A stretch of 64,000 bases of DNA from a virus. Lineage: Duplodnaviria > Caudoviricetes. The translations under genes and the position numbers were made by a program. Below the pieces are notes generated by a model. That model worked only from the letters and a program-made list of their open reading frames with translations. It had not been told where the DNA came from and made no database searches. Shown piece by piece: positions 1-64,000 of the stretch; positions within the stretch are counted from its first letter, which is position 1, and each line of letters starts with the position of its first letter. The stretch lies in the IMG/VR virus record IMGVR_UViG_3300043427_000994. The stretch is one strand, 5' to 3'.

Positions 1-647
1 CCCCATGCCGCACCATATACACGTTTAGATTTACGCTTTTTCTTTTTACGTTCTTCTAATGCCGATACATCACCGTTTCCTGTAATGTGATAGGCATCAA
101 ATGTTACATCGGGATATTCTTGTTCTAATTCTTTGAATACACGCAGGTTAGTCATGGAATCGTCGTAAAGACTTACTTGATTAAATTTTCCAGTATCTAA
201 ATAACGTCTTACCCATACTGCTTTCTTTTCAGCAGGACCCCCCTTGCCAGGCAAATTGCCTGCTCGGTGTACATGAATCTTGCTCATGTCTATGCCGTGA
301 TCGGCAAATGTCTGTAGGAAAGTTTCTTTATCGTCAAAGTCTGCTCGGGCAGTTAACATGATAACCTTGCCGCGAGTATGATCTAATATTGTTTTTAATT
401 CGTCAAGCATAGGACCAATTGGCTCACTTTCTTGACGAAACTTTTCAGCATTGCGGAACTCGCCAAAATCGTAGTCTTCGCCGTCTTGAAGTTCGTAGTT
501 ATTAAATTCTTGGTTAGTTAGAGAGCGCACAACTTCGCCATCTTTAACAACATTAATTTTAGCAGTCGTGTGGAACAGTGTATCGTCTATATCAAATATA
601 GTTAAGATACCTTTTGGCCTATCTTTGACAAAATCACTTGCTCTCAT
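1..647 (-). CDS. HAD-superfamily phosphatase (runs off window edge; not in ORF track)
   Basis: Manual translation from ATG at 647: MRASDFVKDRPKGILTIFDIDDTLFHT (DxDxT motif I), later MLTAR (motif II) and LYDD (motif IV); open to position 1. Confidence 0.85.
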   Translation of the reverse strand, partial: MRASDFVKDRPKGILTIFDIDDTLFHTTAKINVVKDGEVVRSLTNQEFNNYELQDGEDYDFGEFRNAEKFRQESEPIGPMLDELKTILDHTRGKVIMLTARADFDDKETFLQTFADHGIDMSKIHVHRAGNLPGKGGPAEKKAVWVRRYLDTGKFNQVSLYDDSMTNLRVFKELEQEYPDVTFDAYHITGNGDVSALEERKKKKRKSKRVYGAAW

Positions 648-849
648 TTTTTCCTACCGGTGGTTCACCTGTTAAGTACGGTTTACTAAACCATAATTGG
701 AACCACTCATCTGTTCCAGGTTTAATGTTATGCTTCTTTTCTAATTCTCTTTTTTCTGTGCCTGTAATACTTATGTTACTGCCGCCGTAAGGCTGGTAAC
801 CTTTAAATTCTGAAATGCCTGCTAAACGTTTAAGATCTTCTATGTTCAT
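634..849 (-). CDS. small hypothetical phage protein
   Basis: 71-aa ORF overlapping both neighbours in a tightly packed operon. Confidence 0.7.
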   Translation of the reverse strand: MNIEDLKRLAGISEFKGYQPYGGSNISITGTEKRELEKKHNIKPGTDEWFQLWFSKPYLTGEPPVGKNESK

Positions 850-1966
850 TATCTTTATTTCTATGCTGTCTATATGGGTTTATAAAATCTTCTTCCCATG
901 TACCTTCTTTAACTGCCCAGGCAAAATCTATAATGCGCCCTAGGCCGCCACCTATTTCACCAAACAAATCATCAAGATGTAACACTTCGTCAAATGTAGC
1001 ACCAGTACCTTCCATTATTAAACTAACAATCCAGTCGTTATCGCTGTTATCAATGGCTTCGTCGTATTTGGACCAAAGTTTGGGATTCTCTACAATGCGT
1101 TCGCCTAATCTACCTAACTTTTTAACTAAAGAAAATTCACGATCCATGGGCTCGGCGTCTTCCGTCAAACCATATTTTTTCATTAGAGCATATATTGGGC
1201 TACCTGGCGCAGGATTTTTTCCTGACTTTAAAAAAGCATTGATCATTCCCAATTCATGTTTCTTACGCTCAGCATCTTCTCCAATGTCGTCATTGGATTT
1301 TTTCTGTTTGACTTCGCCCTTCTTTTCAGAACGTTTGGCTTCTTTTTCTGCTTTTGCTCTGTCTCTTTCTTGTTGTTTTCTTAATTTTTCTTCTTCGGCC
1401 TGCATGTAAGGTAACATATATTCTCGAACAAGATCAAAATAAGGACGACCAGCAACTGTAGTATCTGCGGGTACACCGGAAAATTTTTCAAAGTCTTGAG
1501 GATTGTTTTCTTTAACTGCTTTGCGAACTAGACTTGCTTCACTCTTACGATCTGCTTTTTCCCATTCTATTCCGGCAAATTTATAATAACCGTGAGGACC
1601 TTCAATGCCATTTTGTTTTTGTATCATTGGTACGTAAATGTTTTTATCCTCAGGATCTGTAACTATACGTAAAATTGTGTTTTCACTGTGTTCCTTAAAA
1701 ACCATAACAGCCAATGTAAACCAACTCTGTTCCGCAACTAAATGTCCTTCTATTTCAGGATACACAGTTTTCATTGCTTCAATTTTAATTTCAAAAGGTA
1801 ATGGATCTTTAGGACCTTCGGTACTTTGGTTAGTGCCAATATACCAATGGGGAAACTTAGAAGCAACTATCCAAGCATCTCGATGACCATAGTGAGGAGG
1901 ATTAAACCTACCAAACATAATAGCAACATCATTGTTTTTATTTTCAAATAATTGTCTTAATCTCAT
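830..1966 (-). CDS. HIGH-family nucleotidyl/cytidylyltransferase-like protein with charged C-terminal extension
   Basis: MFGRFNPPHYGH = GRFxPxHxGH motif. Confidence 0.75.
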   Translation of the reverse strand: MRLRQLFENKNNDVAIMFGRFNPPHYGHRDAWIVASKFPHWYIGTNQSTEGPKDPLPFEIKIEAMKTVYPEIEGHLVAEQSWFTLAVMVFKEHSENTILRIVTDPEDKNIYVPMIQKQNGIEGPHGYYKFAGIEWEKADRKSEASLVRKAVKENNPQDFEKFSGVPADTTVAGRPYFDLVREYMLPYMQAEEEKLRKQQERDRAKAEKEAKRSEKKGEVKQKKSNDDIGEDAERKKHELGMINAFLKSGKNPAPGSPIYALMKKYGLTEDAEPMDREFSLVKKLGRLGERIVENPKLWSKYDEAIDNSDNDWIVSLIMEGTGATFDEVLHLDDLFGEIGGGLGRIIDFAWAVKEGTWEEDFINPYRQHRNKDNEHRRS

Positions 1967-1967
1967 A

Positions 1968-3113
1968 TTATTCCCCAGGGGTCCATCGTTTTCTAGGTAC
2001 TAGTTTTACATTACCAAATCTTTTATCACTGCCAGCATAGCGAACGCGACCTTCTCCTTCGGTGTCCCAAATATCCCCTTGTTCTCCTTCAATCTGATCG
2101 ATAATATCATCTTTCATATCTTGTATCATTTTCACCAGTGTAAATATTGCGCTAAGGGAGCCGTTGTATTGGGTGTTAAGAGTTTGTATTTTTTGTTGTT
2201 TAGGTTCACTGACTTTGCTAGTAGTGAGCCAATTAAAAAACATCTGTTCACTAATATTATCTAATTGTTTGGCTTTAGCAGTTTGATTTACAAACTTATA
2301 TAAGATTTCTTTTAAATCACTAAGTCCTGCTTGCGGTTGTAGGAAGCCGTCAATTTGTTTGCCATGTTGTTTTAGATATTTTTCTACATCTGTAACAGCA
2401 TTGGTATCTACTGATATTGGTTTCTTATTGTATATTGGACCTAATACAATCAAGTTGCCTGTTTTATTAAATTCTTCAAAACTATCTTTAGGTTTTTGTT
2501 CTGAGTCTGGCGCACCAAAGCGATCAAACTCAGCATGTCCAACAACCATAACTTCTGCTTTGGCAATTTTCTTTCCTAATTCACTGTTCTTACGAACATG
2601 ATAGCAGGTTTTTGATTTTGGATTAGGACAAAAAGTATAAACACCTTCTGAATCTAATTGTGGCGGATCTAAAAATAATCCGTCAGCATAAACGAATCCT
2701 ACAAAATCTTTCGGTGTGGCTTGATCAAACAGCGGATATAAACTAGAAAACTTTTCAGCAAATTGATCTCTCTGAGCTTTTTCTTCAGGAGTTTTAGGAT
2801 TTCCACTTTGATTAGAAATAAAATCTTTAACTTCTTCTGGGCTAGTACTTTTAGCACCTCGAGCCCAACCATTGTGTCCTGCTAAGATAAGAGGACCACC
2901 TTTGGTTTCACGTCCCCAATAAATTTGAGGATTACCGTCCCACTTCATGCGAATACTTTCAGCACCTTGTTGGGTAGCAAAGTCTTTGATGTGCGATAAT
3001 GCTTCCATGGTGCCCTCGCTACCATAAAAGAATACTAGATCTTCTAGGTGATTAAATGTCCGACCTAATTGTTTAGTGGCGGTTGATTCTCTAAATAGTT
3101 CTCTAAGCCTCAT
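1968..3113 (-). CDS. conserved T4-like phage protein (DUF6267-like, KWDG motif)
   Basis: FNHLEDL and MKWDGNPQIYWG motifs recognised from T4-like phage hypothetical proteins; KxDG resembles ligase motif I. Confidence 0.6.
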   Translation of the reverse strand: MRLRELFRESTATKQLGRTFNHLEDLVFFYGSEGTMEALSHIKDFATQQGAESIRMKWDGNPQIYWGRETKGGPLILAGHNGWARGAKSTSPEEVKDFISNQSGNPKTPEEKAQRDQFAEKFSSLYPLFDQATPKDFVGFVYADGLFLDPPQLDSEGVYTFCPNPKSKTCYHVRKNSELGKKIAKAEVMVVGHAEFDRFGAPDSEQKPKDSFEEFNKTGNLIVLGPIYNKKPISVDTNAVTDVEKYLKQHGKQIDGFLQPQAGLSDLKEILYKFVNQTAKAKQLDNISEQMFFNWLTTSKVSEPKQQKIQTLNTQYNGSLSAIFTLVKMIQDMKDDIIDQIEGEQGDIWDTEGEGRVRYAGSDKRFGNVKLVPRKRWTPGE

Positions 3114-3952
3114 TACGTATTCCTTGATTGCTTAGGATTTTTACGATCTTTCCACCGTTTGTCAGTAGAACACCAGTAACGTCCGTGATTGCCTTCAATG
3201 AGGCCTCTCATGTATGAAAACCAATCCACTGTGTTTAATTGGTTAACATCTTCTTTTTTAATAGTATCAACTTTCCAATTTGGGTCTTCTTCTGCTCTAG
3301 CCAACAATGCCTCTGATTCGTCTTGCGGTAAAGCAGTAAGTACACTTTCTACACTGCTTAGGTCTTCAGCATTGCTATTGTCACCGATAAGAAGTTTTGC
3401 AATTTCGTCAAGATCGTCTGTGACAAAATCTCCCTTTTTACCTTCTGCGTTTCTGCTAAACAATCCCTGCCACGCAGACCACATGTAACCTTTGCTTTTA
3501 GCCAATAGGGCTAGAATTAATTGTTTATGAACTCCCTTGTATGGACTGTCGTTGGGAATACGATGTGTATGAAACTTAGAAATTTTTTCAGCATTAGGAG
3601 TTACCATAATATCAACTTGGTGGAATTCGTCGCCTACTGGCACTCGAACGTGAACATTAATTCCACTCTGTGTTGTATCTAATCCTTTTCCGGAAATGTA
3701 ATCTTTTAATGCTCGACGACCTTCTTTGGCATCTTTGGCTTTAAAATATTCTAATACAGATTTTTCATCTACAATGACATCCATGTCTCCACTTTGTTTA
3801 CCTGGAGTTGGAGTGGCAGCACTGCCTACAGGAATAATAGTAATACCTGTTCCTTCTAAAGCACCATTAACAACATTGGTAATTTTAGGAACATTTTTAT
3901 GATCAAAAGGTGTTACATCTGGAAAGGCATTACCGCCTTCTACTAAAATCAT
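3113..3952 (-). CDS. Pol-beta-superfamily nucleotidyltransferase
   Basis: VGS...SGDMDVIVD (GS plus DxD) and a third Asp in QVDIM. Confidence 0.75.
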   Translation of the reverse strand: MILVEGGNAFPDVTPFDHKNVPKITNVVNGALEGTGITIIPVGSAATPTPGKQSGDMDVIVDEKSVLEYFKAKDAKEGRRALKDYISGKGLDTTQSGINVHVRVPVGDEFHQVDIMVTPNAEKISKFHTHRIPNDSPYKGVHKQLILALLAKSKGYMWSAWQGLFSRNAEGKKGDFVTDDLDEIAKLLIGDNSNAEDLSSVESVLTALPQDESEALLARAEEDPNWKVDTIKKEDVNQLNTVDWFSYMRGLIEGNHGRYWCSTDKRWKDRKNPKQSRNT

Positions 3953-4293
3953 TTATCACTCCTATCGTAGGTGCCTTTTTCTATTCTTTCTTTTTCATTA
4001 TGAAACATCTTTTCGGCTAATTCTTTGATTTCAGCATCAGAAAAAATATCTTTAGGATTTTTTCTAATTTTAAATTTTTTACAGTATGAATCAATTCCTT
4101 TTTTAATACAACCGTGAAAGTGATCTTGTTGACAACCTTGTCCACTTTTTAATTTATGTTTCATATCCGATATAGCAGGATATAGAATTTTTCTATAAAA
4201 CAAAGGATCGTTATTCATAAAGAACTGTAAGTCGTCAACTACATTAACGTCTTTAAGTTCATCAATTTTATCTGAAATTTCTTTTAATAGCAT
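3949..4293 (-). CDS. hypothetical protein (start corrected to MLLKEISD)
   Basis: ATG at 4293 abuts the upstream stop at 4295; the track extension to 4365 overlaps the upstream gene. Confidence 0.65.
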   Translation of the reverse strand: MLLKEISDKIDELKDVNVVDDLQFFMNNDPLFYRKILYPAISDMKHKLKSGQGCQQDHFHGCIKKGIDSYCKKFKIRKNPKDIFSDAEIKELAEKMFHNEKERIEKGTYDRSDK

Positions 4294-4294
4294 T

Positions 4295-4651
4295 TTACCA
4301 TTTCCTACATGACCAGTATCTTGCTTTAGTGCGTGGACCCGGATTGTCACAATTATGACGAGCACGGAAACTGCGTCTACGAGCAGGATTAGATTTTTTG
4401 ATTTTCATATTTGGGTCGCCAAAATTTACTTTGACGATGTTACCCCGAGGATTACGAACATAGACTTTGAACTTTTTAACATCGCCCTGCATGGGTTTTC
4501 CAAGAGGTACTTTTCGTCCGCGATACTCTGCTTCTTCCAATGTTTCTTCTACATTGCCGTAAAGCAGATAAAAATCATCACCGTGGTAGGTTTCTTCTAG
4601 CCAATTTGTTACGGCACTTAGAGATTCAAATAGTTCTTTAAAGGTTTTCAT
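4295..4651 (-). CDS. conserved basic phage protein (DUF6321-like) with T4 internal-protein-like N-terminus
   Basis: C-terminal RRRSFRARHNC...ARYWSCRKW; N-terminal MKTFKELFES. Confidence 0.65.
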   Translation of the reverse strand: MKTFKELFESLSAVTNWLEETYHGDDFYLLYGNVEETLEEAEYRGRKVPLGKPMQGDVKKFKVYVRNPRGNIVKVNFGDPNMKIKKSNPARRRSFRARHNCDNPGPRTKARYWSCRKW

Positions 4652-4674
4652 AGCGTAAACACTCGTTTATAGAG

Positions 4675-4681
4675 TATTTAT
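4675..4681 (-). promoter_or_regulatory. T4-late-like promoter motif (A)TAAATA
   Basis: ATAAATA on the minus strand 23 nt upstream of the 4651 start. TAAATA recurs upstream of genes at 9713(-), 12372(-), 12425(+), 18295(-), 21476(-), 32582(-), 32613(+), 32906(+), 36874(-), 36919(+), 56262(-), 58627(-), 61952(-). Confidence 0.7.
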
Positions 4682-4698
4682 GCTATTTTACACGACTG

Positions 4699-5349
4699 TT
4701 AAATTTCACTGTGGGTCACTAATTCTTCAACTTTTACTACTTTATTGCCTAAATAAAGGCGGCAAATGCTGAGAGTTTTAGCATCTGCTACATAAATGTA
4801 CCCACCGTATCTATAAGTACTTGCGTTTATTTTTATCTTAGACATCTTTTCAGCCCACTCTCTAAATACTGATTCGTCATTGAGCGGCTTTAAAGTAACC
4901 TTGTATTTGTGGGTATAGTCTTTTCTAATTATTATCTTAGGTCTACTAAGCAGTAATTCTTTAGTGGTTACGTTTTCTGGTTTAGAAATTTCTCGCAGTG
5001 TAATATTGTTAATGGAAGAAATTTTATCTACAATTTCTTCATTGTTAACATATACTCCTAGTATTGAACCTTCTACTCTCAGCGTATAATCATCTACTGT
5101 AGTTAGTAATTCAATTATTTTACCAGCAACTATAACGTCACCAACAACAGCATATTTTTTGCTCCAAGTAAAGCCAACCCTAATCTTTCCTTCCATATCT
5201 GAGTCAAACTTATTACTCAACTCAGTCAAGGATCGTTGGGTATCGACTAGTTTTTTTCCTCTAAAAAAGGTTGCTACAGGCGTCAGTATTGACACCTTGT
5301 ACGCATACCTATCAAAGAATAATTTATTAGTTTTCTTCAAGAATGGCAT
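4699..5349 (-). CDS. hypothetical protein
   Basis: 216-aa ORF overlapping the clpA end; no motif recognised. Confidence 0.7.
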   Translation of the reverse strand: MPFLKKTNKLFFDRYAYKVSILTPVATFFRGKKLVDTQRSLTELSNKFDSDMEGKIRVGFTWSKKYAVVGDVIVAGKIIELLTTVDDYTLRVEGSILGVYVNNEEIVDKISSINNITLREISKPENVTTKELLLSRPKIIIRKDYTHKYKVTLKPLNDESVFREWAEKMSKIKINASTYRYGGYIYVADAKTLSICRLYLGNKVVKVEELVTHSEI

Positions 5350-7564
5350 TTTCTTGTGCTTTTACAATTATTTCGTTATCAGCAACATCGATTGACACCT
5401 TGCCGCCATCCTTAAGTCCGCCAAACAACATTAGTTTAGACAGTGGACGTTTAATGTCTTTATCAATAACACGTTGTAAAGGACGAGCACCCATCTTGGG
5501 ATCAAAACCTTTTTCAACAAGGTAGTCAATGGCTTCATTACTAAGTGTAATCTTAATGCCTTTGTCTTTGACCTGTGTTTTTAACTCAACTAAGAACTTA
5601 CCAACAATTTTAATCATTGTTTCTTTGCTGAGTTTACCAAAGGTAATTATGCCGTCTAAACGATTGCGGAACTCTGGAGCAAAGAATTTCTTAAGTTCTT
5701 TATCTTCGTACCCGCTGTCTTGTGGACCAAAACCAATTGCGTTTCTATCTGCCTCGGCAGCACCCAAGTTTGTAGTCATAATCAACACAACATTACGAGC
5801 ATCTGCTTCTTTACCGTTGCTACCAGTAACCTTACCGTTGTCCATTAATTGTAGAAGGATAGTAGAAACATCGGGATGTGACTTTTCGACTTCGTCTAGT
5901 AATAATACACAATGTGGATGTTCTTGTAGTTTAGTAATCAGTAGGCCAGCATTTTCTTCAAAGCCAACATAACCTGGAGGCGATCCAATTAACTTACTAA
6001 CACTGTGTTTCTCTTGATATTCACTCATATCAAAGCGGATCATAGGAATGCCTAATTGTTTAGCCAACTGTTTGGCAGTTTCTGTTTTACCTGTACCAGT
6101 TGGGCCCATGAATACAAAACTACCTACGGGTTTGTTTTCACTCTTTAATCCTGCTTGTGCTACAAGAATCTTATCGACAATTTCTGTAATTGCTTCATCT
6201 TGTCCGTAAACCTCTCCTTTGAGATTCTTTTCAAGATTAACAAGATTTGAACTTTCTTTTTCTTTGATAGTGTCCTCTGGAAGATTTACCATCTTACTAA
6301 GTTCAAATTGAATACCAGGTACATCAACAATTTTATCTTCTTTAGAATTAATATTAAATCGCGAGCAAGCAACATCAATAAGGTCAATTGCTTTATCGGG
6401 TAATTTTTTATCTGTCATATAACGCACAGACAATTTAACTGCGGCCTCAATGGCTTCGTCGGTGATAGTAGCACCGTGATGTTTTTCGTAATATTTTTTA
6501 ACACCTTTGAGAATATCTACAGCCATTTCTGGAGTAGGCTCATCAACAGTAACACGTTGGAATCGGCGCATTAGGGCACGATCCTTTTCGAAGTACTTGC
6601 GATATTCTTCCCATGTTGTACTGGCAACTACTTTAATATTGCCCTTGCTTAGAGCAGGCTTCATCATGTTAGCAAGGTCGTTGCTATTTTGACTGCCACC
6701 AGCACCCGCACCGTTGATCATGTGTGCTTCGTCAATAAACAATACAGTCTTGCCTCTGCTTTGTAAGGCTTTAAGAACAAGTTTAAATCTTTCTTCAAAG
6801 TCTCCGCGATACTTACTACCAGCCAACATACTGCTGATATCAAGATTAAAAACAGTATATTCTTTTAAGAAATTTGGAACATGGTCGTGAATAATGTTAT
6901 AGGCCAAACCTTCTGCGATGGCAGTTTTACCAACTCCGGGATCGCCTACAAGCAGAATGTTGTTTTTATTTCTACGTCCTAGTCCTAGCGCAATTTGCTC
7001 TAATTCTTCAACTCGTCCAATTACTGGATCAATCTTATGCTTCTTGACCTGTTCATTAAGGTTGGTAGTAAATGATTTTAAAGCCTTTTCACTTTGAGCA
7101 TCAGTGACCTGTTCTTCTTCCTCGTCGATCTCGCTGTTGACAAAGTCAGCAAACTTTTCACGATCAACACCACCTTTGGTAATATAGTAAACAGCAAAAC
7201 TGCGCTTTTCACTCAAGGCACTTAGGAATACGTCTACAAGTTCGATACTTTGACGGCCACTGAACAATACCTGTGTAAACGCACGATTAAGTACACGCTC
7301 AACTGTTTGTGTTTTTTTAGGTTTAAATCCTTTTGGAATAGGATCAACTTTAATTTCGTCTAGTTTATTTTTGAGATAGTGTTCTAAATTTGTTTTGATA
7401 TAGTCACAGTCTGCTCCATAGTTAGATAGCAGATCAAAAAACTTTTCTTCGCAAAGCATAGCGAATACGAGATGTTCTAAAGTTACATACTCGTGACCCA
7501 GTTTCTTACAATCTGAAACTGCTTTTTCAAAAACTATTTGTAATTGATCACTTGGTTCTACCAT
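5327..7564 (-). CDS. clpA: ATP-dependent Clp protease ATP-binding subunit ClpA
   Basis: N-terminal HEYVTLEHL; two AAA+ modules (GDPGVGKT/LFIDEAH and GPTGTGKT/LLLDEVEK); GARPL; 745 aa with no ClpB M-domain. Confidence 0.95.
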   Translation of the reverse strand: MVEPSDQLQIVFEKAVSDCKKLGHEYVTLEHLVFAMLCEEKFFDLLSNYGADCDYIKTNLEHYLKNKLDEIKVDPIPKGFKPKKTQTVERVLNRAFTQVLFSGRQSIELVDVFLSALSEKRSFAVYYITKGGVDREKFADFVNSEIDEEEEQVTDAQSEKALKSFTTNLNEQVKKHKIDPVIGRVEELEQIALGLGRRNKNNILLVGDPGVGKTAIAEGLAYNIIHDHVPNFLKEYTVFNLDISSMLAGSKYRGDFEERFKLVLKALQSRGKTVLFIDEAHMINGAGAGGSQNSNDLANMMKPALSKGNIKVVASTTWEEYRKYFEKDRALMRRFQRVTVDEPTPEMAVDILKGVKKYYEKHHGATITDEAIEAAVKLSVRYMTDKKLPDKAIDLIDVACSRFNINSKEDKIVDVPGIQFELSKMVNLPEDTIKEKESSNLVNLEKNLKGEVYGQDEAITEIVDKILVAQAGLKSENKPVGSFVFMGPTGTGKTETAKQLAKQLGIPMIRFDMSEYQEKHSVSKLIGSPPGYVGFEENAGLLITKLQEHPHCVLLLDEVEKSHPDVSTILLQLMDNGKVTGSNGKEADARNVVLIMTTNLGAAEADRNAIGFGPQDSGYEDKELKKFFAPEFRNRLDGIITFGKLSKETMIKIVGKFLVELKTQVKDKGIKITLSNEAIDYLVEKGFDPKMGARPLQRVIDKDIKRPLSKLMLFGGLKDGGKVSIDVADNEIIVKAQENAILEEN

Positions 7565-8054
7565 TTAATTTCCTTTGTTTTTTAACAGCAAGATCTAATT
7601 TTAATTTGCTTACTTTTTTAGTAAACGTAATTCCGTCTAAATGATCTATCTCATGTTGGACACACTTCGCATCGTATCCTGATAGTGTCATTATACACTC
7701 TTTATTGTCTGTGTCAAGATATTTTACAGTCACTGAGTTTGGTCTGTTTACTTTAATAAAAAGATTTGGAAAACTAAGACAGCCCTCTTCGTCAACCGTT
7801 TCTATTTCAGCATTAACTACTTCTGGGTTAAACATAGCAAATGCCGCTTGACCTTTTGGTTTAATTACAATAACTCGACGATTAAATCCCACTTGATTAG
7901 CACTAATGCCTATGCCAAACTCGTCTTCCATTATGGCAGTCATTACTCTTTCAATTTCTTTAGGATCTAAGTCGCAGTTAAAATCAAACGGTTCTAATTT
8001 TGTGTAAAGTATTGGATCTGGATCTATTCTAAGTTGAAACTCACTAATTAGCAT
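7548..8054 (-). CDS. def: peptide deformylase
   Basis: Three PDF motifs: [24 protein letters not shown]. Confidence 0.95.
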
Positions 8055-8859
8055 ACCGTTTAGATAATTCCTCTACAATTAATTTGTCTTCGGTGAAAAT
8101 ATTCTTTGGAATTGATACTTTGATCTGTAAAAATAAATGACCACGACGTACATCATTAAATCCGGGTAACCCGTATCCGTCGCATTTAATCATTTGATCT
8201 GGTTGAATTCCTGCCGGTATGTTAACATCCAATTGACGATTATCGATAGTGTTGACTCTTATAGTTTTTCCTAATACTGCGTCAAAGGCGGTAATTTTAT
8301 ATTCCATATATAAATCTTTACCGTTTCTTGTAAAAATATGATGCGGAATTTCTATAATTTGAGCTATAAGGTCGCCCCTAGGGATCCCAGGTATACTATC
8401 GTCTCCCATACCTCTAAATTTTATAGTGTCTCCAGTTACTACTCCGGGGGGAATGTTTAGATTAATAGTTTCGTCTCGACCACTCATTAATCTAATGTTC
8501 CCAACTACTTCTTTACCTTTAAAAATTTCTTCTAGAGTCATCTCTACACGAATGTTTATACTACGATTTCTATTGTTTCGTGCTTGCCTAAATCCATTAA
8601 ATGGACCGCCACTGAACATAGCGCCAAATATGTCATCCATGTTTCCAGTATGGAACGCAAACTGTGGTTGTGGATTATCGTACTGAGAACGTTTTTGGTC
8701 GTCTCCAAGTACAGCATAAGCCTCTTGAATTTTTTGGAAATAGGAATTATCACCACCTCGGTCTGGATGATGTTTCATTGCTAATTTTCTATAGGCTTTC
8801 TTAATGTCATCCTGGGACGCATTTCGAGGTACACCTAAAATTTGATAATAATCTGTCAT
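8044..8859 (-). CDS. DnaJ-class co-chaperone (CbpA-like, no zinc finger)
   Basis: J-domain DYYQILGV...[13 protein letters not shown] and DnaJ C-terminal domain (GDL...H..F.R.G.DL). Confidence 0.9.
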
Positions 8860-8865
8860 ATTGGT

Positions 8866-8900
8866 AAAAAAAGGTATAGTAAAATTATACTATACCTTTT
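8866..8900 (-). terminator. intrinsic terminator after the lysis cassette
   Basis: 12-bp inverted repeat aaaaggtatagt (8869-8880) / actatacctttt (8889-8900); U-tract on the minus strand. Confidence 0.75.
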
Positions 8901-8912
8901 AATTTATGTCAA
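8884..8912 (-). promoter_or_regulatory. sigma70-type promoter for the dnaJ-def-clpA operon
   Basis: TTGACA (8907-8912) N17 TATAAT (8884-8889). Confidence 0.85.
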
Positions 8913-8918
8913 GTCCAA

Positions 8919-9161
8919 TTATTTTTTGGCTGGTTCAGACTTTTTCTTATCATCCTTTTTAGCAGGAGCCTTGTCTGGAACTTTGGTTCCTTCGTGCTTT
9001 TTATGGATTTTAACTGTCTTACAAACTTCTTTGTCCTTACCAGTCTTAGCGTCTTTCTGCGTTACACAGACTTTTTTAGTTTCTGGTTTGTCTCCGTCGG
9101 CAGCATAAGTTGGGTATGATACTGCTAGAGCTAGACCTGCTGCAAAAATTAAATGTTTCAT
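8919..9161 (-). CDS. small exported Lys-rich protein
   Basis: Signal-peptide-like N-terminus ending in YA-A; two Cys; Lys-rich tail. Confidence 0.7.
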   Translation of the reverse strand: MKHLIFAAGLALAVSYPTYAADGDKPETKKVCVTQKDAKTGKDKEVCKTVKIHKKHEGTKVPDKAPAKKDDKKKSEPAKK

Positions 9162-9172
9162 AATCTTTTCCT

Positions 9173-9679
9173 TTATAGTTCTGGTTGTTCTGGTTGTACC
9201 GGCATTGGTTTACCTGAACTTGAAAACGCTGTAGGCGCAGGTGAACCAAAACTTGGTGTTGGTGCTGGTTTAGCAGCCGGAGCACTAAAACTTGGTGCTG
9301 GTGTTGGAGCACTAAAACTTGGTGCTGGGCTTGGCGCACTAAAACTTGGAGTTGGAGTTGCCGAAGGTAAATTTAAACCACCGTTGTTGGCTCCAGCCAT
9401 CTTTTCTTGTGTACGTCCGTAAGCGGCAATACCAAGTATAGCACCCATAGCAATATGGAATAATCCAGCGCCTTGTAGGGTAATAGGAACCCATTGTGCT
9501 TTAACTTCTCCACCACCGTGAACTTGTACAATACTCCATAGAATTGGAAATACAACAAAGTCTGCCATACAGACTACCATGTACATCCAACCCATCATTG
9601 GACGCCATTTATTATTCATCCAATCTTCTTTTTTCTTTTCGCTGTCACTCATTTTTGCGTATTCTTCTGCTGTTGCCAT
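9173..9679 (-). CDS. holin (3TM / GTA-holin-like) with Pro/Ser/Ala repeat tail
   Basis: WRPMMGWMYMVVCMADFVVFP and LFHIAMGAILGIAAYGRTQEK; located in the lysis cassette; PSFSAP repeats. Confidence 0.75.
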   Translation of the reverse strand: MATAEEYAKMSDSEKKKEDWMNNKWRPMMGWMYMVVCMADFVVFPILWSIVQVHGGGEVKAQWVPITLQGAGLFHIAMGAILGIAAYGRTQEKMAGANNGGLNLPSATPTPSFSAPSPAPSFSAPTPAPSFSAPAAKPAPTPSFGSPAPTAFSSSGKPMPVQPEQPEL

Positions 9680-9711
9680 TCTTTGCGCTCCTTTCGGCTA
9701 AAATAATACTA

Positions 9712-9972
9712 CTATTTAACTGCTTTGTTATAAATTTCTTTCTGCTGTTTATGCCACTCGATAAAAGCATCGATTTTAACACGGCATTCGTAGTAAGTTC
9801 CATAGTTTTGAACTACAGTGTCTAACAGTTTGCTTAGTTCTGGTGATTTTTCTGCTTCTTTAAGATCCGGACAGCTCTGCGCTATATCGGCAGGTATATC
9901 TGGAAACTTAGGAGCAGTAGTTAAACATCCTGTTAAGAATATTATAGGAACTAACAATAACAATTTTTTCAT
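9712..9972 (-). CDS. o-spanin (Rz1-like lipoprotein)
   Basis: Lipobox LTGC after a short signal peptide; Pro-rich segment; immediately downstream of the i-spanin. Confidence 0.8.
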   Translation of the reverse strand: MKKLLLLVPIIFLTGCLTTAPKFPDIPADIAQSCPDLKEAEKSPELSKLLDTVVQNYGTYYECRVKIDAFIEWHKQQKEIYNKAVK

Positions 9973-10439
9973 TTGTTAGGCTCCATTTTTTTATTTTTTG
10001 CGGCATTATTAAGAATATCTATCGCCTCCGGTGCGACTTTGCACTCTTGATTAATAATTTTTTCTACTTCTTTTATCTTATCTTGATATACAATAACGTT
10101 TTCTTTAACTGTTTTAACTCTGTCACGATATTGAATAACAATTTTTTCATTAACTACCTTGGCTTGCTCTTCAGCAATCCTTGCTTTTTCTTCTGCTACT
10201 CTAAGTTTCTCTCTCCAACTGGCTTCTGTATCATATCCGCCTCTGAAATAAACACCAGCAACTAGTAACGCTATACTGATTATTTGAATTAAGAGGTGAT
10301 ATGGAGCCAATGCTGGAAACCATCTTACAATTCGATGTAGCAAAAAGAATGAAAGTAAAGACCCAACGATACCCATGAGCAGTATAACATTGACTGCCCA
10401 CAGAAGAAAACTGTCAGGTATAAAACTTAACATCCACAT
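9969..10439 (-). CDS. i-spanin (Rz-like)
   Basis: N-terminal TM segments followed by a coiled coil; lies between endolysin and lipoprotein. Confidence 0.75.
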   Translation of the reverse strand: MWMLSFIPDSFLLWAVNVILLMGIVGSLLSFFLLHRIVRWFPALAPYHLLIQIISIALLVAGVYFRGGYDTEASWREKLRVAEEKARIAEEQAKVVNEKIVIQYRDRVKTVKENVIVYQDKIKEVEKIINQECKVAPEAIDILNNAAKNKKMEPNK

Positions 10440-10441
10440 TA

Positions 10442-11071
10442 TTAATGTGCTCCAAGAACATGTAGTGCGTGATTATAATGTTTGATGCGATCCTCTAGGC
10501 CAATAGTACCGCCGTTAATACGTTTAGTCAATGTTAGGATGTCGCCCTTGTCTGCCCATTGATTTAGGTTATTAGTTTCCCAGAACCAGCAGGCACTTTG
10601 TACAGCGCCTTCAAATGTTTCTAGATATTCCGATGCTTCCTCGACCGAGATTTCAAGACTAGCGGCAAACCAACTATAATTTTCTTTGCCGGTAAGTTGG
10701 ATAAGACCTCTACCGCAGTAACGGAATCCGTCACCGGAATCTTCTGGTCCGTTACCCATGCGATTGCCATAAATTCTGTTAGCGATTTTTGCTGGTTGTT
10801 TTTCATATGCTCTTGCTTCGTCTAATGTTTTAAAATATTTTGGAAACACTTTAAGTAGACTTTCTGCTTTATAGTTTAAATTTTCTTTTAGAAATTTAAA
10901 TCCACCACTCTCGTGGGCACATTGTGCAATAAAAGCCGCTAGTCTATGTGGAGTATTAATCTCATACTCGGGACAAATTTCACAGATTGCGTCATACCAC
11001 TGATCAATATAAGGATTACCTTTTATTAATTCTGTTAGATCCGATTTAGTAAAGTTAAATGTAAAACTCAT
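10442..11071 (-). CDS. glycoside hydrolase family 19 endolysin
   Basis: AAFIAQCAHESGGF, YCGRGLIQLTGKENY, TKRINGG; start corrected to ATG 11071 (SD GGAG). Confidence 0.9.
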   Translation of the reverse strand: MSFTFNFTKSDLTELIKGNPYIDQWYDAICEICPEYEINTPHRLAAFIAQCAHESGGFKFLKENLNYKAESLLKVFPKYFKTLDEARAYEKQPAKIANRIYGNRMGNGPEDSGDGFRYCGRGLIQLTGKENYSWFAASLEISVEEASEYLETFEGAVQSACWFWETNNLNQWADKGDILTLTKRINGGTIGLEDRIKHYNHALHVLGAH

Positions 11072-11813
11072 TAATTTTCTCCAAAATAATCGCATGTCCT
11101 TTATTTTCGAACATGAATTTGTTACCAAGTTTGGTAATATTAAAGTTTCCTATGTACTTGGTTAGGAACATAACGTCAGCCATATCTTTCATGCCAACGG
11201 CTATGCGATCTTCTACACTTTCTAATATTGCTCTAGTTTCGCCCGATTTAATATATCTAAATTTCAATGGCTGAGCATAGATTTTCTTAAACTCAATAAT
11301 ATCATCGCTCATTTTGATACTTTCCATCATAGTGTTACTAAAGAAATTTTCATAGTTATTCATTTGTTTTTCTTCCATACGAGAAACATACTCGTTGGGA
11401 TTTCTGGGAATAACTTCTTCCAATTGTTCTTTAACAGCATCAAGACTATCAAAACTCTTATGATATCTAAATTTAAAATCATCAATACCTGTGAGCTTAG
11501 AGATTCCATACAACATTTCAGAAATTTGTTCTGAAACTTTACTTGTTCTTTGTAATTCAACAAATACACGATATTTACCATCTTCCAATTCACCTGGGCT
11601 CATATCCGCATCTAAAACAAAGTTATAACCTTTTTCTACAAAACTTACTAAATCCTCAGCAGGAGCACGGCTTTCTACCGTAAAACTCAAAACGACAACA
11701 TCAGCATCGTCTCCCATTTTAGATTTAAAATTATCTACTTCAAAAATTTTATTAACCAAGTGAATAAGATCACCGGCTTTTAAACTGTCTTCATTAAGCG
11801 GCTGGTGCTGCAT
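11055..11813 (-). CDS. conserved jumbo-phage hypothetical protein
   Basis: 252-aa ORF in a late operon; FKSKMGDDADVVVLSF block. Confidence 0.7.
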   Translation of the reverse strand: MQHQPLNEDSLKAGDLIHLVNKIFEVDNFKSKMGDDADVVVLSFTVESRAPAEDLVSFVEKGYNFVLDADMSPGELEDGKYRVFVELQRTSKVSEQISEMLYGISKLTGIDDFKFRYHKSFDSLDAVKEQLEEVIPRNPNEYVSRMEEKQMNNYENFFSNTMMESIKMSDDIIEFKKIYAQPLKFRYIKSGETRAILESVEDRIAVGMKDMADVMFLTKYIGNFNITKLGNKFMFENKGHAIILEKINEFYI

Positions 11814-12348
11814 TAGGTGCTCCTTCGGCTGGTGGTGCTCCTGCTCCTGCGGCTATTGCTTCGCCTGCTGGTGGAGGTTGTAATTCTGGGGCTCGTTGGT
11901 CGTTGGCTGGCTCAATCTCAGCATCGAGTTGATTCTTGTACCCTCTAAAAATATCAAACATTAATTTTTTAGGCATCATAACTTCAACAACCCAAATTGG
12001 GTGCTCGTCTAGTTTTCCTAATTTAGTACCTGGACGAATATCGTCGGGCTCTTTAATTTGACGAGGTTTAACAAGTATGTCTCGTTGATACTTTACTCTA
12101 CAGCCATACTCTAATAATCTTTTTCCTGCTTGGGGATTGGGCATCTTTTCTTTAGGCCACATAAAACTAACGGTAACCCAGTGACGATCCATTCTAGGTC
12201 CGTCTACTAGTTCCCCATCACGCCAGTTTTCAAAAACATACATATCGAGCTCATCAAACACACGCTCAAAGTCTTTGAGCACAGCAAGGCTTGAGTTGCT
12301 GTTATAGATAGTGTCAATGTTCTCAATAATTTCTAAAATATCACGCAT
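11794..12348 (-). CDS. conserved jumbo-phage hypothetical protein
   Basis: Start corrected to MRDIL (12348) because the TAAATA motif at 12372-12377 lies in the track extension. Confidence 0.7.
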   Translation of the reverse strand: MRDILEIIENIDTIYNSNSSLAVLKDFERVFDELDMYVFENWRDGELVDGPRMDRHWVTVSFMWPKEKMPNPQAGKRLLEYGCRVKYQRDILVKPRQIKEPDDIRPGTKLGKLDEHPIWVVEVMMPKKLMFDIFRGYKNQLDAEIEPANDQRAPELQPPPAGEAIAAGAGAPPAEGAPNAAPAA

Positions 12349-12506
12349 TTGTAAGTCATCCTTTGACGAAGTATTTATCTTGATCATTTTTATATCTTAT
12401 CAGTTCTGTTTTTTTGTAGATTGTTAAATATTTTGGTAGGACCTCTCGCAGTTTGTCCTACACAGTGTAGACAAGCGACGTCCTACGCTCATAAGGAGAG
12501 CAGTTA

Positions 12507-13241
12507 ATGACGACAAAACGAGCCAAAAAGCGTTTTCATAACGAAAATGTTATTGAGTTTACACAGTTCAATCACACAGTCCCACAAAACCTTCCACAGA
12601 AAAAACAGCGAGTACACGTAGTCCCTCGCAACAGAAACCAAGAAGAATATTTACTTAAATTAATTGATCCAGCGAAAAACATAGTTTTCGCTCTGGGTCC
12701 CGCTGGCACGGGCAAAACATTAATAGCGTGTCAAGTCGGTATTAAACTTTTCAAAGAAAAGTTGGTAGATAAGATCGTGGTAACTCGCCCAGCAGTTTCT
12801 GTAGATGAAGAGCACGGATTTCTTCCAGGTACCCTAGAGCAAAAAATGGCTCCATGGACTAGACCAATATTTGATGTCTTATCCGAGTACTATTACGCCA
12901 GGGATATTGAGAATATGATTCGTGAGGGTGTAATTGAAATTAGTCCGTTAGCATTTATGAGAGGTCGAACATTTAAGAACGCATACATTATTGCTGATGA
13001 AATGCAAAATGCTACGCAGAATCAAATGAAAATGCTACTAACGCGACTAGGTGAAGGCTCTAAAATGGTCGTAACAGGAGATTTAAGGCAAGCCGATAGA
13101 TTGGAGGATAACGGCTTGATCGACTTCTGCCAGAGACTACAAGACAAAAATTTAGAACATTTAGATCTTGTTCAGTTCGGTATGAAAGACATCGAACGTC
13201 ACGAGGCAGTGAAGGAGGTATTATCGATATACGGTGATTAG
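12507..13241 (+). CDS. phoH: PhoH-family ATPase
   Basis: GPAGTGKT, GFLPG, PLAFMRGRTF, DEMQN, GDLRQAD. Confidence 0.95.
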   Translation: MTTKRAKKRFHNENVIEFTQFNHTVPQNLPQKKQRVHVVPRNRNQEEYLLKLIDPAKNIVFALGPAGTGKTLIACQVGIKLFKEKLVDKIVVTRPAVSVDEEHGFLPGTLEQKMAPWTRPIFDVLSEYYYARDIENMIREGVIEISPLAFMRGRTFKNAYIIADEMQNATQNQMKMLLTRLGEGSKMVVTGDLRQADRLEDNGLIDFCQRLQDKNLEHLDLVQFGMKDIERHEAVKEVLSIYGD

Positions 13242-13777
13242 TTTTGAGGAAGGCTTAGCCCTTCCTCAACTTTGGTGACTTGGACCCCAGATTGTTTGAG
13301 GAATCTGATTCCCGCATCATCTCTATAGTCTTTACCATAGTAAACACGATTAATCCCAGACTGATAGATAAGTTTGGCGCAATCGAGGCAAGGGCTATGA
13401 GTAACAAAAAGATCGGCACCAACGCCAGACTCAGTACTACGAGCCAATTTTGCGATAGCATTTGTTTCGGCATGTAACACCTCCGGTTTAGTTTTTAAAC
13501 GATACCTTTTAGTAAATCCTTGGTCGGTATCACTCCATTCAGTAAAAGGCCACTGCTCTTCAATTTCGTCTGGATTTAACCAACCTCCTGCTCCTCGATC
13601 CATATACTCTCGATCTTCACAGTTGTTTTCCCAACCGGCCGGCATACCATTGTAACCCATTGACACGACTCTATCGTCTTTTACAATCACAGCGCCAACT
13701 TGTAATCGTTGGGCGTGACTCATTTTTGCCACTCGACTAGCAAAGTCGTTGTATAATTGTATAAACTTTTGTTTCAT
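13238..13777 (-). CDS. dCMP deaminase
   Basis: HAETNAI and SPCLDC zinc motifs; GYNGMP. Confidence 0.92.
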   Translation of the reverse strand: MKQKFIQLYNDFASRVAKMSHAQRLQVGAVIVKDDRVVSMGYNGMPAGWENNCEDREYMDRGAGGWLNPDEIEEQWPFTEWSDTDQGFTKRYRLKTKPEVLHAETNAIAKLARSTESGVGADLFVTHSPCLDCAKLIYQSGINRVYYGKDYRDDAGIRFLKQSGVQVTKVEEGLSLPQN

Positions 13778-14097
13778 TCTTCTAGCATGGCTCTTTTGTT
13801 AGGTACATCTTTCCATGATTCGGCACTGACCATTGCTTGTTTTTTAACGGTAATAACTGGCCAATTCTTACTCAACCGAGCGTTGAGGTCAATCCACTCT
13901 TGTAAATTTGGATAATCATCATCGTCCGCTACAATAGCATTTACTGGACAGGCATCGACACAGACATGACAGTCAATACATTCGTCGGGATTAATTGCTA
14001 AGAAATTTGGACCTTCATGGAACGCATCAACTGGACATACCTCTACACAGTCAGTATGCTTACATCTAATACAATTTTCTGTGACAACGTAGGTCAT
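13774..14097 (-). CDS. fdxA: 7Fe ferredoxin (FdxA type)
   Basis: MTYVVTENCIRCKHTDCVEVCPVD and CIDCHVCVDACP patterns. Confidence 0.92.
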   Translation of the reverse strand: MTYVVTENCIRCKHTDCVEVCPVDAFHEGPNFLAINPDECIDCHVCVDACPVNAIVADDDDYPNLQEWIDLNARLSKNWPVITVKKQAMVSAESWKDVPNKRAMLEE

Positions 14098-15020
14098 TAT
14101 TGTAATCTTGACAATCTAATCAATGTAGCGGCTAAGTTAATTTCGGCATCTGCTACAGAAATGTGATCAACTAAACCTTGTTTAATGATAAGAACAGCAT
14201 TGTCTTGTAATTCTTCTGTGCCACCAAATAAATTAATATTGTCATACATCCAACGATAGATATCTTCCATTTCCTCTGGGCGAGCTTGGCTACACAATAA
14301 TTTACGTGCCTCTCCTATTTTTCCCTTCTTGAACAGTTCTACCATCTCAATTCTATAATCAGTACTAGCATCGTTGACTTCTGGAGCATGAAGTTTTCCA
14401 TCTAAACTGTTCATTTGAATGTTATTAATACACTTACGCAGATCTGGATATGTACCTTTGACATAGGTATCTAAAGTATCTAAGTCAAATTCAACATTTT
14501 CCTCTACAAGAATAGTTGCCACACGGGCAGTAAACTCTGTTAGATCAGTTTTTTCAATATGTACCTGTTGGCAACGACTGTGTAGTGCTGGAATAATTCT
14601 ATTAGGATAGTTACAAGTAAGAATAAATCTTACGCTGTGACTGTATTCTTCCATAAGATTACGCAGTGCTGGCTGTACTGACTGCGGATTCAAATAATCA
14701 GCCTCATCTAAGATAACAACTTTAAATTCGCCAAACGGCATAGTTTGACAAAATCCTGTTAGTTTATCGTTAAGCCATTCAATCTTACGACCTTCTTTAC
14801 TAGCGTTGGCTAATAAAACGTCAGTATCTTGAACATCTAACTCGTTAACTAAAATTTTTGCCAGAGTAGTTTTACCAACACCTGCGTTACCACTGAACAG
14901 TAGATGTGGAATACTACCGTCTTTGACCCACTGGTCAATTTGACTTTTTTGACGTTCGTCTTTAAACACATAACCATCCAGTGTGCTAGGACGATACTTT
15001 TCTACCCATAATTCTTTCAT
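14097..15020 (-). CDS. sliding-clamp loader small subunit (RFC / gp44-like)
   Basis: LWVEKYRP, GNAGVGKT, ILDEAD, SRC, PDLRK. Confidence 0.92.
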   Translation of the reverse strand: MKELWVEKYRPSTLDGYVFKDERQKSQIDQWVKDGSIPHLLFSGNAGVGKTTLAKILVNELDVQDTDVLLANASKEGRKIEWLNDKLTGFCQTMPFGEFKVVILDEADYLNPQSVQPALRNLMEEYSHSVRFILTCNYPNRIIPALHSRCQQVHIEKTDLTEFTARVATILVEENVEFDLDTLDTYVKGTYPDLRKCINNIQMNSLDGKLHAPEVNDASTDYRIEMVELFKKGKIGEARKLLCSQARPEEMEDIYRWMYDNINLFGGTEELQDNAVLIIKQGLVDHISVADAEINLAATLIRLSRLQ

Positions 15021-15169
15021 TGTTTGCCCTTAAAGAGATTTTTAATAGATTTAAATAAATTTAGATACCTAAAGTGGTAATCAGTTAGCATTGGAGTAAC
15101 ATGCGGACAACGTCCCTGTCTCCAATCGCAATTTGGTTTTATTTCTTCTTTACAGATTTCGCATTTCAT
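15017..15169 (-). CDS. 50-aa Cys-rich (Zn-finger-like) protein, below the track cutoff
   Basis: MKCEICKEEIKPNCDWRQGRCPH...; ATGA overlaps with both neighbours. Confidence 0.7.
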   Translation of the reverse strand: MKCEICKEEIKPNCDWRQGRCPHVTPMLTDYHFRYLNLFKSIKNLFKGKQ

Positions 15170-15579
15170 TTTTTAGCCTCTGCGTCTACTACACGCTGTC
15201 TTAATTCGGTTGTTGAGAAACTGTGTTTACGTTGATTAAAATAATAGTCCATAGCAATATCATGTCCAGTAAATTCTTTGCCTGCGTATTCTTCACCTAA
15301 TATTCTAACATTAATAGGAAAAGAAAGCAAGATGTCTCGAAGTTCTCGTTCTGTTGAATACGGAACAATTTGATCTACAAATTTACAGGCCTTTAATTGA
15401 GCCCATCGTTCAAATACACCCTGAACTGGTTTATTTTTAGTATTTGGTCTGTCAATAGTAGGGTCAGTTTGCAACCCAACTATTAAAAAATCACATTGCG
15501 TTTTTGCTTCTTCAAGCATCATAACATGTCCGGCATGAAACAAATCAAATGTCGAACAAGTAAAACCAACTTTCATCAA
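15166..15579 (-). CDS. TagD-like cytidylyltransferase
   Basis: TFDLFHAGH (HxGH) and SFSTTELR motifs. Confidence 0.88.
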   Translation of the reverse strand: MMKVGFTCSTFDLFHAGHVMMLEEAKTQCDFLIVGLQTDPTIDRPNTKNKPVQGVFERWAQLKACKFVDQIVPYSTERELRDILLSFPINVRILGEEYAGKEFTGHDIAMDYYFNQRKHSFSTTELRQRVVDAEAKK

Positions 15580-15905
15580 TGATTCCTTTTACCGTCGAAT
15601 ACACAGTTAAACACTAAATCGGACTCTCCAGTATTCCAAACTTTGTGAAACAATCCGTCTGGAATTAATACAATGTCCCCACCTTCGACTTCATATAAGT
15701 CGTCACCGACTTGAATACTGCCACGACCATACATAAAAAAATAAACTTCTTCTTGGCCTTGGTGATAGTGTCCGTTTGTATTTTGTCCTACATGTAAAAT
15801 AGTTTGACTCAATACAAGATTTTTAAGTGTCTTATTATCTCGTAGCGTATAAACAGCATTAGCCTTAATGATGTCTCCGCCGATATTATTGGTGTTTACT
15901 TTCAT
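15576..15905 (-). CDS. cupin-domain protein
   Basis: HYHQGQEEVYFF and GDIVLIPDGLFHKVWN motifs. Confidence 0.85.
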   Translation of the reverse strand: MKVNTNNIGGDIIKANAVYTLRDNKTLKNLVLSQTILHVGQNTNGHYHQGQEEVYFFMYGRGSIQVGDDLYEVEGGDIVLIPDGLFHKVWNTGESDLVFNCVFDGKRNH

Positions 15906-15911
15906 CTTTAC

Positions 15912-15940
15912 ATTATAAAGATAAAAAAAGGGTCTGTCAA
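15912..15940 (-). promoter_or_regulatory. sigma70-type promoter
   Basis: TTGACA (15935-15940) N17 TATAAT (15912-15917). Confidence 0.85.
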
Positions 15941-15948
15941 GACCCTTT
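15923..15948 (-). terminator. intrinsic terminator whose loop is the -35 hexamer
   Basis: Minus strand reads AAAGGGTC-TTGACA-GACCC-TTTTTTT. Confidence 0.8.
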
Positions 15949-15952
15949 GGTG

Positions 15953-16318
15953 TTATTTAACAAACGGTTTTAAATCGGGCGGTGTCCACCCTACAGGTTT
16001 GAGAACCTTACCATCTTCACGTTTACGAACTTTACCTGTATCTTTGTCAATTTTGGCAAAGTTAGTACGCATAACTTCTTTCCAAGCACCTTCTGCGTCG
16101 GCACCCATACTATGAACAGCACCTATAGTAACAACCAAAATATCAATCAACGCATCTAATGTTTCTACTTTATCGTTGTTTGTAATAGCATCAATGAGTT
16201 CATTACATTCCTCATTGATTAGTTTTACGTATAGTTCAAACTGTGCGGAGTTAACATCATCTACGGACTGATCACATGCCCGCATGAACTTTTCTTGATC
16301 TCTAAACGGATTGGTCAT
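15953..16318 (-). CDS. MazG-like / all-alpha NTP pyrophosphohydrolase
   Basis: LINEECNEL...ETLDALIDILVV and REDGKVLKP. Confidence 0.8.
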   Translation of the reverse strand: MTNPFRDQEKFMRACDQSVDDVNSAQFELYVKLINEECNELIDAITNNDKVETLDALIDILVVTIGAVHSMGADAEGAWKEVMRTNFAKIDKDTGKVRKREDGKVLKPVGWTPPDLKPFVK

Positions 16319-16656
16319 AGCAGTCCAATCTGAGCGTCTTTGGGCTGTTCAGGATCCCAGAGCATCACACAATCTGTGTCAATAAGACGGATTGTCTTTT
16401 TCTCTCCAGAATCTTCTTCAATTTCGATACCTCTACTCCAGCGACCATGTTCTACTAAGACCCAGTCTCCAACGCCGTATACTTCGTTGTGATTTGGACC
16501 TACAGCATATACCCGAGCCCAACGAGGATGTATACCATGATCCTTGCCATCGTCGCTCATAAGAAAAATTCCACTTTTGGTTTGTTGTTCACCAAAGTTC
16601 ATATCACTTACCAATACTTTATCTCGTAATGGTTTGATTTTACCTCGAACAGCCAT
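16315..16656 (-). CDS. groES: GroES-like co-chaperonin
   Basis: IKPLRDKVLV, QTKSGIFL, VYAVGP, VGDWVLV. Confidence 0.8.
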   Translation of the reverse strand: MAVRGKIKPLRDKVLVSDMNFGEQQTKSGIFLMSDDGKDHGIHPRWARVYAVGPNHNEVYGVGDWVLVEHGRWSRGIEIEEDSGEKKTIRLIDTDCVMLWDPEQPKDAQIGLL

Positions 16657-16665
16657 TAGCTCTCC

Positions 16666-16881
16666 TTATTTTTTATTTTCAGATTGCTCGTAAAAGTCTT
16701 TAAGAATATCTTCTCTTTTACGAACGATTTTACCACCTGCTCCTAATTGGTCACCGCGAGCATTTACACGAGCGTTTCCGACAGCAGGTGTAAGTTCGTT
16801 GCGTTGACGAAGCAGATCCATGTCAATGGTTTTACCATTGGCAGTTCTATATACTTTTTTTGGTGTTGGTTTTTGTGGCAT
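16666..16881 (-). CDS. hypothetical basic protein
   Basis: 71-aa ORF with SD (AGGAGG); AVGNARVNARGD block. Confidence 0.7.
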   Translation of the reverse strand: MPQKPTPKKVYRTANGKTIDMDLLRQRNELTPAVGNARVNARGDQLGAGGKIVRKREDILKDFYEQSENKK

Positions 16882-16908
16882 TTTAGTACCTCCTAATTAT
16901 ATATGTAC

Positions 16909-17409
16909 TTATCTCAAAAATTCTCGCCAGTCTAGATTATATTTTATGCTGTCTATTCGATGTACTCCTATTAAGAAAAGTACATAACTGGCCACACTAG
17001 ATCCTCTGCCCACACCCCAAATAACTTGATTTTTCTTACAAGTGTCAACAAAGTATTTTAACCAGCGTAACAGATCTAGCATATTTCTATCTCTAAATTC
17101 TTGGAGTTCTTCAATAAGTCGCTGGTAGTTTTCTTTTGGACAAACATTGACTAAAAAGCCTTCTATGTCCATATTTTGATACTCGTCGGGCATGAACCAA
17201 GTTTTCTGTAAAGACTGATCAAAGTCTTCAATAGAGATGTCTAACTCTTGGTAAATTTTAAGTGGAGTGTTAGATACGGAATTGTATTTTTGAATATGAC
17301 TGTCGTCATCGACTAAAATATTTTGAAGAATATCCGATTTACCTTTGTAAATAATTTCTACAATTTCATCGGAAGAGTATACAGGAATACCAAATTTATC
17401 TAGTCTCAT
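16909..17409 (-). CDS. DnaE (Pol III alpha)-like N-terminal palm fragment lacking catalytic Asp residues
   Basis: C-terminal WGVGRGSSVASYVLFLIGVHRIDSIKYNLDWREFLR matches DnaE GxGRGS..GSLV.Y.L.IT..DP..Y.LLFERFL and then stops. Confidence 0.75.
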   Translation of the reverse strand: MRLDKFGIPVYSSDEIVEIIYKGKSDILQNILVDDDSHIQKYNSVSNTPLKIYQELDISIEDFDQSLQKTWFMPDEYQNMDIEGFLVNVCPKENYQRLIEELQEFRDRNMLDLLRWLKYFVDTCKKNQVIWGVGRGSSVASYVLFLIGVHRIDSIKYNLDWREFLR

Positions 17410-17418
17410 AGGACTATT

Positions 17419-17652
17419 TTAATTGACATTAATTAAATTGTCAAGATCTGTATCGCGTTTTTGACTAATTTCTTCCCACATTTTAGATCGACGTACTGCC
17501 AATTCTTCTTTATATGACTCTAACATTACCAGCACTTGGTGTTGAAGTGCTGGATTTCTAGCCGCTTGGAAATATTTTCTTGAAAGTTCTTGTATCTTAG
17601 TTTCAAGTTCAGAGTCTTTGAGACTCTTAGTATTTTCCATTAATGGATGCAT
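17419..17652 (-). CDS. hypothetical coiled-coil protein
   Basis: 77-aa helical ORF in the operon. Confidence 0.65.
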   Translation of the reverse strand: MHPLMENTKSLKDSELETKIQELSRKYFQAARNPALQHQVLVMLESYKEELAVRRSKMWEEISQKRDTDLDNLINVN

Positions 17653-17653
17653 A

Positions 17654-18271
17654 TTAACTCGCTACTAGAGTAAATTGTCCAAGGTATCGTGCGTAAATGT
17701 TAACACCGCCGTCGAATGTCCAAAACTCAAAAATTTTAGCATCTGTAGAGTCTACACTAAGAATGGTTTCAATGTCCATTCCGTCTCTTGGCCATGCTTC
17801 GTCGTATAAGAAATTTAAACCAGATGGATAGACAAATTCAAAGTATTGAGTAGATCCTAATTGAGAAGTAATTTGAACTCTCAAAGGACCATATCTACCG
17901 GCCTCTGGCCAGTTATCAAATCTCAATACCTGAGGATTTGAAGAACTAGTTCCTGTTTTGTTTAGTGCAAAACTTTGATAAGGACCGTTAGAAAAATCAA
18001 TTGGCTGACCTTCTGGATCATTATTGTTTACGCCAGTTAAATCAAAAGAATCATACGACACATTTCCTAAATTAACATTAGAAATAGTATTGCCGTTTAA
18101 ATTTCCGCCTTCTGTGCGGCTAAGAGTTGTTCCTTGTAGGCTTTCAATGTCTGTTTTAGCCTGGGCTAAACTATCTTTAATAGAAGCAAAGTTATCACGA
18201 AAACCCTGGCTTTCGTTATCAATTCCTGCTACGGGGAATTGAGCATCAATTTCTGTTACGCGATATGGCAT
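17654..18271 (-). CDS. putative virion structural protein
   Basis: FPVAGIDNESQGFRDNF block; late motif at 18295. Confidence 0.65.
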   Translation of the reverse strand: MPYRVTEIDAQFPVAGIDNESQGFRDNFASIKDSLAQAKTDIESLQGTTLSRTEGGNLNGNTISNVNLGNVSYDSFDLTGVNNNDPEGQPIDFSNGPYQSFALNKTGTSSSNPQVLRFDNWPEAGRYGPLRVQITSQLGSTQYFEFVYPSGLNFLYDEAWPRDGMDIETILSVDSTDAKIFEFWTFDGGVNIYARYLGQFTLVAS

Positions 18272-18300
18272 TTGTTAGGTATCCTTATATCCGATATTTA

Positions 18301-21300
18301 TCATATGTTATACTTGAAATCCACAAATTTTAGATATTTTTCTTGGACTTCGTTTAAGTCTGAATCTATGATAAATCTATCAATTTCAAAATCTAATTGT
18401 CTAAAATCAAAATTACTGTTGGTAATATTTTCTAAAATAAATGTTCCTTCTCCCGGCAAGCAGTAACAAATAGGAATGGCTTTAACAAATCCAGTGGCCG
18501 CTGTGCGGTTATCCTGAGGAGTAACCATCCATAACGGTAAAAAGTCATTTTCGGTAATTCCTACTTCGCTGATATTTTTTCTAATATTTTTAATGCTACT
18601 TGGGTAAACATATTCTAAATCGTCACCGCTGATTTTAATATTTCGGCTGTCAATAGTTACTGGAGTACGTATTGGGTCAAATCTATCATAGGCCTGTTCA
18701 TTCATTTTGTCGTTAACAAATGAATTTTCATAGGTAACTGCGCCGTTAGATACAGTGCCTAATTTTCCAGTTACTGGATCTCTTTTTGTTTGATTAATTT
18801 TTACAGGACTATTAGTATCATTAGATAATTTGATTCTATTAGACACACTGCCCTTGGCAGTTTCGTAACCATCCATGACTTCAAGATAAATCACTTCGTA
18901 GAGTATTTCATTGGATCCTTGTTGTTTTGCTATGGCTTTTTTAGTTCCGCCTATTTTAAATCGTTTCCTCTTAGCATTCTTTGAGATGGCCCCAATATAA
19001 TTTGCCATTTCTTTACTTTCTATACCTGCGTAGATTAACATTTTTAAATCAGTTTGAATACCGTATTCAGGGTCACCGAGTCGATATATCTTGTCTGGAG
19101 TAAAAATAGTAGTATCGTTGATAAAGTTATAAAAGAGATCTCGTTTTTCTTTCTTTGGTAAAGGTTTAGTATAGATATTACTGTATAGTGTTAGATCGTT
19201 GGCTCCTACTCTTAATAAAAATTCTCTGTTCACTGAGCTAAATCTAAACTGGTCTTGTGCGTTAATGGTAAATTTATAAACTCGATCAAAGGTGGTAGTA
19301 TTGCCGTCAAAGGTAGTAACGCCGTCACTATAATCAAATAAGGTAAATCCTGAGATCGAATTTGATCTAAACTGATTAATTTTCCCAATAATATTTCCAG
19401 TTTCGGATAATGTTAATCCTGATGGAAGATTACCGTCAACTAAAGAATATCTTAAAATAGCATTAGGTACAGTAGTTCTTGCTTCTACTTTTAAAATACT
19501 TGGGTAACTTGGTCTAATATCACCTAGGTCAGCATCTGTTAAGAAATTAATAACACTGTCAACTTCACCAAGAATTGCTATGTCAAAAGTTTTAGCACTG
19601 CGTTGAGTTGAAAACTCTTCAGACACTGGCTGAAAATAAGACTTACGTATTTCGTACCCGTCAATAATATTTGTAATTAAATTTTCTTTGAGTTTTAATT
19701 CTGCGTAGTCACCACCTAGAATATCTTCACTGATGTAACCGTCTATAGTATATACTGTGGGTCCAATACGAATTGTGTCACCTATTAAAAATGAAGGGTC
19801 TTCTGAAGGTAACGGAAGTATTCTTAGAAAATTTTGTCCCACAGGAGCATCTGCGGCAACAACAATAATAATTTCTATCTCAGTTAGATCTTCTTTGTCG
19901 TACTTGATAGCATCTATGGTAAATTTAAAATTCTTAGTAATTGCTGGTTGATATGGAATAAAACCAAAAATTTCTCCAGTATTCGTATCTAAAAATAAAC
20001 CATCTGGTAAACGACTAGCAGTTAAATCTGGATTAATTGTTCTAAGACTGTAAGTAACAGGACCAATAGCCGGATTAGGATCAAATGTATCTAATGAAAT
20101 AGTAATGTAGTTATTTGCTCTACGTAGACCTAGGTTAGAAGCACTTAACCATATAGGAGCTCTTAGATATGTTGCGTCGCCAGTAAATGCGGAATTACCT
20201 ATTTGTACTATGGTATTATCAGATCTTAAAAAGTCATCTCCAACTACAAATATTCTAAATCTTCTTTTTGACACAGTTTCGCCGTCAGTGACACTGACAA
20301 TAAATTCATAATTGCGATTTAGTTTACGGGGAGTAACTACATTTAGATAATTAGGATCGGATATATTTGGTCTTGTTCCGAAGTCGTATGGGTAAGCATC
20401 AAATAAGTTTGTGTCATAAAATCCTTCTCGAGCCGTTAAATCTAAATTTAAAATAGGATCTACAATACCATAAATTCTTCCGTTGGTGTCTAAGGTTAGT
20501 CCTGGAGGTAAATCGCCGTCACCATCTGCGATAAAGTATTCTAAAATTTGTCCAGAAGATAGATCGTTATCAATAGCCTGTAATTGAAAATCTACAAGAC
20601 TGTTGTCCAACACAAAAGTTAAAGGTTGATTTTTTAATGTAACAGTACCTATGGATGATTTTAACGGAGTATCGGCACCCGGTCTTCTATACACTATTTC
20701 GGTGCGTAATCGTTGGTTATAAGTTTCTTCAGAGTCTCCAGGATTAACTTCTGGTTGTAACAGTTCAGCCCCGTTGATATTAAAAGTTCCATCGCTACAA
20801 ATAATGTCTACACGATTGCCGTATAAAAAATTATGGGGTATTTCTGTAATCGCAGTACAGATATTACTTGTTCTTTTTACTTGAACAATATTAGATATTC
20901 TAGCAGTATAAGGACCTACTGGCAGTTGACCAGAAGGCTGTGTAAATGTTTCGTAATATTCTAAATTAGGCGGAGTAATACCGGTGGCTGTTTTTATCAC
21001 TAGATATTCTTTATTATTATATCTAATTACAGCACCTGGATTAAATGTTTGCGTTGGTGAGTAATCTCTAACAGATATACTAGGATCTTGACCTGGTGTA
21101 ACCCACTGTGGTGAATCAGGACCTGCTACAGTAATAGCAAAGGTTCGATCGCTGACTTCGTTATCTTTTTTAGCCCGTATTACAAACGTACTTTTAACAC
21201 TTCTAGAAACTTCAAAAGTGGATCCTACGATCAACCATTTTTCTTGAACAGTGTTATAAACTAATCTCAACCCGCCGGGCAATTTTCCTGAAATTATAGA

Positions 21301-21456
21301 AAAAGTAACACCCGTAAGATCGGCCAGCGGATCAATAGGTAAATCTATATCAAGAGATGTTCTTTCAGGAAATTCTAAGGTAGTTTTAGTTACACCGTTT
21401 TCTTGATAGGTGTAGATGAATTCGTAACCGGACGGTTGATTCCATATATTAAGCAT
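18301..21456 (-). CDS. baseplate/virion structural protein with Ig-like (He_PIG-like) repeats
   Basis: 1051 aa; repeated G.LP.GL.L...G.I.G motifs (GKLPGGL, GDLPPGL, RLPDGL, GNLPSGL). Confidence 0.75.
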   Translation of the reverse strand: MLNIWNQPSGYEFIYTYQENGVTKTTLEFPERTSLDIDLPIDPLADLTGVTFSIISGKLPGGLRLVYNTVQEKWLIVGSTFEVSRSVKSTFVIRAKKDNEVSDRTFAITVAGPDSPQWVTPGQDPSISVRDYSPTQTFNPGAVIRYNNKEYLVIKTATGITPPNLEYYETFTQPSGQLPVGPYTARISNIVQVKRTSNICTAITEIPHNFLYGNRVDIICSDGTFNINGAELLQPEVNPGDSEETYNQRLRTEIVYRRPGADTPLKSSIGTVTLKNQPLTFVLDNSLVDFQLQAIDNDLSSGQILEYFIADGDGDLPPGLTLDTNGRIYGIVDPILNLDLTAREGFYDTNLFDAYPYDFGTRPNISDPNYLNVVTPRKLNRNYEFIVSVTDGETVSKRRFRIFVVGDDFLRSDNTIVQIGNSAFTGDATYLRAPIWLSASNLGLRRANNYITISLDTFDPNPAIGPVTYSLRTINPDLTASRLPDGLFLDTNTGEIFGFIPYQPAITKNFKFTIDAIKYDKEDLTEIEIIIVVAADAPVGQNFLRILPLPSEDPSFLIGDTIRIGPTVYTIDGYISEDILGGDYAELKLKENLITNIIDGYEIRKSYFQPVSEEFSTQRSAKTFDIAILGEVDSVINFLTDADLGDIRPSYPSILKVEARTTVPNAILRYSLVDGNLPSGLTLSETGNIIGKINQFRSNSISGFTLFDYSDGVTTFDGNTTTFDRVYKFTINAQDQFRFSSVNREFLLRVGANDLTLYSNIYTKPLPKKEKRDLFYNFINDTTIFTPDKIYRLGDPEYGIQTDLKMLIYAGIESKEMANYIGAISKNAKRKRFKIGGTKKAIAKQQGSNEILYEVIYLEVMDGYETAKGSVSNRIKLSNDTNSPVKINQTKRDPVTGKLGTVSNGAVTYENSFVNDKMNEQAYDRFDPIRTPVTIDSRNIKISGDDLEYVYPSSIKNIRKNISEVGITENDFLPLWMVTPQDNRTAATGFVKAIPICYCLPGEGTFILENITNSNFDFRQLDFEIDRFIIDSDLNEVQEKYLKFVDFKYNI

Positions 21457-21503
21457 TGTTTAATCCCCGATACTGTATTTATCGGCATCGGGCGATTAAA
21501 AAA

Positions 21504-22688
21504 TTACCAAGTAGTTTCGTTAAATGCTACTCGTACCCAGATATCAGGCTGAGGATCTGGACTAGCATCAGTCCATGTAGCAACACAACGATATATGTAC
21601 TCGTTAGTAATAATTACCGCTCCTTCTTCGTCGCCGTCTTGTCCTATTGATGAGGTAGGAGCAGAACCAGTACTTACAAACAGTTGATTATTTAGGTTAA
21701 TAGTACCATTGACTGTAACACCACCACCGTCAGCAACTAACGGAGTTACGTCGTATGATTCGCTTAGAGAATTATAAACTTTGACGTTAAATCCTGGCTT
21801 ATCTGATAATGTGCTCTGAGAATATGCTTCGACTTTAACTAAGTTTTCAGTGATAGTTCCGTTGTTTACTTTAAATTCAATTCCTGAACCCGAAAAGGCA
21901 AAATCAAGAGCCTTAGTGTCAATGACTAGACCAATACCTCGAGCGCCTGTGGTCAACTCGTCGTTGACATTAACTGTCATTGGAGAGCCAACTAAAGTGT
22001 TGACTGTGGCAACTCCGGCTACTGTGACATTTTTAAATGTCGATTCGCCGTTAGTTACGTCGATGCCATTTGAAAAATTCGTATTTGGGGTTACGGTTAA
22101 GTCGCCTGATGTTGTAGTGATAGAAGCAGTAGTTATATCACCAGTAAAACTTGATCCAGTAATAGCGCCAGTGACTGCTAAACTAGTCAGTGTTCCTAAC
22201 GAAGTAATAGCAGTCTGTGCCGCACCTGTAACAGTAGCCGCAGTGCCGCTGACGTTTCCTGTTACGTTGCCAGTTAATGGACCACTAAATGAAGTAGCAG
22301 TTACAGTACCTGTGATATTAATATCACCTGTTCCTGTGATATCATTAGTGTTAAGATCTAAATCACCACCTAACTGCGGAGTTGTATCTTCAACTACGTT
22401 TAATAAACCACCGTCTAATACAACGGATGCATTAATTCTGTTAGCACCGTCTTGTGTTTCACCATACGTAAAGGTGATATTTGAATTGGTACTATTACCA
22501 GCAACCAAGGCTGCGCCTATCGCATCTACTGCGTTTTCATCGGTATAAGCAGTAACAGGAATTCCTCCAGGTGTAGTACCATTGCCAACAAACACTTGAT
22601 TTAGTGTTGCGTCAAAAATAATTTCTCCTGGTAAAAAGGTAATTGCTAGTCTTTCTGCGGTAGTTCCTCTACGGATCTGTAATGCCAT
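21504..22688 (-). CDS. tail fibre-like protein with Mtd-like N-terminal module
   Basis: MALQIRRGT...GEIIFD...FVGNG N-terminus; T/G-rich shaft. Confidence 0.7.
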   Translation of the reverse strand: MALQIRRGTTAERLAITFLPGEIIFDATLNQVFVGNGTTPGGIPVTAYTDENAVDAIGAALVAGNSTNSNITFTYGETQDGANRINASVVLDGGLLNVVEDTTPQLGGDLDLNTNDITGTGDINITGTVTATSFSGPLTGNVTGNVSGTAATVTGAAQTAITSLGTLTSLAVTGAITGSSFTGDITTASITTTSGDLTVTPNTNFSNGIDVTNGESTFKNVTVAGVATVNTLVGSPMTVNVNDELTTGARGIGLVIDTKALDFAFSGSGIEFKVNNGTITENLVKVEAYSQSTLSDKPGFNVKVYNSLSESYDVTPLVADGGGVTVNGTINLNNQLFVSTGSAPTSSIGQDGDEEGAVIITNEYIYRCVATWTDASPDPQPDIWVRVAFNETTW

Positions 22689-22700
22689 TCTATTATCTCC

Positions 22701-23276
22701 TTATATGGGTGGAAGTTGTCCAGCGTCAATACTCACTGGGCTAGGGTTTGTAAAAGTCCCCATATCTGTGCCTATTTCAAATAACAAGTAAGAAATAGGG
22801 TCAGTAAACGTTGGACGCATTGCCCCATAATCAAATGTATTTACCTGTCTATTCAAAACACTGACATTCACTGGTTGGCTACCAAGTAATTCGTTAGGTC
22901 CTGTAACAGTACCTATAAGATTGCCCTCGACATTTCCAATTAATGTTCCAATATTGACTATATCTTGCTCATTAAAATCCACTGAACTTTCTGGGTAAAA
23001 ATCTAAAGAAATAGATTGATCAGGATTAACTACTAACCTAATTGGATCTACATCTTGAATACTTCTAAATCTAAAAACATCGTTAACTTTATTAATAAAC
23101 AGGCCCTGCCCTGCTCCAATGTTCTGTCCTGATGTTGGCGCTAGGCCGTTGTTAAAAAGGAATTCAACGCTGTCTTTGACTTTACGGAACGCTTCTCGAA
23201 GGTCATCCCCAGTACCGTCATTGACTACGTTGCCTAAATTAATTTCTTCTATATTTGAACCATCATAAATTGGCAT
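22701..23276 (-). CDS. virion structural protein (T4 gp9/gp10-like N-terminal motif)
   Basis: INLGNVVNDGTGDDLREAFRKV. Confidence 0.7.
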   Translation of the reverse strand: MPIYDGSNIEEINLGNVVNDGTGDDLREAFRKVKDSVEFLFNNGLAPTSGQNIGAGQGLFINKVNDVFRFRSIQDVDPIRLVVNPDQSISLDFYPESSVDFNEQDIVNIGTLIGNVEGNLIGTVTGPNELLGSQPVNVSVLNRQVNTFDYGAMRPTFTDPISYLLFEIGTDMGTFTNPSPVSIDAGQLPPI

Positions 23277-23288
23277 AATATTTTTCCT

Positions 23289-26200
23289 TTAGAATCTTCC
23301 TACAACAACTTCAATAACGCCTTCATTGAAATCATCTTTATCTTGTACTGCTTTTCCAACGATTGTACCTGACTCAGGTGAGTTATTAACTGTAGCATAT
23401 CCTTGTTTAGCACTGGTCACTAGTATATCACCTTTGCTGACTTTTCCTACAACCTTACAAGGTACGCGACCTGTTAAGCCTAGCGCAACTACATTTTCAC
23501 CTGTTAAGTTAGCGTTCATCAAATGCGCTGGATTAGTAGATACTACACCTGCTACTCTAGTATCACCTTTAGTGCTAGTTACAGTAACTTCGTTAGCGCC
23601 ACCAAATACTAACACAGTTCCTGGTTCGTACTGCGCATCTGCTTGATAGTTTTCTGCTAAGTCAGCATAACGAGCACTGGTAGCAGTACCGTTATAGATA
23701 CCACTGTTGTCAATCCATGATACATCTGAACCGCCTCTGCGGAAACGTACAACTTCGGTAGAATCATTACCAACGTTAACGTACCAACGATTGCTGTGAT
23801 ATTCAAGTTTACCAGTGCCAGCGGCCGCATCGCCGGTCCAAGTAGTAGTGTTCTGTCTAATACTAGAACTAGCGTTCATAGTTAACTGACTAGTAAAAGT
23901 CAAAGAACCTATTGATGATCCACTTAAGAATGTTGCTACCTGTTGACCCGATGCTGTACGATAGAAGTTATCACCCTTCTTAGTCATTACACCAGTAACT
24001 GCGGCAGCAGTAGATGTATCATCAGAAGAATTAAAATATGTAGCATTGCTGTATCTAGCGTTGGTATCACCGTTGCTGTCACGCAATACAATTCTATCAC
24101 CAGTTGCGGATGTTGTGGCAGCAATAGTTGCCGAGTTGGCCTGACTAGTAATTGTAGCCGCATTTCCTGAAATACTACCTTGAATAGTATTTGTAACAGT
24201 TAAGTCTAAAGTACTAATTCGACCACTTACGCCAACACCGCCAGTAACTACTAGCGTACCACTTGTAGTATTTGTTGAAGCGGCATTCTGTGTAAACGTT
24301 ACAGCGTTATTAGCAGTTAATGTTGTAAATGCTCCACTACCTCTAGTAGTACCACCGATGTTTATGTTGTTAATAGTACCAGTTGACGCAGGTGCTATAG
24401 TTACAGAACCTGTGCCAGTTGGACTTAATGTAACATTAGCATTAGCAGGACTAAATGTAGCGGCCGCTGCCGATGTAATAGCATTGACACTTAGAGTACC
24501 TGTGGTAGTTATTGTTGAAGTTGAATCAGTATTACCTGATGCTTGTAAGAATTTAACACCACCAGGAGTAAACATATCTAAGGTAGTACCAGTTGTGTCT
24601 AAAGTTTTATAACCGTCAACCTCTAACTGTGCCACGTCAACAACACCTGATCCGTCTGATTTGATTAAACTGCTGGCTTGACCTGTTGTAGAAATGTTTA
24701 TAGTGCTGTATGTATTAGGAGTTATCGCAGTCATTATTAATGCGCGACCTTCACCGCCTACAGAGCCTGGCGCAAAACTAGCATTTTTAATACCATCACC
24801 GTCAGTGACTACCTGTCCAGGAGTAATTTCGTATGGAGTTCTTGATGATCCGCTTCTATTACCTAAAACTGATCCAGTGCCTATCTGTTGAATGTTATCT
24901 AACCTAACACCGTCAGCAATGGCTGTTATACTAGTAGTACTCACAGTTTGGCTGGTACTTACAGTATAAGTTCCTGCTCCGCCTGATCCAGTACCAAACG
25001 CAATAATTCTAGTACCGCCAATGACACTGGTACCTGATATTATCTGTCCAATAGCAATAGTACCAATGCTTGGAGCACTGGCAGTTAATGTAGTACCGCT
25101 GATACTACCTGAAAATACTGTGCTAGATGTTGTTTGTAATCTTACAAAACCATCTATGGCTGTAAACTGTGTCCAATCAAATGCTGATAAACCTTTATTT
25201 GCCTGTGTTATGCCACTGGCACTTGAGCGTACTGTGGCATCGCTCATAGCCAATTTACTTTGTTCTATACCAGCACTGGCATTTACATCAATGTTAAGTA
25301 TGGCTCCAGGTTTAATATTCAACGCTAAGTTCTTACCACTTAGGCTTGTTTGTATGTCGCCTGTGGTAATTGTTTCAGCGTTGACCCATTTAGTTCCATT
25401 ATAGACTAATAAGTTATTAAGAGTTCTTGCTGGACTAGTTGAAGTGTCTACACGTAGATTAGATAACTCTTGAACATCAACATAAGATCTAGTAGCCGCA
25501 TCGCTGTCTGTTGTAGGATCTTGTAAGTTAGCAATTCTGAAACCGCCCATGTTTAATGGATCTGGACCAGTAAACGCTAGAATACCTGATCGATCCATGT
25601 ACCCTGGACCAATTAATTGACTAGAGTCAAGTACCACATTGGTTCTATCCATGCCAAGACGTCTGTCAATATAACCCTGAACAGCCGCCTCAGTTGGTAG
25701 CGCATCGTTGGCACCGTCAGTAAATCTGTCATCGTTTGAGAATTCACTGACTGTAACACCGCGCTTAAATCCTAAGCCGTCTAAGTTTGATAACGCAATA
25801 CTTGCCGCAAATGTTACACGACCAGTACCTTGGTCAACTGTAAAGAATCGACCTACACGGAAAATACCGTCTTGGTCTGTGGTTACATAGAAACAGCGTC
25901 CTCTTGTACGTTCTTGAACTTCACGTGCTTGGTTAGGCTCTTTAGGAGCACCATAGATCTTAGCAGGATAGTTTGTACTGTTGTATCCACCAGTACCGAT
26001 ATCTAAGAAGTCATGACCAGTAACACGACATGTTGAAATTCTAACAATAATTTCTACAGGTTCTGTAGATGCTAAACCAGCACGTAATGTTGGAGGCTCA
26101 GCAATGTCTAAGTTAGTTAAAGGATCAACTGGAGTGTTAATACCACTTGGCGTAGTTCCTGATAGACTTTTTTCAGTTACATCTGCTAATCTAATAATAG

Positions 26201-29200
26201 CATAACCGGCTAACAATCCTAAGTCTTGATAACTTAAGATTCTATGTACCTTTCCGTCCCAGGCCATGATCATTTCGCCTGAGTTTAGTCTGTCCTCTAC
26301 TGATACCTCATTAACTCGAGCAACTGCCAGTGAAGTATCACCGATGCTGTATCCTAATGTTTTTGCCGGGTCAGTTGGATCAACATTACTAGTATACTCT
26401 CCTTCGACTAATAATTTAATATAATCGTAGGTTGTATCAAATCCTAGAACAGATTCGTCAAGCGCCAAATCTTCATTTAATGGACCTTTATTACCGTAGG
26501 CCAATACTCGATAAACAATAGCATCAGTAGCGTTTGGATCTCCCACAAATGTTAATGCTGTACTTGGGCGAACTGGATTAGTATCATCAATTTCGTAGTA
26601 TTTGAAGTTTTGATTACCACGTATAACAATTGGTTGATCATCGATTAAGTCTACTGCTAAACCGTTGGCAGCAGTGTCGTTGTTTCCGCCTGTGTTAATA
26701 TTAAGTCTTAGAATGTTTCCTCTACCCCAAATAGTTGGTGTACCACCGGTTACCCAGTTACCAGGATTTGTTGGGTATTCTAATGTCACGGAAGTAGTAG
26801 TTGATGCTGTGGCTCTATAAGTTCCGTTAAAAGCTCCCACAGTTGAACCAATCACTGTATAGACATCTAATCTTGGAGTATATGGTACTGCGGTAAATGA
26901 ATATGTTACATAATATTTTCCGCCTGTTGGTCCTGTTTTTACAGGAGTACCTGTGATACTACTAGGTAAAGTGCTGGATACATCAGTAACAGATGCTACT
27001 TCATAACGAGCAATACCGTTTCCAATAACAGTATCAACAGCAATACTAAATCCACCTCCGGTGCCACCAATGTTAGAAGCACTAACACTGATAGAATCTG
27101 TATCTTTGTATCTAAATCCTCCGCTAACTAGGGCAACTGTAGTAACAGCGCCGCCGGAAACAACAATGTTAACTAATGCGCCAGTGCCTGTTCCGCCTGT
27201 AACAGGAACGTTAATATAGGTACCATTGGTATATCCACTGCCGCCAATTAATGTTGATTGATCTAATTCAGTAATAACTCCCGAACCGTGATTAATTTCA
27301 ACTTCGGACACGTTGTAAGGAGCATAATCATGTTGATAAAAATAAACTGCTAGATCGTCTTTGTTGTTGTCTGTAGAATATAAATCTTTTTTGTAAACAC
27401 GAGCCACTTGGATCATATTATCAGATAAGAAAGCCTTGTCTGGAACTTCCAACGGATCTGAACCTTCCGAAATAATACCAAACTCGCCGTGTGCGTTAGA
27501 ACCGTTCAATGAACGAATCTGTCCACCGTTGTTGGCATAGTAAGCAGTCCAGCAGTAGTAACTGAAAACAGAAACAGTTTCAATTAAACCGATGTTTGTA
27601 GCAATCAATCCATAACCAAGGTCATTGATCTGCGTAAAGTCATTTGAACACATACTGGTGTTACCGGCACTTAATAACATAATTGAACTGATATATTCAA
27701 TCTTAGTAGTTCCGCCACCGAATGATCCTGGATCGCTTGGGTAACGGAATGTCATAGTATTAACAGTTGATGCCACGCACTCTACTGAATCACTGTTATA
27801 GTCAGTGTTTAGATTACCATAAATCCTATATCGAGTCTTAGTTAGAGGATTCGGAGTATGCGGAGTAATACTTAATACGACATCCCATGAACCGTCACCA
27901 ACTCCTGAGTCTGCTTTACTGACAAAACCTGTGACACTAAATTCTAAAGGATTAGTAATAGGTGTTGTGTCAGATAATGTTAGTCTATAGACTGGATAAA
28001 CAATAGGTTTGGCTCCAGCCAATACGCTGTCGTAATCAACATTAGGATCTTGTATAACTTCTACAATAAGATCCATTAAGTTACCTAATTGAACAATTTG
28101 ACTAGTTCCATCTAAATCAGCATCAAATGTTTGTGTAATTGGATTAGTTACACTGTTTGCTTCTTGGAAATTAATTAATGGTGCTTCTTGTCTAAGAACC
28201 TGCTGAGCAACATATTTGGCATAGTTAATAGCATCAACGGTTTCCTGTAACTGTTCGTTAATAACAACTCTTGAACTTACCGAGCCAACAAAATATCTCT
28301 GAGCCGCACGTATGGTCAAGTATGTTCCACCGTAGAGCAAATCAGATGATACGTTTGATACAATAAATCCAACGTCACGACGACAAATTTCTTCGTTATA
28401 GACAAAATCGTTTCCGTAGTTGTCGTTAATAAATGTTGTAACCTGTGTACCTAACGAAGTTTTATCTGTTTCTAAAGTGTTTCTTAATGTTACCAAAGTA
28501 GAGCTTACCCAAGTAGTACTTGGCTCAATGGTACTAGGAATAGATCCAAGACCATCATCAATGATATCTATAATTTCTTGTATTCTTGTTCCAGCAAATG
28601 CTGACGCACTAACAGAGCCCGCGGCACCTCTAATTTGTGGTACAATAACTTGTAATGGACTTATAGTTGAATCAATGGCAATCTGTTCAACTAGTGATTT
28701 TAAATATCCATAGGTTGCTAATGTAGCGGCCTTTTCGCTAAGAGCAACTTGTAATGTTGCGCCTACATAATAAGCAACACCGGCAATTAATGTCTGTAAA
28801 TTACCTTCATATGTTAAATCATATTGCAAGGCATCCAAAATATAATCAATATCTCGACGACATAGTTCTGGATCATATGAAAGACCAGGATAGTTATTTG
28901 TGATATACTGTATTAATTCTGCTTTGATAAATGATCTATTTTGTTCAATTAAATTACGAGCATTTTGATATCCTAAAGAATAACCAGTTGGACTAGGAAT
29001 AACATAAGTTGGAACTTCGTCTTCACCATAGGTAATAATATCTATGATAGTATTCATGTTATTAGTCACAGACGATAATGCTGTAGTATTGCTACTTACT
29101 AATGCTGTAACTAGTGTCTTGAGATAATTAAAGGCATCAATAGTAGCGGCCTTTTGACGTCCAACTGCGACGCTGGCATTACCTCGATAATATGATCTTC

Positions 29201-32200
29201 CAGCAACTATAGAAGCAAAGTTACTGCCAAACATTAGATCGTAGCCTAGAGCTTCAACGGTATAACGAATATCTCGTTGACACTTGGCTTCGTCATATTC
29301 AAAACTTACATATTTGTTATTAAGATAAGCAATAGTTTCAGCCTGTATAAATTCTCTGTTGGCTGTTAATAATGCTCTAGCATCTCTGGCTACAGTTGGA
29401 GGATTACCCAACACATCAAACATTTCATCAAACAACTCGTCAATTCTTGGCTGTGCCGCAAGACCGTCGGTATATTGTGTATCAATAAATTGTAATACAG
29501 CCTGTTGATATCTCACTGATGGAGACTCATTTTTGACCACCGATTTAATTACAGTTTTGATATAATCAATGGCCGCTAGTGTATTTTCAAGTTGAGAATC
29601 AATGACAATCTTAGAACTAGCACTGGCATTAAAATAAGATATTGCCGCCTGTACAGTTTTTAAATTTCCGCCATAATAGATATCATGGGCGATCGCTTCT
29701 GCGATATACCCTGTGTCTCTAGCGCAGGTATTTTGATTGTAACTGTATCGTTGATCTAAATATAGAATAGTGTTTGCTTTAAGACTTTCTTTTCTTGACA
29801 ATAATAAATTTCTACTGTCTAATATACTGCTGTCAACACCGCTGAATCCTGGATATTGGAATGCCGGTGCGGCAGTTCTACCACCTAAAATGATTGTATT
29901 AATAGAACTCATTAAGGTAGCAATTCTTGAAGCCTCGGTAGGACTTCCCGGATTGTCCAAATCAAATACCTGTGTTACTACGCCAGCGCCTTCTCCTTGC
30001 TTAGGAAATTCGATTTCAGTATTAGTAACCACTGCCTGGGCAACCTGACTAGCATAACCTAACGCGGCAGTAGTTTGTAAAGTTTGTCCAGGAATTAAAA
30101 GGTTTCCATTGCCGTCATAGTATTGTAATCCTGCTTCAACGGTAGCACTGTTACCACCATAAAGGATATCATAGATTACAGAATAGACAATATATTCTGT
30201 GTCTCGGCGACATTTATCTTCGTCATAGATAAAATCTGGATATAGATCTGAGATAAACGCAATGGTTTCTTCTTTGATAAATTCTAAGTTATCTAACAAT
30301 AGGTCTTTTGAATTTACTTTAGTAGTTGCTGTACCAGCCGGAATACCCCAAGTGATCTCATCGCTTGATTCTATGCCATTATCGATAATATCTAAAATTT
30401 CATCAAAACTATTTTCTGCTCTAGTTCTGGCAACGCTGTTGGCTACTAAAATTTCACTGATTAAACTCTTAGTATAGAGTAAAGCATCGATGGTCTGTGT
30501 TTTCTGATCTGGCAGTGTATCATATTGTGTGCCGCGATAATATGCTTGCCCGGCACGTATAGCATTAAAATTTGTACCTAATGTTAAGTCGTAACTTAAA
30601 GCATCAACTATTAATCCAACGTCTCTAGCGCAGGTAGTTCTATTAAATTCAAATTGAGGACTTAGCTCGGTGTTAATATAACCAATAACCTCTGCTTTGA
30701 TAAATTCAATGTTTCTACGAATTAACTGTCTTGAGCCCCCGTAGCCATTGCCATCATCGGTATATGCGTCAATTTTAAAAGTTCTACCGTCGACTACAAA
30801 CGAACAAGGCACTGTTGGAGCACGTTCGGAACCAGTTACTAATAAAACAGTGTCTGTAACTTTCTGATTTACTCTCATTGGAATGTTACCAGCAAAGCCG
30901 TCAACAAACTGTCCGCCAGCAAATCTTTGTTTGTTTAGTGATCCAGAAAATGAACCAGACTGCTGAATGTAAGCAGACTTGGTTAAAATTTGACCTTCGG
31001 GATCAAGAACCATCATAAATCCGCCGTGACCTTGACAGGTTATTTGACGAATAATAATAGCATCATTACATAAGAATACGTCGATGTCTCTGTTGTTTTT
31101 TGGTTCGCTTAGTGGATCGCTAGGATCTGTTAGATAATGATATCCGTACTCTGTGCTGGCTAACGTTAAACCATCAAATGTTTTATCTCTACGGAACCAT
31201 ACGTCAACCCACGGACTGCGACTTGGACGATCTGCTGGTCGAATAATACATCTACGTAATTCGTCACCAACAATGGCAACGTTGGCTGGTATTCGGATTG
31301 GATAATCTTCTTCGTAGATACCTGATTCTACAATAATACTGATCTGTATTTTTTTAACTGCTTGATCAAATTCTAAGTTTTCGCCTTCAACAAACTCACC
31401 TTCGACGTCATATAAATCAAAATAGTCTTCACCAATAACTGAGGTACCATCTGCTCCGTAGTACTGATAAACAAATCCTCGAGCACCACTGATACGTCCA
31501 ACTACAATTTTTCCTGAGACAATATCTGGTTTTGGTAGTTGGCCTTGGTCAACTCGATTTCCACCAAAGTTAGTAAAAAATACTCTAGTAGTGCCACTGA
31601 CACCGGACTCAATTCTAGTTACTTCTGAAAATGCCGCACCATCGTTATAAGCAATTAACTGTCTATAAGGACCAGTTTCCCATGGCGCCGCATTGACTAA
31701 TTCTTCTGCTTTTTGACAGGCCTTGTTGATACTGCGATACGAGTAAGAACGATCGCGTCCTTCTTTTCCTAACGGTGTTCTTGATTGATTGTCATCTCCC
31801 TGTGTAGTAACAAACAAATTAACTTGACTCGAATACGAAGCATTATCAACATAGTATTTTGTTGCGGCTTGTAAATCGTCTGGACCGTTTGGTGTTCCTT
31901 GACCTGCTAGTTGTCCAGGATGGTCAGCAAGATTTAATATACCCTGCATATTTCCGCCAGTTTTTAATACAACTTCACTGGCACGTGGTACTTGAGTTCC
32001 TGTGGCGTTTGCTGGAACATTTAAATGTCCGGACATTGTGTCGCCGTTGACGTTTACATATTTGTTATCAGCATAGCCTTTGTTAATAGCAAAACTGTCA
32101 ATGCTATAATTAGAACTATGTCTTGAATTAAAATCGTTTACGGCTGTAATAAATTCTGTGTTGTTAGTTGGAGAACGTAGTCCACCAATTAATTGATTCT

Positions 32201-32552
32201 GGGCACTTAAAGAATATTGTAATTTTGGTAACGGATCGTCTACTAAACGAGATGCTAATGTATCAATTCTAATAGAATTAGCGTCTTGTGTAATAGCAAT
32301 AGTGCCGCTGGGGCTAGTAAATGCTTTAAACACTAAACTAGTTCCCAGTGAGTTAACCACCGGAACTTTGTTACCTTGTCCTGTTAACGTATCTGGAGTA
32401 TCACTAAGGTCGGTAAATTTTAAGAAACCACCTTGACCAAAAACAGCGTAGAGTTCTTGGAAGTTTTCGTTCGTTTTTCTAAACGCTTCGCGAATACTAT
32501 CGCCTGTACCATCATTACCGGTTACGCCGATGTCAACTATTTTACGTGCCAT
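23289..32552 (-). CDS. giant (~3090 aa) tail/baseplate-associated structural protein
   Basis: N-terminal [11 protein letters not shown] motif; pectin-lyase-like region; six internal repeats; C-terminal YADLAENY...EPGTVL...STNPA...GRVPCKV autoproteolytic-chaperone-like domain; start set at ATG 32552 (SD GGAG). Confidence 0.85.
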
Positions 32553-32622
32553 TGAATGCTCCAAAAAAGACTTTCTAGCATTATTTAGCCGAAAAAAAAC
32601 ATAAGCCTAATGTAAATACAAG

Positions 32623-32910
32623 ATGTTTATTGAAACTAAAATTATATCTACGGAACATAGTCGACCTAGTAAACTTGGTCGAATGTATAAATTTTTAAGA
32701 AAAAAAACAGTGGCGGTATTTCGATGTGATAATTGTAATGAATTATTTTCTAGAGATTTAAAATGTGTATCTAGAAAGAGATTAAGCAATAATTATTTTC
32801 ACTGTTGTACTAATTGTGATAGTAAAAGATTTGCTCAAAAGAAAGGCGCAGAACGTAAAATCATATGGGATAAGACTGTTTCTAGCCTGGATGATATAAG
32901 CAAGTTATAA
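32623..32910 (+). CDS. Zn-finger-like basic protein
   Basis: CDNC...CCTNC; TAAATA at 32613-32618. Confidence 0.7.
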   Translation: MFIETKIISTEHSRPSKLGRMYKFLRKKTVAVFRCDNCNELFSRDLKCVSRKRLSNNYFHCCTNCDSKRFAQKKGAERKIIWDKTVSSLDDISKL

Positions 32911-32935
32911 ATATTTGCTCATGGAGGACACTATA

Positions 32936-33172
32936 ATGTTGTCATTATTAAGAAAACTTTTTGGCGGTAAAGCAGAAGAAACTAAGGCAGCAGAAGCGCC
33001 TTATAAGATTGAAACACCTGCTCCAACACCTGTAGCAGAACAAGCGACTCAGGCAGTAGTTGAGTCGATTGCCCCAAAGGCAGAACCAGTCAAGAAAAAG
33101 CCAGCACCTAAAAAGGCACCGGCTAAAGCAACTGCTAAAAAAGCCCCTGCTAAAAAAGCCCCTAAGAAGTAA
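32936..33172 (+). CDS. Lys/Ala/Pro-rich histone-H1-like small protein
   Basis: KKAPAK repeats; start corrected to ATG 32936 (SD GGAGG); TATAAATA at 32906-32913. Confidence 0.7.
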   Translation: MLSLLRKLFGGKAEETKAAEAPYKIETPAPTPVAEQATQAVVESIAPKAEPVKKKPAPKKAPAKATAKKAPAKKAPKK

Positions 33173-34196
33173 TAGTCTTAGCCTGTTCATATAGTGCAAA
33201 ACTAGCAAGGTTCTTTCCTTTGCTTTCGCACATAATATCGGACTGATCCCAAAAACTCAGTGCCCATTCATTCACTGCTGTGTTCCAGTAGAAATTTGAG
33301 TGTGCTCTGAGTTTTGCTTTTTTGTGCCCGCTCTCTATCAGCGTATTAAGGGAGGGAACGGTGTCTGTGGGATGGTTAGTAAGATGCTCTTCCCGTGAAA
33401 CACTATAATGTATAACAGGCCTAACACCACGCCAACTATCAATAATCCTTTTAACACGGTCGTCATTTGCTTCAATATATTCTCCTGAGTGTATCCAATG
33501 ATGGTGTATGTCTAGCACCAAAGCGAGATCCTTGGCAAGTTCGAGGCTTGCGTCAATTCCCCAACTGATTTCGTCGTTTTCGATGGTGATGCAGTTTCTT
33601 GCTTCGGGGGTAAGTCTCTTGAGGGCACTTTTAATACCGGCTGGACCGGCTCTACCGGCAATGTGGACATTGATCTTAAAGTCCTGATATCTTTCACCGT
33701 ACCCCATCCATCTCGCCATATCCGCATGATATTCAAACTCCTCTATACTACGCTGAACAATATCAGGGCTGTCAGATGCCAGCACAGTAAATTGACCAGG
33801 ATGAAAACTGAGACGAACGTTGCGGGCACGAGCAAGATCTCCCACTTGTTTAAAATGTTTTTGGGCGTATGCCTGTACATCAGTCTTGCCCCAAAAATAG
33901 CGCCAAGTAGACTCAGTATAAACAGGAAGGATATCACTGCTAAGGCGGACCATACGTAAGTGCTCATCTTGTTCTCCCACTTTGGTTACAAGTTTATTTA
34001 CAGATTCAATATTTTGGACCATTAGGTCCCACAGTTTTTGTTCTGCTACATCTCGTGTTTGACGATTAAGCCACGCTACAGTAGTAGAACCAGTATTGTA
34101 TTGTTTACAATCATCTTTGGGTTTGATACCGTTCACTTGATCAGGTCGGTCAATCCATTTACAGGCAAAGCCAATTCGTTTAGTCATAGCAGTCAA
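33162..34196 (-). CDS. uvsE: UV damage repair endonuclease (UvsE/UVDE)
   Basis: RIGFAC, RLSSDILP, RLSFHPGQF, INVHIAG, TIENDE, VLDIHHH, RAHS, DIMCESKGKN. Confidence 0.92.
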   Translation of the reverse strand: MTAMTKRIGFACKWIDRPDQVNGIKPKDDCKQYNTGSTTVAWLNRQTRDVAEQKLWDLMVQNIESVNKLVTKVGEQDEHLRMVRLSSDILPVYTESTWRYFWGKTDVQAYAQKHFKQVGDLARARNVRLSFHPGQFTVLASDSPDIVQRSIEEFEYHADMARWMGYGERYQDFKINVHIAGRAGPAGIKSALKRLTPEARNCITIENDEISWGIDASLELAKDLALVLDIHHHWIHSGEYIEANDDRVKRIIDSWRGVRPVIHYSVSREEHLTNHPTDTVPSLNTLIESGHKKAKLRAHSNFYWNTAVNEWALSFWDQSDIMCESKGKNLASFALYEQAKTITS

Positions 34197-34215
34197 ATAA
34201 AAAGGACATAATGCT

Positions 34216-34244
34216 ATTATAGCATCTATGCCCTAGATTGTCTA
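34216..34244 (-). promoter_or_regulatory. sigma70-type promoter for uvsE with -10 in a terminator-like hairpin loop
   Basis: TAGACA (34239-34244) N17 TATAAT (34216-34221); hairpin GGGCAT-A-GATGCT/AGCATT-ATGTCC followed by TTTTT. Confidence 0.75.
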
Positions 34245-34249
34245 CTATT

Positions 34250-34774
34250 TTATCCTTCGTAGACTGCCGAATTTCCTAAATGTTCAAACACTTCTGCAGA
34301 TTTGAGCCTTACACCTGAACCTACAGGATAACGTGCTTCAAATGTCTGTCCATTAGGACAGTAGTAAGTATTTCCTGTTTTGAAAATGTGTAAAATAGTA
34401 GCCATTTCTTTGTATACTAATTCTGCAAATTTTTCACAGCCTACACCTTGTACTACTCTAAGATCACAGACACCGCCTTTGTCTTGTAATCCTAGTTCTG
34501 CCATTTTCTCAAACATAGCTCTATGGGGATCGTCTTCTGCTACAACTAGAGTATGATCAAACATGTACTCTGCCCATTCTTTGAATGCTTTGAGTCCGCC
34601 AAAGTCCATGACCCAATTACGATCATCTAGGGTTTCGGATTCAAAAATTAGTTTGATGCCAATGGAGTAACCATGTAGCAGTGAGCAATGGCTATGTGTT
34701 GAACGCCATTGTCTAAAACAGCATGACAGCCCTCTGTCGTTACCGTAGGTTTTTGTTGATAGATATTTTGCCAT
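34250..34774 (-). CDS. queD: 6-pyruvoyl-tetrahydropterin / CPH4 synthase (QueD family)
   Basis: SHCSLLHGYS, WVMDFGGLK, FDHT, GCEKFAE, EVFEH. Confidence 0.9.
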   Translation of the reverse strand: MAKYLSTKTYGNDRGLSCCFRQWRSTHSHCSLLHGYSIGIKLIFESETLDDRNWVMDFGGLKAFKEWAEYMFDHTLVVAEDDPHRAMFEKMAELGLQDKGGVCDLRVVQGVGCEKFAELVYKEMATILHIFKTGNTYYCPNGQTFEARYPVGSGVRLKSAEVFEHLGNSAVYEG

Positions 34775-34779
34775 CTCTA

Positions 34780-34855
34780 GTCTCCTTTGTTAAGTAGCAA
34801 GTTTGATGACATGCAGAGTATTTAGAGTGGGATGAACGCCATAAAGTCCACTATT
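34780..34855 (-). promoter_or_regulatory. structured queD leader (candidate cis-regulatory pseudoknot)
   Basis: AGTGG/CCACT stem with a 17-nt loop whose ATGGCG can pair with downstream TGTCAT; SD AAGGAG at 34782-34787. Confidence 0.45.
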
Positions 34856-34860
34856 GATAT

Positions 34861-34889
34861 AGTATAATTAAAAACATTGACAATGTCAA
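34861..34889 (-). promoter_or_regulatory. sigma70-type promoter for queD
   Basis: TTGACA (34884-34889) N17 TATACT (34861-34866); the -35 lies in the palindrome TTGACAnTGTCAA. Confidence 0.8.
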
Positions 34890-34911
34890 GTATTTTGAAC
34901 TACAAAGATAT

Positions 34912-35247
34912 TTATTTTTCTGTTTTTGAGCGAACGTCTTTCTTGAGCTTACGGAACTCAATCAACACATCCATCAATTTTTTTTGACTTTCTTTTATAT
35001 ATTTTACTGTGAGAGCAATTTTATGTATGGCCCAATACCACCAAATAATACAGATAAGAGCAAATGCTACGGCAGTTATTTCTAAAATTAATTCCACAGC
35101 AGAATTCCATTTGAAGAAATAACAAATTGATACTATTGCTAGAACAAGTAAGGGTAGAATTCTTGCGGCCCATTCCCAAGCAGTTACTTCACGGACCGTT
35201 TTATTTTCAAATTGTTCTAATTTTTCAAAGTTTTCTTGTTCATTCAT
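34912..35247 (-). CDS. two-TM membrane protein
   Basis: Two hydrophobic segments followed by a coiled-coil tail. Confidence 0.7.
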   Translation of the reverse strand: MNEQENFEKLEQFENKTVREVTAWEWAARILPLLVLAIVSICYFFKWNSAVELILEITAVAFALICIIWWYWAIHKIALTVKYIKESQKKLMDVLIEFRKLKKDVRSKTEK

Positions 35248-36866
35248 TTAGCGCCAATGTATCCAAAAGGTTTCCACGTACCTGGAGTTCCAGTCATAGT
35301 GCAGACCCAGCCAATATAACTAGTCTCCTGCGGATTGGTATTCCAAACGATGTCACCCTTAGACCATGTACCGCTAAGTGGTTCTTGATTGCTATTGATA
35401 AATTTCTTACCGTTGATTATTACCAACCCATCTACAGAAAAAGATGCTTCAGGTAATGGATTGGTTATGTTAACAGCCAATTTACCGTATGCGTTAATTA
35501 CTCTATCGGTTTGATTTTGATTACCTATTTGTATGCGATCATCGGTTATTTCTAGGTCTGTATTATCCTGTCTTACAATTTGAAAATTGTCTGCTTCAAT
35601 GCCCGCACTGGATAATCTTAAATTTCCATGACCGCTGTTAATACTAATCGAATTAGAAAACTCAACTCTATTTTCTTTTATTTTTAGTGATGGAAAATCT
35701 ACATCACCTGTTACTGTTAATCCTGTAAGTTCGCCAAGTGTTTTTAAACTAGAATTAACAACAGTTTCTCCTAGGCCATCGGCAGATAACACTGTCTTTC
35801 TATTAATACAATAAGTTTTATTCACTGCTAGATCGATGGCTTCACTTGAGTAAAGTCTATCTGGATTAGGCATCATAAACAGTTGTCTATTATTGCCTTC
35901 TCCTACCCACATTAATCCTTTGCCAAAGATTGAATTATCTTTACTAGCACGGAACTCAATTGGATGTGTTCTTTCTACTCTAGAATCGGAAACTATACTG
36001 TCAACTTCTAAAGTACCATAAATTTTTACCACAGCATTTTTGCTATTAGCATTGCCAAATTCTGTAGTTGCTCCCTTAAGAGTAATTCTTTGTGTGTTGT
36101 CAGTTACAATACTAAATGCGTTAACACTGTAAGTTCCAACAAACCCTGTACCGTCTTCGTTGGCTCCTAATACTACTTCGGTATTATTATCAACTACACT
36201 GATGGCCGCATTAGGTTGCTCGGTGTTTATACCCAAACGCCCAAATGCTCCATTAACAAATACTGTGTCAGAGAGTGTAACATCTCCTGAAACATTTAAT
36301 TTTTCTAAAGTGCCAACTGTTTTTAATCTTGAATCTCTTATAGAATTACCTAATCTTGTTTCTTCTACCACGCTAACACCATTAATGTAGTAAGAAGAAG
36401 AACTCATTAGATCGATGCTTTCAGTTGAAAACAATCTTCTAGGTTCTGCTCTGTAAATAAACTGTCTTGTTAGGTCGCCTTCATTCCATAATAGTCCTTT
36501 ACCGTCAAGTTCTTTTGGACTATCGGCAGCAAATGTAATAGACTTGCTGTAAGTTTCTATGCTTTGATCAGTTAAGATTTTTTTAACTTGAAGAGAATCG
36601 GCTTCTAATTTACCAGTAACTTTTAAATTACTAAACTCACTTTTACCGCTGGCTACCACTCTATTTGTTAAAACATCTCCAGAAACTGTTAAATTTCCAG
36701 AAACTCGTTCAACAGATAGTATTCCGGTTTGTACTCCGGCATCTGTGATTATTAATTGTTCTCTAGTTGCACTGTCAGTAATACCAGCAGTTTTTATAGA
36801 ACCGTTGGTGTTTGCTTTCAATGCTTCAGCAAGATCTTGAAGGATTTTATCGATGTTTGAGCTCAT
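35244..36866 (-). CDS. virion structural / fibre-like protein with an internal duplication
   Basis: Two copies of KGL.W......RQ......P.RL.S.E.IDL.......IN...V.....LG......S.LKT.G.L..L.V.GDV; C-terminal GDIVWN..P....IGWVC...GTPGTW. Confidence 0.75.
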   Translation of the reverse strand: MSSNIDKILQDLAEALKANTNGSIKTAGITDSATREQLIITDAGVQTGILSVERVSGNLTVSGDVLTNRVVASGKSEFSNLKVTGKLEADSLQVKKILTDQSIETYSKSITFAADSPKELDGKGLLWNEGDLTRQFIYRAEPRRLFSTESIDLMSSSSYYINGVSVVEETRLGNSIRDSRLKTVGTLEKLNVSGDVTLSDTVFVNGAFGRLGINTEQPNAAISVVDNNTEVVLGANEDGTGFVGTYSVNAFSIVTDNTQRITLKGATTEFGNANSKNAVVKIYGTLEVDSIVSDSRVERTHPIEFRASKDNSIFGKGLMWVGEGNNRQLFMMPNPDRLYSSEAIDLAVNKTYCINRKTVLSADGLGETVVNSSLKTLGELTGLTVTGDVDFPSLKIKENRVEFSNSISINSGHGNLRLSSAGIEADNFQIVRQDNTDLEITDDRIQIGNQNQTDRVINAYGKLAVNITNPLPEASFSVDGLVIINGKKFINSNQEPLSGTWSKGDIVWNTNPQETSYIGWVCTMTGTPGTWKPFGYIGAK

Positions 36867-36945
36867 AGTGTAGTATTTATAAAAAAATTTTGAGTTAAAC
36901 CTAGATAGTAAAAGGAAATAAATATTGATATAACAGGATTACGAC

Positions 36946-39240
36946 ATGACAGCCTACTACGATTTTTTTAGAAAAATAAGATTTTTACCAGGAACTCCAA
37001 CCACTGCTACTTCTGCTGTGCTGTTAAACAGCAGTATTTCGGGAACTACTTTAACTGTGGGTACGTTACAGTCTGGTACAATCTCGGTGGGCATGACATT
37101 AACAGGTTCGGGTGTTTCTCCGGGGACCTATGTAGTTGCCCATATTTCGGGCAGTGAAAACGGCTCGACATGGGAAGTAAATCAAACTCAGACAGTTTTA
37201 TCAACAACCGTAACTGGAACATTAAACGCTATACCCGTTGCTACAACTATTGAAGCAGATACAGTTACAGATACTGCCACAGTTATTGCTGGTAAAAATA
37301 TTACATTCAGCGTAAAAGATACTATAGATCCGTCGGGGCTAGATGGTAATTCAGACTTCACCATAGACACTGTGGTCATCAATGGTCCTGATTATCAAAC
37401 ATATATTCCCCTAGGAACAACTAAACTTAGATTAGAAAAAGATCTAGGATCGGATACCAGCGATATAGAATTTATACCAGATCCAGCAAGCTCTATAACA
37501 ATTAATAGAATTTCAAGTAACGTTCTTGAGATTGGCTCAACTAGTCCGACTATTCCTTTTAGTCAAGAACAAATTCAAGATCTTGCCGCCGACCTATTGC
37601 TAAACGGCACACACGATGAAATTACAGTGACTTATCAAGATGCCGGAGAGTTTCCAAATAGTTTAATACCAGATCAAACATCTGGGTCAGGTATAGGAGC
37701 AATTTTTGATATTTGGGTTATTAACAATCAATATAATGCTAGAGTTACCACTCCTGGAAGCGGATACAACGTAGGCGAAACTGTTACATTCTTTGGTACA
37801 AATTTTCCTAGCGGTACTGCTCCTACAAATAATTTAGTTTTGAGTATTGGCAGTGTAACTGGCAGTAATGGTATATCTACAATTAGCGTTATTTCTGGAA
37901 CACCTGCTCTGGCGGATAATATTGATCTAGTAATAACATCAACACTATCGGATGTAACAGGTCGCGGCGCATCTACTTCAGATGCTATCACTATTAGCAA
38001 TGCTACTGGTTCTAGCAATACATCAACTGGTGCTTTAAAAATTACAGCAGGCGGTCTAGCAGTTTTTGAAAACGCTAACGTGGGCGGTTATGTAAAAGCC
38101 ACAACATTTGAAAGTACACAGGCAACTGGTACTGCTCCGTTCACAGTGGCTAGCACTACAGCAGTGGCTAACCTACAAGCCGCTACAGCCAGTAAATGGC
38201 ACACTGCTCGAACAGTTACATTCACAGGTGATGTAACAGGATCATTTAGTATAGATGGTTCAGCAGACGTAACCAGTGTAGCACTAACAGTTGGCGCAGA
38301 TAAAGTTGAACTGGGCACAGATACCACAGGCAACTATGTTGCTACAGCCAGTGTAAGTGGTAACGGACTATCGGGTAGTTCTAGCACAGAAGGTGGAACA
38401 TTTACAGTCAGTTCAAATGCCACATCAGTTAACACAGGCGAAACGATTGTATTTAGAGACACTAGCGGAAACTTTAGTGCCGGTACAATCACAGCCAGTT
38501 TGACCGGCGCGGCAAGTTTAAACGTCCTACGAGCCGGTGACACTATGACTGGAAGTCTATATACTCGTGGTGCGTTTGGTATGAGATCTTCGACTATCGC
38601 CGGAAATCCGATAATGTACGATGTACAAGATCAAGCCGGAGCAACAGTATTAGAAATTGGTAGAGCAGACAATGTGGCCGCAACTACCGCTATAGATATT
38701 CATACAGGTTCTACTTCAGTAGATTATGACACCCGTCTAGAGTTTACCGGCGGTAATGGAACTACTGGCAACGGTACAATGACTATCAGAGCAGCCTCTG
38801 TAATATTACAAAGTGCCGGAATATTCAATAGTACCGCAACACTTGGAGCCAGTACAATTGAAGCAGTTAATGTAGTAGGTAGTGCTTTAACAGGAGCAGT
38901 TACCTTAGACGTAAAAACTAATGCTATACATTATTATACAGCCAATGCTGCCGCAAATTGGACACTGAATTTCAGAGGCAACGCTTCTACTACAATGAAT
39001 ACTTTCTTAAGTACAGGACAGGCTGTAACAGTTGTTCTGTTAGCCACGCAAGGCGGCGCAGCCTTTTATCCAACAGCATTTACTATTGATGGAACAGCAG
39101 TAGGTGTAACAGTAGACTGGTTAGGTGGTTCAGCGCCAACAGGTGGCAACGCTTCTAGTATAGACTCATATTCATTTACAATTATTAAAACAGCCGCAAG
39201 TGTATACACTATATTAGCCAGCCAGGCTAGATTTGCCTAA
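36946..39240 (+). CDS. tail fibre protein
   Basis: 764 aa, T/S/G-rich; A.KW.TART..F.GDVTGS.S.DGSADV motif and DIH....S.DYD.R block typical of fibres. Confidence 0.75.
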   Translation: MTAYYDFFRKIRFLPGTPTTATSAVLLNSSISGTTLTVGTLQSGTISVGMTLTGSGVSPGTYVVAHISGSENGSTWEVNQTQTVLSTTVTGTLNAIPVATTIEADTVTDTATVIAGKNITFSVKDTIDPSGLDGNSDFTIDTVVINGPDYQTYIPLGTTKLRLEKDLGSDTSDIEFIPDPASSITINRISSNVLEIGSTSPTIPFSQEQIQDLAADLLLNGTHDEITVTYQDAGEFPNSLIPDQTSGSGIGAIFDIWVINNQYNARVTTPGSGYNVGETVTFFGTNFPSGTAPTNNLVLSIGSVTGSNGISTISVISGTPALADNIDLVITSTLSDVTGRGASTSDAITISNATGSSNTSTGALKITAGGLAVFENANVGGYVKATTFESTQATGTAPFTVASTTAVANLQAATASKWHTARTVTFTGDVTGSFSIDGSADVTSVALTVGADKVELGTDTTGNYVATASVSGNGLSGSSSTEGGTFTVSSNATSVNTGETIVFRDTSGNFSAGTITASLTGAASLNVLRAGDTMTGSLYTRGAFGMRSSTIAGNPIMYDVQDQAGATVLEIGRADNVAATTAIDIHTGSTSVDYDTRLEFTGGNGTTGNGTMTIRAASVILQSAGIFNSTATLGASTIEAVNVVGSALTGAVTLDVKTNAIHYYTANAAANWTLNFRGNASTTMNTFLSTGQAVTVVLLATQGGAAFYPTAFTIDGTAVGVTVDWLGGSAPTGGNASSIDSYSFTIIKTAASVYTILASQARFA

Positions 39241-39249
39241 GGGATAACA

Positions 39250-41307
39250 ATGCCATTAATTAGTACATTAGGTAATTCAGGAAGTCAGTCCTACGGTAAT
39301 CGAGGCCTAATAACAGGCAGTGCGTTTTATGATTCTGTAAATGATTATCTTCAAGTGCCTGCTGGCACAGCATTTCAATACGGCACAGGAGACTTTACTA
39401 TTGAAATGTGGATTTATCCCACAACAAATAATGGTCCTGCTGGCTATGGTGTTACACTATTTGTTCAACGCGGCGGCGATTATAGAACTCAGCGTTACTT
39501 ATTTTTATTTTTATGGCCCACAAATCAAATATTTTTACAAGTTCCAGGTAATGATTTCTTTGTTGGTACACAGAATACTGTTACATTAAACGCATGGAAT
39601 CACGTTGCGCTAGTTAGAAGATCGGGAAGTATGAGAATATTTTTAAATGGGTATGCTAATAACGCTAGAGCGAACACAGCAAATTATTCAGACACTTCGT
39701 ACCCGCCAGGATTTGGAAATCTAGTTTTTAATAACCAATATACATTTCAAGGAAACATTACTAATATTCGTATAGCAAAAAGTGCCTACTATACTGCAAC
39801 ATTTGAACCATCTAGAACTCCTTTTACACGAACAAGCCAAGGTGCTACTAATGTACAACTATTATTAAATTGCGAAACTGCTTCTAGTCTAGCAAGAGAT
39901 TCTAGTGCTAATAACATTACGGTTACTAATAGTTCAGTTACATTTAGTAATCTGTCACCGTTTAGAGTTCCATACGTATTACCGCCAACTGTAACTCCTA
40001 TTTCTGCTACCGTAACTCCTTCTACATTGTCTCCGGGCGAAGGCAGTACTGTTACATTTACTGTGGCTGGAACAAACACACCAAACGGAACTTACTACTA
40101 TACTATAGAACAGGCCACTGGAGAAACAGCAATTGCAGCATCTGATTTTACTCTGGGAGCGTTAAACGGAACCTTTACAATGACTGGTAACAGTGGATCA
40201 TTTAATTTAACCATTGTCAAAGATCTGTTCACAGAAGGCACTGAAACTTTTTATGTATCAGTAAGAACAACCTCAATCTCGGGTCAGGTTATCGGGGCCA
40301 CAGACGAAATCAACATAACTGATGTATCGATAACACCAGCATTTACTGTAACACCAGCATCGATTGGCGAAGGAAGCGCAGGATCATTTACTGTGGCCAA
40401 TATTGGACCAAACGGTACATACTTCTGGACTATATTAAACAGCACGTCAGTTAACGCAGACTTTAGTGCTACCAGCGGTTCATTTACCGTAAGTGGAAGT
40501 ACAGGAGGTATTGATAATGGTACAGGTACATTCTCAGTAACACCAATTAAAGATCTAAGCACAGAAGGAACTGAAACTTTCCAAGTACAAGTTCGTAGTG
40601 GTAGTACATCAGGAACAGTGATTATAACAAGCGCCAGTGTGTCAATCACTGATGTATCATTAACACCGTCAGTAACACCTGCCGCAGGTTCTGTGAACGA
40701 AGGTGCTTCATTATCGTTTACCGCAGTTAATCTTGGACCAAACGGCACTTACTTCTGGAGTATTAATCACGGCTCAACAGCAGCCGCAGACTTCACTGCT
40801 GAAAATGGATCGTTTACTATTTCAGGTGGTGGCGCACAGGACAACGGCACTGGATCATTCTCTGTAACTACTGTAAATGATTATGCTACAGAAGGTGCTC
40901 AAACATTTACAGTCAGCGTAAGAAGCGGTAGTGTTTCAGGCACAGTATTAGCAACCAGTTCAACTGTAACAGTTAACGACACTTCAACAACGGTATCAGC
41001 CAGCGGCAGTCCAACATCATTTAATGAAGGCGCCAGCACAACCATTACTGCCAGTGCTACTGGATTCCCAAATGGAACTTATTTCTGGACTATACTTAAC
41101 GGAACAACCACTAACGCAGACTTCACAGCCTCTAGTGGATCGTTTACTGTTAGCAACGGCACATCGGGCGCATTTACTGTTACTGCCGCTACATTAGGCG
41201 GAGCAGAAGCCGCTGAAACATTCCAAGTTGAAATTAGAAGAGATAGTACCAGCGGTACTGTATTAGCAACCACTGGTACTCTAACAATTAACGCTAACGC
41301 TACTTAA
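39250..41307 (+). CDS. LamG/ConA-like lectin domain plus four Calx-beta-like repeats (adhesin)
   Basis: GDFTIEMW...WNHVALVR...FLNG...FQGNITNIRI; four EG...F...NGTY.W.I...ADF...SGSFT...TEG.ETF.V..R repeats. Confidence 0.8.
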   Translation: MPLISTLGNSGSQSYGNRGLITGSAFYDSVNDYLQVPAGTAFQYGTGDFTIEMWIYPTTNNGPAGYGVTLFVQRGGDYRTQRYLFLFLWPTNQIFLQVPGNDFFVGTQNTVTLNAWNHVALVRRSGSMRIFLNGYANNARANTANYSDTSYPPGFGNLVFNNQYTFQGNITNIRIAKSAYYTATFEPSRTPFTRTSQGATNVQLLLNCETASSLARDSSANNITVTNSSVTFSNLSPFRVPYVLPPTVTPISATVTPSTLSPGEGSTVTFTVAGTNTPNGTYYYTIEQATGETAIAASDFTLGALNGTFTMTGNSGSFNLTIVKDLFTEGTETFYVSVRTTSISGQVIGATDEINITDVSITPAFTVTPASIGEGSAGSFTVANIGPNGTYFWTILNSTSVNADFSATSGSFTVSGSTGGIDNGTGTFSVTPIKDLSTEGTETFQVQVRSGSTSGTVIITSASVSITDVSLTPSVTPAAGSVNEGASLSFTAVNLGPNGTYFWSINHGSTAAADFTAENGSFTISGGGAQDNGTGSFSVTTVNDYATEGAQTFTVSVRSGSVSGTVLATSSTVTVNDTSTTVSASGSPTSFNEGASTTITASATGFPNGTYFWTILNGTTTNADFTASSGSFTVSNGTSGAFTVTAATLGGAEAAETFQVEIRRDSTSGTVLATTGTLTINANAT

Positions 41308-42497
41308 GAACTTGCTTTGAGAAGAATAATTTCTTCGTTGATGCGTCCGTTCATTCTTGCTTCAGTGGCATTAATATCATCTAAGAACTTACGCAACTGT
41401 ACCTTACCTGCGGCTTTGAACTCTTTGAGTTTGTCTTCGGGCTTACGAACAGTTTTCATAACGCTCTGACTTTCGTTGAAGCCGGTGATTGAAGTTCCCT
41501 TAATGCCCAATTCCATGTACTCGTTGGCCACATACTTGCCCAACTTACGACTCTTGGTATTATAAACCCACAGTTCCTTGCTACCAATAATGTCAGTAGG
41601 ATTAATTGACACAAGTTTCAAAGGTTCGTCACTCTTCTTGTACTTGAGTTTGGCAACAAGTTTATCTACACTCACAGCCTTCTTAGCACGTGGCTTGCGA
41701 TTAACTTTGGCTTCTTGTGCCAACATATCACAGGCACTCATAATCTCTTGATAAAACGCAATCAAGTTCTTAATCTGCTTCTTGCTACGATGACTGTAAC
41801 CTTCACGCAACTGCTCGTCTGCTTTTCCGCTAGCCAATTCTTCTAGTTCAGCCAAATCGCGTTCGTAGAAGCTCTTAATCAATCTTGCGTGTGCGGCTTT
41901 AACATCTTTGCCTTTGAGCAGGTTAAGAACTTTAAATGCTTTTGGATCAAAGTTTTCTGGATCAATTTGGAATCCTTCAATAGCATCTTCCAATTCTTCT
42001 GTCATACGAACTGCGGCTTCACGCATACGTTCTTGGATGCTGGGAACATAGACATCCTTTTTAACTTCGACCTTTTCTTCGCCTTCAGTGTCCAATTTAC
42101 CAGCGGCAATGGACTCAACAATCGCATTACGCAACCATTCGGCGCTGTCTTTGCCACCGTTAAAGTCACTGCGTTTTGGAGTCATTCCACGAAGCAGACA
42201 ACTGGCAATGGCACCCATTGTAGTATTGATACGGAAATCTTTAAGACGTTTGACAGCAAGAATGTCTTGTTTGGCGCAACCTACACTCTCCATCCATTTA
42301 ATTACCACAGGTTTATAAGTTTTGAGTTCGCATTCAAGACGGTACCAATCCATAGCACGACGGAAATGGCTGTAAAACTGATCAGCGCCCCAATTCTCAC
42401 AGCCTTCCCAATTTGGACTAGTATCTTTAACCGCTTTGGTACGATGAGCAATTACTTGCTTTTTTGTTACACGAGTTTTGGTTGCTGTTTTAGCCAT
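41304..42497 (-). CDS. conserved phage hypothetical protein (early gene)
   Basis: 397 aa; ELWVYNTKSRKLGKY block; own consensus promoter and SD AGGAG. Confidence 0.75.
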   Translation of the reverse strand: MAKTATKTRVTKKQVIAHRTKAVKDTSPNWEGCENWGADQFYSHFRRAMDWYRLECELKTYKPVVIKWMESVGCAKQDILAVKRLKDFRINTTMGAIASCLLRGMTPKRSDFNGGKDSAEWLRNAIVESIAAGKLDTEGEEKVEVKKDVYVPSIQERMREAAVRMTEELEDAIEGFQIDPENFDPKAFKVLNLLKGKDVKAAHARLIKSFYERDLAELEELASGKADEQLREGYSHRSKKQIKNLIAFYQEIMSACDMLAQEAKVNRKPRAKKAVSVDKLVAKLKYKKSDEPLKLVSINPTDIIGSKELWVYNTKSRKLGKYVANEYMELGIKGTSITGFNESQSVMKTVRKPEDKLKEFKAAGKVQLRKFLDDINATEARMNGRINEEIILLKASS

Positions 42498-42531
42498 TTA
42501 GTATGCTCCTGTTAATTAACTCAATAAACAT

Positions 42532-42560
42532 ATTATATAGTCACTCAGCCGAAATGTCAA
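42532..42560 (-). promoter_or_regulatory. sigma70-type promoter
   Basis: TTGACA (42555-42560) N17 TATAAT (42532-42537). Confidence 0.85.
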
Positions 42561-42831
42561 CCCCGCTCCAATGCAGTACAAACCAGTCCAAATCACGCTT
42601 ATTTTTGAACCAAAATTCATTAAAACTCATACGTCGAGCCCGTTTTGGCCATAACCAAGTCTTTAATACTGAGTAAATCCAATCTTGCATTTTTCGATAA
42701 TCTTCTTCAGAAAATGGTTCCTCAAACCCGTCCCATTCTGAAAATAAGTCGCCCTGCCCAGATTGGGTAATGTAAAATACTTCTAAAGTCCAGTATCCGT
42801 CTCGTTGATCTACTCGAAACTGCGGTTTCAT
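42541..42831 (-). CDS. hypothetical Trp-rich protein
   Basis: 96 aa; C-terminal WFKNKRDLDWFVLHWS. Confidence 0.65.
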   Translation of the reverse strand: MKPQFRVDQRDGYWTLEVFYITQSGQGDLFSEWDGFEEPFSEEDYRKMQDWIYSVLKTWLWPKRARRMSFNEFWFKNKRDLDWFVLHWSGVDISAE

Positions 42832-43136
42832 TAAAGAGTAAAGTTTATCTGTTTAATATTTTCAAATTTAAAACTGCGCCACTGATTTACTTCTAAATCC
42901 CAAACCGTACAAAGTGTATCAGAAGTTTTTGGATTTTCTACCAACGGAATAATTCCTTCTTTTAGAGTACATTTCATTTCTCTAATGGTTCCGTCGGTTT
43001 TTTTAAACATTACTTCTACGGTACTGTGCATTTTTAAAACTCCTAGTAACCAGGATCTAAATGTAGCACGTTCTCCATCGTCGGCAGTAGAGTACCATGT
43101 TTCATCAAATTCAACTAAATCATTTACATCTGTCAT
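42831..43136 (-). CDS. WYL_2-like (SH3/Sm beta-barrel) protein
   Basis: FKKTDGTIREMKCTL...VWDLEVNQWRSFKFENI; start corrected to 43136. Confidence 0.75.
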   Translation of the reverse strand: MTDVNDLVEFDETWYSTADDGERATFRSWLLGVLKMHSTVEVMFKKTDGTIREMKCTLKEGIIPLVENPKTSDTLCTVWDLEVNQWRSFKFENIKQINFTL

Positions 43137-43137
43137 T

Positions 43138-43695
43138 TTAAAACTCCATGTCTGCTGCCAACACATATCTATATTCTTTGCTTTGTGGTGGCATTGGTCT
43201 GTGATATATTTTTCCAGGATAGATTAACCAATTATCTTTTTTAGGACTCATTATTAGTCTGTCAGAATTTTCAACCCCATTTGGAGCAAACTCTGTTCCT
43301 GATTGATCCCAAACAGCATCACTAGGTATATGAAGATACCAAATACCGGATATAGTAGTTTTGCCGTCTGTGTAATGATGTGTATGCCAGAGGTTGTCTC
43401 TGTTTTCATCAATTTCGTTATTTGTCATAAAACTCCATGCTTGGAGATTATGTATGCTAACTTCTTTTCCAAGATACATAAAAACGCTAAAGATAAAACT
43501 CATTCTAAATTTCATCCATAGCGGATCTTTTAATCCAAAAAGATTTACTTGAGTTTGATATTTAGGACTGTTTTTAAAATACTGTCCAGAATCAATAATT
43601 TGAGTTATTTCTTTAATCGCAGATTTTTGATCGTTATCTGTGATCACAGAACTAAAATCAAAACTATCAAATTGTCCTTTATGGTCTATGTACAT
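43138..43695 (-). CDS. 2OG-Fe(II) oxygenase-like protein
   Basis: WHTH...ISGIWYL...GTEF...LIYPGKIYHRP...RYVLA. Confidence 0.7.
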   Translation of the reverse strand: MYIDHKGQFDSFDFSSVITDNDQKSAIKEITQIIDSGQYFKNSPKYQTQVNLFGLKDPLWMKFRMSFIFSVFMYLGKEVSIHNLQAWSFMTNNEIDENRDNLWHTHHYTDGKTTISGIWYLHIPSDAVWDQSGTEFAPNGVENSDRLIMSPKKDNWLIYPGKIYHRPMPPQSKEYRYVLAADMEF

Positions 43696-44288
43696 TATTC
43701 ACGTTTTTCGATAACCTTATCACAAAGACCATATGCTAGTGCGGCTTCTGCGCTCATAAATGTATCACGGTCCATGTCACGTTCAAAGTCGGCATAGGTC
43801 TTGCCTGCGGTATTATGTTTAACATATAATTCAGTGAGGCGTTTTTTCCAATACATAATCTCGTTATATGAAATCTCAATATCTGAAGCCATACCTCTAG
43901 CACCACCTGACGGTTGGTGAATCATATGTCGAGCGTTGGGCAATATCCAACGTTTACCAGGTGCTCCAGCCTGTGCTAGAAAACTGCCCATTGAACAGGC
44001 TTGACCCATAACAATGGTACAGACATCGGGCTTAATAAATCGCATAGTATCATAGATAGCCATACCAGCAGTAATAACACCGCCAGGACTGTTAATATAA
44101 AAGTAAATGTCCTTGTTTGGATCTTCACTTTCTAAAAACAACATCTGTGCTACAATAAGACTGGCACTGTGTTCGTTGACATCTGTGTCTAACATTACAA
44201 CACGATCCTTTAACAGTCGGCTATAAATGTCATAGGCACGTTCACCTTTGTTAGTTGATTCTACAACCATTGGCACTAAGTTTGGCAT
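43695..44288 (-). CDS. clpP: ATP-dependent Clp protease proteolytic subunit
   Basis: [25 protein letters not shown] (catalytic Ser), [22 protein letters not shown]. Confidence 0.96.
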
Positions 44289-44289
44289 A

Positions 44290-44574
44290 TTATTCTACTC
44301 TCTCGTATGTTTGTTCAAAAATATCTGGTTTACAGGCATAAAACTCTCCCTGGATGCCTTTGATGATCCAATCACCTTCTGTGGCAATATGTTTGACAGT
44401 TAAGTGAACGCCGTCTTCTAATGTGCGTATTTCTGCTTCAGCCGGGTCACTGTTATGTTCTTTACGAATATTGCCCAGTGACTCTCCGCAGAATAATTCT
44501 AATTCAGCGATACAATCATCATTGAAAAAGAATTGGACTGCCTCAATTACTACAGGCTTCTTGCGAAATTTCAT
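44290..44574 (-). CDS. conserved phage protein (KKPVVIEA / GDWII family)
   Basis: [15 protein letters not shown]...[24 protein letters not shown]. Confidence 0.75.
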
Positions 44575-44575
44575 T

Positions 44576-45283
44576 TTATTTCCTAACTAATGTAAAATTG
44601 AAAAGTTTATAAAAATACATTTGATCTATTCTGTCAACATTATAGTTAGTGTCGAATGTAATTTCTGTATCTTCAGTAATTAATTGTTTGAACATTTCCA
44701 GCAACGGATTATCGTTAGCCACTTCAATGTTATAGAGATACTGATTGTCTGTAAACCAGAAACGATTAATATTTCGTTTCTGTTGTCTGCTAGAAGTAGT
44801 TTTTAAATATTTCAATACTAATTGACTTTTAACAGGCTTGTTTTGAAACCCACCGCGTACTAGATGTGGTACATCTGTGGTATTGTATTGTTTTTTGAAA
44901 TCGTCGTATACCATATCTTCTTCATAAAAGTAAGGAAGTTTATAATATATACCTACGTCTTTTCCTTCGCAGACATGAATACGATTTTCTAATAGGTAGC
45001 AAACTCGTCCCCTAAAGTCACTGATTTGTCTAGTATTAGTAAGATTAGTCCAAAAATATTTTTTACCATAATATTTTCTAATCTGTTCAGCCAGTGTTCT
45101 AGTATCATCTTTGATATTGTTTAATACACGGTCATCCTCTAAAGAGTAAAAGGCTCCAAAATTATGTTCCATTAATTCTTTTAGACTTACAGATAGAACT
45201 AACGGATCTTCCTTAAAATTGATTGATTTTTCTTTATACTCGGCGGAAAAAATATTATCAAATTCTGTAACTGTAATATTCAT
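44576..45283 (-). CDS. hypothetical protein
   Basis: 235-aa ORF coupled in the operon. Confidence 0.7.
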   Translation of the reverse strand: MNITVTEFDNIFSAEYKEKSINFKEDPLVLSVSLKELMEHNFGAFYSLEDDRVLNNIKDDTRTLAEQIRKYYGKKYFWTNLTNTRQISDFRGRVCYLLENRIHVCEGKDVGIYYKLPYFYEEDMVYDDFKKQYNTTDVPHLVRGGFQNKPVKSQLVLKYLKTTSSRQQKRNINRFWFTDNQYLYNIEVANDNPLLEMFKQLITEDTEITFDTNYNVDRIDQMYFYKLFNFTLVRK

Positions 45284-45519
45284 TATCTACCCTCTGTATA
45301 TTTTTGACCTTTTGGCCCGTTGCTAACAAAATCCATACCAGCCATGCGACCTTCGTAGACGCGACCATTCCAATTCATTAATAGTTTAACACTCTTATTC
45401 ATAACCACAGTTAAGTTACGACCTTCATTAAAAGCCATAACCTCTGCTTGAGCAATTCTACCAGAACTTTCTTGACGCACTTCACAGGTTGAATCGTATC
45501 TTACTTTAACATTACTCAT
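45283..45519 (-). CDS. hypothetical protein
   Basis: 78-aa coupled ORF. Confidence 0.65.
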   Translation of the reverse strand: MSNVKVRYDSTCEVRQESSGRIAQAEVMAFNEGRNLTVVMNKSVKLLMNWNGRVYEGRMAGMDFVSNGPKGQKYTEGR

Positions 45520-45914
45520 GGACTTGCTTGTACCTCCATCATTTCGCCAGCACTGTCATTGTGCTCTTTGGCAATCGATTCTAGTAAATCAAAGTTTTCT
45601 TCTGCTCGTTTGATTGCTTCATAGGCTTTCTTCAGCGCAGGATTATTTGCCACGGCCTGTTCTCTAGCCTGTTGTTTACTGCGTTCTTTACGAGCCCATT
45701 CAAACAGACTTTCTGCTTCAGGTGTAAGTTCAACAGTGGCATAACTTGTACTAAAACTTTTCCAACTCATGCCGTCATTGACTTCCATACAGTTCATATT
45801 CGGATTCCAACGAACCATGCCAGCACCTGCCGCTCCTGGACTTATATACGGATCACTGGCGGCCCCTCCACTAACAGTGATATATCTTCCCGAACTGTTA
45901 ATACCTTTAATCAT
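45516..45914 (-). CDS. hypothetical protein
   Basis: 132 aa; GMVRWN...MEVNDG.SW block and coiled coil. Confidence 0.7.
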   Translation of the reverse strand: MIKGINSSGRYITVSGGAASDPYISPGAAGAGMVRWNPNMNCMEVNDGMSWKSFSTSYATVELTPEAESLFEWARKERSKQQAREQAVANNPALKKAYEAIKRAEENFDLLESIAKEHNDSAGEMMEVQASP

Positions 45915-46357
45915 TTGTACTCCTTGTCTAAATCTACATTAGTCAGTCCTGCGACCATTTGAAACTTATCCCAAGCGGCTTTGGCCGATGGGTTCTTTTC
46001 TAATTCTGAACTAGGCAGAACTGTTTCCAGCCAAATCTCTGGACGCCGACTAGGATGTGCGCCAAACTGTCGAGGCTGATGAAACTTGCCTGACTCCCAA
46101 AGTTCAATACTTACGCTACGGAAGCGATCCTCGTCTTCGTCCTTATAGCCGTACCATTCTGGATTGCTACCGCCAAAGAATCCTCGCATCATGCTGGCAT
46201 CACTGCCGCCAGCATATCCTTGCCAAATGCCTTGCCATTGTTCGTCATCGCGGGGATCGAAGTTTGTACGAGCAATAATAACTAAAACATCGTTGATGTC
46301 TACTACACCATCGACTATGTCACGAACACATCGACTATAACTAAGTCCAATTTTCAT
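45911..46357 (-). CDS. hypothetical protein
   Basis: 148 aa; MKIGLSYSRCVRDIVDG and HQPRQFG blocks. Confidence 0.7.
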   Translation of the reverse strand: MKIGLSYSRCVRDIVDGVVDINDVLVIIARTNFDPRDDEQWQGIWQGYAGGSDASMMRGFFGGSNPEWYGYKDEDEDRFRSVSIELWESGKFHQPRQFGAHPSRRPEIWLETVLPSSELEKNPSAKAAWDKFQMVAGLTNVDLDKEYK

Positions 46358-47217
46358 TATACTTCCAATACTATGTTAGGGTTCCAGCCAGTGTCCTCGC
46401 TGTAACCATCGTTTTCGTAACCACGTGGGTTACAGACAATTCTAGCCTCGCCAATCACATAATCAAATGGATGATGTGTGTGACCATGTGTCCACAGTTT
46501 AATCTGTGGGTGATCCAAAATGAACTCACTTAGGTCACTGTGATAAGCACCATTCATTATACTTTCATGAGCGTACTGAGGATGAACACTTTGATGACTT
46601 GGACTGTGATGTCCAACTACAACAAACTTCCTATCAGGACGCTCTGTGATCGCGTGTTTGATATACTGTAGTGTTTCTCTATGACGTATGGCAGTGTCTA
46701 TGGGCTTAAGGTTAGTATAGCCTTTTTCATCATTTTTAATGATACGGAAATCGTTCATCATATCACGAACGGCATGAAGTGTCAAAGGGTCTCCTTTGTT
46801 CATGTCAGTCCAAAGTGTTCCACCTACAAAAGTCACATCCTCTAAATCAAAACAATCTCTTTCAAGAAAATGTACATTGGGAAACTTGGCACACTCGTCT
46901 CTAAGGTACTGAATTCCCTTAACCCATTTACCATGATAAAATTCATGATTGCCAGCGATATAAATTACATGCGGAAATTGAAATGAGCAACGCTTTAAAA
47001 AGTCGCGAAATCTCTGGGCGGCCATTTGTCTACGACCTAGGCCGGTACCATTGGCAATGGCCATTTGCTCCGCTGTGTTATTTGGCTCAGGGTGGTCGTG
47101 TAGATCTTCAGCAACCATAATGTCGCCGCCTAGAATTAGAACCTCACAGCCTTCATCGTTTTTGATATTGATGTCTGAGAATTCTAAATGGAGATCTGAT
47201 ACAAGTTTGATTTTCAT
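46357..47217 (-). CDS. calcineurin-like metallophosphoesterase
   Basis: SDLH, GGDI, GNHEFY, HH.P, GHTH, CNPRGY. Confidence 0.9.
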   Translation of the reverse strand: MKIKLVSDLHLEFSDINIKNDEGCEVLILGGDIMVAEDLHDHPEPNNTAEQMAIANGTGLGRRQMAAQRFRDFLKRCSFQFPHVIYIAGNHEFYHGKWVKGIQYLRDECAKFPNVHFLERDCFDLEDVTFVGGTLWTDMNKGDPLTLHAVRDMMNDFRIIKNDEKGYTNLKPIDTAIRHRETLQYIKHAITERPDRKFVVVGHHSPSHQSVHPQYAHESIMNGAYHSDLSEFILDHPQIKLWTHGHTHHPFDYVIGEARIVCNPRGYENDGYSEDTGWNPNIVLEV

Positions 47218-47223
47218 GTATGT

Positions 47224-47252
47224 ATTTTACAGTCATCGTATAGGTTTGTCAA
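47224..47252 (-). promoter_or_regulatory. sigma70-type promoter
   Basis: TTGACA (47247-47252) N17 TAAAAT (47224-47229). Confidence 0.75.
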
Positions 47253-47613
47253 CGTCATCGCCCCACTTTAAAGTCCAGTAGGTATAATCTTTGGCTGTTA
47301 GTTTGGCAGTAACAGCATAGGTATAATGATAGTTCATTGGTATTTGTTGTCTATGCCACATTGGAGTTTCCACAGCATGACTCATGACCCACTTGCCCAT
47401 TTCACTGTTTTGCCACTTTAACAAGGGCTCCGCGGCATACAAGTCAGGATCTTCTACATCGCCCATGTTAAATCGATGTACGATGACGTTTTTTATTTCA
47501 AAGACCTTGTCGCCAAAAACTTGATATTGATGTTTATATGTTCCGCTGGGTTTAGTTTGATAATCCTGTGTTGGCATGTCTCCAGAGAAATCTTCAAAAA
47601 AACTCTTAGACAT
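47233..47613 (-). CDS. hypothetical protein
   Basis: 126 aa; VHRFNMGDVEDPDLYAAEPL..WQ block. Confidence 0.7.
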   Translation of the reverse strand: MSKSFFEDFSGDMPTQDYQTKPSGTYKHQYQVFGDKVFEIKNVIVHRFNMGDVEDPDLYAAEPLLKWQNSEMGKWVMSHAVETPMWHRQQIPMNYHYTYAVTAKLTAKDYTYWTLKWGDDVDKPIR

Positions 47614-48112
47614 CGTCTGGTTTCGGGTTATCGATACTCCAAGGCCAACTGGTTCTAGGATCTGGTCTTGGTTTTAGTTTAACGTTTTCTTCAATAACAG
47701 TACCATCTTCATCACACAGGTCTACTTGATATGGCGCAATAATGTGTACCGCAGTGTCTTCTTCTTGCCAATCGTGATCACCGTCAAACAGCCAACCAGC
47801 ATTGCCTTCGTAATAGGCTTGCCGAATTTCTTCTTGTTCTGCTTCGGTAATATCGTCACTGAATTCAATTTCAATGTTGATGCTGTCATCAAACTCACAA
47901 CCCCACCCACAATCTGCTCGAGCATAGGCAACATCGTCGCCCTCCCAGGGAAGATTACAATCTAGATCACCTTCAACAAATCCTTGACCCCAGCGATAAG
48001 TTTCGTCAATGTTAAACCAACTAATACTACCATCGGCATTTTCTCGAAACATCTCTACATGATAGACAATGCTTTTCTTATGCAACGGTTTAATTACATA
48101 TACTTGACTCAT
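47606..48112 (-). CDS. acidic hypothetical protein
   Basis: 168 aa, Asp/Glu/Trp-rich. Confidence 0.7.
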   Translation of the reverse strand: MSQVYVIKPLHKKSIVYHVEMFRENADGSISWFNIDETYRWGQGFVEGDLDCNLPWEGDDVAYARADCGWGCEFDDSINIEIEFSDDITEAEQEEIRQAYYEGNAGWLFDGDHDWQEEDTAVHIIAPYQVDLCDEDGTVIEENVKLKPRPDPRTSWPWSIDNPKPDDV

Positions 48113-48234
48113 TACTCATCTCCGTAATCGTATAATATTCGCCAGTCAGTGGCAGTAAATTTATACATTCCAAAACGCTTGCCGCTAGGAAATTTTTTAC
48201 CACCATTCAAATAATACAATAATTTAGGTTTCAT
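48112..48234 (-). CDS. 40-aa hypothetical protein, below the track cutoff
   Basis: MKPKLLYYLNGGKKFPSGKRFGMYKFTATDWRILYDYGDE; ATGA and TAATG overlaps with neighbours. Confidence 0.6.
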   Translation of the reverse strand: MKPKLLYYLNGGKKFPSGKRFGMYKFTATDWRILYDYGDE

Positions 48235-48674
48235 TCTTCAAATCCTGAATTTTTCATTTCTCTAGCACGAATACGTTCTTGATAAGATTCTTCGTGTACA
48301 TCGCACAACGTACGAACCCAACCTCCACCGTGGCGTTCACCAGGGTTTCCACATTCCTCGCAAGTAACTCCGCTCATTGCTTCGGCCATACTAACTAGTC
48401 CACTGATATATTCATCACCGCCTGTGTAGTAGAAACGTAGTGTACCAAACTTTTCTTTAACTTGATCCAGTGTCACCTGTGGCACTGGTTTTCCTTGTTT
48501 TTCTTTCCAGTCAATATGATGTTGGATATTGTTCATAAGTTGATTCAAAATGTTGAACCAACCATCTCCACATTCAAACCCCCAACACATGGCTGTTTCG
48601 GTCATGGGCTTGTTACGATTAATCAGCATCTTTGGATACTTCTCACACAACAATTTATCTAGTTCTTCTCTCAT
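48231..48674 (-). CDS. conserved phage hypothetical protein
   Basis: GFECGDGW...QVKEKFGTLRFY...CEECG...W..TLC. Confidence 0.75.
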   Translation of the reverse strand: MREELDKLLCEKYPKMLINRNKPMTETAMCWGFECGDGWFNILNQLMNNIQHHIDWKEKQGKPVPQVTLDQVKEKFGTLRFYYTGGDEYISGLVSMAEAMSGVTCEECGNPGERHGGGWVRTLCDVHEESYQERIRAREMKNSGFEE

Positions 48675-49990
48675 ATTTTTTCTCCTGGTACAAAACCGCG
48701 GAATCCTTTAAACCTTGGAAAGCGCAGACTGTAAGAACCGTCTTGGTTTTGTGTAATAGCATCGGCACGTACTTCCACTATTTGCTCCAATAATTCAGAA
48801 CGTGAATTCCAAAATATATCACGGTCACTGTCAGTAAAACCGGAACCGACATTAACGACAATATCTTTTCCATCGTCTGTGCCGCCGCAGACAAAGGCGC
48901 CGAGACGGCCTTGATTGCGTCCGGTGCCTTCCTCGACATCCAATACACTAAGGGAAACTTCAATAAACGGTTTAAGTTTAAGCCACGCAACACTTCTTTT
49001 ACATTCATAAGGCGCATTTGGATCCTTTATCATAATACCTTCGTAACCGCCAGCGATTGCTTTAGCATTAATTTCTTTAAAACGACGCTGACCTTCTTCT
49101 GTGTCTAATTCTACTTCTTCGTTTTGTAAGTATGTAACATTAGGCAAATCTTCCTGATGTTTCTCTACCCATGCTCGAACAAATTTACTGCGAGTATCTT
49201 GATCCTTGTCCCAGTATCCTTCTTGGAACTTATCTAATGGACACAAGTCAAATAAATGAAGAACAGCGTCATTGGCGGCCACATCACTTTTGCGATGTAC
49301 CTGTTTCATTAGATCTTGAAAACTAGATGACATAATTTCACCGTCAAGAACAAGATCATACTTGGGCGGATCCTTCTTAACCACAGCACTAATCTGTTTA
49401 GTAATATGTTCAAAGTTTACTAGTTCTTTACCGTTACGACTGAACTGATCCACACGCCCATCGGTGCGAACAATAGTGATAACACGAACACCGTCTAGTT
49501 TAACTTCGATAAGTTTGCGACCCCCAACTTTAGATTCATGATTGGCACTGTCGTGTGCCAGTTGACAACTGAAAATAGGCACTGAGTATTCAGGCCATTT
49601 CTTTTCTACAACTTTATTAACAGTTTTTACATCAAAACCTGCCCGCATGTCTTTGATAAGAATTCGGCGATACCAATCGTTCCACTGTACTTGAGTCGAA
49701 GCACTGAGACATAATTCAACTGCTTTCTTAGCATCATTACCAGTGAGTTCACGTTTAGATAATTGATCCGCTAATTTAGCAAACGCTTCCCAGGGAAGAC
49801 CTTGACCGTCAGGTCCACCGTGACTAGGAACTTTCTTAACACCAAATGTAATCATCGAATCTAATGCTAGTCTAAGACCAGTAAACAATTCAGAATTAGA
49901 ATTTTGAGCTTCTCTACTAAGAATAGATTCTTTAGCCAAGCGACTATTGTCCGATTCTAATTCAGTAATAATTTCCCAAGGTCTGCGCAT
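48671..49990 (-). CDS. ATP-dependent DNA ligase
   Basis: KLDGVR (motif I), LDGEI, FD, EGIMIK, WLKLK, VGSGF, LRFPRF. Confidence 0.95.
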   Translation of the reverse strand: MRRPWEIITELESDNSRLAKESILSREAQNSNSELFTGLRLALDSMITFGVKKVPSHGGPDGQGLPWEAFAKLADQLSKRELTGNDAKKAVELCLSASTQVQWNDWYRRILIKDMRAGFDVKTVNKVVEKKWPEYSVPIFSCQLAHDSANHESKVGGRKLIEVKLDGVRVITIVRTDGRVDQFSRNGKELVNFEHITKQISAVVKKDPPKYDLVLDGEIMSSSFQDLMKQVHRKSDVAANDAVLHLFDLCPLDKFQEGYWDKDQDTRSKFVRAWVEKHQEDLPNVTYLQNEEVELDTEEGQRRFKEINAKAIAGGYEGIMIKDPNAPYECKRSVAWLKLKPFIEVSLSVLDVEEGTGRNQGRLGAFVCGGTDDGKDIVVNVGSGFTDSDRDIFWNSRSELLEQIVEVRADAITQNQDGSYSLRFPRFKGFRGFVPGEKI

Positions 49991-50016
49991 ATATACTCCT
50001 GATTTACAATACTGTT

Positions 50017-50045
50017 ATTTTACTGCCAAACCAAAACATTGTCAA
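50017..50045 (-). promoter_or_regulatory. sigma70-type promoter for the ligase operon
   Basis: TTGACA (50040-50045) N17 TAAAAT (50017-50022). Confidence 0.75.
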
Positions 50046-50736
50046 CTACTTTTACATAATTTAGTTGAGTCTCTGGTGTTTTGGATAGATAGTTAACGGT
50101 GTGCTTTTTTATACGGGCTCGAATCTTTTGTTGAGTTCCTGCCTTACCTAATTCAATTTTGTTTAAAAAACTAATTAAATGATTGGTATCTGTAATGGCT
50201 TCGTGACTATAACAGTTCAATTGAGGAATAAATTTAGTTTTAATATAACGAATACTTAGAGTAATAGTTTCACCTTCTTTACCTAAATATTCTTTAACAG
50301 TATCTTTAATTTGTTCTTTGATTTCTTTGGCAGTTATTTCTTTATCGTAGACCTGTGGAACACTGGCTAATACTCCAATATCTGATAGACCTACATTTTC
50401 TATTTGTGTGACTTGAAATACCCTACTCATATAATCGTTGAGATTATCACCGATTACTCCAAATGTAAGTCTTCGAAAATGTTTAATTATAGCGTCGGCC
50501 TGTTCTTGGTCTTCGGTGGTTGGATTGAAGTGTAAAAGATATCCACTATTAGCCAATGTTGGAAACAACTGATATGTGACCATGTCTTTATTGGTCCATC
50601 TTTGACTGCCATTGGGATCTTCAGAAAGATACGTGCTGGTACTGGTATATCCTTTTTGTCGATATACGCAACAGGCTATGGCTAGCACTGATTTTGTAGG
50701 AAATTTTTGATCAGATATTTTAGTTTGATTACTCAT
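50020..50736 (-). CDS. hypothetical protein with probable C-terminal OB-like domain
   Basis: Start set at MSNQ (50736); C-terminal beta-rich segment ending TQLNYVK. Confidence 0.65.
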   Translation of the reverse strand: MSNQTKISDQKFPTKSVLAIACCVYRQKGYTSTSTYLSEDPNGSQRWTNKDMVTYQLFPTLANSGYLLHFNPTTEDQEQADAIIKHFRRLTFGVIGDNLNDYMSRVFQVTQIENVGLSDIGVLASVPQVYDKEITAKEIKEQIKDTVKEYLGKEGETITLSIRYIKTKFIPQLNCYSHEAITDTNHLISFLNKIELGKAGTQQKIRARIKKHTVNYLSKTPETQLNYVKVVDNVLVWQ

Positions 50737-50974
50737 AGCCGGAGATTTGTTGATGTTGAAAAAGAATATTTTTACCAATTTCAAACAGACCAACGCCTCC
50801 GAGTGAATCTTTTACGCAGACGTGTATCTGTACTTCGCCATCTATGCCTATGCTAGATATAACGAATTCGTCAACTTGACCTTCTTCAATTTGGGAACGA
50901 AGATTATCAAGGACTTCTAAAAGATCCTCTTTTCTTTTTTTAGTACTACGCTCATTGATATTAATTACCTGCAT
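50729..50974 (-). CDS. hypothetical protein
   Basis: 81 aa; GLFEIGK block; own promoter. Confidence 0.65.
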   Translation of the reverse strand: MQVININERSTKKRKEDLLEVLDNLRSQIEEGQVDEFVISSIGIDGEVQIHVCVKDSLGGVGLFEIGKNILFQHQQISGYE

Positions 50975-51005
50975 TTCAATCCTTCGATTAAAAACTCATA
51001 AAACA

Positions 51006-51034
51006 ATTATAGTTTCATTAGGTAATTTTGTCAA
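51006..51034 (-). promoter_or_regulatory. sigma70-type promoter
   Basis: TTGACA (51029-51034) N17 TATAAT (51006-51011). Confidence 0.85.
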
Positions 51035-51035
51035 C

Positions 51036-51251
51036 CTACAGTCGATAGGTTATTCTGCCTTTGGATAGATCGTAGACGGATATTTCCGTTTTGACTCGAT
51101 CCCCGAGAATGATTTTGATTTTATTTTGGCGCAATCGGCCGTTGGTATAACAGATAATTTCTGATCCGGTTTCCAATTTAACACGAAACATGCTATTTGG
51201 TAAAACTTCAGAAACGGTACCCTCTAATTCTAGTAAACCGTCTTTGCTCAT
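51036..51251 (-). CDS. infA: translation initiation factor IF-1
   Basis: [19 protein letters not shown]...[29 protein letters not shown]. Confidence 0.93.
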
Positions 51252-51421
51252 ACTTTAGTTAAGGTAATGACACCGTCCTCGGCTGTAACGTGTATTTTAT
51301 CGCCTTCTTTCCAACCCATTTGTTCGCAGATATCTGGTGGAATCTGCATTATAACATTTTCTGGATCGTCTGGAATTGGTTTGAAGATTTCGTTTACTTT
51401 ATAAGTTTTTGGTTCGGTCAT
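51248..51421 (-). CDS. AbrB/MazE-like small DNA-binding protein (57 aa, below the track cutoff)
   Basis: [33 protein letters not shown]; ATGA-coupled to infA. Confidence 0.7.
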
Positions 51422-51452
51422 ATGAATATTATATTAGAAACTAATTTTATTG

Positions 51453-53657
51453 TCAACGATATTGAAAGCCAATATTTTGGAAAGTTAAAGGTCCAACTAC
51501 ACGACCTGTTTCGTCTTGATAAAATGGATTGTATAACATTCTATTGTTACTGCCTTGAATTGATCTACTGTTAGTATAATCATTAGTTAGAGTAGTGTCG
51601 TATATTGCCGCCTTGCTGGCTTTGAACATCTTTTCTCTAAGTTGTGCTGGAGTTAATTTTGGTTCTAATTGTAAAAACAATGCTCCAACTCCGCATACCT
51701 GCGGGCTGGCCATGCTAGTACCGCTGATGTTTACCTGTTTAAAAGGATTGCTGGCCACAGCGGCAAAGGCGTAGAAAGTAAAAGGGACGCCATAATTATA
51801 AACTGTATCATCGGCTGATCCAGAAAAGATAGTAGTCATTCCTGTTGCGCCCTTGACTGTGGTAGTAACCCCGTTTACTAATGTGTATACACCTCCTACT
51901 AGACTTACACTGGAATTATCGTTAAATGTCCAAGTTAATCCATCTGTAGAAGTAAACACACAACTTCTTGGAGTTGCTCCTGCTCCTTGTAAAGAAGTTG
52001 GGGTTCCAAATGCTGTAGAAAATGCTCCACCAGTAACGTCAGATCCTGATTCATTTCTTAATGCCCAATCAGAACCTACAGTGTTATTGTCGTGTCTTTC
52101 AACAACTAATTCAATCCAGTTGTTGTCATAAAATGTAACTTCCCAACGTAGTACAGTGGTATTAAGAGAATAGTTACTCCAACCGTCAAATCTAATACGA
52201 TATGACTTACCACTGTTTTCAGTGGCACCATAAAGACCAATAACTCTAGAGTCTCTAGCGCCAATAGTAAGACTGGCTCCTAGGCCACTAAAGCCCGATA
52301 GAATGTTTGTTAATGAATTAAACGTTATGTAACTGTTTGAACCAACAACTCGAGATGACGTACCATCACCTAAGTTATTTCTTCCTCCAGTCTCGGGTGG
52401 AGTATAAAATGCGTATGACGGACCACCGTAGGCGTTGGTATTACTACAGGCACTCATAACATTAGATCCTGGCGCCCAAATATTAACACCTGGGCCGCAC
52501 TCGCTAAATGTAGATTTTTGATCTAACGCTGAATTAAAAACAGTTGAATCGATGCTGCCAACAATAAATGCTTCGTCGTCGTGTGGACTACTGCCTCGGT
52601 GATAGTAGTTAGGATTTTGTCCGTTGAATCTTCCGCCAATATAGTAATTATTGTAATCAACACCACCTACTACATCAATCTTACAAGAATAGTTTCCAGC
52701 GGCAATACAGACATGTATACCAGCATCAATCATTTCTTGAATGCTGACATCAATTGACGAATATCTAGCCCCGTGACGATTAAAACTGTTACCTATCATT
52801 CCATAGGCAGTTTGTTTAGTTGTTCCAGTCCAAGGTGTTCCACGATAGTTGCCACCGTTAATATTTTCAAAGATATCTCCATATCCCCAACTCATATTAA
52901 CAATAGTCGGACGCTTAACACCAGTATTGGGATCTATAGGTTTATTATTGTGCCAGCCTATGATAACATCAAAGCAATCTGGGCTGTTAAGTCCACCACC
53001 TTCGCCACCGTCGAGTCCTGCAACCTTAACAGAAAAAATTCTAGAATTTTTGGCCCAGCCGTAGGTCTTGCCGGCAGCAATGCCAGCAACGTGTGTTCCG
53101 TGACCGTCCGTGTCTCGATAGTGTGTTGCTGAATTAAATGTTCCTGGTACCCCACTAACTGCGTACCAATCGTGTGCTATTACTCTACTGTTGCCGTTGG
53201 CATCTTGAAATTCTGGATGATCAATTTGTAGTCCACTGTCTTGTATTACAACATCTACTCCAGTGCCATCAAGGCTGTATGTGTAGTCTCCAACTACGGC
53301 TGAACTAGTTCCATATACATTGTTTGGATCTATACATCGCCTCAGGCCCCAGTTAATAAATGATCCACTATCGGATGTAGTTTTTGTAAAGTCACCAACC
53401 AACCGACCATGCTTAAATGGTTTAAATGGATTAGGCAACTCGACACTATAAATTCTTGGATCTTTTCTAAGAATGTCTGCTTCAACATCTGTGAGAGCAT
53501 AATGACATTGTCTAAGACTGACTACACGTTCGTTGATTATATCAATTCTTCTATCCGGTACAAATGTTAAACCATTTGTTGGATTTTCCATTTCATTCCA
53601 AAATTGATCGTAGTCTACATTTCTGTTAAGACAAACAATATATTCTTTAGTTTCCAT
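51453..53657 (-). CDS. S8 subtilisin-like serine protease with a large internal insertion
   Basis: VVIQDSG (Asp), DGHGTHVAG (His), AAGN (Asn), SGTSMASP (Ser); N-terminal prodomain. Confidence 0.9.
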   Translation of the reverse strand: METKEYIVCLNRNVDYDQFWNEMENPTNGLTFVPDRRIDIINERVVSLRQCHYALTDVEADILRKDPRIYSVELPNPFKPFKHGRLVGDFTKTTSDSGSFINWGLRRCIDPNNVYGTSSAVVGDYTYSLDGTGVDVVIQDSGLQIDHPEFQDANGNSRVIAHDWYAVSGVPGTFNSATHYRDTDGHGTHVAGIAAGKTYGWAKNSRIFSVKVAGLDGGEGGGLNSPDCFDVIIGWHNNKPIDPNTGVKRPTIVNMSWGYGDIFENINGGNYRGTPWTGTTKQTAYGMIGNSFNRHGARYSSIDVSIQEMIDAGIHVCIAAGNYSCKIDVVGGVDYNNYYIGGRFNGQNPNYYHRGSSPHDDEAFIVGSIDSTVFNSALDQKSTFSECGPGVNIWAPGSNVMSACSNTNAYGGPSYAFYTPPETGGRNNLGDGTSSRVVGSNSYITFNSLTNILSGFSGLGASLTIGARDSRVIGLYGATENSGKSYRIRFDGWSNYSLNTTVLRWEVTFYDNNWIELVVERHDNNTVGSDWALRNESGSDVTGGAFSTAFGTPTSLQGAGATPRSCVFTSTDGLTWTFNDNSSVSLVGGVYTLVNGVTTTVKGATGMTTIFSGSADDTVYNYGVPFTFYAFAAVASNPFKQVNISGTSMASPQVCGVGALFLQLEPKLTPAQLREKMFKASKAAIYDTTLTNDYTNSRSIQGSNNRMLYNPFYQDETGRVVGPLTFQNIGFQYR

Positions 53658-53666
53658 TAATAAACC

Positions 53667-56240
53667 TTAGTGTAAATCTACCCAAACCCCATTGGCACAA
53701 CCTTGGAATTTGTTTGTTGTAGTATTATATATTAAATCACCATTAACAGCAGTTAGCGTATCTCTAGTTGCTGAGGACATTGATGCTAGACGCAAAGGCG
53801 TATCAGCAATAATAACAGCGTTGGCAGCATCTAATGTGATATTTGTTGAACTGGTTAGTGTAGGTGAACCAGCCGCAGTTGATGTAAAGGATGCTGAAGT
53901 AACACTGGCAAAGGTAACACTGTCAGTGGTATTTAAACTTTGATCATAAGAGCCACCTCCTCCTAATACTGTTGCCCAACTTAGATTACCAGCACCATCT
54001 GTGGTTAAAAATTTTCCACTGTTGCCTGTCTGACTTGGTAATGTGTCACCAACGTCGGCTCCGGCAATAGTTAGTGTATCTGAACCAGCGTTAGTAGTTA
54101 AGGTAATATTATTTCCTGCTACTACAGTTAATGTATTTGTAGAAGAATCGGCAACTAGACTACTTTGACCTGATACTGCTATGGTACTAAATGAATTACT
54201 GTTACCTATAGGTCCCTGTGGTCCAGTAGCGCCTGTAGCGCCTGTAGCACCTGTGGGACCTTGTGGACCAACAAGAGTAGTTCCAGTTGGCCAACTACCA
54301 CCAGATTTAGGACCAAATATAAAATTAGTAGCAGTATTAATATAAAAGTCACCGTCAACACCTATCAACGAAGAAGGATTAGTTGAACCATATCTTACGG
54401 TTTTCCCATCAACACCCGCAGGGCCAGTTGGTCCTGTAGGTCCGGTTGGCCCGGTTGGCCCTGTAGGTCCCGCTGGCCCTGTAGGTCCCGCTGGCCCAGT
54501 CGGTCCGGGTTCTCCCTGAACACCTTGAGTTCCCTGTGGTCCTGTAGGTCCTGCTGGTCCAGTTGAACCGTTTGAACCCGCCGGTCCTTGTGATCCTTGT
54601 GGTCCTTGTGGTCCAGTTGGTCCTGTAGGCCCAATTGGTCCTCTAATTGGTCCAGCATTATTCCAACTGTCTCCGTCCCAAACGTATCCGTCTCCTGTGC
54701 TAGTTACTAGATACATGTCACCAGGAGTATTTCCTGTACTAGGTAGGTCAACTACATTGGTTACGCCACCTTGTAACTGTATACTTGTTCCCTGTGGTCC
54801 TTGTGGTCCAATTTCACCTTGAATTCCCTGTGGTCCAGTTGGTCCGGCAACACCTTGAATTCCCTGTGGTCCTGTAGGCCCCTCTGGTCCCTGATCGCCT
54901 TGATCACCTTTTGGTCCTGTAGGTCCCGTAGGTCCAGTTGGTCCTGTAGGTCCCTGTGGTCCTTCTGGTCCAGTTGGTCCAGTTGGTCCCTGTGCGCCTG
55001 TTGGGCCAATATCCCCCCTTGGTCCAGAATTACCTGCTGGTCCTGTAGCACCAATTGGTCCTTGTGGTCCCGGAGGGCCTTGACCTACATCTGTATCTGG
55101 ATCTGTTTGTTCTTCCAGAACAGGAATTACATTGATTACCTGCCCAAGTTCAATGTTAAGTTTAATTCCAAACACTATGTAAGCAGGATTATTGGGATCA
55201 ACTGATGATAGAATTAAATCAGTTTCGGCCCCAGGAACAATATAAAATAAGTTATCATCAGCAGAGAATGTACCTGCTGCAAAAGCATCTGGTTGAAGGA
55301 ATGTCGTAACAGTTACTTGTTTTATTCCCTGTAGTTCAACAACATTATAGGTCACCGACACAGTGTTATTGTCATCTGGGTGTGTATATGTTGCTGTGTA
55401 ATTACCTGTAGCAATAGAAGTGACGCTACCTGAAACAGTGAATATGTCGTTAATTACCACAGGCTCTAAAGATGGATCTGCGCTTTCAACAAATAGATTA
55501 TCAGCAGTAGTGTAACCGCTTCCGGGAGTATTAATAGATATTCCAATTAGTTCATCAACGCCATTGAATATAGGAGTATAAGTAGCGGGCAATGTTCCTG
55601 TAGGAGCAGTCTCGCCAATGGTTACCCCTTGTGTAAATGGACCAGATGGTGGATCAATTTCAATTGAGGTAGGATTTATTTCATCTACATTAAGAGTTCC
55701 AGATTCGCCATCGCCTGGAGTATAAAATATTGGTAGCGTAAATGTAGTACCGCTGATGTTGGCATCTGCTACACTGATAGTATAAGTTTCTGGAGTTACT
55801 TGACCGTTAATAACAACAGTAATAACTAATTGACTGCCAGCATCCGGACTGTCATATAATTCAACAGAAACTGGAAGATCTGTCCCCCAGTTGCTAAACC
55901 ATATAGATCTTTGTAGTCCTCCTACAACATTATATCGAGCACCTGCTATTTTTAAAGGACCGCCGAAGATTATTTCTCCGTCCTCGTTGGCTTTGATTTC
56001 AACACCGTCAATATCAATAGTTCCGGGCCCTACAAACAGTGTATGCCAGCGTTTGGTTGCGCTACCTAAATTGTAAGTGTTATTTGTATCGGGTAAAATA
56101 TTTTGATTTACTGATGATAGATCAACGTTCTCTACACTAATATAGAGCTCGCCTAACATTGTATCTATTTTCTTTAAAGAAGCAGAAAGTGCTTCTTTAC
56201 TTAGGACCTCGTTGCCTAATTTTAACGGATCGTATGCCAT
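53667..56240 (-). CDS. collagen-like fibre protein
   Basis: Long Gly-X-Y runs (GPT/GPQ/GAT), about 54200-55080. Confidence 0.9.
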
Positions 56241-56295
56241 GGAAATTCCTCGCTTATCACATATTTAGCGAGTTTTTCATACAGATGCTATAGTC

Positions 56296-56321
56296 AAAAA
56301 AATAGCACCCAGAGGGTGCTA
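56296..56321 (-). terminator. intrinsic terminator
   Basis: Minus strand reads TAGCACCC-TCT-GGGTGCTA-TTTTTTT. Confidence 0.85.
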
Positions 56322-56334
56322 TAAAGTCTGTAGT

Positions 56335-56919
56335 TTATTCGTTATCCCATGGCACAGGAATCCACCCCAAATTGAATAGATCTTGCTCTATTTCTTCAGT
56401 GATAACACCTTCAGGAACATAACCTGTACGCTTAGACCATTCTTCGTTGGTTTCTTTAGCATCAAACTCCTGATTAAGCCCGCCCATGCCAGAACAGTAC
56501 CAATCGATGTAGTCACCTTCACGGCGCATATCTGCGATAATACCTCCAGCATGACGCCAACTAGCACTCCATAAATCTTTGTTTGGATCTTGGCGCAGGT
56601 AAGGAAATGTTTCTTTACGTACAAATCGCATATTACACATGGCTGCATACAAGTTTTGTGCATAGGATTCGCTGGCCCGAGCTTTTGCTAGGATCCAATC
56701 AGTTGAGCGTAAATCGTACTCTAGATTATTCTTTTGCCATTCTGGATCAACTATATTTTCTTCATCTTGTTGTTGGGCTGATTTGTAAAGATTTAGATAA
56801 TCTTCTCTAGGTTCTTCGCCCTTTTCCTTACATCGTTCAACATACGCCTCTGCTTGGAAGGTATGCCGTTCTGAACTTTTAGACACAGTCTCCGTCTTTG
56901 TAGATTGGTTGTTGCTCAT
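56335..56919 (-). CDS. conserved jumbo-phage hypothetical protein
   Basis: YAQNLYAAMCN...SWRHAGGIIAD...DYIDWYCSG. Confidence 0.75.
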   Translation of the reverse strand: MSNNQSTKTETVSKSSERHTFQAEAYVERCKEKGEEPREDYLNLYKSAQQQDEENIVDPEWQKNNLEYDLRSTDWILAKARASESYAQNLYAAMCNMRFVRKETFPYLRQDPNKDLWSASWRHAGGIIADMRREGDYIDWYCSGMGGLNQEFDAKETNEEWSKRTGYVPEGVITEEIEQDLFNLGWIPVPWDNE

Positions 56920-57337
56920 GTTTTTGTATCTTTCTAAAATCTTTTACATCTTTAACAGCAGATTTAAGAGTTTCTGCGTAGTTAAGAGCCTGTTGTTCAG
57001 TCATAGATATAATGGATTCTGTTTTGACATAACCTTTAGTCCATACAGTCCAAGTAAGTTTTAATCTTGTAATTAAACCATTCCAAATATCTTTTAAGGC
57101 CCAGTCTAGTTCTTGTAGATAGGGATTATCAATATCATAACGCTTCTTGATAGATTCTGACCAATAGTCAGTTTTAACAGTGACAAAAGTGTTTACATTT
57201 ACACCGGTTTCAGCCGCTTCAACTTCAAAGTCAATGCTGTGGTCATCTTGTCCGCAACCACAGACAACCTTATAAAACTTTGAATCACCAAAGTCGCTGG
57301 TCTTCATAATTCCTTCTGCTGGGGTTTCTGCTTTCAT
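56879..57337 (-). CDS. hypothetical protein
   Basis: 152 aa; VCGCGQDDH putative metal site. Confidence 0.7.
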   Translation of the reverse strand: MKAETPAEGIMKTSDFGDSKFYKVVCGCGQDDHSIDFEVEAAETGVNVNTFVTVKTDYWSESIKKRYDIDNPYLQELDWALKDIWNGLITRLKLTWTVWTKGYVKTESIISMTEQQALNYAETLKSAVKDVKDFRKIQKHEQQPIYKDGDCV

Positions 57338-57540
57338 TGTATAACGGGTCCTTGAATAATTTTTACCTGTTCTCTTGCGTCACTGATGCTATCTACCATT
57401 TTTTGATATTCTTCTTCTGATAACATAGTTTTATAAATGCTTAGTCCCTGTGCTATCATGATAGCGGCAATTTCTAATGGCCGATGTGATTCTAACATTT
57501 CATTATTAAACAAAACATATTTTTCGTATAGATCTTCCAT
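57334..57540 (-). CDS. hypothetical protein
   Basis: 68-aa coupled ORF. Confidence 0.65.
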   Translation of the reverse strand: MEDLYEKYVLFNNEMLESHRPLEIAAIMIAQGLSIYKTMLSEEEYQKMVDSISDAREQVKIIQGPVIQ

Positions 57541-58070
57541 TATCTTCTTCCAGTAAATCCTATTTTACGGAAGCAGTTGCGTACACCAATTGCTTGACGT
57601 TTGGCATCTTCTAACGCATTGTGTTTAGAATCCTGAGGCATATCGGGGTCAGCCAATTCAAACAATGTACGTGTATCACGCATTTCCCAGAAGTTCCAAG
57701 GATACGCACGACCTAATTTATCGTAGATGTTTTGTAGAATCATTAAGTCAAATGTAGCACCGTGACTCCAAAAATGACTACAACCCCATGCCAGTGCGTG
57801 AAATTGATTAATAACTTCGTGAATCGGAACACGGTCTCTAGGATCAAACGCTTCTTCCATTATGTTGGTATCTTGCTGATTCCACCATTTAAGGGTGTCA
57901 TCACTAACAGTACAACCTAGAGCATCTTGACTGTCAATCTCTACACGCAAATACAATTCTTTCATAGGTGCGTTGGTAAAGGGATCAAACCTTACTGCGC
58001 CCAACGTAAGAATAGTTGCTGAAGTTTTTGTATCTAATGTTTCTAAGTCTACCATTAAGTGTTGCGCCAT
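57540..58070 (-). CDS. DEDDh 3'-5' exoribonuclease/exonuclease
   Basis: MVDLETL, WSHGATFDL, RDTRTL, HNALEDA. Confidence 0.88.
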   Translation of the reverse strand: MAQHLMVDLETLDTKTSATILTLGAVRFDPFTNAPMKELYLRVEIDSQDALGCTVSDDTLKWWNQQDTNIMEEAFDPRDRVPIHEVINQFHALAWGCSHFWSHGATFDLMILQNIYDKLGRAYPWNFWEMRDTRTLFELADPDMPQDSKHNALEDAKRQAIGVRNCFRKIGFTGRR

Positions 58071-58423
58071 TATAATCCAATCATAATTAAAATCAATAAA
58101 ATGTATGTAAGGTTATGTGCCAGTTGATCTAAGCCAAAGTGTTTCCAATATTTTTTATCAGTTGAGTCTTTCTCACCATAACGCATTTTAACATAATCGA
58201 TATGATAATGCAAGAAAAAATCTACCAAACCTAAAAATAATGCTTGATTTGGTTCTAACCAAATCCAAAATATCAAAGCAGTTAAGGCGCCATGCCAGGC
58301 GCTGTGTTCTAAACCTTTTAAATGTCCGTATGTTCCTTTATTTTGTACGTGCTCAATAGTTTGATGTACAAAGTCTACATAAAAATGTTTAATCAGCAAT
58401 AGAGATAAAATTATTAATTCCAT
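58070..58423 (-). CDS. DUF3307-like membrane protein
   Basis: KHFYVDF..Q...KG...H...H; HYHIDYVK; GLDQLAH. Confidence 0.8.
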   Translation of the reverse strand: MELIILSLLLIKHFYVDFVHQTIEHVQNKGTYGHLKGLEHSAWHGALTALIFWIWLEPNQALFLGLVDFFLHYHIDYVKMRYGEKDSTDKKYWKHFGLDQLAHNLTYILLILIMIGL

Positions 58424-58469
58424 GTTAATCCCAGCAATTAATTCCTCCGCTAATTGCTACAATATTCAT

Positions 58470-58607
58470 TTACTTGCCTTGACCTCTATATTTTTTATAT
58501 CCACGTCTTTTTACCTTGTTCATAGTAGAGGTTTTTAGTTTACCATGTCCTATGCTGGTTCTTTTGTGTACTGATGTGTGACTTGAAAGTACTGCGCCCT
58601 TTGCCAT
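58470..58607 (-). CDS. 45-aa highly basic protein, below the track cutoff
   Basis: MAKGAVL...KRRGYKKYRGQGK; SD AGGAG and TAAATA at 58627. Confidence 0.75.
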   Translation of the reverse strand: MAKGAVLSSHTSVHKRTSIGHGKLKTSTMNKVKRRGYKKYRGQGK

Positions 58608-58635
58608 ATATTATCTCCTAAATGATTATTTACGA

Positions 58636-59046
58636 TTAAACTTCTAATGCTCTTCTAAAAATTAATTCTTGTTTACTGAATGCTTCAATTTCCCAAGGTT
58701 GATTGAGATATTTTGTTTTACGGGTGTAACGCTGGCCTTGCCAATAGTTTACACCTTTAACTGTTTTAAGAATCCCTTTGGCCAGTTGTTTGACATGAAC
58801 CATTTCATGTGCTAAAGTTACTCCCATTCTTTCAAATGGTTGAGGTTTAATTATAACAACTAAACCACCAATGGGTTTAATATAAGCAGTTTGGCCGTCA
58901 TTGCCACCTTCAATATCAGACTTGCTTACTTTAATAAACAATGTTTTACGACTGTTGTTGAGACCTAATTGTGAAATCATAGAAGGCAAAATTCCTTCTA
59001 TGAATTGTTCAGTCCTTTTACTGCGAGCTTTAATGAAGTATTCCAT
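58636..59046 (-). CDS. HExxH metallopeptidase-like protein
   Basis: TLAHEMVHVKQ...Y..QPWEIEA. Confidence 0.8.
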   Translation of the reverse strand: MEYFIKARSKRTEQFIEGILPSMISQLGLNNSRKTLFIKVSKSDIEGGNDGQTAYIKPIGGLVVIIKPQPFERMGVTLAHEMVHVKQLAKGILKTVKGVNYWQGQRYTRKTKYLNQPWEIEAFSKQELIFRRALEV

Positions 59047-59072
59047 ATTTGATTTTTATTTGGTAGTAATAT

Positions 59073-59101
59073 ATTTTACAGTCAAACAACTGTTATGTCA
59101 A
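59073..59101 (-). promoter_or_regulatory. sigma70-type promoter
   Basis: TTGACA (59096-59101) N17 TAAAAT (59073-59078). Confidence 0.75.
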
Positions 59102-59121
59102 TGAAATTTTACAGAATAATT

Positions 59122-59586
59122 TCAGATAGCATGCCAAATTTCTTTAAAACCTTCTTCTTCAGTGGGCATTTGAAAATTTTCAATCATATCTAAAATTACA
59201 TTTGGTGGTATTTCTTTACCTGGTCGATTGGCTAATCTTCTTGTTAGTTCTCCATGATCTGGAGTACCAAATACTATAGCAATATGTTCATAGTCCGGTA
59301 ACATATTAAATTTACGAGCACGACTTTTAACAGTAGTGCTAGTTTGATCCCAAATAATATCTTGTTTAGAATCTCTTGCTAGTTTAACATGTTCGGCCAT
59401 AATGTTGACTGCTTTGGGCATGTATTCTTCAAATATTTCAGAATATGTTTTTCCTTGGCGTTTTGCTTCAAGGTCAACCCAAGCATCGGTGCTAATGTAA
59501 GCACAATCATTAGTCCATAATTGGTTAGCGACCCAGGTAGATTTTCCACTACCTGGGACTCCTACTAATTGATAACACCTTGGCAT
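59122..59586 (-). CDS. P-loop kinase (polynucleotide kinase-like)
   Basis: GVPGSGKST, ISTD, IIWDQT, R...R lid. Confidence 0.8.
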   Translation of the reverse strand: MPRCYQLVGVPGSGKSTWVANQLWTNDCAYISTDAWVDLEAKRQGKTYSEIFEEYMPKAVNIMAEHVKLARDSKQDIIWDQTSTTVKSRARKFNMLPDYEHIAIVFGTPDHGELTRRLANRPGKEIPPNVILDMIENFQMPTEEEGFKEIWHAI

Positions 59587-59587
59587 A

Positions 59588-60193
59588 TCACATCACCGGT
59601 CCATTTCCGTTGCGAAAACCCACTTCACCGCCTTCGGCTTCGATACGCTTGATAACGTCTTCGAACAAGATAGGAGCAAAGTCAGGTGTTTGCTCTACGC
59701 ATACGCAATGATATCTAGGATCGATCTCATCGCTGTATAATATAGCGCCTGTCCTAGCATCAACACCTCGAGCCTTCTTAACTCTGTTAGAGTGTAAGTG
59801 ACCGTGTATATTACAACCAAACCTACCAAGACTTGCTTCGTGGACAGGAATATGACTTAAAATAAGTCCATTCATCACGTGGTAGGCACGTAATTCTCTA
59901 AAGTACATCCTGTACTCGTCATCGCGGAAGATGTCGTGGTTACCACGGATTAAGACCTTGTCACCGTTTAAGCGAGCTAATGTAGACATAGCCTTGCGGT
60001 TAATAACTACATCACCTAAATGGTAAACTTTGTCTGTGGGCTTGACTCTTTCGTTCCAAGCCTTGATCATTGCTTCGTCCATTTCCGCAGGATCATCCCA
60101 AGGACGTAACTTTGTTACACCATCATCTCGAGTGAAACGGCACACGCCTGCGTGGCCGAAGTGCGTATCACTCACTAAAAATACGCTAGGCAT
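59588..60193 (-). CDS. calcineurin-like metallophosphoesterase
   Basis: SDTHFGH, HLGD, GNHD, SHIP, HGHLH. Confidence 0.9.
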   Translation of the reverse strand: MPSVFLVSDTHFGHAGVCRFTRDDGVTKLRPWDDPAEMDEAMIKAWNERVKPTDKVYHLGDVVINRKAMSTLARLNGDKVLIRGNHDIFRDDEYRMYFRELRAYHVMNGLILSHIPVHEASLGRFGCNIHGHLHSNRVKKARGVDARTGAILYSDEIDPRYHCVCVEQTPDFAPILFEDVIKRIEAEGGEVGFRNGNGPVM

Positions 60194-60208
60194 AGTGCCC
60201 TCCTTTCT

Positions 60209-60523
60209 TTAAGCAATTAACCAATCTAAATCTTCTTTAACTTCAATACTTTCGCTACCATCGTATTCGTGAATACGAAATAGTGTACCTTCAGAAATCC
60301 ATTTAACAGTTAGGTCATCTAAACCCCCTGTGTAGATTTCAGGATATTTCATGGCTATGTAAGTTTCCAATTTAGCCATATCCTTTTTTTCAACACAATC
60401 TACAATCATAGGATCAAAAACAATTTCTGGATGTTCTTGATTCCAACTGTACCAACCTGCTCCAAAACCTGGAGAAAACAATATAGCAACTTTACCATCA
60501 CGAATGACTTTTTCCATTACCAC
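60209..60523 (-). CDS. hypothetical protein
   Basis: SPGFGAGWYSWN and FRIHEYDGSE blocks. Confidence 0.7.
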   Translation of the reverse strand: MVMEKVIRDGKVAILFSPGFGAGWYSWNQEHPEIVFDPMIVDCVEKKDMAKLETYIAMKYPEIYTGGLDDLTVKWISEGTLFRIHEYDGSESIEVKEDLDWLIA

Positions 60524-60708
60524 TCCTCCACACCAGAGATTTCAATATCAAAAGTTCCGCAATATCCATTTACTTCTTTCATAAATCTAATTGTAGTGAT
60601 TGAACCAATACCACTAGAATTTTCTTGAAGTAATTCAAAATTTGCTACTTCGGGAAACTTTGCTAGAACATCCTGAATTTTTTCAAGGTCTTTTCTATTC
60701 AAATACAT
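60517..60708 (-). CDS. hypothetical protein
   Basis: 63 aa; SSGIGS...DISGVEEW. Confidence 0.65.
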   Translation of the reverse strand: MYLNRKDLEKIQDVLAKFPEVANFELLQENSSGIGSITTIRFMKEVNGYCGTFDIEISGVEEW

Positions 60709-61271
60709 TAAATATCCCTTTCCTGTTTTTTGCGGTTGCGACGTTCTGCCGCAAGTGTAAAAACTTTTTCTTTATTGTTAGTCCAATCTACTGCCTTAGG
60801 CGGAACTACGATTCCTGACGGTAGCGTTACACCATTGATAGTGTGAGGCTCGTTTTCATCGTAGGTCCAACCTAAGACTTTCATCATCTTGTGTTTGACC
60901 ATTAAGTTAGGAGAGCGATATGCTTCAGTATCACGGAAGCCCATCATCACACCAACTTCACAAACAGCACCACTGCGGCATACTCCTGCTACACAGTGTA
61001 CAACAACATCCATCCTTTTGTCAAGGGCATGTTGTAAAAGAGCCACAAGTTTTTCTGCTTGTTGGTCTGTAATTTTAAATTCTTCACCCCAAGGATCATC
61101 TTTTTCTAGATCTAGAAATTCAAATTGGTGAACTTCTTTGAATTGTTGTTTTGGTATAGGAAATTCCATAGCAGGATCTACAATTTGGATCAACATAGAA
61201 TTTTCTTTCACAGCAACGTGATGTCCTTTTGGAATGTCTGCTAGTGATACATTTTGTATCCACGGATTCAT
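60708..61271 (-). CDS. protein-tyrosine / dual-specificity phosphatase-like protein
   Basis: VVVHCVAGVCRS = HCxxGxxRS; start corrected to 61271 because the track start lies inside tRNA-Arg. Confidence 0.82.
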   Translation of the reverse strand: MNPWIQNVSLADIPKGHHVAVKENSMLIQIVDPAMEFPIPKQQFKEVHQFEFLDLEKDDPWGEEFKITDQQAEKLVALLQHALDKRMDVVVHCVAGVCRSGAVCEVGVMMGFRDTEAYRSPNLMVKHKMMKVLGWTYDENEPHTINGVTLPSGIVVPPKAVDWTNNKEKVFTLAAERRNRKKQERDI

Positions 61272-61286
61272 AATTATTTCCTTAGT

Positions 61287-61361
61287 TGGTCCCACCGCCC
61301 AGAATCAAACTGAGATCTAAACCTTAGGAGTGTCTTGTTCTATTCATTGAACTACGGTGAG
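61287..61361 (-). tRNA. tRNA-Arg(CCU), slightly degenerate
   Basis: Acceptor CTCACCG/CGGTGGG, D-stem GTTC/GAAC, loop CT-CCT-AA, T-stem CTCAG/CTGGG, encoded CCA. T-loop is TTTGATT and there is an A31-G39 mismatch. Confidence 0.8.
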
Positions 61362-61368
61362 AAAAAAT

Positions 61369-61474
61369 TGGTGTGACCGGGAGGATTTGAACCTCCAAAG
61401 ACGGCATATCGCCTAGTCCCGACCTACCAACGCTTCCCAGCGGAGTAGAGCTTTGCCAATTTGCTCACGGTCAC
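61369..61474 (-). ncRNA. 106-nt tRNA-like RNA with non-canonical anticodon arm
   Basis: Perfect acceptor GTGACCG/CGGTCAC-A-CCA, D-arm GAGC-AAATTGGCAAA-GCTC, T-arm GGAGG-TTCAAAT-CCTCC; the 51-nt middle has two hairpins and no 7-nt anticodon loop on a 5-bp stem. Confidence 0.75.
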
Positions 61475-61480
61475 AGTATA

Positions 61481-61509
61481 ATTATATGACCTTTTCAAAT
61501 TGTTGTCAA
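61481..61509 (-). promoter_or_regulatory. sigma70-type promoter for the tRNA-like RNA / tRNA-Arg unit
   Basis: TTGACA (61504-61509) N17 TATAAT (61481-61486), 6 nt upstream of the RNA 5' end. Confidence 0.88.
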
Positions 61510-61946
61510 GTGACTATTAGATATTCGTAGTTTACAGTTGTTTCATTTTCCTGTAGTTCAAACGCACCGTTTTTTAAATGGAATTTTTTAGCCATTTCGG
61601 TTTTTGGACTAAGGGTAACAAATCGAGTTATAGTTGGAAACTCGTTTTTGATTGCTTCAACTACGCTGAAAAGTAGTTCTGCGGCTGCTCCTGGCGCATA
61701 ACTCCAAATAGTATAGAAAATAGCAGTTGTTGGTTGTTGTGGTGATTTTGATAAATCTTCTACAGAAGTTGGAACAAAGTCGTGTAAACTTACACAAACC
61801 ATGGCTTTAACTTTATTTTCTTCTACTGTAGATGCTACAAATTTATATGCTCCAACTCTTTGTTCTTTGGGAATCTCAGGACGTACTGGATCATCCTTGA
61901 TTAGCTCAAGTAGTGGGTCAGTGAGGTCTTGGATTAATCTTAGCAT
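61506..61946 (-). CDS. GNAT-fold protein resembling the malonyl-CoA decarboxylase catalytic domain
   Basis: TAIFYTIWS...VV..IK.EFP.I.RFVTLSP resembles MCD TAIFYSIS...VV..L..E.P....F.TLSP. Confidence 0.55.
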   Translation of the reverse strand: MLRLIQDLTDPLLELIKDDPVRPEIPKEQRVGAYKFVASTVEENKVKAMVCVSLHDFVPTSVEDLSKSPQQPTTAIFYTIWSYAPGAAAELLFSVVEAIKNEFPTITRFVTLSPKTEMAKKFHLKNGAFELQENETTVNYEYLIVT

Positions 61947-61989
61947 ATTATTATTTATCATTTACTGCGTATATTTCTATGTTTAACAT

Positions 61990-62229
61990 TAGTAAGGGGT
62001 CTAGAAAGATTTGGTTTGTCTAGCTCGACGGGCCACCGGAAGTTTTACAGTCCTCCCTTTCATAGTACAGCCTAACATGGGATCCAACAACACTCAACCT
62101 ACTTCTCCTGTAATGAGCAAGGTCATTTTGTATTTTTGTAAGGAATTTATAATTCCGATTATTTCAATTTTCCGAATTGAAATAGCCTCTTGTTAGATTA
62201 CAATCATTAGATCATGTGACCCCTTACCA
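61990..62229 (-). ncRNA. candidate ~240-nt structured ncRNA
   Basis: 12-bp closing helix TGGTAAGGGGTC/GACCCCTTACTA (one G-U on the minus strand); internal 10-bp and 6-bp hairpins. Confidence 0.5.
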
Positions 62230-62239
62230 ATGCCAAAAA

Positions 62240-62458
62240 TTAATGATTTTTACGGATATACTTTTTAAGATATTCAGACTTATCTATTTTGTTTTCTTCA
62301 ATTTCCCTTAGTGCTAGAACAGTGGGGGTATTGTCGCTTTTATCGATCAACGGAGCACTACCGTTTTTAATTTCTCTAGCACGTTGCGACGCTACTAAAA
62401 CTAAATCAAATCTATTTCCAACAACTTCGGCTGCTTTTTGTGCGGTAATTTTAGCCAC
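62240..62458 (-). CDS. rpoZ: RNA polymerase omega subunit homolog (copy 1)
   Basis: GTG start at 62458 with SD AAGGA; (M)[28 protein letters not shown]...TVLALREIE. Confidence 0.9.
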   Translation of the reverse strand: MAKITAQKAAEVVGNRFDLVLVASQRAREIKNGSAPLIDKSDNTPTVLALREIEENKIDKSEYLKKYIRKNH

Positions 62459-62569
62459 GATTTTGTCCTTATAATAAAACGAAGAGAGAAAGGCAAGTAA
62501 TAGACTGGACAATATACAAACGAGATAGTGTTTTATTACATCTCTCTTACAAGCCACAAGGGTCAACGC

Positions 62570-62775
62570 ACAGGGGCTCGTGTATTTCCAGTTAGCAAAT
62601 CACAAAGTCGATTAGATAATATAGACTGGCTCATACAAGCACGAACAGTTTTCAAGGCTGTTTGCTGGAGTAAGTTCATTTGATCTTTATAAGAGATCAA
62701 ACACTATGGCATGTAGCCATAGTTGGTCTATCCTCATCTCCTTCTCTACTACGACTAGTTTTAATAAACTAGTAA
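62570..62775 (-). ncRNA. multi-hairpin non-coding segment between tRNA(CAU) and rpoZ copy 1
   Basis: Hairpins actagttt/aaactagt, ctatggc/gccatag, tttgatct/agatcaaa, aacag/ctgtt, ccagt/actgg. Confidence 0.4.
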
Positions 62776-62778
62776 AAC

Positions 62779-62852
62779 TGGTTGCGGGACCCGGAATCGA
62801 ACCAGGAACTAGAGCTTATGAGACTCTCGAGATGCCGTTTCTCTATCCCGCG
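62779..62852 (-). tRNA. tRNA-Met(CAU), initiator-like (C1:A72, A11:U24)
   Basis: CGCGGGA/TCCCGCA-A-CCA, D-stem GAGA/TCTC, loop CT-CAT-AA, T-arm CCTGG-TTCGATT-CCGGG. Confidence 0.9.
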
Positions 62853-62856
62853 ATAA

Positions 62857-63023
62857 CTTTAGTTGATAGTACTCGCCGTCTATGACAACGTGTCTATTTA
62901 GGAGTCCGGTGCTTCCGTTCCACAGCATCTAACAACAGTTATTTCAGACCTAGTAACATGCCATACTATGTCGCGTAGTATATGCGTCCATATACGATAC
63001 CTGTCGAGTGCTATCAACTAAAG
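62857..63023 (+). ncRNA. candidate 167-nt structured RNA closed by a 19-bp helix
   Basis: ctttagttgatagtactcg (62857-62875) / cgagtgctatcaactaaag (63005-63023); three helices give G-U on the plus strand but A-C on the minus strand. Confidence 0.5.
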
Positions 63024-63222
63024 TGTCTAGCCACGGTTCCCTGTCCGCCCTAGACTGAGTTGTTACCCTGTCCACTGTATTTTGCTTCTGGTGCCGTTAC
63101 AGTTCGTACCTAGGATTTTTCAAGTCGCTCCTAAAGAGAGCCTTGCGGTAGATCCTACACACCGTACCTTCTATCGCTTGGTAATGGCGCACTTTCTTCC
63201 TGAAAAGTGTAACAGGGGTCTG
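63024..63222 (-). ncRNA. candidate ornate structured RNA domain
   Basis: Minus-strand pairs TGTAACAG/CTGTTACA, CACTTT/AAAGTG, TAGGAT/ATCCTA, GCTC/GAGC, ACTGTA/TACAGT, GTCTAG/CTAGAC; more GC-rich than the flanking genes. Confidence 0.5.
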
Positions 63223-63795
63223 TTACAGTAAGCCTTCTGCCTGCAGGGTAGCCACTGTGTCATCAGCCAGAGGAATCTCTGTCTTGATGTTAAGCTCAAG
63301 AACCTCATCGTTGATCTTTTGCTTGGACTTCTTCAAGCTAAGGATTTCTCCTTTGGCCTGATCGATCTGTTCTTTACTGACCACAGTAGTACTCACTGTG
63401 TCACCGTAGCCGTAGATACGACTACGAGCTTCGTCCTTGAGACTTTTGATTTTCTCAAGTTTACCTTTAATCACTTCGAGATCAGTAAAAGGTTTTAGAT
63501 CAGATAACTGTTCTAGTTGACCAATACGTTTATCGATAAATGCTGCTTTGGCCAAGGCAGTATCAATGCCGCTGGCCGCATTAGCTGTACCAACTAAGGC
63601 TCGAATGTTATACAGAGCCATTGTTAGTTTTTGACGACGAGCATCTGCAGCGAACAGTGCTTCGTTGGCTTTGGTTAGTTCAATTCCGGGATCCTGGAAC
63701 TCGTTGAGTTCGACTGTGGTGTCGAACTTGATATTCTTTACTGCATCGTTGATGCTGTTCTGGATGGTGTTGGCTTTCCTCAGAGTGATATTCAT
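63223..63795 (-). CDS. helical/coiled-coil hypothetical protein
   Basis: Start corrected to MNITLRKA (63795), ATGA-coupled to the upstream omega copy 2. Confidence 0.75.
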
Positions 63796-64000
63796 TCCCA
63801 TTTCGATTTTTCCTTTTTCTTCAATTTAGTTAGATATTCTGATTTGGTATACTTGCCTTGTTCAATCTCTCTTAGAGCTGTAATAGTAGGTGATGCATCT
63901 TTTCCATCTACTCGTTGAATTGATCCGTTCTTTAATTCTCTAGCTCTCTGACTGGCAACTAAGACTAGATCAAATCTGTTACCAATTTGATTTACTGCTT
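63792..64000 (-). CDS. rpoZ: RNA polymerase omega subunit homolog (copy 2; 5' end outside the window; not in ORF track)
   Basis: Manual translation: [68 protein letters not shown]; stop TGA at 63792-63794. Confidence 0.9.

Follow-up and report, generated by a model that had tools for sequence, protein, structure and literature searches.

An uncultured phage from freshwater metagenomes carries a gene for a QueD-like protein, and between this gene and a sigma-70-type promoter lies a leader of about 80 nt. What does this leader do? A reading made from the letters alone (the sequence-only reading) had seen in it a conserved, riboswitch-like H-type pseudoknot resembling preQ1-I. The window analyzed here, a stretch of 64,000 nt, belongs to an IMG/VR virus record of 66 kb with a CheckV completeness of 18%, and the relatives of this phage reach 238-382 kb in size.

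A coordinate check of the promoter, P1, loop, linker, P2, Shine-Dalgarno sequence (SD), and AUG confirmed that every element lies on the minus strand, as do all leader coordinates given below. The upstream gene (34912-35247) terminates with a UAA at 34914-34912. The promoter (34861-34889) agrees with the consensus at 11 of 12 positions, with a -35 element TTGACA (34889-34884), a 17-nt spacer, and a -10 element TATACT (34866-34861). Transcription is predicted to start at about 34854, 1-3 nt ahead of P1, and the leader extends to the AUG (34774-34772) of a 174-aa open reading frame (34250-34774). Among relatives, a promoter of the same type, with its -10 element ending 6-9 nt before P1, was found in 37 of 143 distinct upstream regions, compared with just 1 of 143 at a control position 65 nt further upstream. 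No terminator was found in the leader. In the window, the -35 box of this promoter overlaps with a perfect 13-nt palindrome, TTGACATTGTCAA (34877-34889), which may have arisen by chance or may be an operator site recognized by a dimeric DNA-binding protein.

The pseudoknot is built as follows. The 5' strand of P1, AGUGG (34848-34852), pairs with its 3' strand, CCACU (34826-34830), and between them is a 17-nt loop, ACUUUAUGGCGUUCAUC (34847-34831). This loop is composed of L1, ACUUU (34843-34847), in which a variable first base precedes an invariant C-U; the 5' strand of P2, AUGGCGU (34836-34842), which resembles the start-codon region AUGGCA; and L2, UCAUC (34831-34835), whose last C (34831) is immediately 5' of the P1 3' strand. 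A 13-nt linker, L3 (CUAAAUACUCUGC, 34813-34825), then runs through an A-rich stretch into YUCUGC and is followed by the 3' strand of P2, AUGUCAU (34806-34812), which serves both as the pseudoknot strand and as an anti-RBS strand. In the window, P2 (34842-34836 with 34812-34806) comprises seven pairs, two of which are G-U. The sequence-only reading had located P1, the 17-nt loop, and the complementarity of UGUCAU to the loop sequence AUGGCG correctly. It had also recognized an A-rich linker, which is indeed present, but the extent given, CUAAAUAC, was too short.

Folding of this one leader was rejected as evidence. The nested minimum free energy (MFE) is -12.5 kcal/mol versus -12.58 kcal/mol for shuffled sequences (z = 0.03), and the nested fold is not conserved. 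Such a calculation is uninformative in this case, because pseudoknots lie outside the nested-fold model. In addition, metatranscriptome contigs from two runs, representing relatives 85-95% alike, overlap positions 34767-34840, and one of them extends upstream of the predicted start. These contigs were also set aside as RNA evidence, since contigs cannot reveal transcription, strand, or 5' end.

The comparative evidence begins with a search of IMG/VR using the downstream protein, which yielded 590 loci, of which 80 were fetched. In 73 of these 80 protein-anchored loci, the motif lies directly upstream of queD, as 58 distinct sequences, and in two others (L006 and L071) it lies ahead of an intervening gene. 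Conservation upstream of homologs, a check that had been proposed together with the original claim, is thus borne out. A degenerate pattern derived from A1, an unbiased, protein-anchored alignment of 55 sequences, was then used for scans. These identified at least 120 further viral contigs, nearly all with 5/5 pairing in P1, and the total now stands at at least 149 unique aptamers, nearly all from uncultured viral contigs. The view that such an element is "unusual in a lytic phage" is not supported, as the motif is present in well above 100 uncultured phage contigs.

A scan of 185,579 bacterial and archaeal species genomes with the same pattern gave only 16 matches. Six of these are real and reside in metagenome bins (Bacteroidota, Rickettsiales MED657, and a Nitrospira bin), four of them on contigs of less than 10 kb; they are probably binned phage DNA. 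The remaining ten either have a poor P1 or were not re-found, and look like chance. According to a covariance model, R1, the window's own 66-kb record and each of five jumbo-phage records (238-382 kb) contain the motif exactly once, always ahead of a gene for a QueD/PTPS-fold protein. A BLAST search of the leader against 50,697 cultured-phage records returned chance matches only, and five queD loci of cultured phages (Synechococcus BUCT-ZZ01, Pseudanabaena Pan1, Chryseobacterium MA9V-3, Xanthomonas PhiXhv-15, and Sinorhizobium Phosso) gave no match to R1 when its filters were disabled. As far as these sequence searches reach, the motif is so far known only from uncultured phages, and a cultured carrier was not found.

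The covariation check that had also been proposed gave a clear result. In a 100-sequence alignment, P1 is 99% paired. Three of its pairs are invariant G-C pairs, the middle (third) pair is C-G in 49 sequences, A-U in 30, and U-A in 21, and the first pair is A-U in 87 and U-A in 7. Over the set of at least 149 unique aptamers, pair 3 is found as C-G (83), A-U (42), U-A (22), and G-C (2), and pair 1 as A-U (127) and U-A (13). In the same set, P2 varies as U-A 66, C-G 26, A-U 22, and G-C 13 at position 1; as C-G 45, A-U 40, G-U 26, and U-A 13 at position 2; and as G-C 61, A-U 42, and G-U 17 at position 4. Each of the five core pairs of P2 occurs as two to four Watson-Crick pair types, and covariation is seen at every P2 position. 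The covariation score of the 100 sequences is 0.310, while shuffled alignments give 0.132 +/- 0.008, with none of 500 reaching the observed value, and slid controls give at most 0.093.

It should be noted that in the covariance-model alignment (A2) the tails of the classes with a shorter P2 are one column out of register. The pair counts from 100 sequences therefore understate P2, the covariation score is conservative, and an anchored count was used for P2 instead. For this count, the loop was anchored by its 3' end and the tail by its 5' end, independently of the proposed pairing. In the proposed register, P2 is 86% paired overall, with individual core positions at 81-91%, whereas shifted registers give 28-49% and permuted tails 55 +/- 2%, with a maximum of 62% in 2000 permutations. 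Furthermore, when a base is absent from the 5' strand of P2, its partner in the tail is absent as well. Taken together, the conservation and covariation of both helices indicate that the H-type pseudoknot is real and that, at the level of the aligned sequences, the queD leader contains a widespread, uncatalogued cis-regulatory element.

Many unpaired bases are conserved as well. In A1, 13 unpaired positions are invariant, along with the G-C pairs of P1. Within L1, C9 and T10 (the C-U) do not change. L2 retains its U, its A, and its final C, and L3 retains an A at positions 3, 5, and 7. In YUCUGC, the UCU and the final C are invariant, and a G-to-U change at the fifth base is found in short leaders of the UACCA type. 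In a count not confined to the 55 sequences of A1, the first base of L1 is variable (A 53, U 48, and C 47). Judged from the alignment, 13 invariant unpaired bases are typical of a ligand pocket. The geometry of an H-type pseudoknot would bring the last bases of L3, all of L2, and the first bases of L1 together where P1 and P2 meet; here, these are the conserved YUCUGC, UCANC, and N-C-U, and the ligand pocket is likely to lie at this junction. Modeled in this way, the pocket is probably larger than that of preQ1-I.

The C preceding the P1 3' strand has one natural variant, a C-to-U change present in three contigs. The leader is identical in all three (L224 1970-2004, L225 7423-7457, and L226 6769-6803), although the contigs come from different samples. 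Its P1, P2, and anti-RBS helix are intact, and it precedes a PTPS of the 'LPCGHAQ' (HGH-like) subfamily. The variant could mark an altered ligand specificity.

Is this RNA a member of a family already described? The leader matches nothing relevant among the 4227 families of Rfam 15, either in the window at the gathering threshold or, at E <= 10, in the leader region and 10 related loci. These scans returned only two tRNAs and chance matches (MIR3932, sau-30, and psbNH). RF00522, the preQ1-I model, run alone at E <= 10 on the window's genome and on five related records, picked up chance sites elsewhere but never the leader; its gathering threshold of 39 bits is not reached by the leader. These searches agree with the sequence-only reading, which had noted a misfit to the preQ1-I consensus. 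No description of the motif was found in the literature, and a 2024 review lists three preQ1 classes with five motifs, none of them from phages and none of the ON type.

The motif shares several features with preQ1-I (RF00522; B. subtilis queC, T. tengcongensis, E. coli; types I-III; PMC10622847, PMC8752633, PMC11625349). Like preQ1-I, it is a small H-type pseudoknot with which a que-pathway mRNA begins, and it is associated with translational control. In either RNA, P1 measures 5 bp and includes conserved G-C pairs, P2 arises from pairing of the loop with the 3' tail, L2 is about 5 nt long, L3 is rich in A, and a conserved cytidine immediately precedes the P1 3' strand; in preQ1-I, this is the specificity cytidine. 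However, the aptamer is about 47 nt long, compared with about 34 nt in preQ1-I, and its P2, at 5-7 bp, is also longer. L1 begins with N-C-U, whereas preQ1-I has a conserved uridine directly after P1 in an L1 of 1-3 nt. L3 carries six extra bases, YUCUGC, without a counterpart in preQ1-I, where L3 runs straight into the P2 3' strand. Finally, preQ1-I has its SD in or next to the P2 3' strand (or uses a terminator) and acts as an OFF switch, whereas here the P2 3' strand is an anti-RBS sequence and the predicted switch is ON. Since the L1 uridine, the compactness, the SD within P2, and the OFF logic are all unshared, the motif was not assigned to preQ1-I.

Other known RNAs resemble the motif in single respects. 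The preQ1-II and preQ1-III riboswitches (RF01054, RF02680) are likewise pseudoknotted 7-deazaguanine sensors that control the translation of queuosine-related genes, but they have larger, HLout-type folds with extra helices, are OFF switches that bury the SD, and gave no Rfam match here. In the Vibrio vulnificus add adenine riboswitch, ligand binding likewise draws a strand away from pairing with the SD/AUG region and so frees the RBS; its aptamer, however, is a purine-family three-way junction without a pseudoknot and has no sequence relationship to the motif. SAM-II and SAM-V are also classical H-type pseudoknot aptamers, and SAM-V is often encountered in metagenomes from aquatic sources and in samples rich in phages. 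Their ligand, however, is SAM, bound within a P2b triplex, and they are OFF switches of methionine/SAM genes; again, there was no Rfam match. The leader of T4 gene 32 is, like this one, a 5' pseudoknot in a phage mRNA that governs translation of the downstream gene. The T4 pseudoknot, however, is bound cooperatively by the gene's own protein and lacks conserved pocket-like loops or a metabolic context.

How might such a pseudoknot control the gene? Across leaders, the SD lies outside P2, 19-45 nt downstream; in the window, the SD AAGGAGA (34781-34787) ends 6 nt before the AUG. There, UGUCAUC (34805-34811), which shares six bases with the P2 3' strand, is complementary to GAUGGCA (34769-34775), a sequence that spans the start codon, and the two arms are predicted to form a hairpin. 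Among 147 leaders, pairing of the P2 3' strand with the SD/AUG region is predicted for 98% and involves 6.2 pairs on average. In these leaders, the mean MFE of the platform is -8.5 kcal/mol, compared with -4.9 when the strand is shuffled and -4.1 when it is blocked. Blocking the P2 3' strand raises the mean accessibility of the RBS from 0.50 to 0.62, and that of the window from 0.34 to 0.61; the change that nested folding predicts is of moderate size. The complementarity between the P2 3' strand and the RBS persists in at least five unrelated designs of the platform: CAUC/GAUG, CAUUG/CAAUG, CCUAUG/CAUAGG (which covers the SD), UGUCUUC/GGAGACA, and ACCAUAUU/AAUAUGGU. It had also been considered that YUCUGC might be an anti-SD element. 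This was rejected, because it is the P2 3' strand that tracks the RBS sequence across the platform types.

What these sequence comparisons show, then, is that the element is conserved, that its two helices covary, and that its P2 3' strand is complementary to the RBS. Since P2 and the anti-RBS helix share the P2 3' strand in each of at least five designs, the platform is computationally mutually exclusive with the aptamer, as expected of a riboswitch; also as expected, covarying helices and invariant unpaired bases occur together in the 5' leader of metabolically coherent genes. The 5' strand of P2 mimics the start-codon region, so that both compete for one strand, and the calculated duplex energies in the window (-4.9 kcal/mol for P2 versus -9.4 kcal/mol for the anti-RBS helix) imply that P2 wins only if it is stabilized from outside.

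Given all of these findings, we consider it reasonably probable that the leader is a phage-specific riboswitch, with an architecture like that of preQ1-I, that turns translation on. In this model, the first ~47 nt of the transcript would fold into an H-type pseudoknot aptamer with a 5-bp P1 and a 5-7-bp P2. In the absence of ligand, the stronger anti-RBS hairpin would form and mask the AUG and part of the SD. When ligand is bound, P2 would be held in the pseudoknot, the RBS would be exposed, and the QueD-like enzyme would be translated. That the P2 3' strand is itself the anti-RBS sequence, a feature overlooked in the sequence-only reading, is what implies an ON switch. In preQ1-I, the ligand sits at the P1/P2 junction and stabilizes P2 (PMC10622847, PMC8752633), and by analogy, binding should free the RBS here. 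[quoted passage not shown] Several points count against this reading: a biosynthetic gene would be switched on, the reverse of what every characterized preQ1 riboswitch does; the folding energy of the window's leader is unexceptional (z = 0.03); the QueD is divergent, and Pfam matches to TGT/DpdA, HPPK, and a clear QueC are lacking in five related genomes; and the predicted change in accessibility is moderate.

The nature of the regulated gene bears on what such a ligand might be. The protein downstream of the leader in the window matches Pfam PTPS (E = 7.7e-12), scores 38.2 bits with NCBIfam QueD (the cut-off being 89.25), aligns weakly to the solved QueD structures 4ntm and 7v0f (E ~0.009), and has C-x3-HGY in place of the zinc motif C-x3-HGH. 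Its sequence thus identifies it as a divergent QueD. It shares 44-49% identity with QueD-like genes from cultured phages, where these genes are accompanied by QueE, QueC, or FolE. Among the genes downstream of the motif, 118 of 122 belong to the PTPS/QueD-fold family and represent several subfamilies that have diverged from one another. Of the four exceptions, three (encoding a cupin, a methyltransferase, and an unknown protein) are followed immediately by the PTPS gene as the second gene of the operon; the fourth is itself PTPS-like. In L199, a QueD-QueE operon, whose QueE has a classical N-terminus, lies under the motif. The same aptamer is found ahead of at least four divergent PTPS/QueD-fold subfamilies (L071 2478-3522; L105, L101, L110, L114, and L109). 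Some phages have two PTPS paralogues in tandem, and most members of the subfamilies carry C-x3-HGY rather than the zinc-binding C-x3-HGH.

Pathway genes were sought in the five related jumbo genomes, of which three have a completeness of 98% or more. FolE is present in all five, as is a QueE-like gene of 281-302 aa that is sub-threshold but has a QueE model as every top match. By Pfam, no TGT/DpdA and no HPPK were found in these five genomes, and QueC was represented by weak PP-loop matches only; since the phage relatives of DpdA and QueC are divergent, such genes may still be present. Together, the FolE and QueE-like genes make a route from GTP to at least CDG plausible in these phages, as judged from their gene content. 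The gene context fits the chemical family of preQ0/preQ1, a pterin, or GTP that had been suggested at the outset. The ligand probably has a guanine-like face and comes from the GTP-to-7-deazaguanine or the pterin route. The candidates are preQ0/preQ1, CDG, CPH4, dihydroneopterin triphosphate, and guanine/GTP, which share a 2-amino-4-oxo face that a cytidine could read.

Several other features of these genomes were noted. In the window, queD lies among structural genes rather than among genes of nucleotide metabolism; nearby, a 3091-aa open reading frame (23289-32564, minus strand) has repeated matches to phage tail-fiber families. Directly downstream of queD is a gene for a UV-damage endonuclease of the UvdE/UvsE type (33162-34196, minus strand), and the same gene lies no more than 1-2 kb away from queD in two jumbo relatives with complete genomes (L233 4167-5189 and L234 9314-10339), indicating conserved synteny. 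A DAHP/KDO8P-synthase-family gene comes right after the QueD-like gene in L234 (7350-8198) and L185, and the cluster of G004 is bordered by a cytidylyltransferase and an NAD-dependent epimerase; these neighbors hint at sugar-nucleotide chemistry tied to the pathway. The jumbo relatives G001-G005 (the records of L026, L142, L135, L176, and L056) have 3-19 radical-SAM genes each, a number unusual for phages, partly in long arrays (for example, in L222) that include twitch/SPASM-type enzymes and small PP-loop ATPases. The window also encodes a Lon-like ATP-dependent protease, uncommon in phages (5327-7564, minus strand; PHROG 4871, E = 5e-250), a DNA ligase, giant tail-fiber-like open reading frames, and, by Rfam, two tRNAs (61290-61361 and 62782-62852, minus strand; 46 and 52.5 bits).

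Explanations other than an ON riboswitch have also to be weighed. Any effector that stabilizes P2 would suit a conserved structure with mutually exclusive helices, and this effector might be a protein of the phage or its host, for example a translational regulator of the phage or even the QueD-like enzyme, which would shift the balance between P2 and the anti-RBS helix at a translational operator. The T4 gene 32 pseudoknot works in a comparable way, the restriction of the motif to phages would be in keeping with such an operator, and the tight link to one gene family would suit autoregulation. However, the aptamer precedes at least four divergent PTPS subfamilies, sometimes with a cupin or methyltransferase gene first, so an autoregulator would need to have kept one RNA-binding surface throughout. 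Moreover, no conserved RNA-binding gene adjoins the motif, and the invariant C and A-rich L3 reproduce the layout of the small-molecule pocket of preQ1-I (PMC10622847). A protein operator is therefore considered unlikely. The position of the aptamer, which begins within a few bases of the predicted 5' end, and the presence of two short helices of similar strength, as in RNA thermometers, could instead reflect an element that needs no ligand: one in which helix competition tunes the basal rate, setting a fixed or temperature-dependent level of translation, or one that stabilizes the 5' end of the mRNA. For simple helix competition, though, the 13 invariant unpaired bases in L1, L2, and L3 would be superfluous, and there would be no need for an exclusive tie to one enzyme family across very different phages. 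This explanation seems to us quite unlikely.

It is also conceivable that the leader is an ordinary, divergent member of preQ1-I that binds preQ1 and represses queD in the manner of the riboswitches of bacterial que operons. Such a member would be expected to form an H-type pseudoknot with a G-C-rich P1 of 5 bp, a C ahead of the P1 3' strand, and an L3 rich in A, and to lie upstream of a que-type gene, as the leader does. Yet neither in the window's genome nor in the five related records does RF00522 match the leader, even when E-values up to 10 are allowed, and the full Rfam scans are negative. In addition, the SD lies outside P2, with the P2 3' strand complementary to the RBS instead, L1 lacks the conserved U directly after P1, and L3 has the extra YUCUGC. 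Such a member appears very improbable, the least probable of the three alternatives. Two points of background should be kept in mind: to our knowledge, riboswitch classes carried mainly by phages are very rare, and we know of no preQ1-family riboswitch that does other than repress gene expression.

The ON riboswitch favored here can be specified further. It may represent a new phage-specific class, derived from or convergent with preQ1-I, whose enlarged pocket senses a compound of the 7-deazapurine/pterin pathway and thereby turns on the QueD-like enzyme; this fuller proposal could equally well prove right or wrong. If it is right, the preQ1-like pseudoknots would gain their first natural member of the ON type, and an intermediate such as CPH4, CDG, preQ0, or dihydroneopterin triphosphate might gain its first sensor. 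The motif would also offer synthetic biology a compact ON-switch scaffold of about 50 nt, and the switch would provide an experimental handle on the products of the divergent phage QueD-like enzymes. For the phages themselves, it would mean that hundreds of freshwater phages, jumbo phages included, sense a host or phage metabolite to time the expression of an enzyme of the 7-deazaguanine/pterin pathway.

Follow-up and report, generated by a model that had tools for sequence, protein, structure and literature searches.

[quoted passage not shown] A pair of omega genes 1.3 kb apart, the second cut by the window edge, had been claimed in a first-pass annotation; both proved to be real open reading frames, with an intergenic distance of 1,333 nt. 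omega-1 (62240..62458, minus strand, stop codon included) encodes 72 aa. Its GTG start codon lies at 62458, with an AAGGA Shine-Dalgarno sequence 7 nt upstream, its stop codon lies at 62240, and the protein starts with MAKITAQKAAEVVGNRF. The N-terminus is thus (M)AKIT as originally read, encoded from a GTG start. The database protein P0121 is of equal length and showed 99% identity in BLASTP (74-aa query). For omega-2 (63792..64000, minus strand, edge-cut), 68 codons are visible in the window, ending with a TGA at 63792-63794, and the first 8 residues (MARISSEE) lie beyond the edge. These residues were supplied by the contig L002, which is 99% identical to the window over 62775-64000 and encodes a full-length omega-2 of 76 aa with an ATG start. 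The two proteins share 66% identity over 56 aa (E 3e-26), and the motifs that they had been said to have in common were all found (an ALREIE variant, which reads VLALREIE in omega-1 and ITALREIE in omega-2, and the KSEYL tail). Directly downstream of omega-2 on the minus strand follows p192 (63223..63795), the gene for a 190-aa all-helical protein, whose ATG overlaps the omega-2 TGA (ATGA). Next come a 370-nt structured non-coding RNA region (62853..63222, minus strand) and a tRNA-Met (CAT) gene (62779..62852, minus strand), the latter detected by ARAGORN and Rfam. Downstream of omega-1, a minus-strand gene (61506..61961) encodes a 151-aa protein that resembles the C-terminal domain of malonyl-CoA decarboxylase (MCD; PF05292, 32.3 bits against a cut-off of 23.2 bits) and which we take to have a GNAT-like fold.

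The phage nature of the DNA, assumed in the first pass, is borne out by tail-fibre, baseplate, ligase and ClpA-like genes in the window and by its place in an IMG/VR virus record. CheckV rated the 66-kb record of the window (G000) as 18% complete, which corresponds to a genome of ~370 kb, and relatives with the same omega block are 341-383 kb long and rated 92-100% complete. The source is an uncultured jumbo phage from fresh water, with a genome of about 350-370 kb. Scanning IMG/VR returned 58 stretches encoding a relative when omega-2 was the query and 116 when omega-1 was the query, on contigs of up to 525 kb, and omega-2 was found to be the orthologue of a single-copy omega in >100 related IMG/VR contigs. 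A survey of omega copy number, which the first-pass annotation had called for, showed two copies to be rare: a whole-record Pfam search found exactly one omega in 27 of 28 large related records, including eight rated at least 90% complete. No second omega was present within 4 kb at any of the 58 loci from the omega-2 scan. Together, these counts indicate that the lineage of the window is unusual in having two copies. The one exception (G429, 524 kb) carries two omegas 311 kb apart, in a pair of tRNA islands that share synteny in inverted orientation and have 70-77% identity; we did not accept it as a clean second case with two omegas, since it may represent two related genomes joined in assembly. 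A megablast search of the region against INPHARED phages gave no match, and tblastn with omega-2 against 50,697 deposited phage records gave only matches of about 50% identity or less. The latter were rejected as phage omegas and read as host DNA, several of them matching annotated Salmonella rpoZ or lying in very short or odd records. No PHROG family matched either omega, and full-text searching of the literature found no paper on a phage-encoded omega.

Both proteins clearly belong to the omega family. With PF01192 (cut-off 26 bits), omega-1 scored 61.3 bits (E 9e-17) and omega-2 50.3 bits (E 2e-13), and with the rpoZ equivalog model TIGR00690 (cut-off 23.6 bits) the scores were 51.6 and 50.4, covering model positions 1-59 of 60. 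Residues 1-71 of omega-2 are collinear with solved E. coli-type omega chains, with ~50% identity across the first 60 residues. Conservation of at least 90% in the phage-type (n=162) as well as the cellular (n=55) set was found at nineteen core positions, all of which are retained in omega-1 and omega-2 (listed positions: G14, R16, F17, L19-L21, A23, R26-R28, G33, A49-E54 and G56). The GNRFDLV..A..RAR helix and the ALREI..G helix, which make up the beta'-contacting core, are likewise present in both. This conservation fits a preserved omega fold and a preserved beta' contact. The phage omegas are further characterized by a short, basic tail and by a set of fixed changes, namely, R25Q, Q29E, a missing NDKPT loop and, at the C-terminus, a KYT..DYL signature; R25Q, Q29E and the NDKPT loss could reflect an altered partner or interface. 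Comparison of omega-1 with an 85%-identical variant gave a dN/dS of 0.13, its close variants differ by 0 nonsynonymous versus 4 to 7 synonymous changes, and orthologues of omega-2 gave dN/dS values of 0.03-0.2. The possibility that one copy might be a pseudogene lacking a start, raised in the first pass, was checked and did not hold for either gene, as both have start codons (GTG and ATG) and dN/dS values far below 1. Judged by their sequences, omega-1 and omega-2 are genuine omega homologues, intact and subject to purifying selection.

Searches for a polymerase of the phage itself covered G000 and the related records G001, G002 and G003. No match to beta' (PF00623), beta (PF00562) or sigma70 region 2 (PF04542) was obtained in these four records, of which G001 (353 kb) and G002 (383 kb) are complete and G000 is only 18% complete; a phage polymerase of very divergent sequence might escape the Pfam models. 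A T7-type polymerase (PF00940) was not found in the same four records, a result that shows little, as the model also found none in 14 control genomes. The single match to a DFDGD pattern, in G002, was discarded as a polymerase candidate: it lies in a head-fibre-like structural gene that adjoins a tail-collar protein. Since complete relatives carry no detected polymerase, the host beta' subunit, and with it the host RNA polymerase, would be the only plausible partner of the phage omegas. Our preferred explanation, to which we assign a probability of roughly 0.6, is that both open reading frames are functional phage omega genes whose products each dock on host beta' and replace or supplement the host omega. 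As one omega is common to >100 related phage contigs, these phages probably add a part of their own to the host transcription enzyme. The phage omega would bind the beta' subunit in the way that host omega does and would take the place of, or add to, host omega inside infected cells. Its likely purpose would be to maintain an assembled, active RNA polymerase once host gene expression has been shut off, and a possible extra purpose would be a retuning of the beta'-omega pocket that binds ppGpp. The best reading of the locus is that a freshwater jumbo phage clade provides the host polymerase with a phage omega and that this lineage keeps a second, exchangeable copy, which has another gene as its neighbour.

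The omega-2 gene belongs to a larger conserved block. A protein of 190 to 192 aa is encoded directly after omega in about 35 of the 58 viral loci, and an alignment of 18 p192 sequences showed a mean column identity of 74%. The AF2 model of p192 is all-helical (pLDDT 89). Searches of Pfam, PHROG, NCBIfam and PDB sequences gave no match for p192, and Foldseek comparison of the model with the PDB returned nothing at E<=0.001, the top entry (E 0.03) being 3kdq, whose function is unknown. In the Atlas, the clusters of similar proteins were 91-100% viral and consisted of hypothetical proteins, with a weak lead to DUF6847. The RNA region downstream of p192 is made up of two modules of about 215 and 170 nt and has an MFE z-score of -3.43. 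Rfam searches over 61200-63300, at the gathering threshold and also at E<=1, detected tRNAs only, and nhmmer found the region, as two modules, in >60 related loci, mostly directly 3' of p192. Among 41 distinct sequences, 94% of the cells of two helices were paired, compared to 28-51% in slid controls, and the covariation score was 0.606 compared to at most 0.117 in these controls. From this adjacency and the conservation across loci, the conserved unit is omega, then p192, then the structured RNA, and the tight linkage hints at a role of omega beyond simple subunit supply.

Such a role might be that of an adaptor, with omega as a docking handle that brings p192, and perhaps the RNA, to the host RNA polymerase, and with omega-1 likewise bringing the GNAT-like enzyme. 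We consider this rather unlikely. It would account for the ATGA overlap, for an omega-p192 adjacency that persists across 50-100% omega identity, for the position of the structured RNA directly 3' of p192 at many loci, and for the MCD-like gene of 146 to 151 aa, which was found 3' of omega-1 in all omega-1-lineage contigs long enough to reveal the next gene. However, synteny by itself is weak evidence of binding, p192 has no recognisable fold or family, and in some distant phages with an omega gene, p192 occupies another position in the locus or is not found within 4 kb. A complex prediction for omega-2 and p192 gave a score of 0.00 and returned no verdict, and we take it as evidence neither way. 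We see a small chance that the block works as a ribonucleoprotein (RNP) module, in which omega-2, with its translationally coupled p192 and the neighbouring RNA, would dock at the omega site and reprogram the host polymerase, while omega-1 and the GNAT-like protein would form a second, exchangeable module.

The first-pass annotation had suggested that the phage swaps host omega to change ppGpp sensitivity or sigma preference and that the duplicates provide stage-specific polymerase variants. Two omegas would then give rise to two forms of the host RNA polymerase acting at different stages of infection. The upstream regions bear directly on this idea. In pairwise alignment, the homology between omega-1 and omega-2 reaches ~150 bp upstream of the start codons (62459..62612 on the minus strand for omega-1), alignments showed that the omega upstream region is conserved clade-wide, and a 21-nt core of it occurs once in the window where 0 occurrences are expected. 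The homology of the two upstream regions indicates that omega-1 derives from a phage omega locus and not from a bacterial rpoZ operon. Upstream of omega-2, a sigma70-like TTGACC-17-TATAAT signal is combined with the ATG start, and omega-1 has a homologous but weaker signal, TTGCCT-17-TATAAG, with its GTG start. The promoter-like hexamers of the two genes are thus one kind of signal and not two temporal classes. The T4 late-promoter sequence TATAAATA occurs merely twice in the window, which is fewer than expected by chance. A riboswitch or leader RNA in the omega upstream region was considered and rejected, as RNAalifold predicted an almost structureless region (-3.4 kcal/mol).

The second line of evidence concerns the N-terminus. 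A passage of PMC6416229 that cites Hauryliuk 2015 connects the MAR motif at the N-terminus with the binding of ppGpp in proteobacteria. MAR is present in omega-2 (MARIS) and in about 60% of 169 collected family proteins. MAK, found in omega-1 (MAKIT) and in about 12% of the 169 proteins, is a conservative departure from it, and other members of the omega-1 lineage have MAR. The retention of MAR in omega-2 and much of the family argues against a simple loss of ppGpp site 1, and in omega-1, with its conservative MAK, the Lys may keep the ppGpp contact. Further phage omegas start with MSR or MTxRL or, in the G002 clade, carry long extensions, and this variety suggests that the N-terminus is less constrained than the core. 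The proposal of two polymerase forms gains from the difference in the ppGpp-contact motif between the two copies, from the greater variability of the N-terminus among phage omegas and from the weaker expression signals of omega-1. Nevertheless, the upstream regions are mutually homologous and do not fall into separate promoter classes, the exchange of R for K is conservative and other members of the omega-1 lineage have MAR, and nearly all large related records manage with one omega. We therefore found no support for stage-specific variants and regard a two-form system as unlikely.

Both omega genes lie in a tRNA island, and the tRNA-Met forms the boundary between the conserved omega-2 block and a strain-variable slot that contains omega-1. 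For the contigs L002, L003 and L005, similarity to the window is confined to the part right of 62775 and ends beside the tRNA-Met. The interval 60208-62775 is replaced in these three contigs by other genes, for an IF-1 homologue and for tRNA-Pro, tRNA-Gly (two) and tRNA-Arg, and omega-1 is absent from this site in all of them. The omega-1 lineage is represented in metagenomes by P0121-P0125, which are 63-99% identical, and the gene order tRNA-Met, omega-1, MCD-like gene, tRNA-Arg is found whole or in part in omega-1-lineage contigs. The omega-1 protein encoded by the metagenome contig L160 is identical to that of the window (0 nonsynonymous differences), and the cassette DNA is 96% identical, yet the p192 C-terminus of L160 is only 56% identical to that of the window. 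This discrepancy points to an exchange of the region between strains.

The second copy is also old. Synonymous sites between omega-1 and omega-2 are saturated (pS 0.72, dS >2), which argues against a recent tandem duplication. In a tree built on ~75 residues, whose deeper branching order is unsure, the omegas of gammaproteobacterial cells group in a single clade, whose long branch has 100/100 support, and the omega-1 type groups with phage sequences next to this branch. The best cellular match of omega-1 among 401 Pseudomonadota genomes was 58% identical over 59 residues, which is below its 66% identity to omega-2. omega-1 is thus a second, anciently diverged copy of a phage-type omega that was copied together with its ~150-bp upstream region. 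It may have come from a duplication within the lineage or by transfer from another phage, two origins that a tree of 72 to 76 residues cannot separate. For omega-1, we prefer the reading of an additional, mobile cassette with the same function over that of a stage-specific variant. The age and divergence of the copies (34% different), their maintenance by selection and the movement of the omega-1 cassette between strains would also suit a model in which each omega is fitted to the beta' subunit of a different host, so that two copies serve two host lineages. We hold this to be quite improbable, because both omegas are about equally far from all sampled cellular omegas (at most 58-60% identity) and share the same core contact residues.

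A caveat on the join between the two omega genes was examined. The IMG/VR record G000 (66,227 bp) stops at window position 62971, i.e., between the two omega genes, and shows two base differences from the window, which indicates that the window was drawn from a longer, near-identical record. A 47-mer that spans 62971 has exact matches in 4 further IMG/VR contigs, which stem from different samples. Of the sampled words of 61500-64000, 90-97% are present in four DNA runs that belong to two freshwater studies. Unitigs from two of these runs, one per study, tile this interval with 0 to 1 differences, and one unitig covers 62845-63034. L160, an independent NCBI metagenome contig, begins within the final 50 codons of a p192 homologue and extends across the non-coding stretch and the tRNA-Met to omega-1 and the gene after it. 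At the tRNA-Met, the unitig graph branches, with unequal depth on either side, and this branching fits co-occurring strains that differ to its left. The contiguity of both omega genes is thus supported by independent assemblies and read sets. Contigs from RNA libraries cover only small parts of the region (62590-62755, 63114-63169 and 63797-63995), too little for a claim of expression. An artefact, whether a chimeric assembly, contaminating host DNA or a dead duplicate, is hardly credible: the end of G000 between the genes and the graph branching with its differing depths would suit such an artefact, but the exact junction 47-mer, the independent join of p192, RNA, tRNA-Met and omega-1 in L160, the sampled words in the four DNA runs, the phage genes as neighbours, the position of the omegas outside the cellular clade and the dN/dS values well below 1 for both copies all stand against it.

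Compared to bacterial RpoZ, the phage omegas are collinear from residue 1 and retain all core residues that are invariant in cellular omegas, and omega-2 has kept the MAR motif. In bacteria, rpoZ lies in a gmk-rpoZ-spoT neighbourhood (PMC6416229), whereas the phage genes are found in a tRNA island. Instead of the long acidic tail of the bacterial protein, the phage omegas, with their 72 to 76 aa, end in a short basic one. They also differ by the phage-specific set of R25Q, Q29E, NDKPT loss and KYT..DYL, by a variable N-terminus, and by the coupling of one of the two genes to a 190-aa protein. Among cultured phages, a likeness exists to the RaK2/Atu_ph07-type jumbo phages (Klebsiella RaK2, Agrobacterium Atu_ph07, Sinorhizobium Phosso, Xanthomonas XaC1 and Vibrio 2.275.O), which have a ClpA-like ATPase with 39-44% identity and genomes of a similar size (346-490 kb); none of these five phages gave a match to the Rpb6/omega family.

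We know of no phage that provides a homologue of a core subunit of RNA polymerase. In proteobacteria, omega is located where beta' binds ppGpp, the starvation signal; through this position, a phage omega could give direct access to the stringent response of the infected cell. The two-copy genome offers a natural pair of variants, with MAR and MAK N-termini and different partner genes, and the conserved block of omega, 190-aa protein and structured RNA points to additional components. Phages that take over the host RNA polymerase do so with proteins such as the T4 late sigma system gp55/gp33, AsiA/MotA, the ADP-ribosylating enzymes Alt and Mod, and T7 Gp2. The shared logic of these T4 and T7 proteins is that a phage without a polymerase of its own alters the host enzyme via a small component. 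They are sigma-like factors, inhibitors or modifying enzymes without homology to a core subunit, unlike the phage omegas described here. If the RNP docking module were to prove true, core-subunit mimicry would be a general way of taking over the host enzyme throughout a large freshwater clade of jumbo phages.

The omega genes of the clade are preceded by a conserved region of approximately 150 bp (window positions 62459 to 62612 and positions 4212 to 4360 of the related contig L002, both on the minus strand), whose clade-wide conserved blocks include TTGTCCGGTCTATTACTTGACC. This upstream region was duplicated along with omega-1, the omega gene farther from the window end. A search for RNA structure within the approximately 150 bp found none; therefore, it is probably a regulatory region that acts at the DNA level. 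At 62590 to 62755, a 166-nt contig from the freshwater metatranscriptome library X18 matched, with one difference, the spacer that separates tRNA-Met from the upstream region of omega-1; a terminator-like hairpin is located there (62723 to 62703).

A conserved structured RNA region of 370 nt (62853 to 63222, minus strand) was found directly 3′ of the gene for p192, a conserved 190-amino-acid helical protein. It comprises two modules (about 63008 to 63222 and 62855 to 63023), matches no family in Rfam, and recurs at over 60 loci of related phages, in most cases likewise immediately following the p192 gene. Two helices are strongly backed by covariation, and a piece of approximately 50 nt within the region (63114 to 63169) was common to two RNA-library runs.

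The window continues for 1,029 nt (62972 to 64000) past the point where its virus record, G000, ends, and the two sequences disagree at two bases (54240 and 54243), which indicates that the window derives from a longer, near-identical record. Its ClpA-like ATPase (5327 to 7564, minus strand; phrog_4871, E value of 5e-250) shares 39 to 44% identity with those of RaK2, Atu_ph07, Phosso, and XaC1-type jumbo phages, pointing to these as the nearest cultured relatives. Another IMG/VR record carrying omega, G429 (524,565 bp, with a completeness rating of 100%), contains a pair of tRNA-and-omega islands that are syntenic but inverted relative to each other, share 70 to 77% identity, and lie 311 kb apart; it may represent two related phage genomes joined during assembly. 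The omega of the "viral" contig IMGVR_UViG_2609460218_000014 nested within the Enterobacterales cellular omegas in the tree; it is probably not a phage omega, and the contig probably represents cellular DNA or DNA that flanks a prophage.

Within the tRNA island of the window, a tRNA-like element (61372 to 61474, minus strand) adjoins tRNA-Arg(CCT) (61287 to 61361). It scored 32 bits with the Rfam tRNA model (E value of 0.0003; gathering score, 29), and ARAGORN made no tRNA call there. The same island of the relatives (L002, L008, L009, and L010) carries a homologue of IF-1 (72 amino acids, PF01176; 1571 to 1789 of L002, minus strand) and up to 11 tRNA genes. In the window lineage, the omega-1 and MCD-like genes take their place in this slot.
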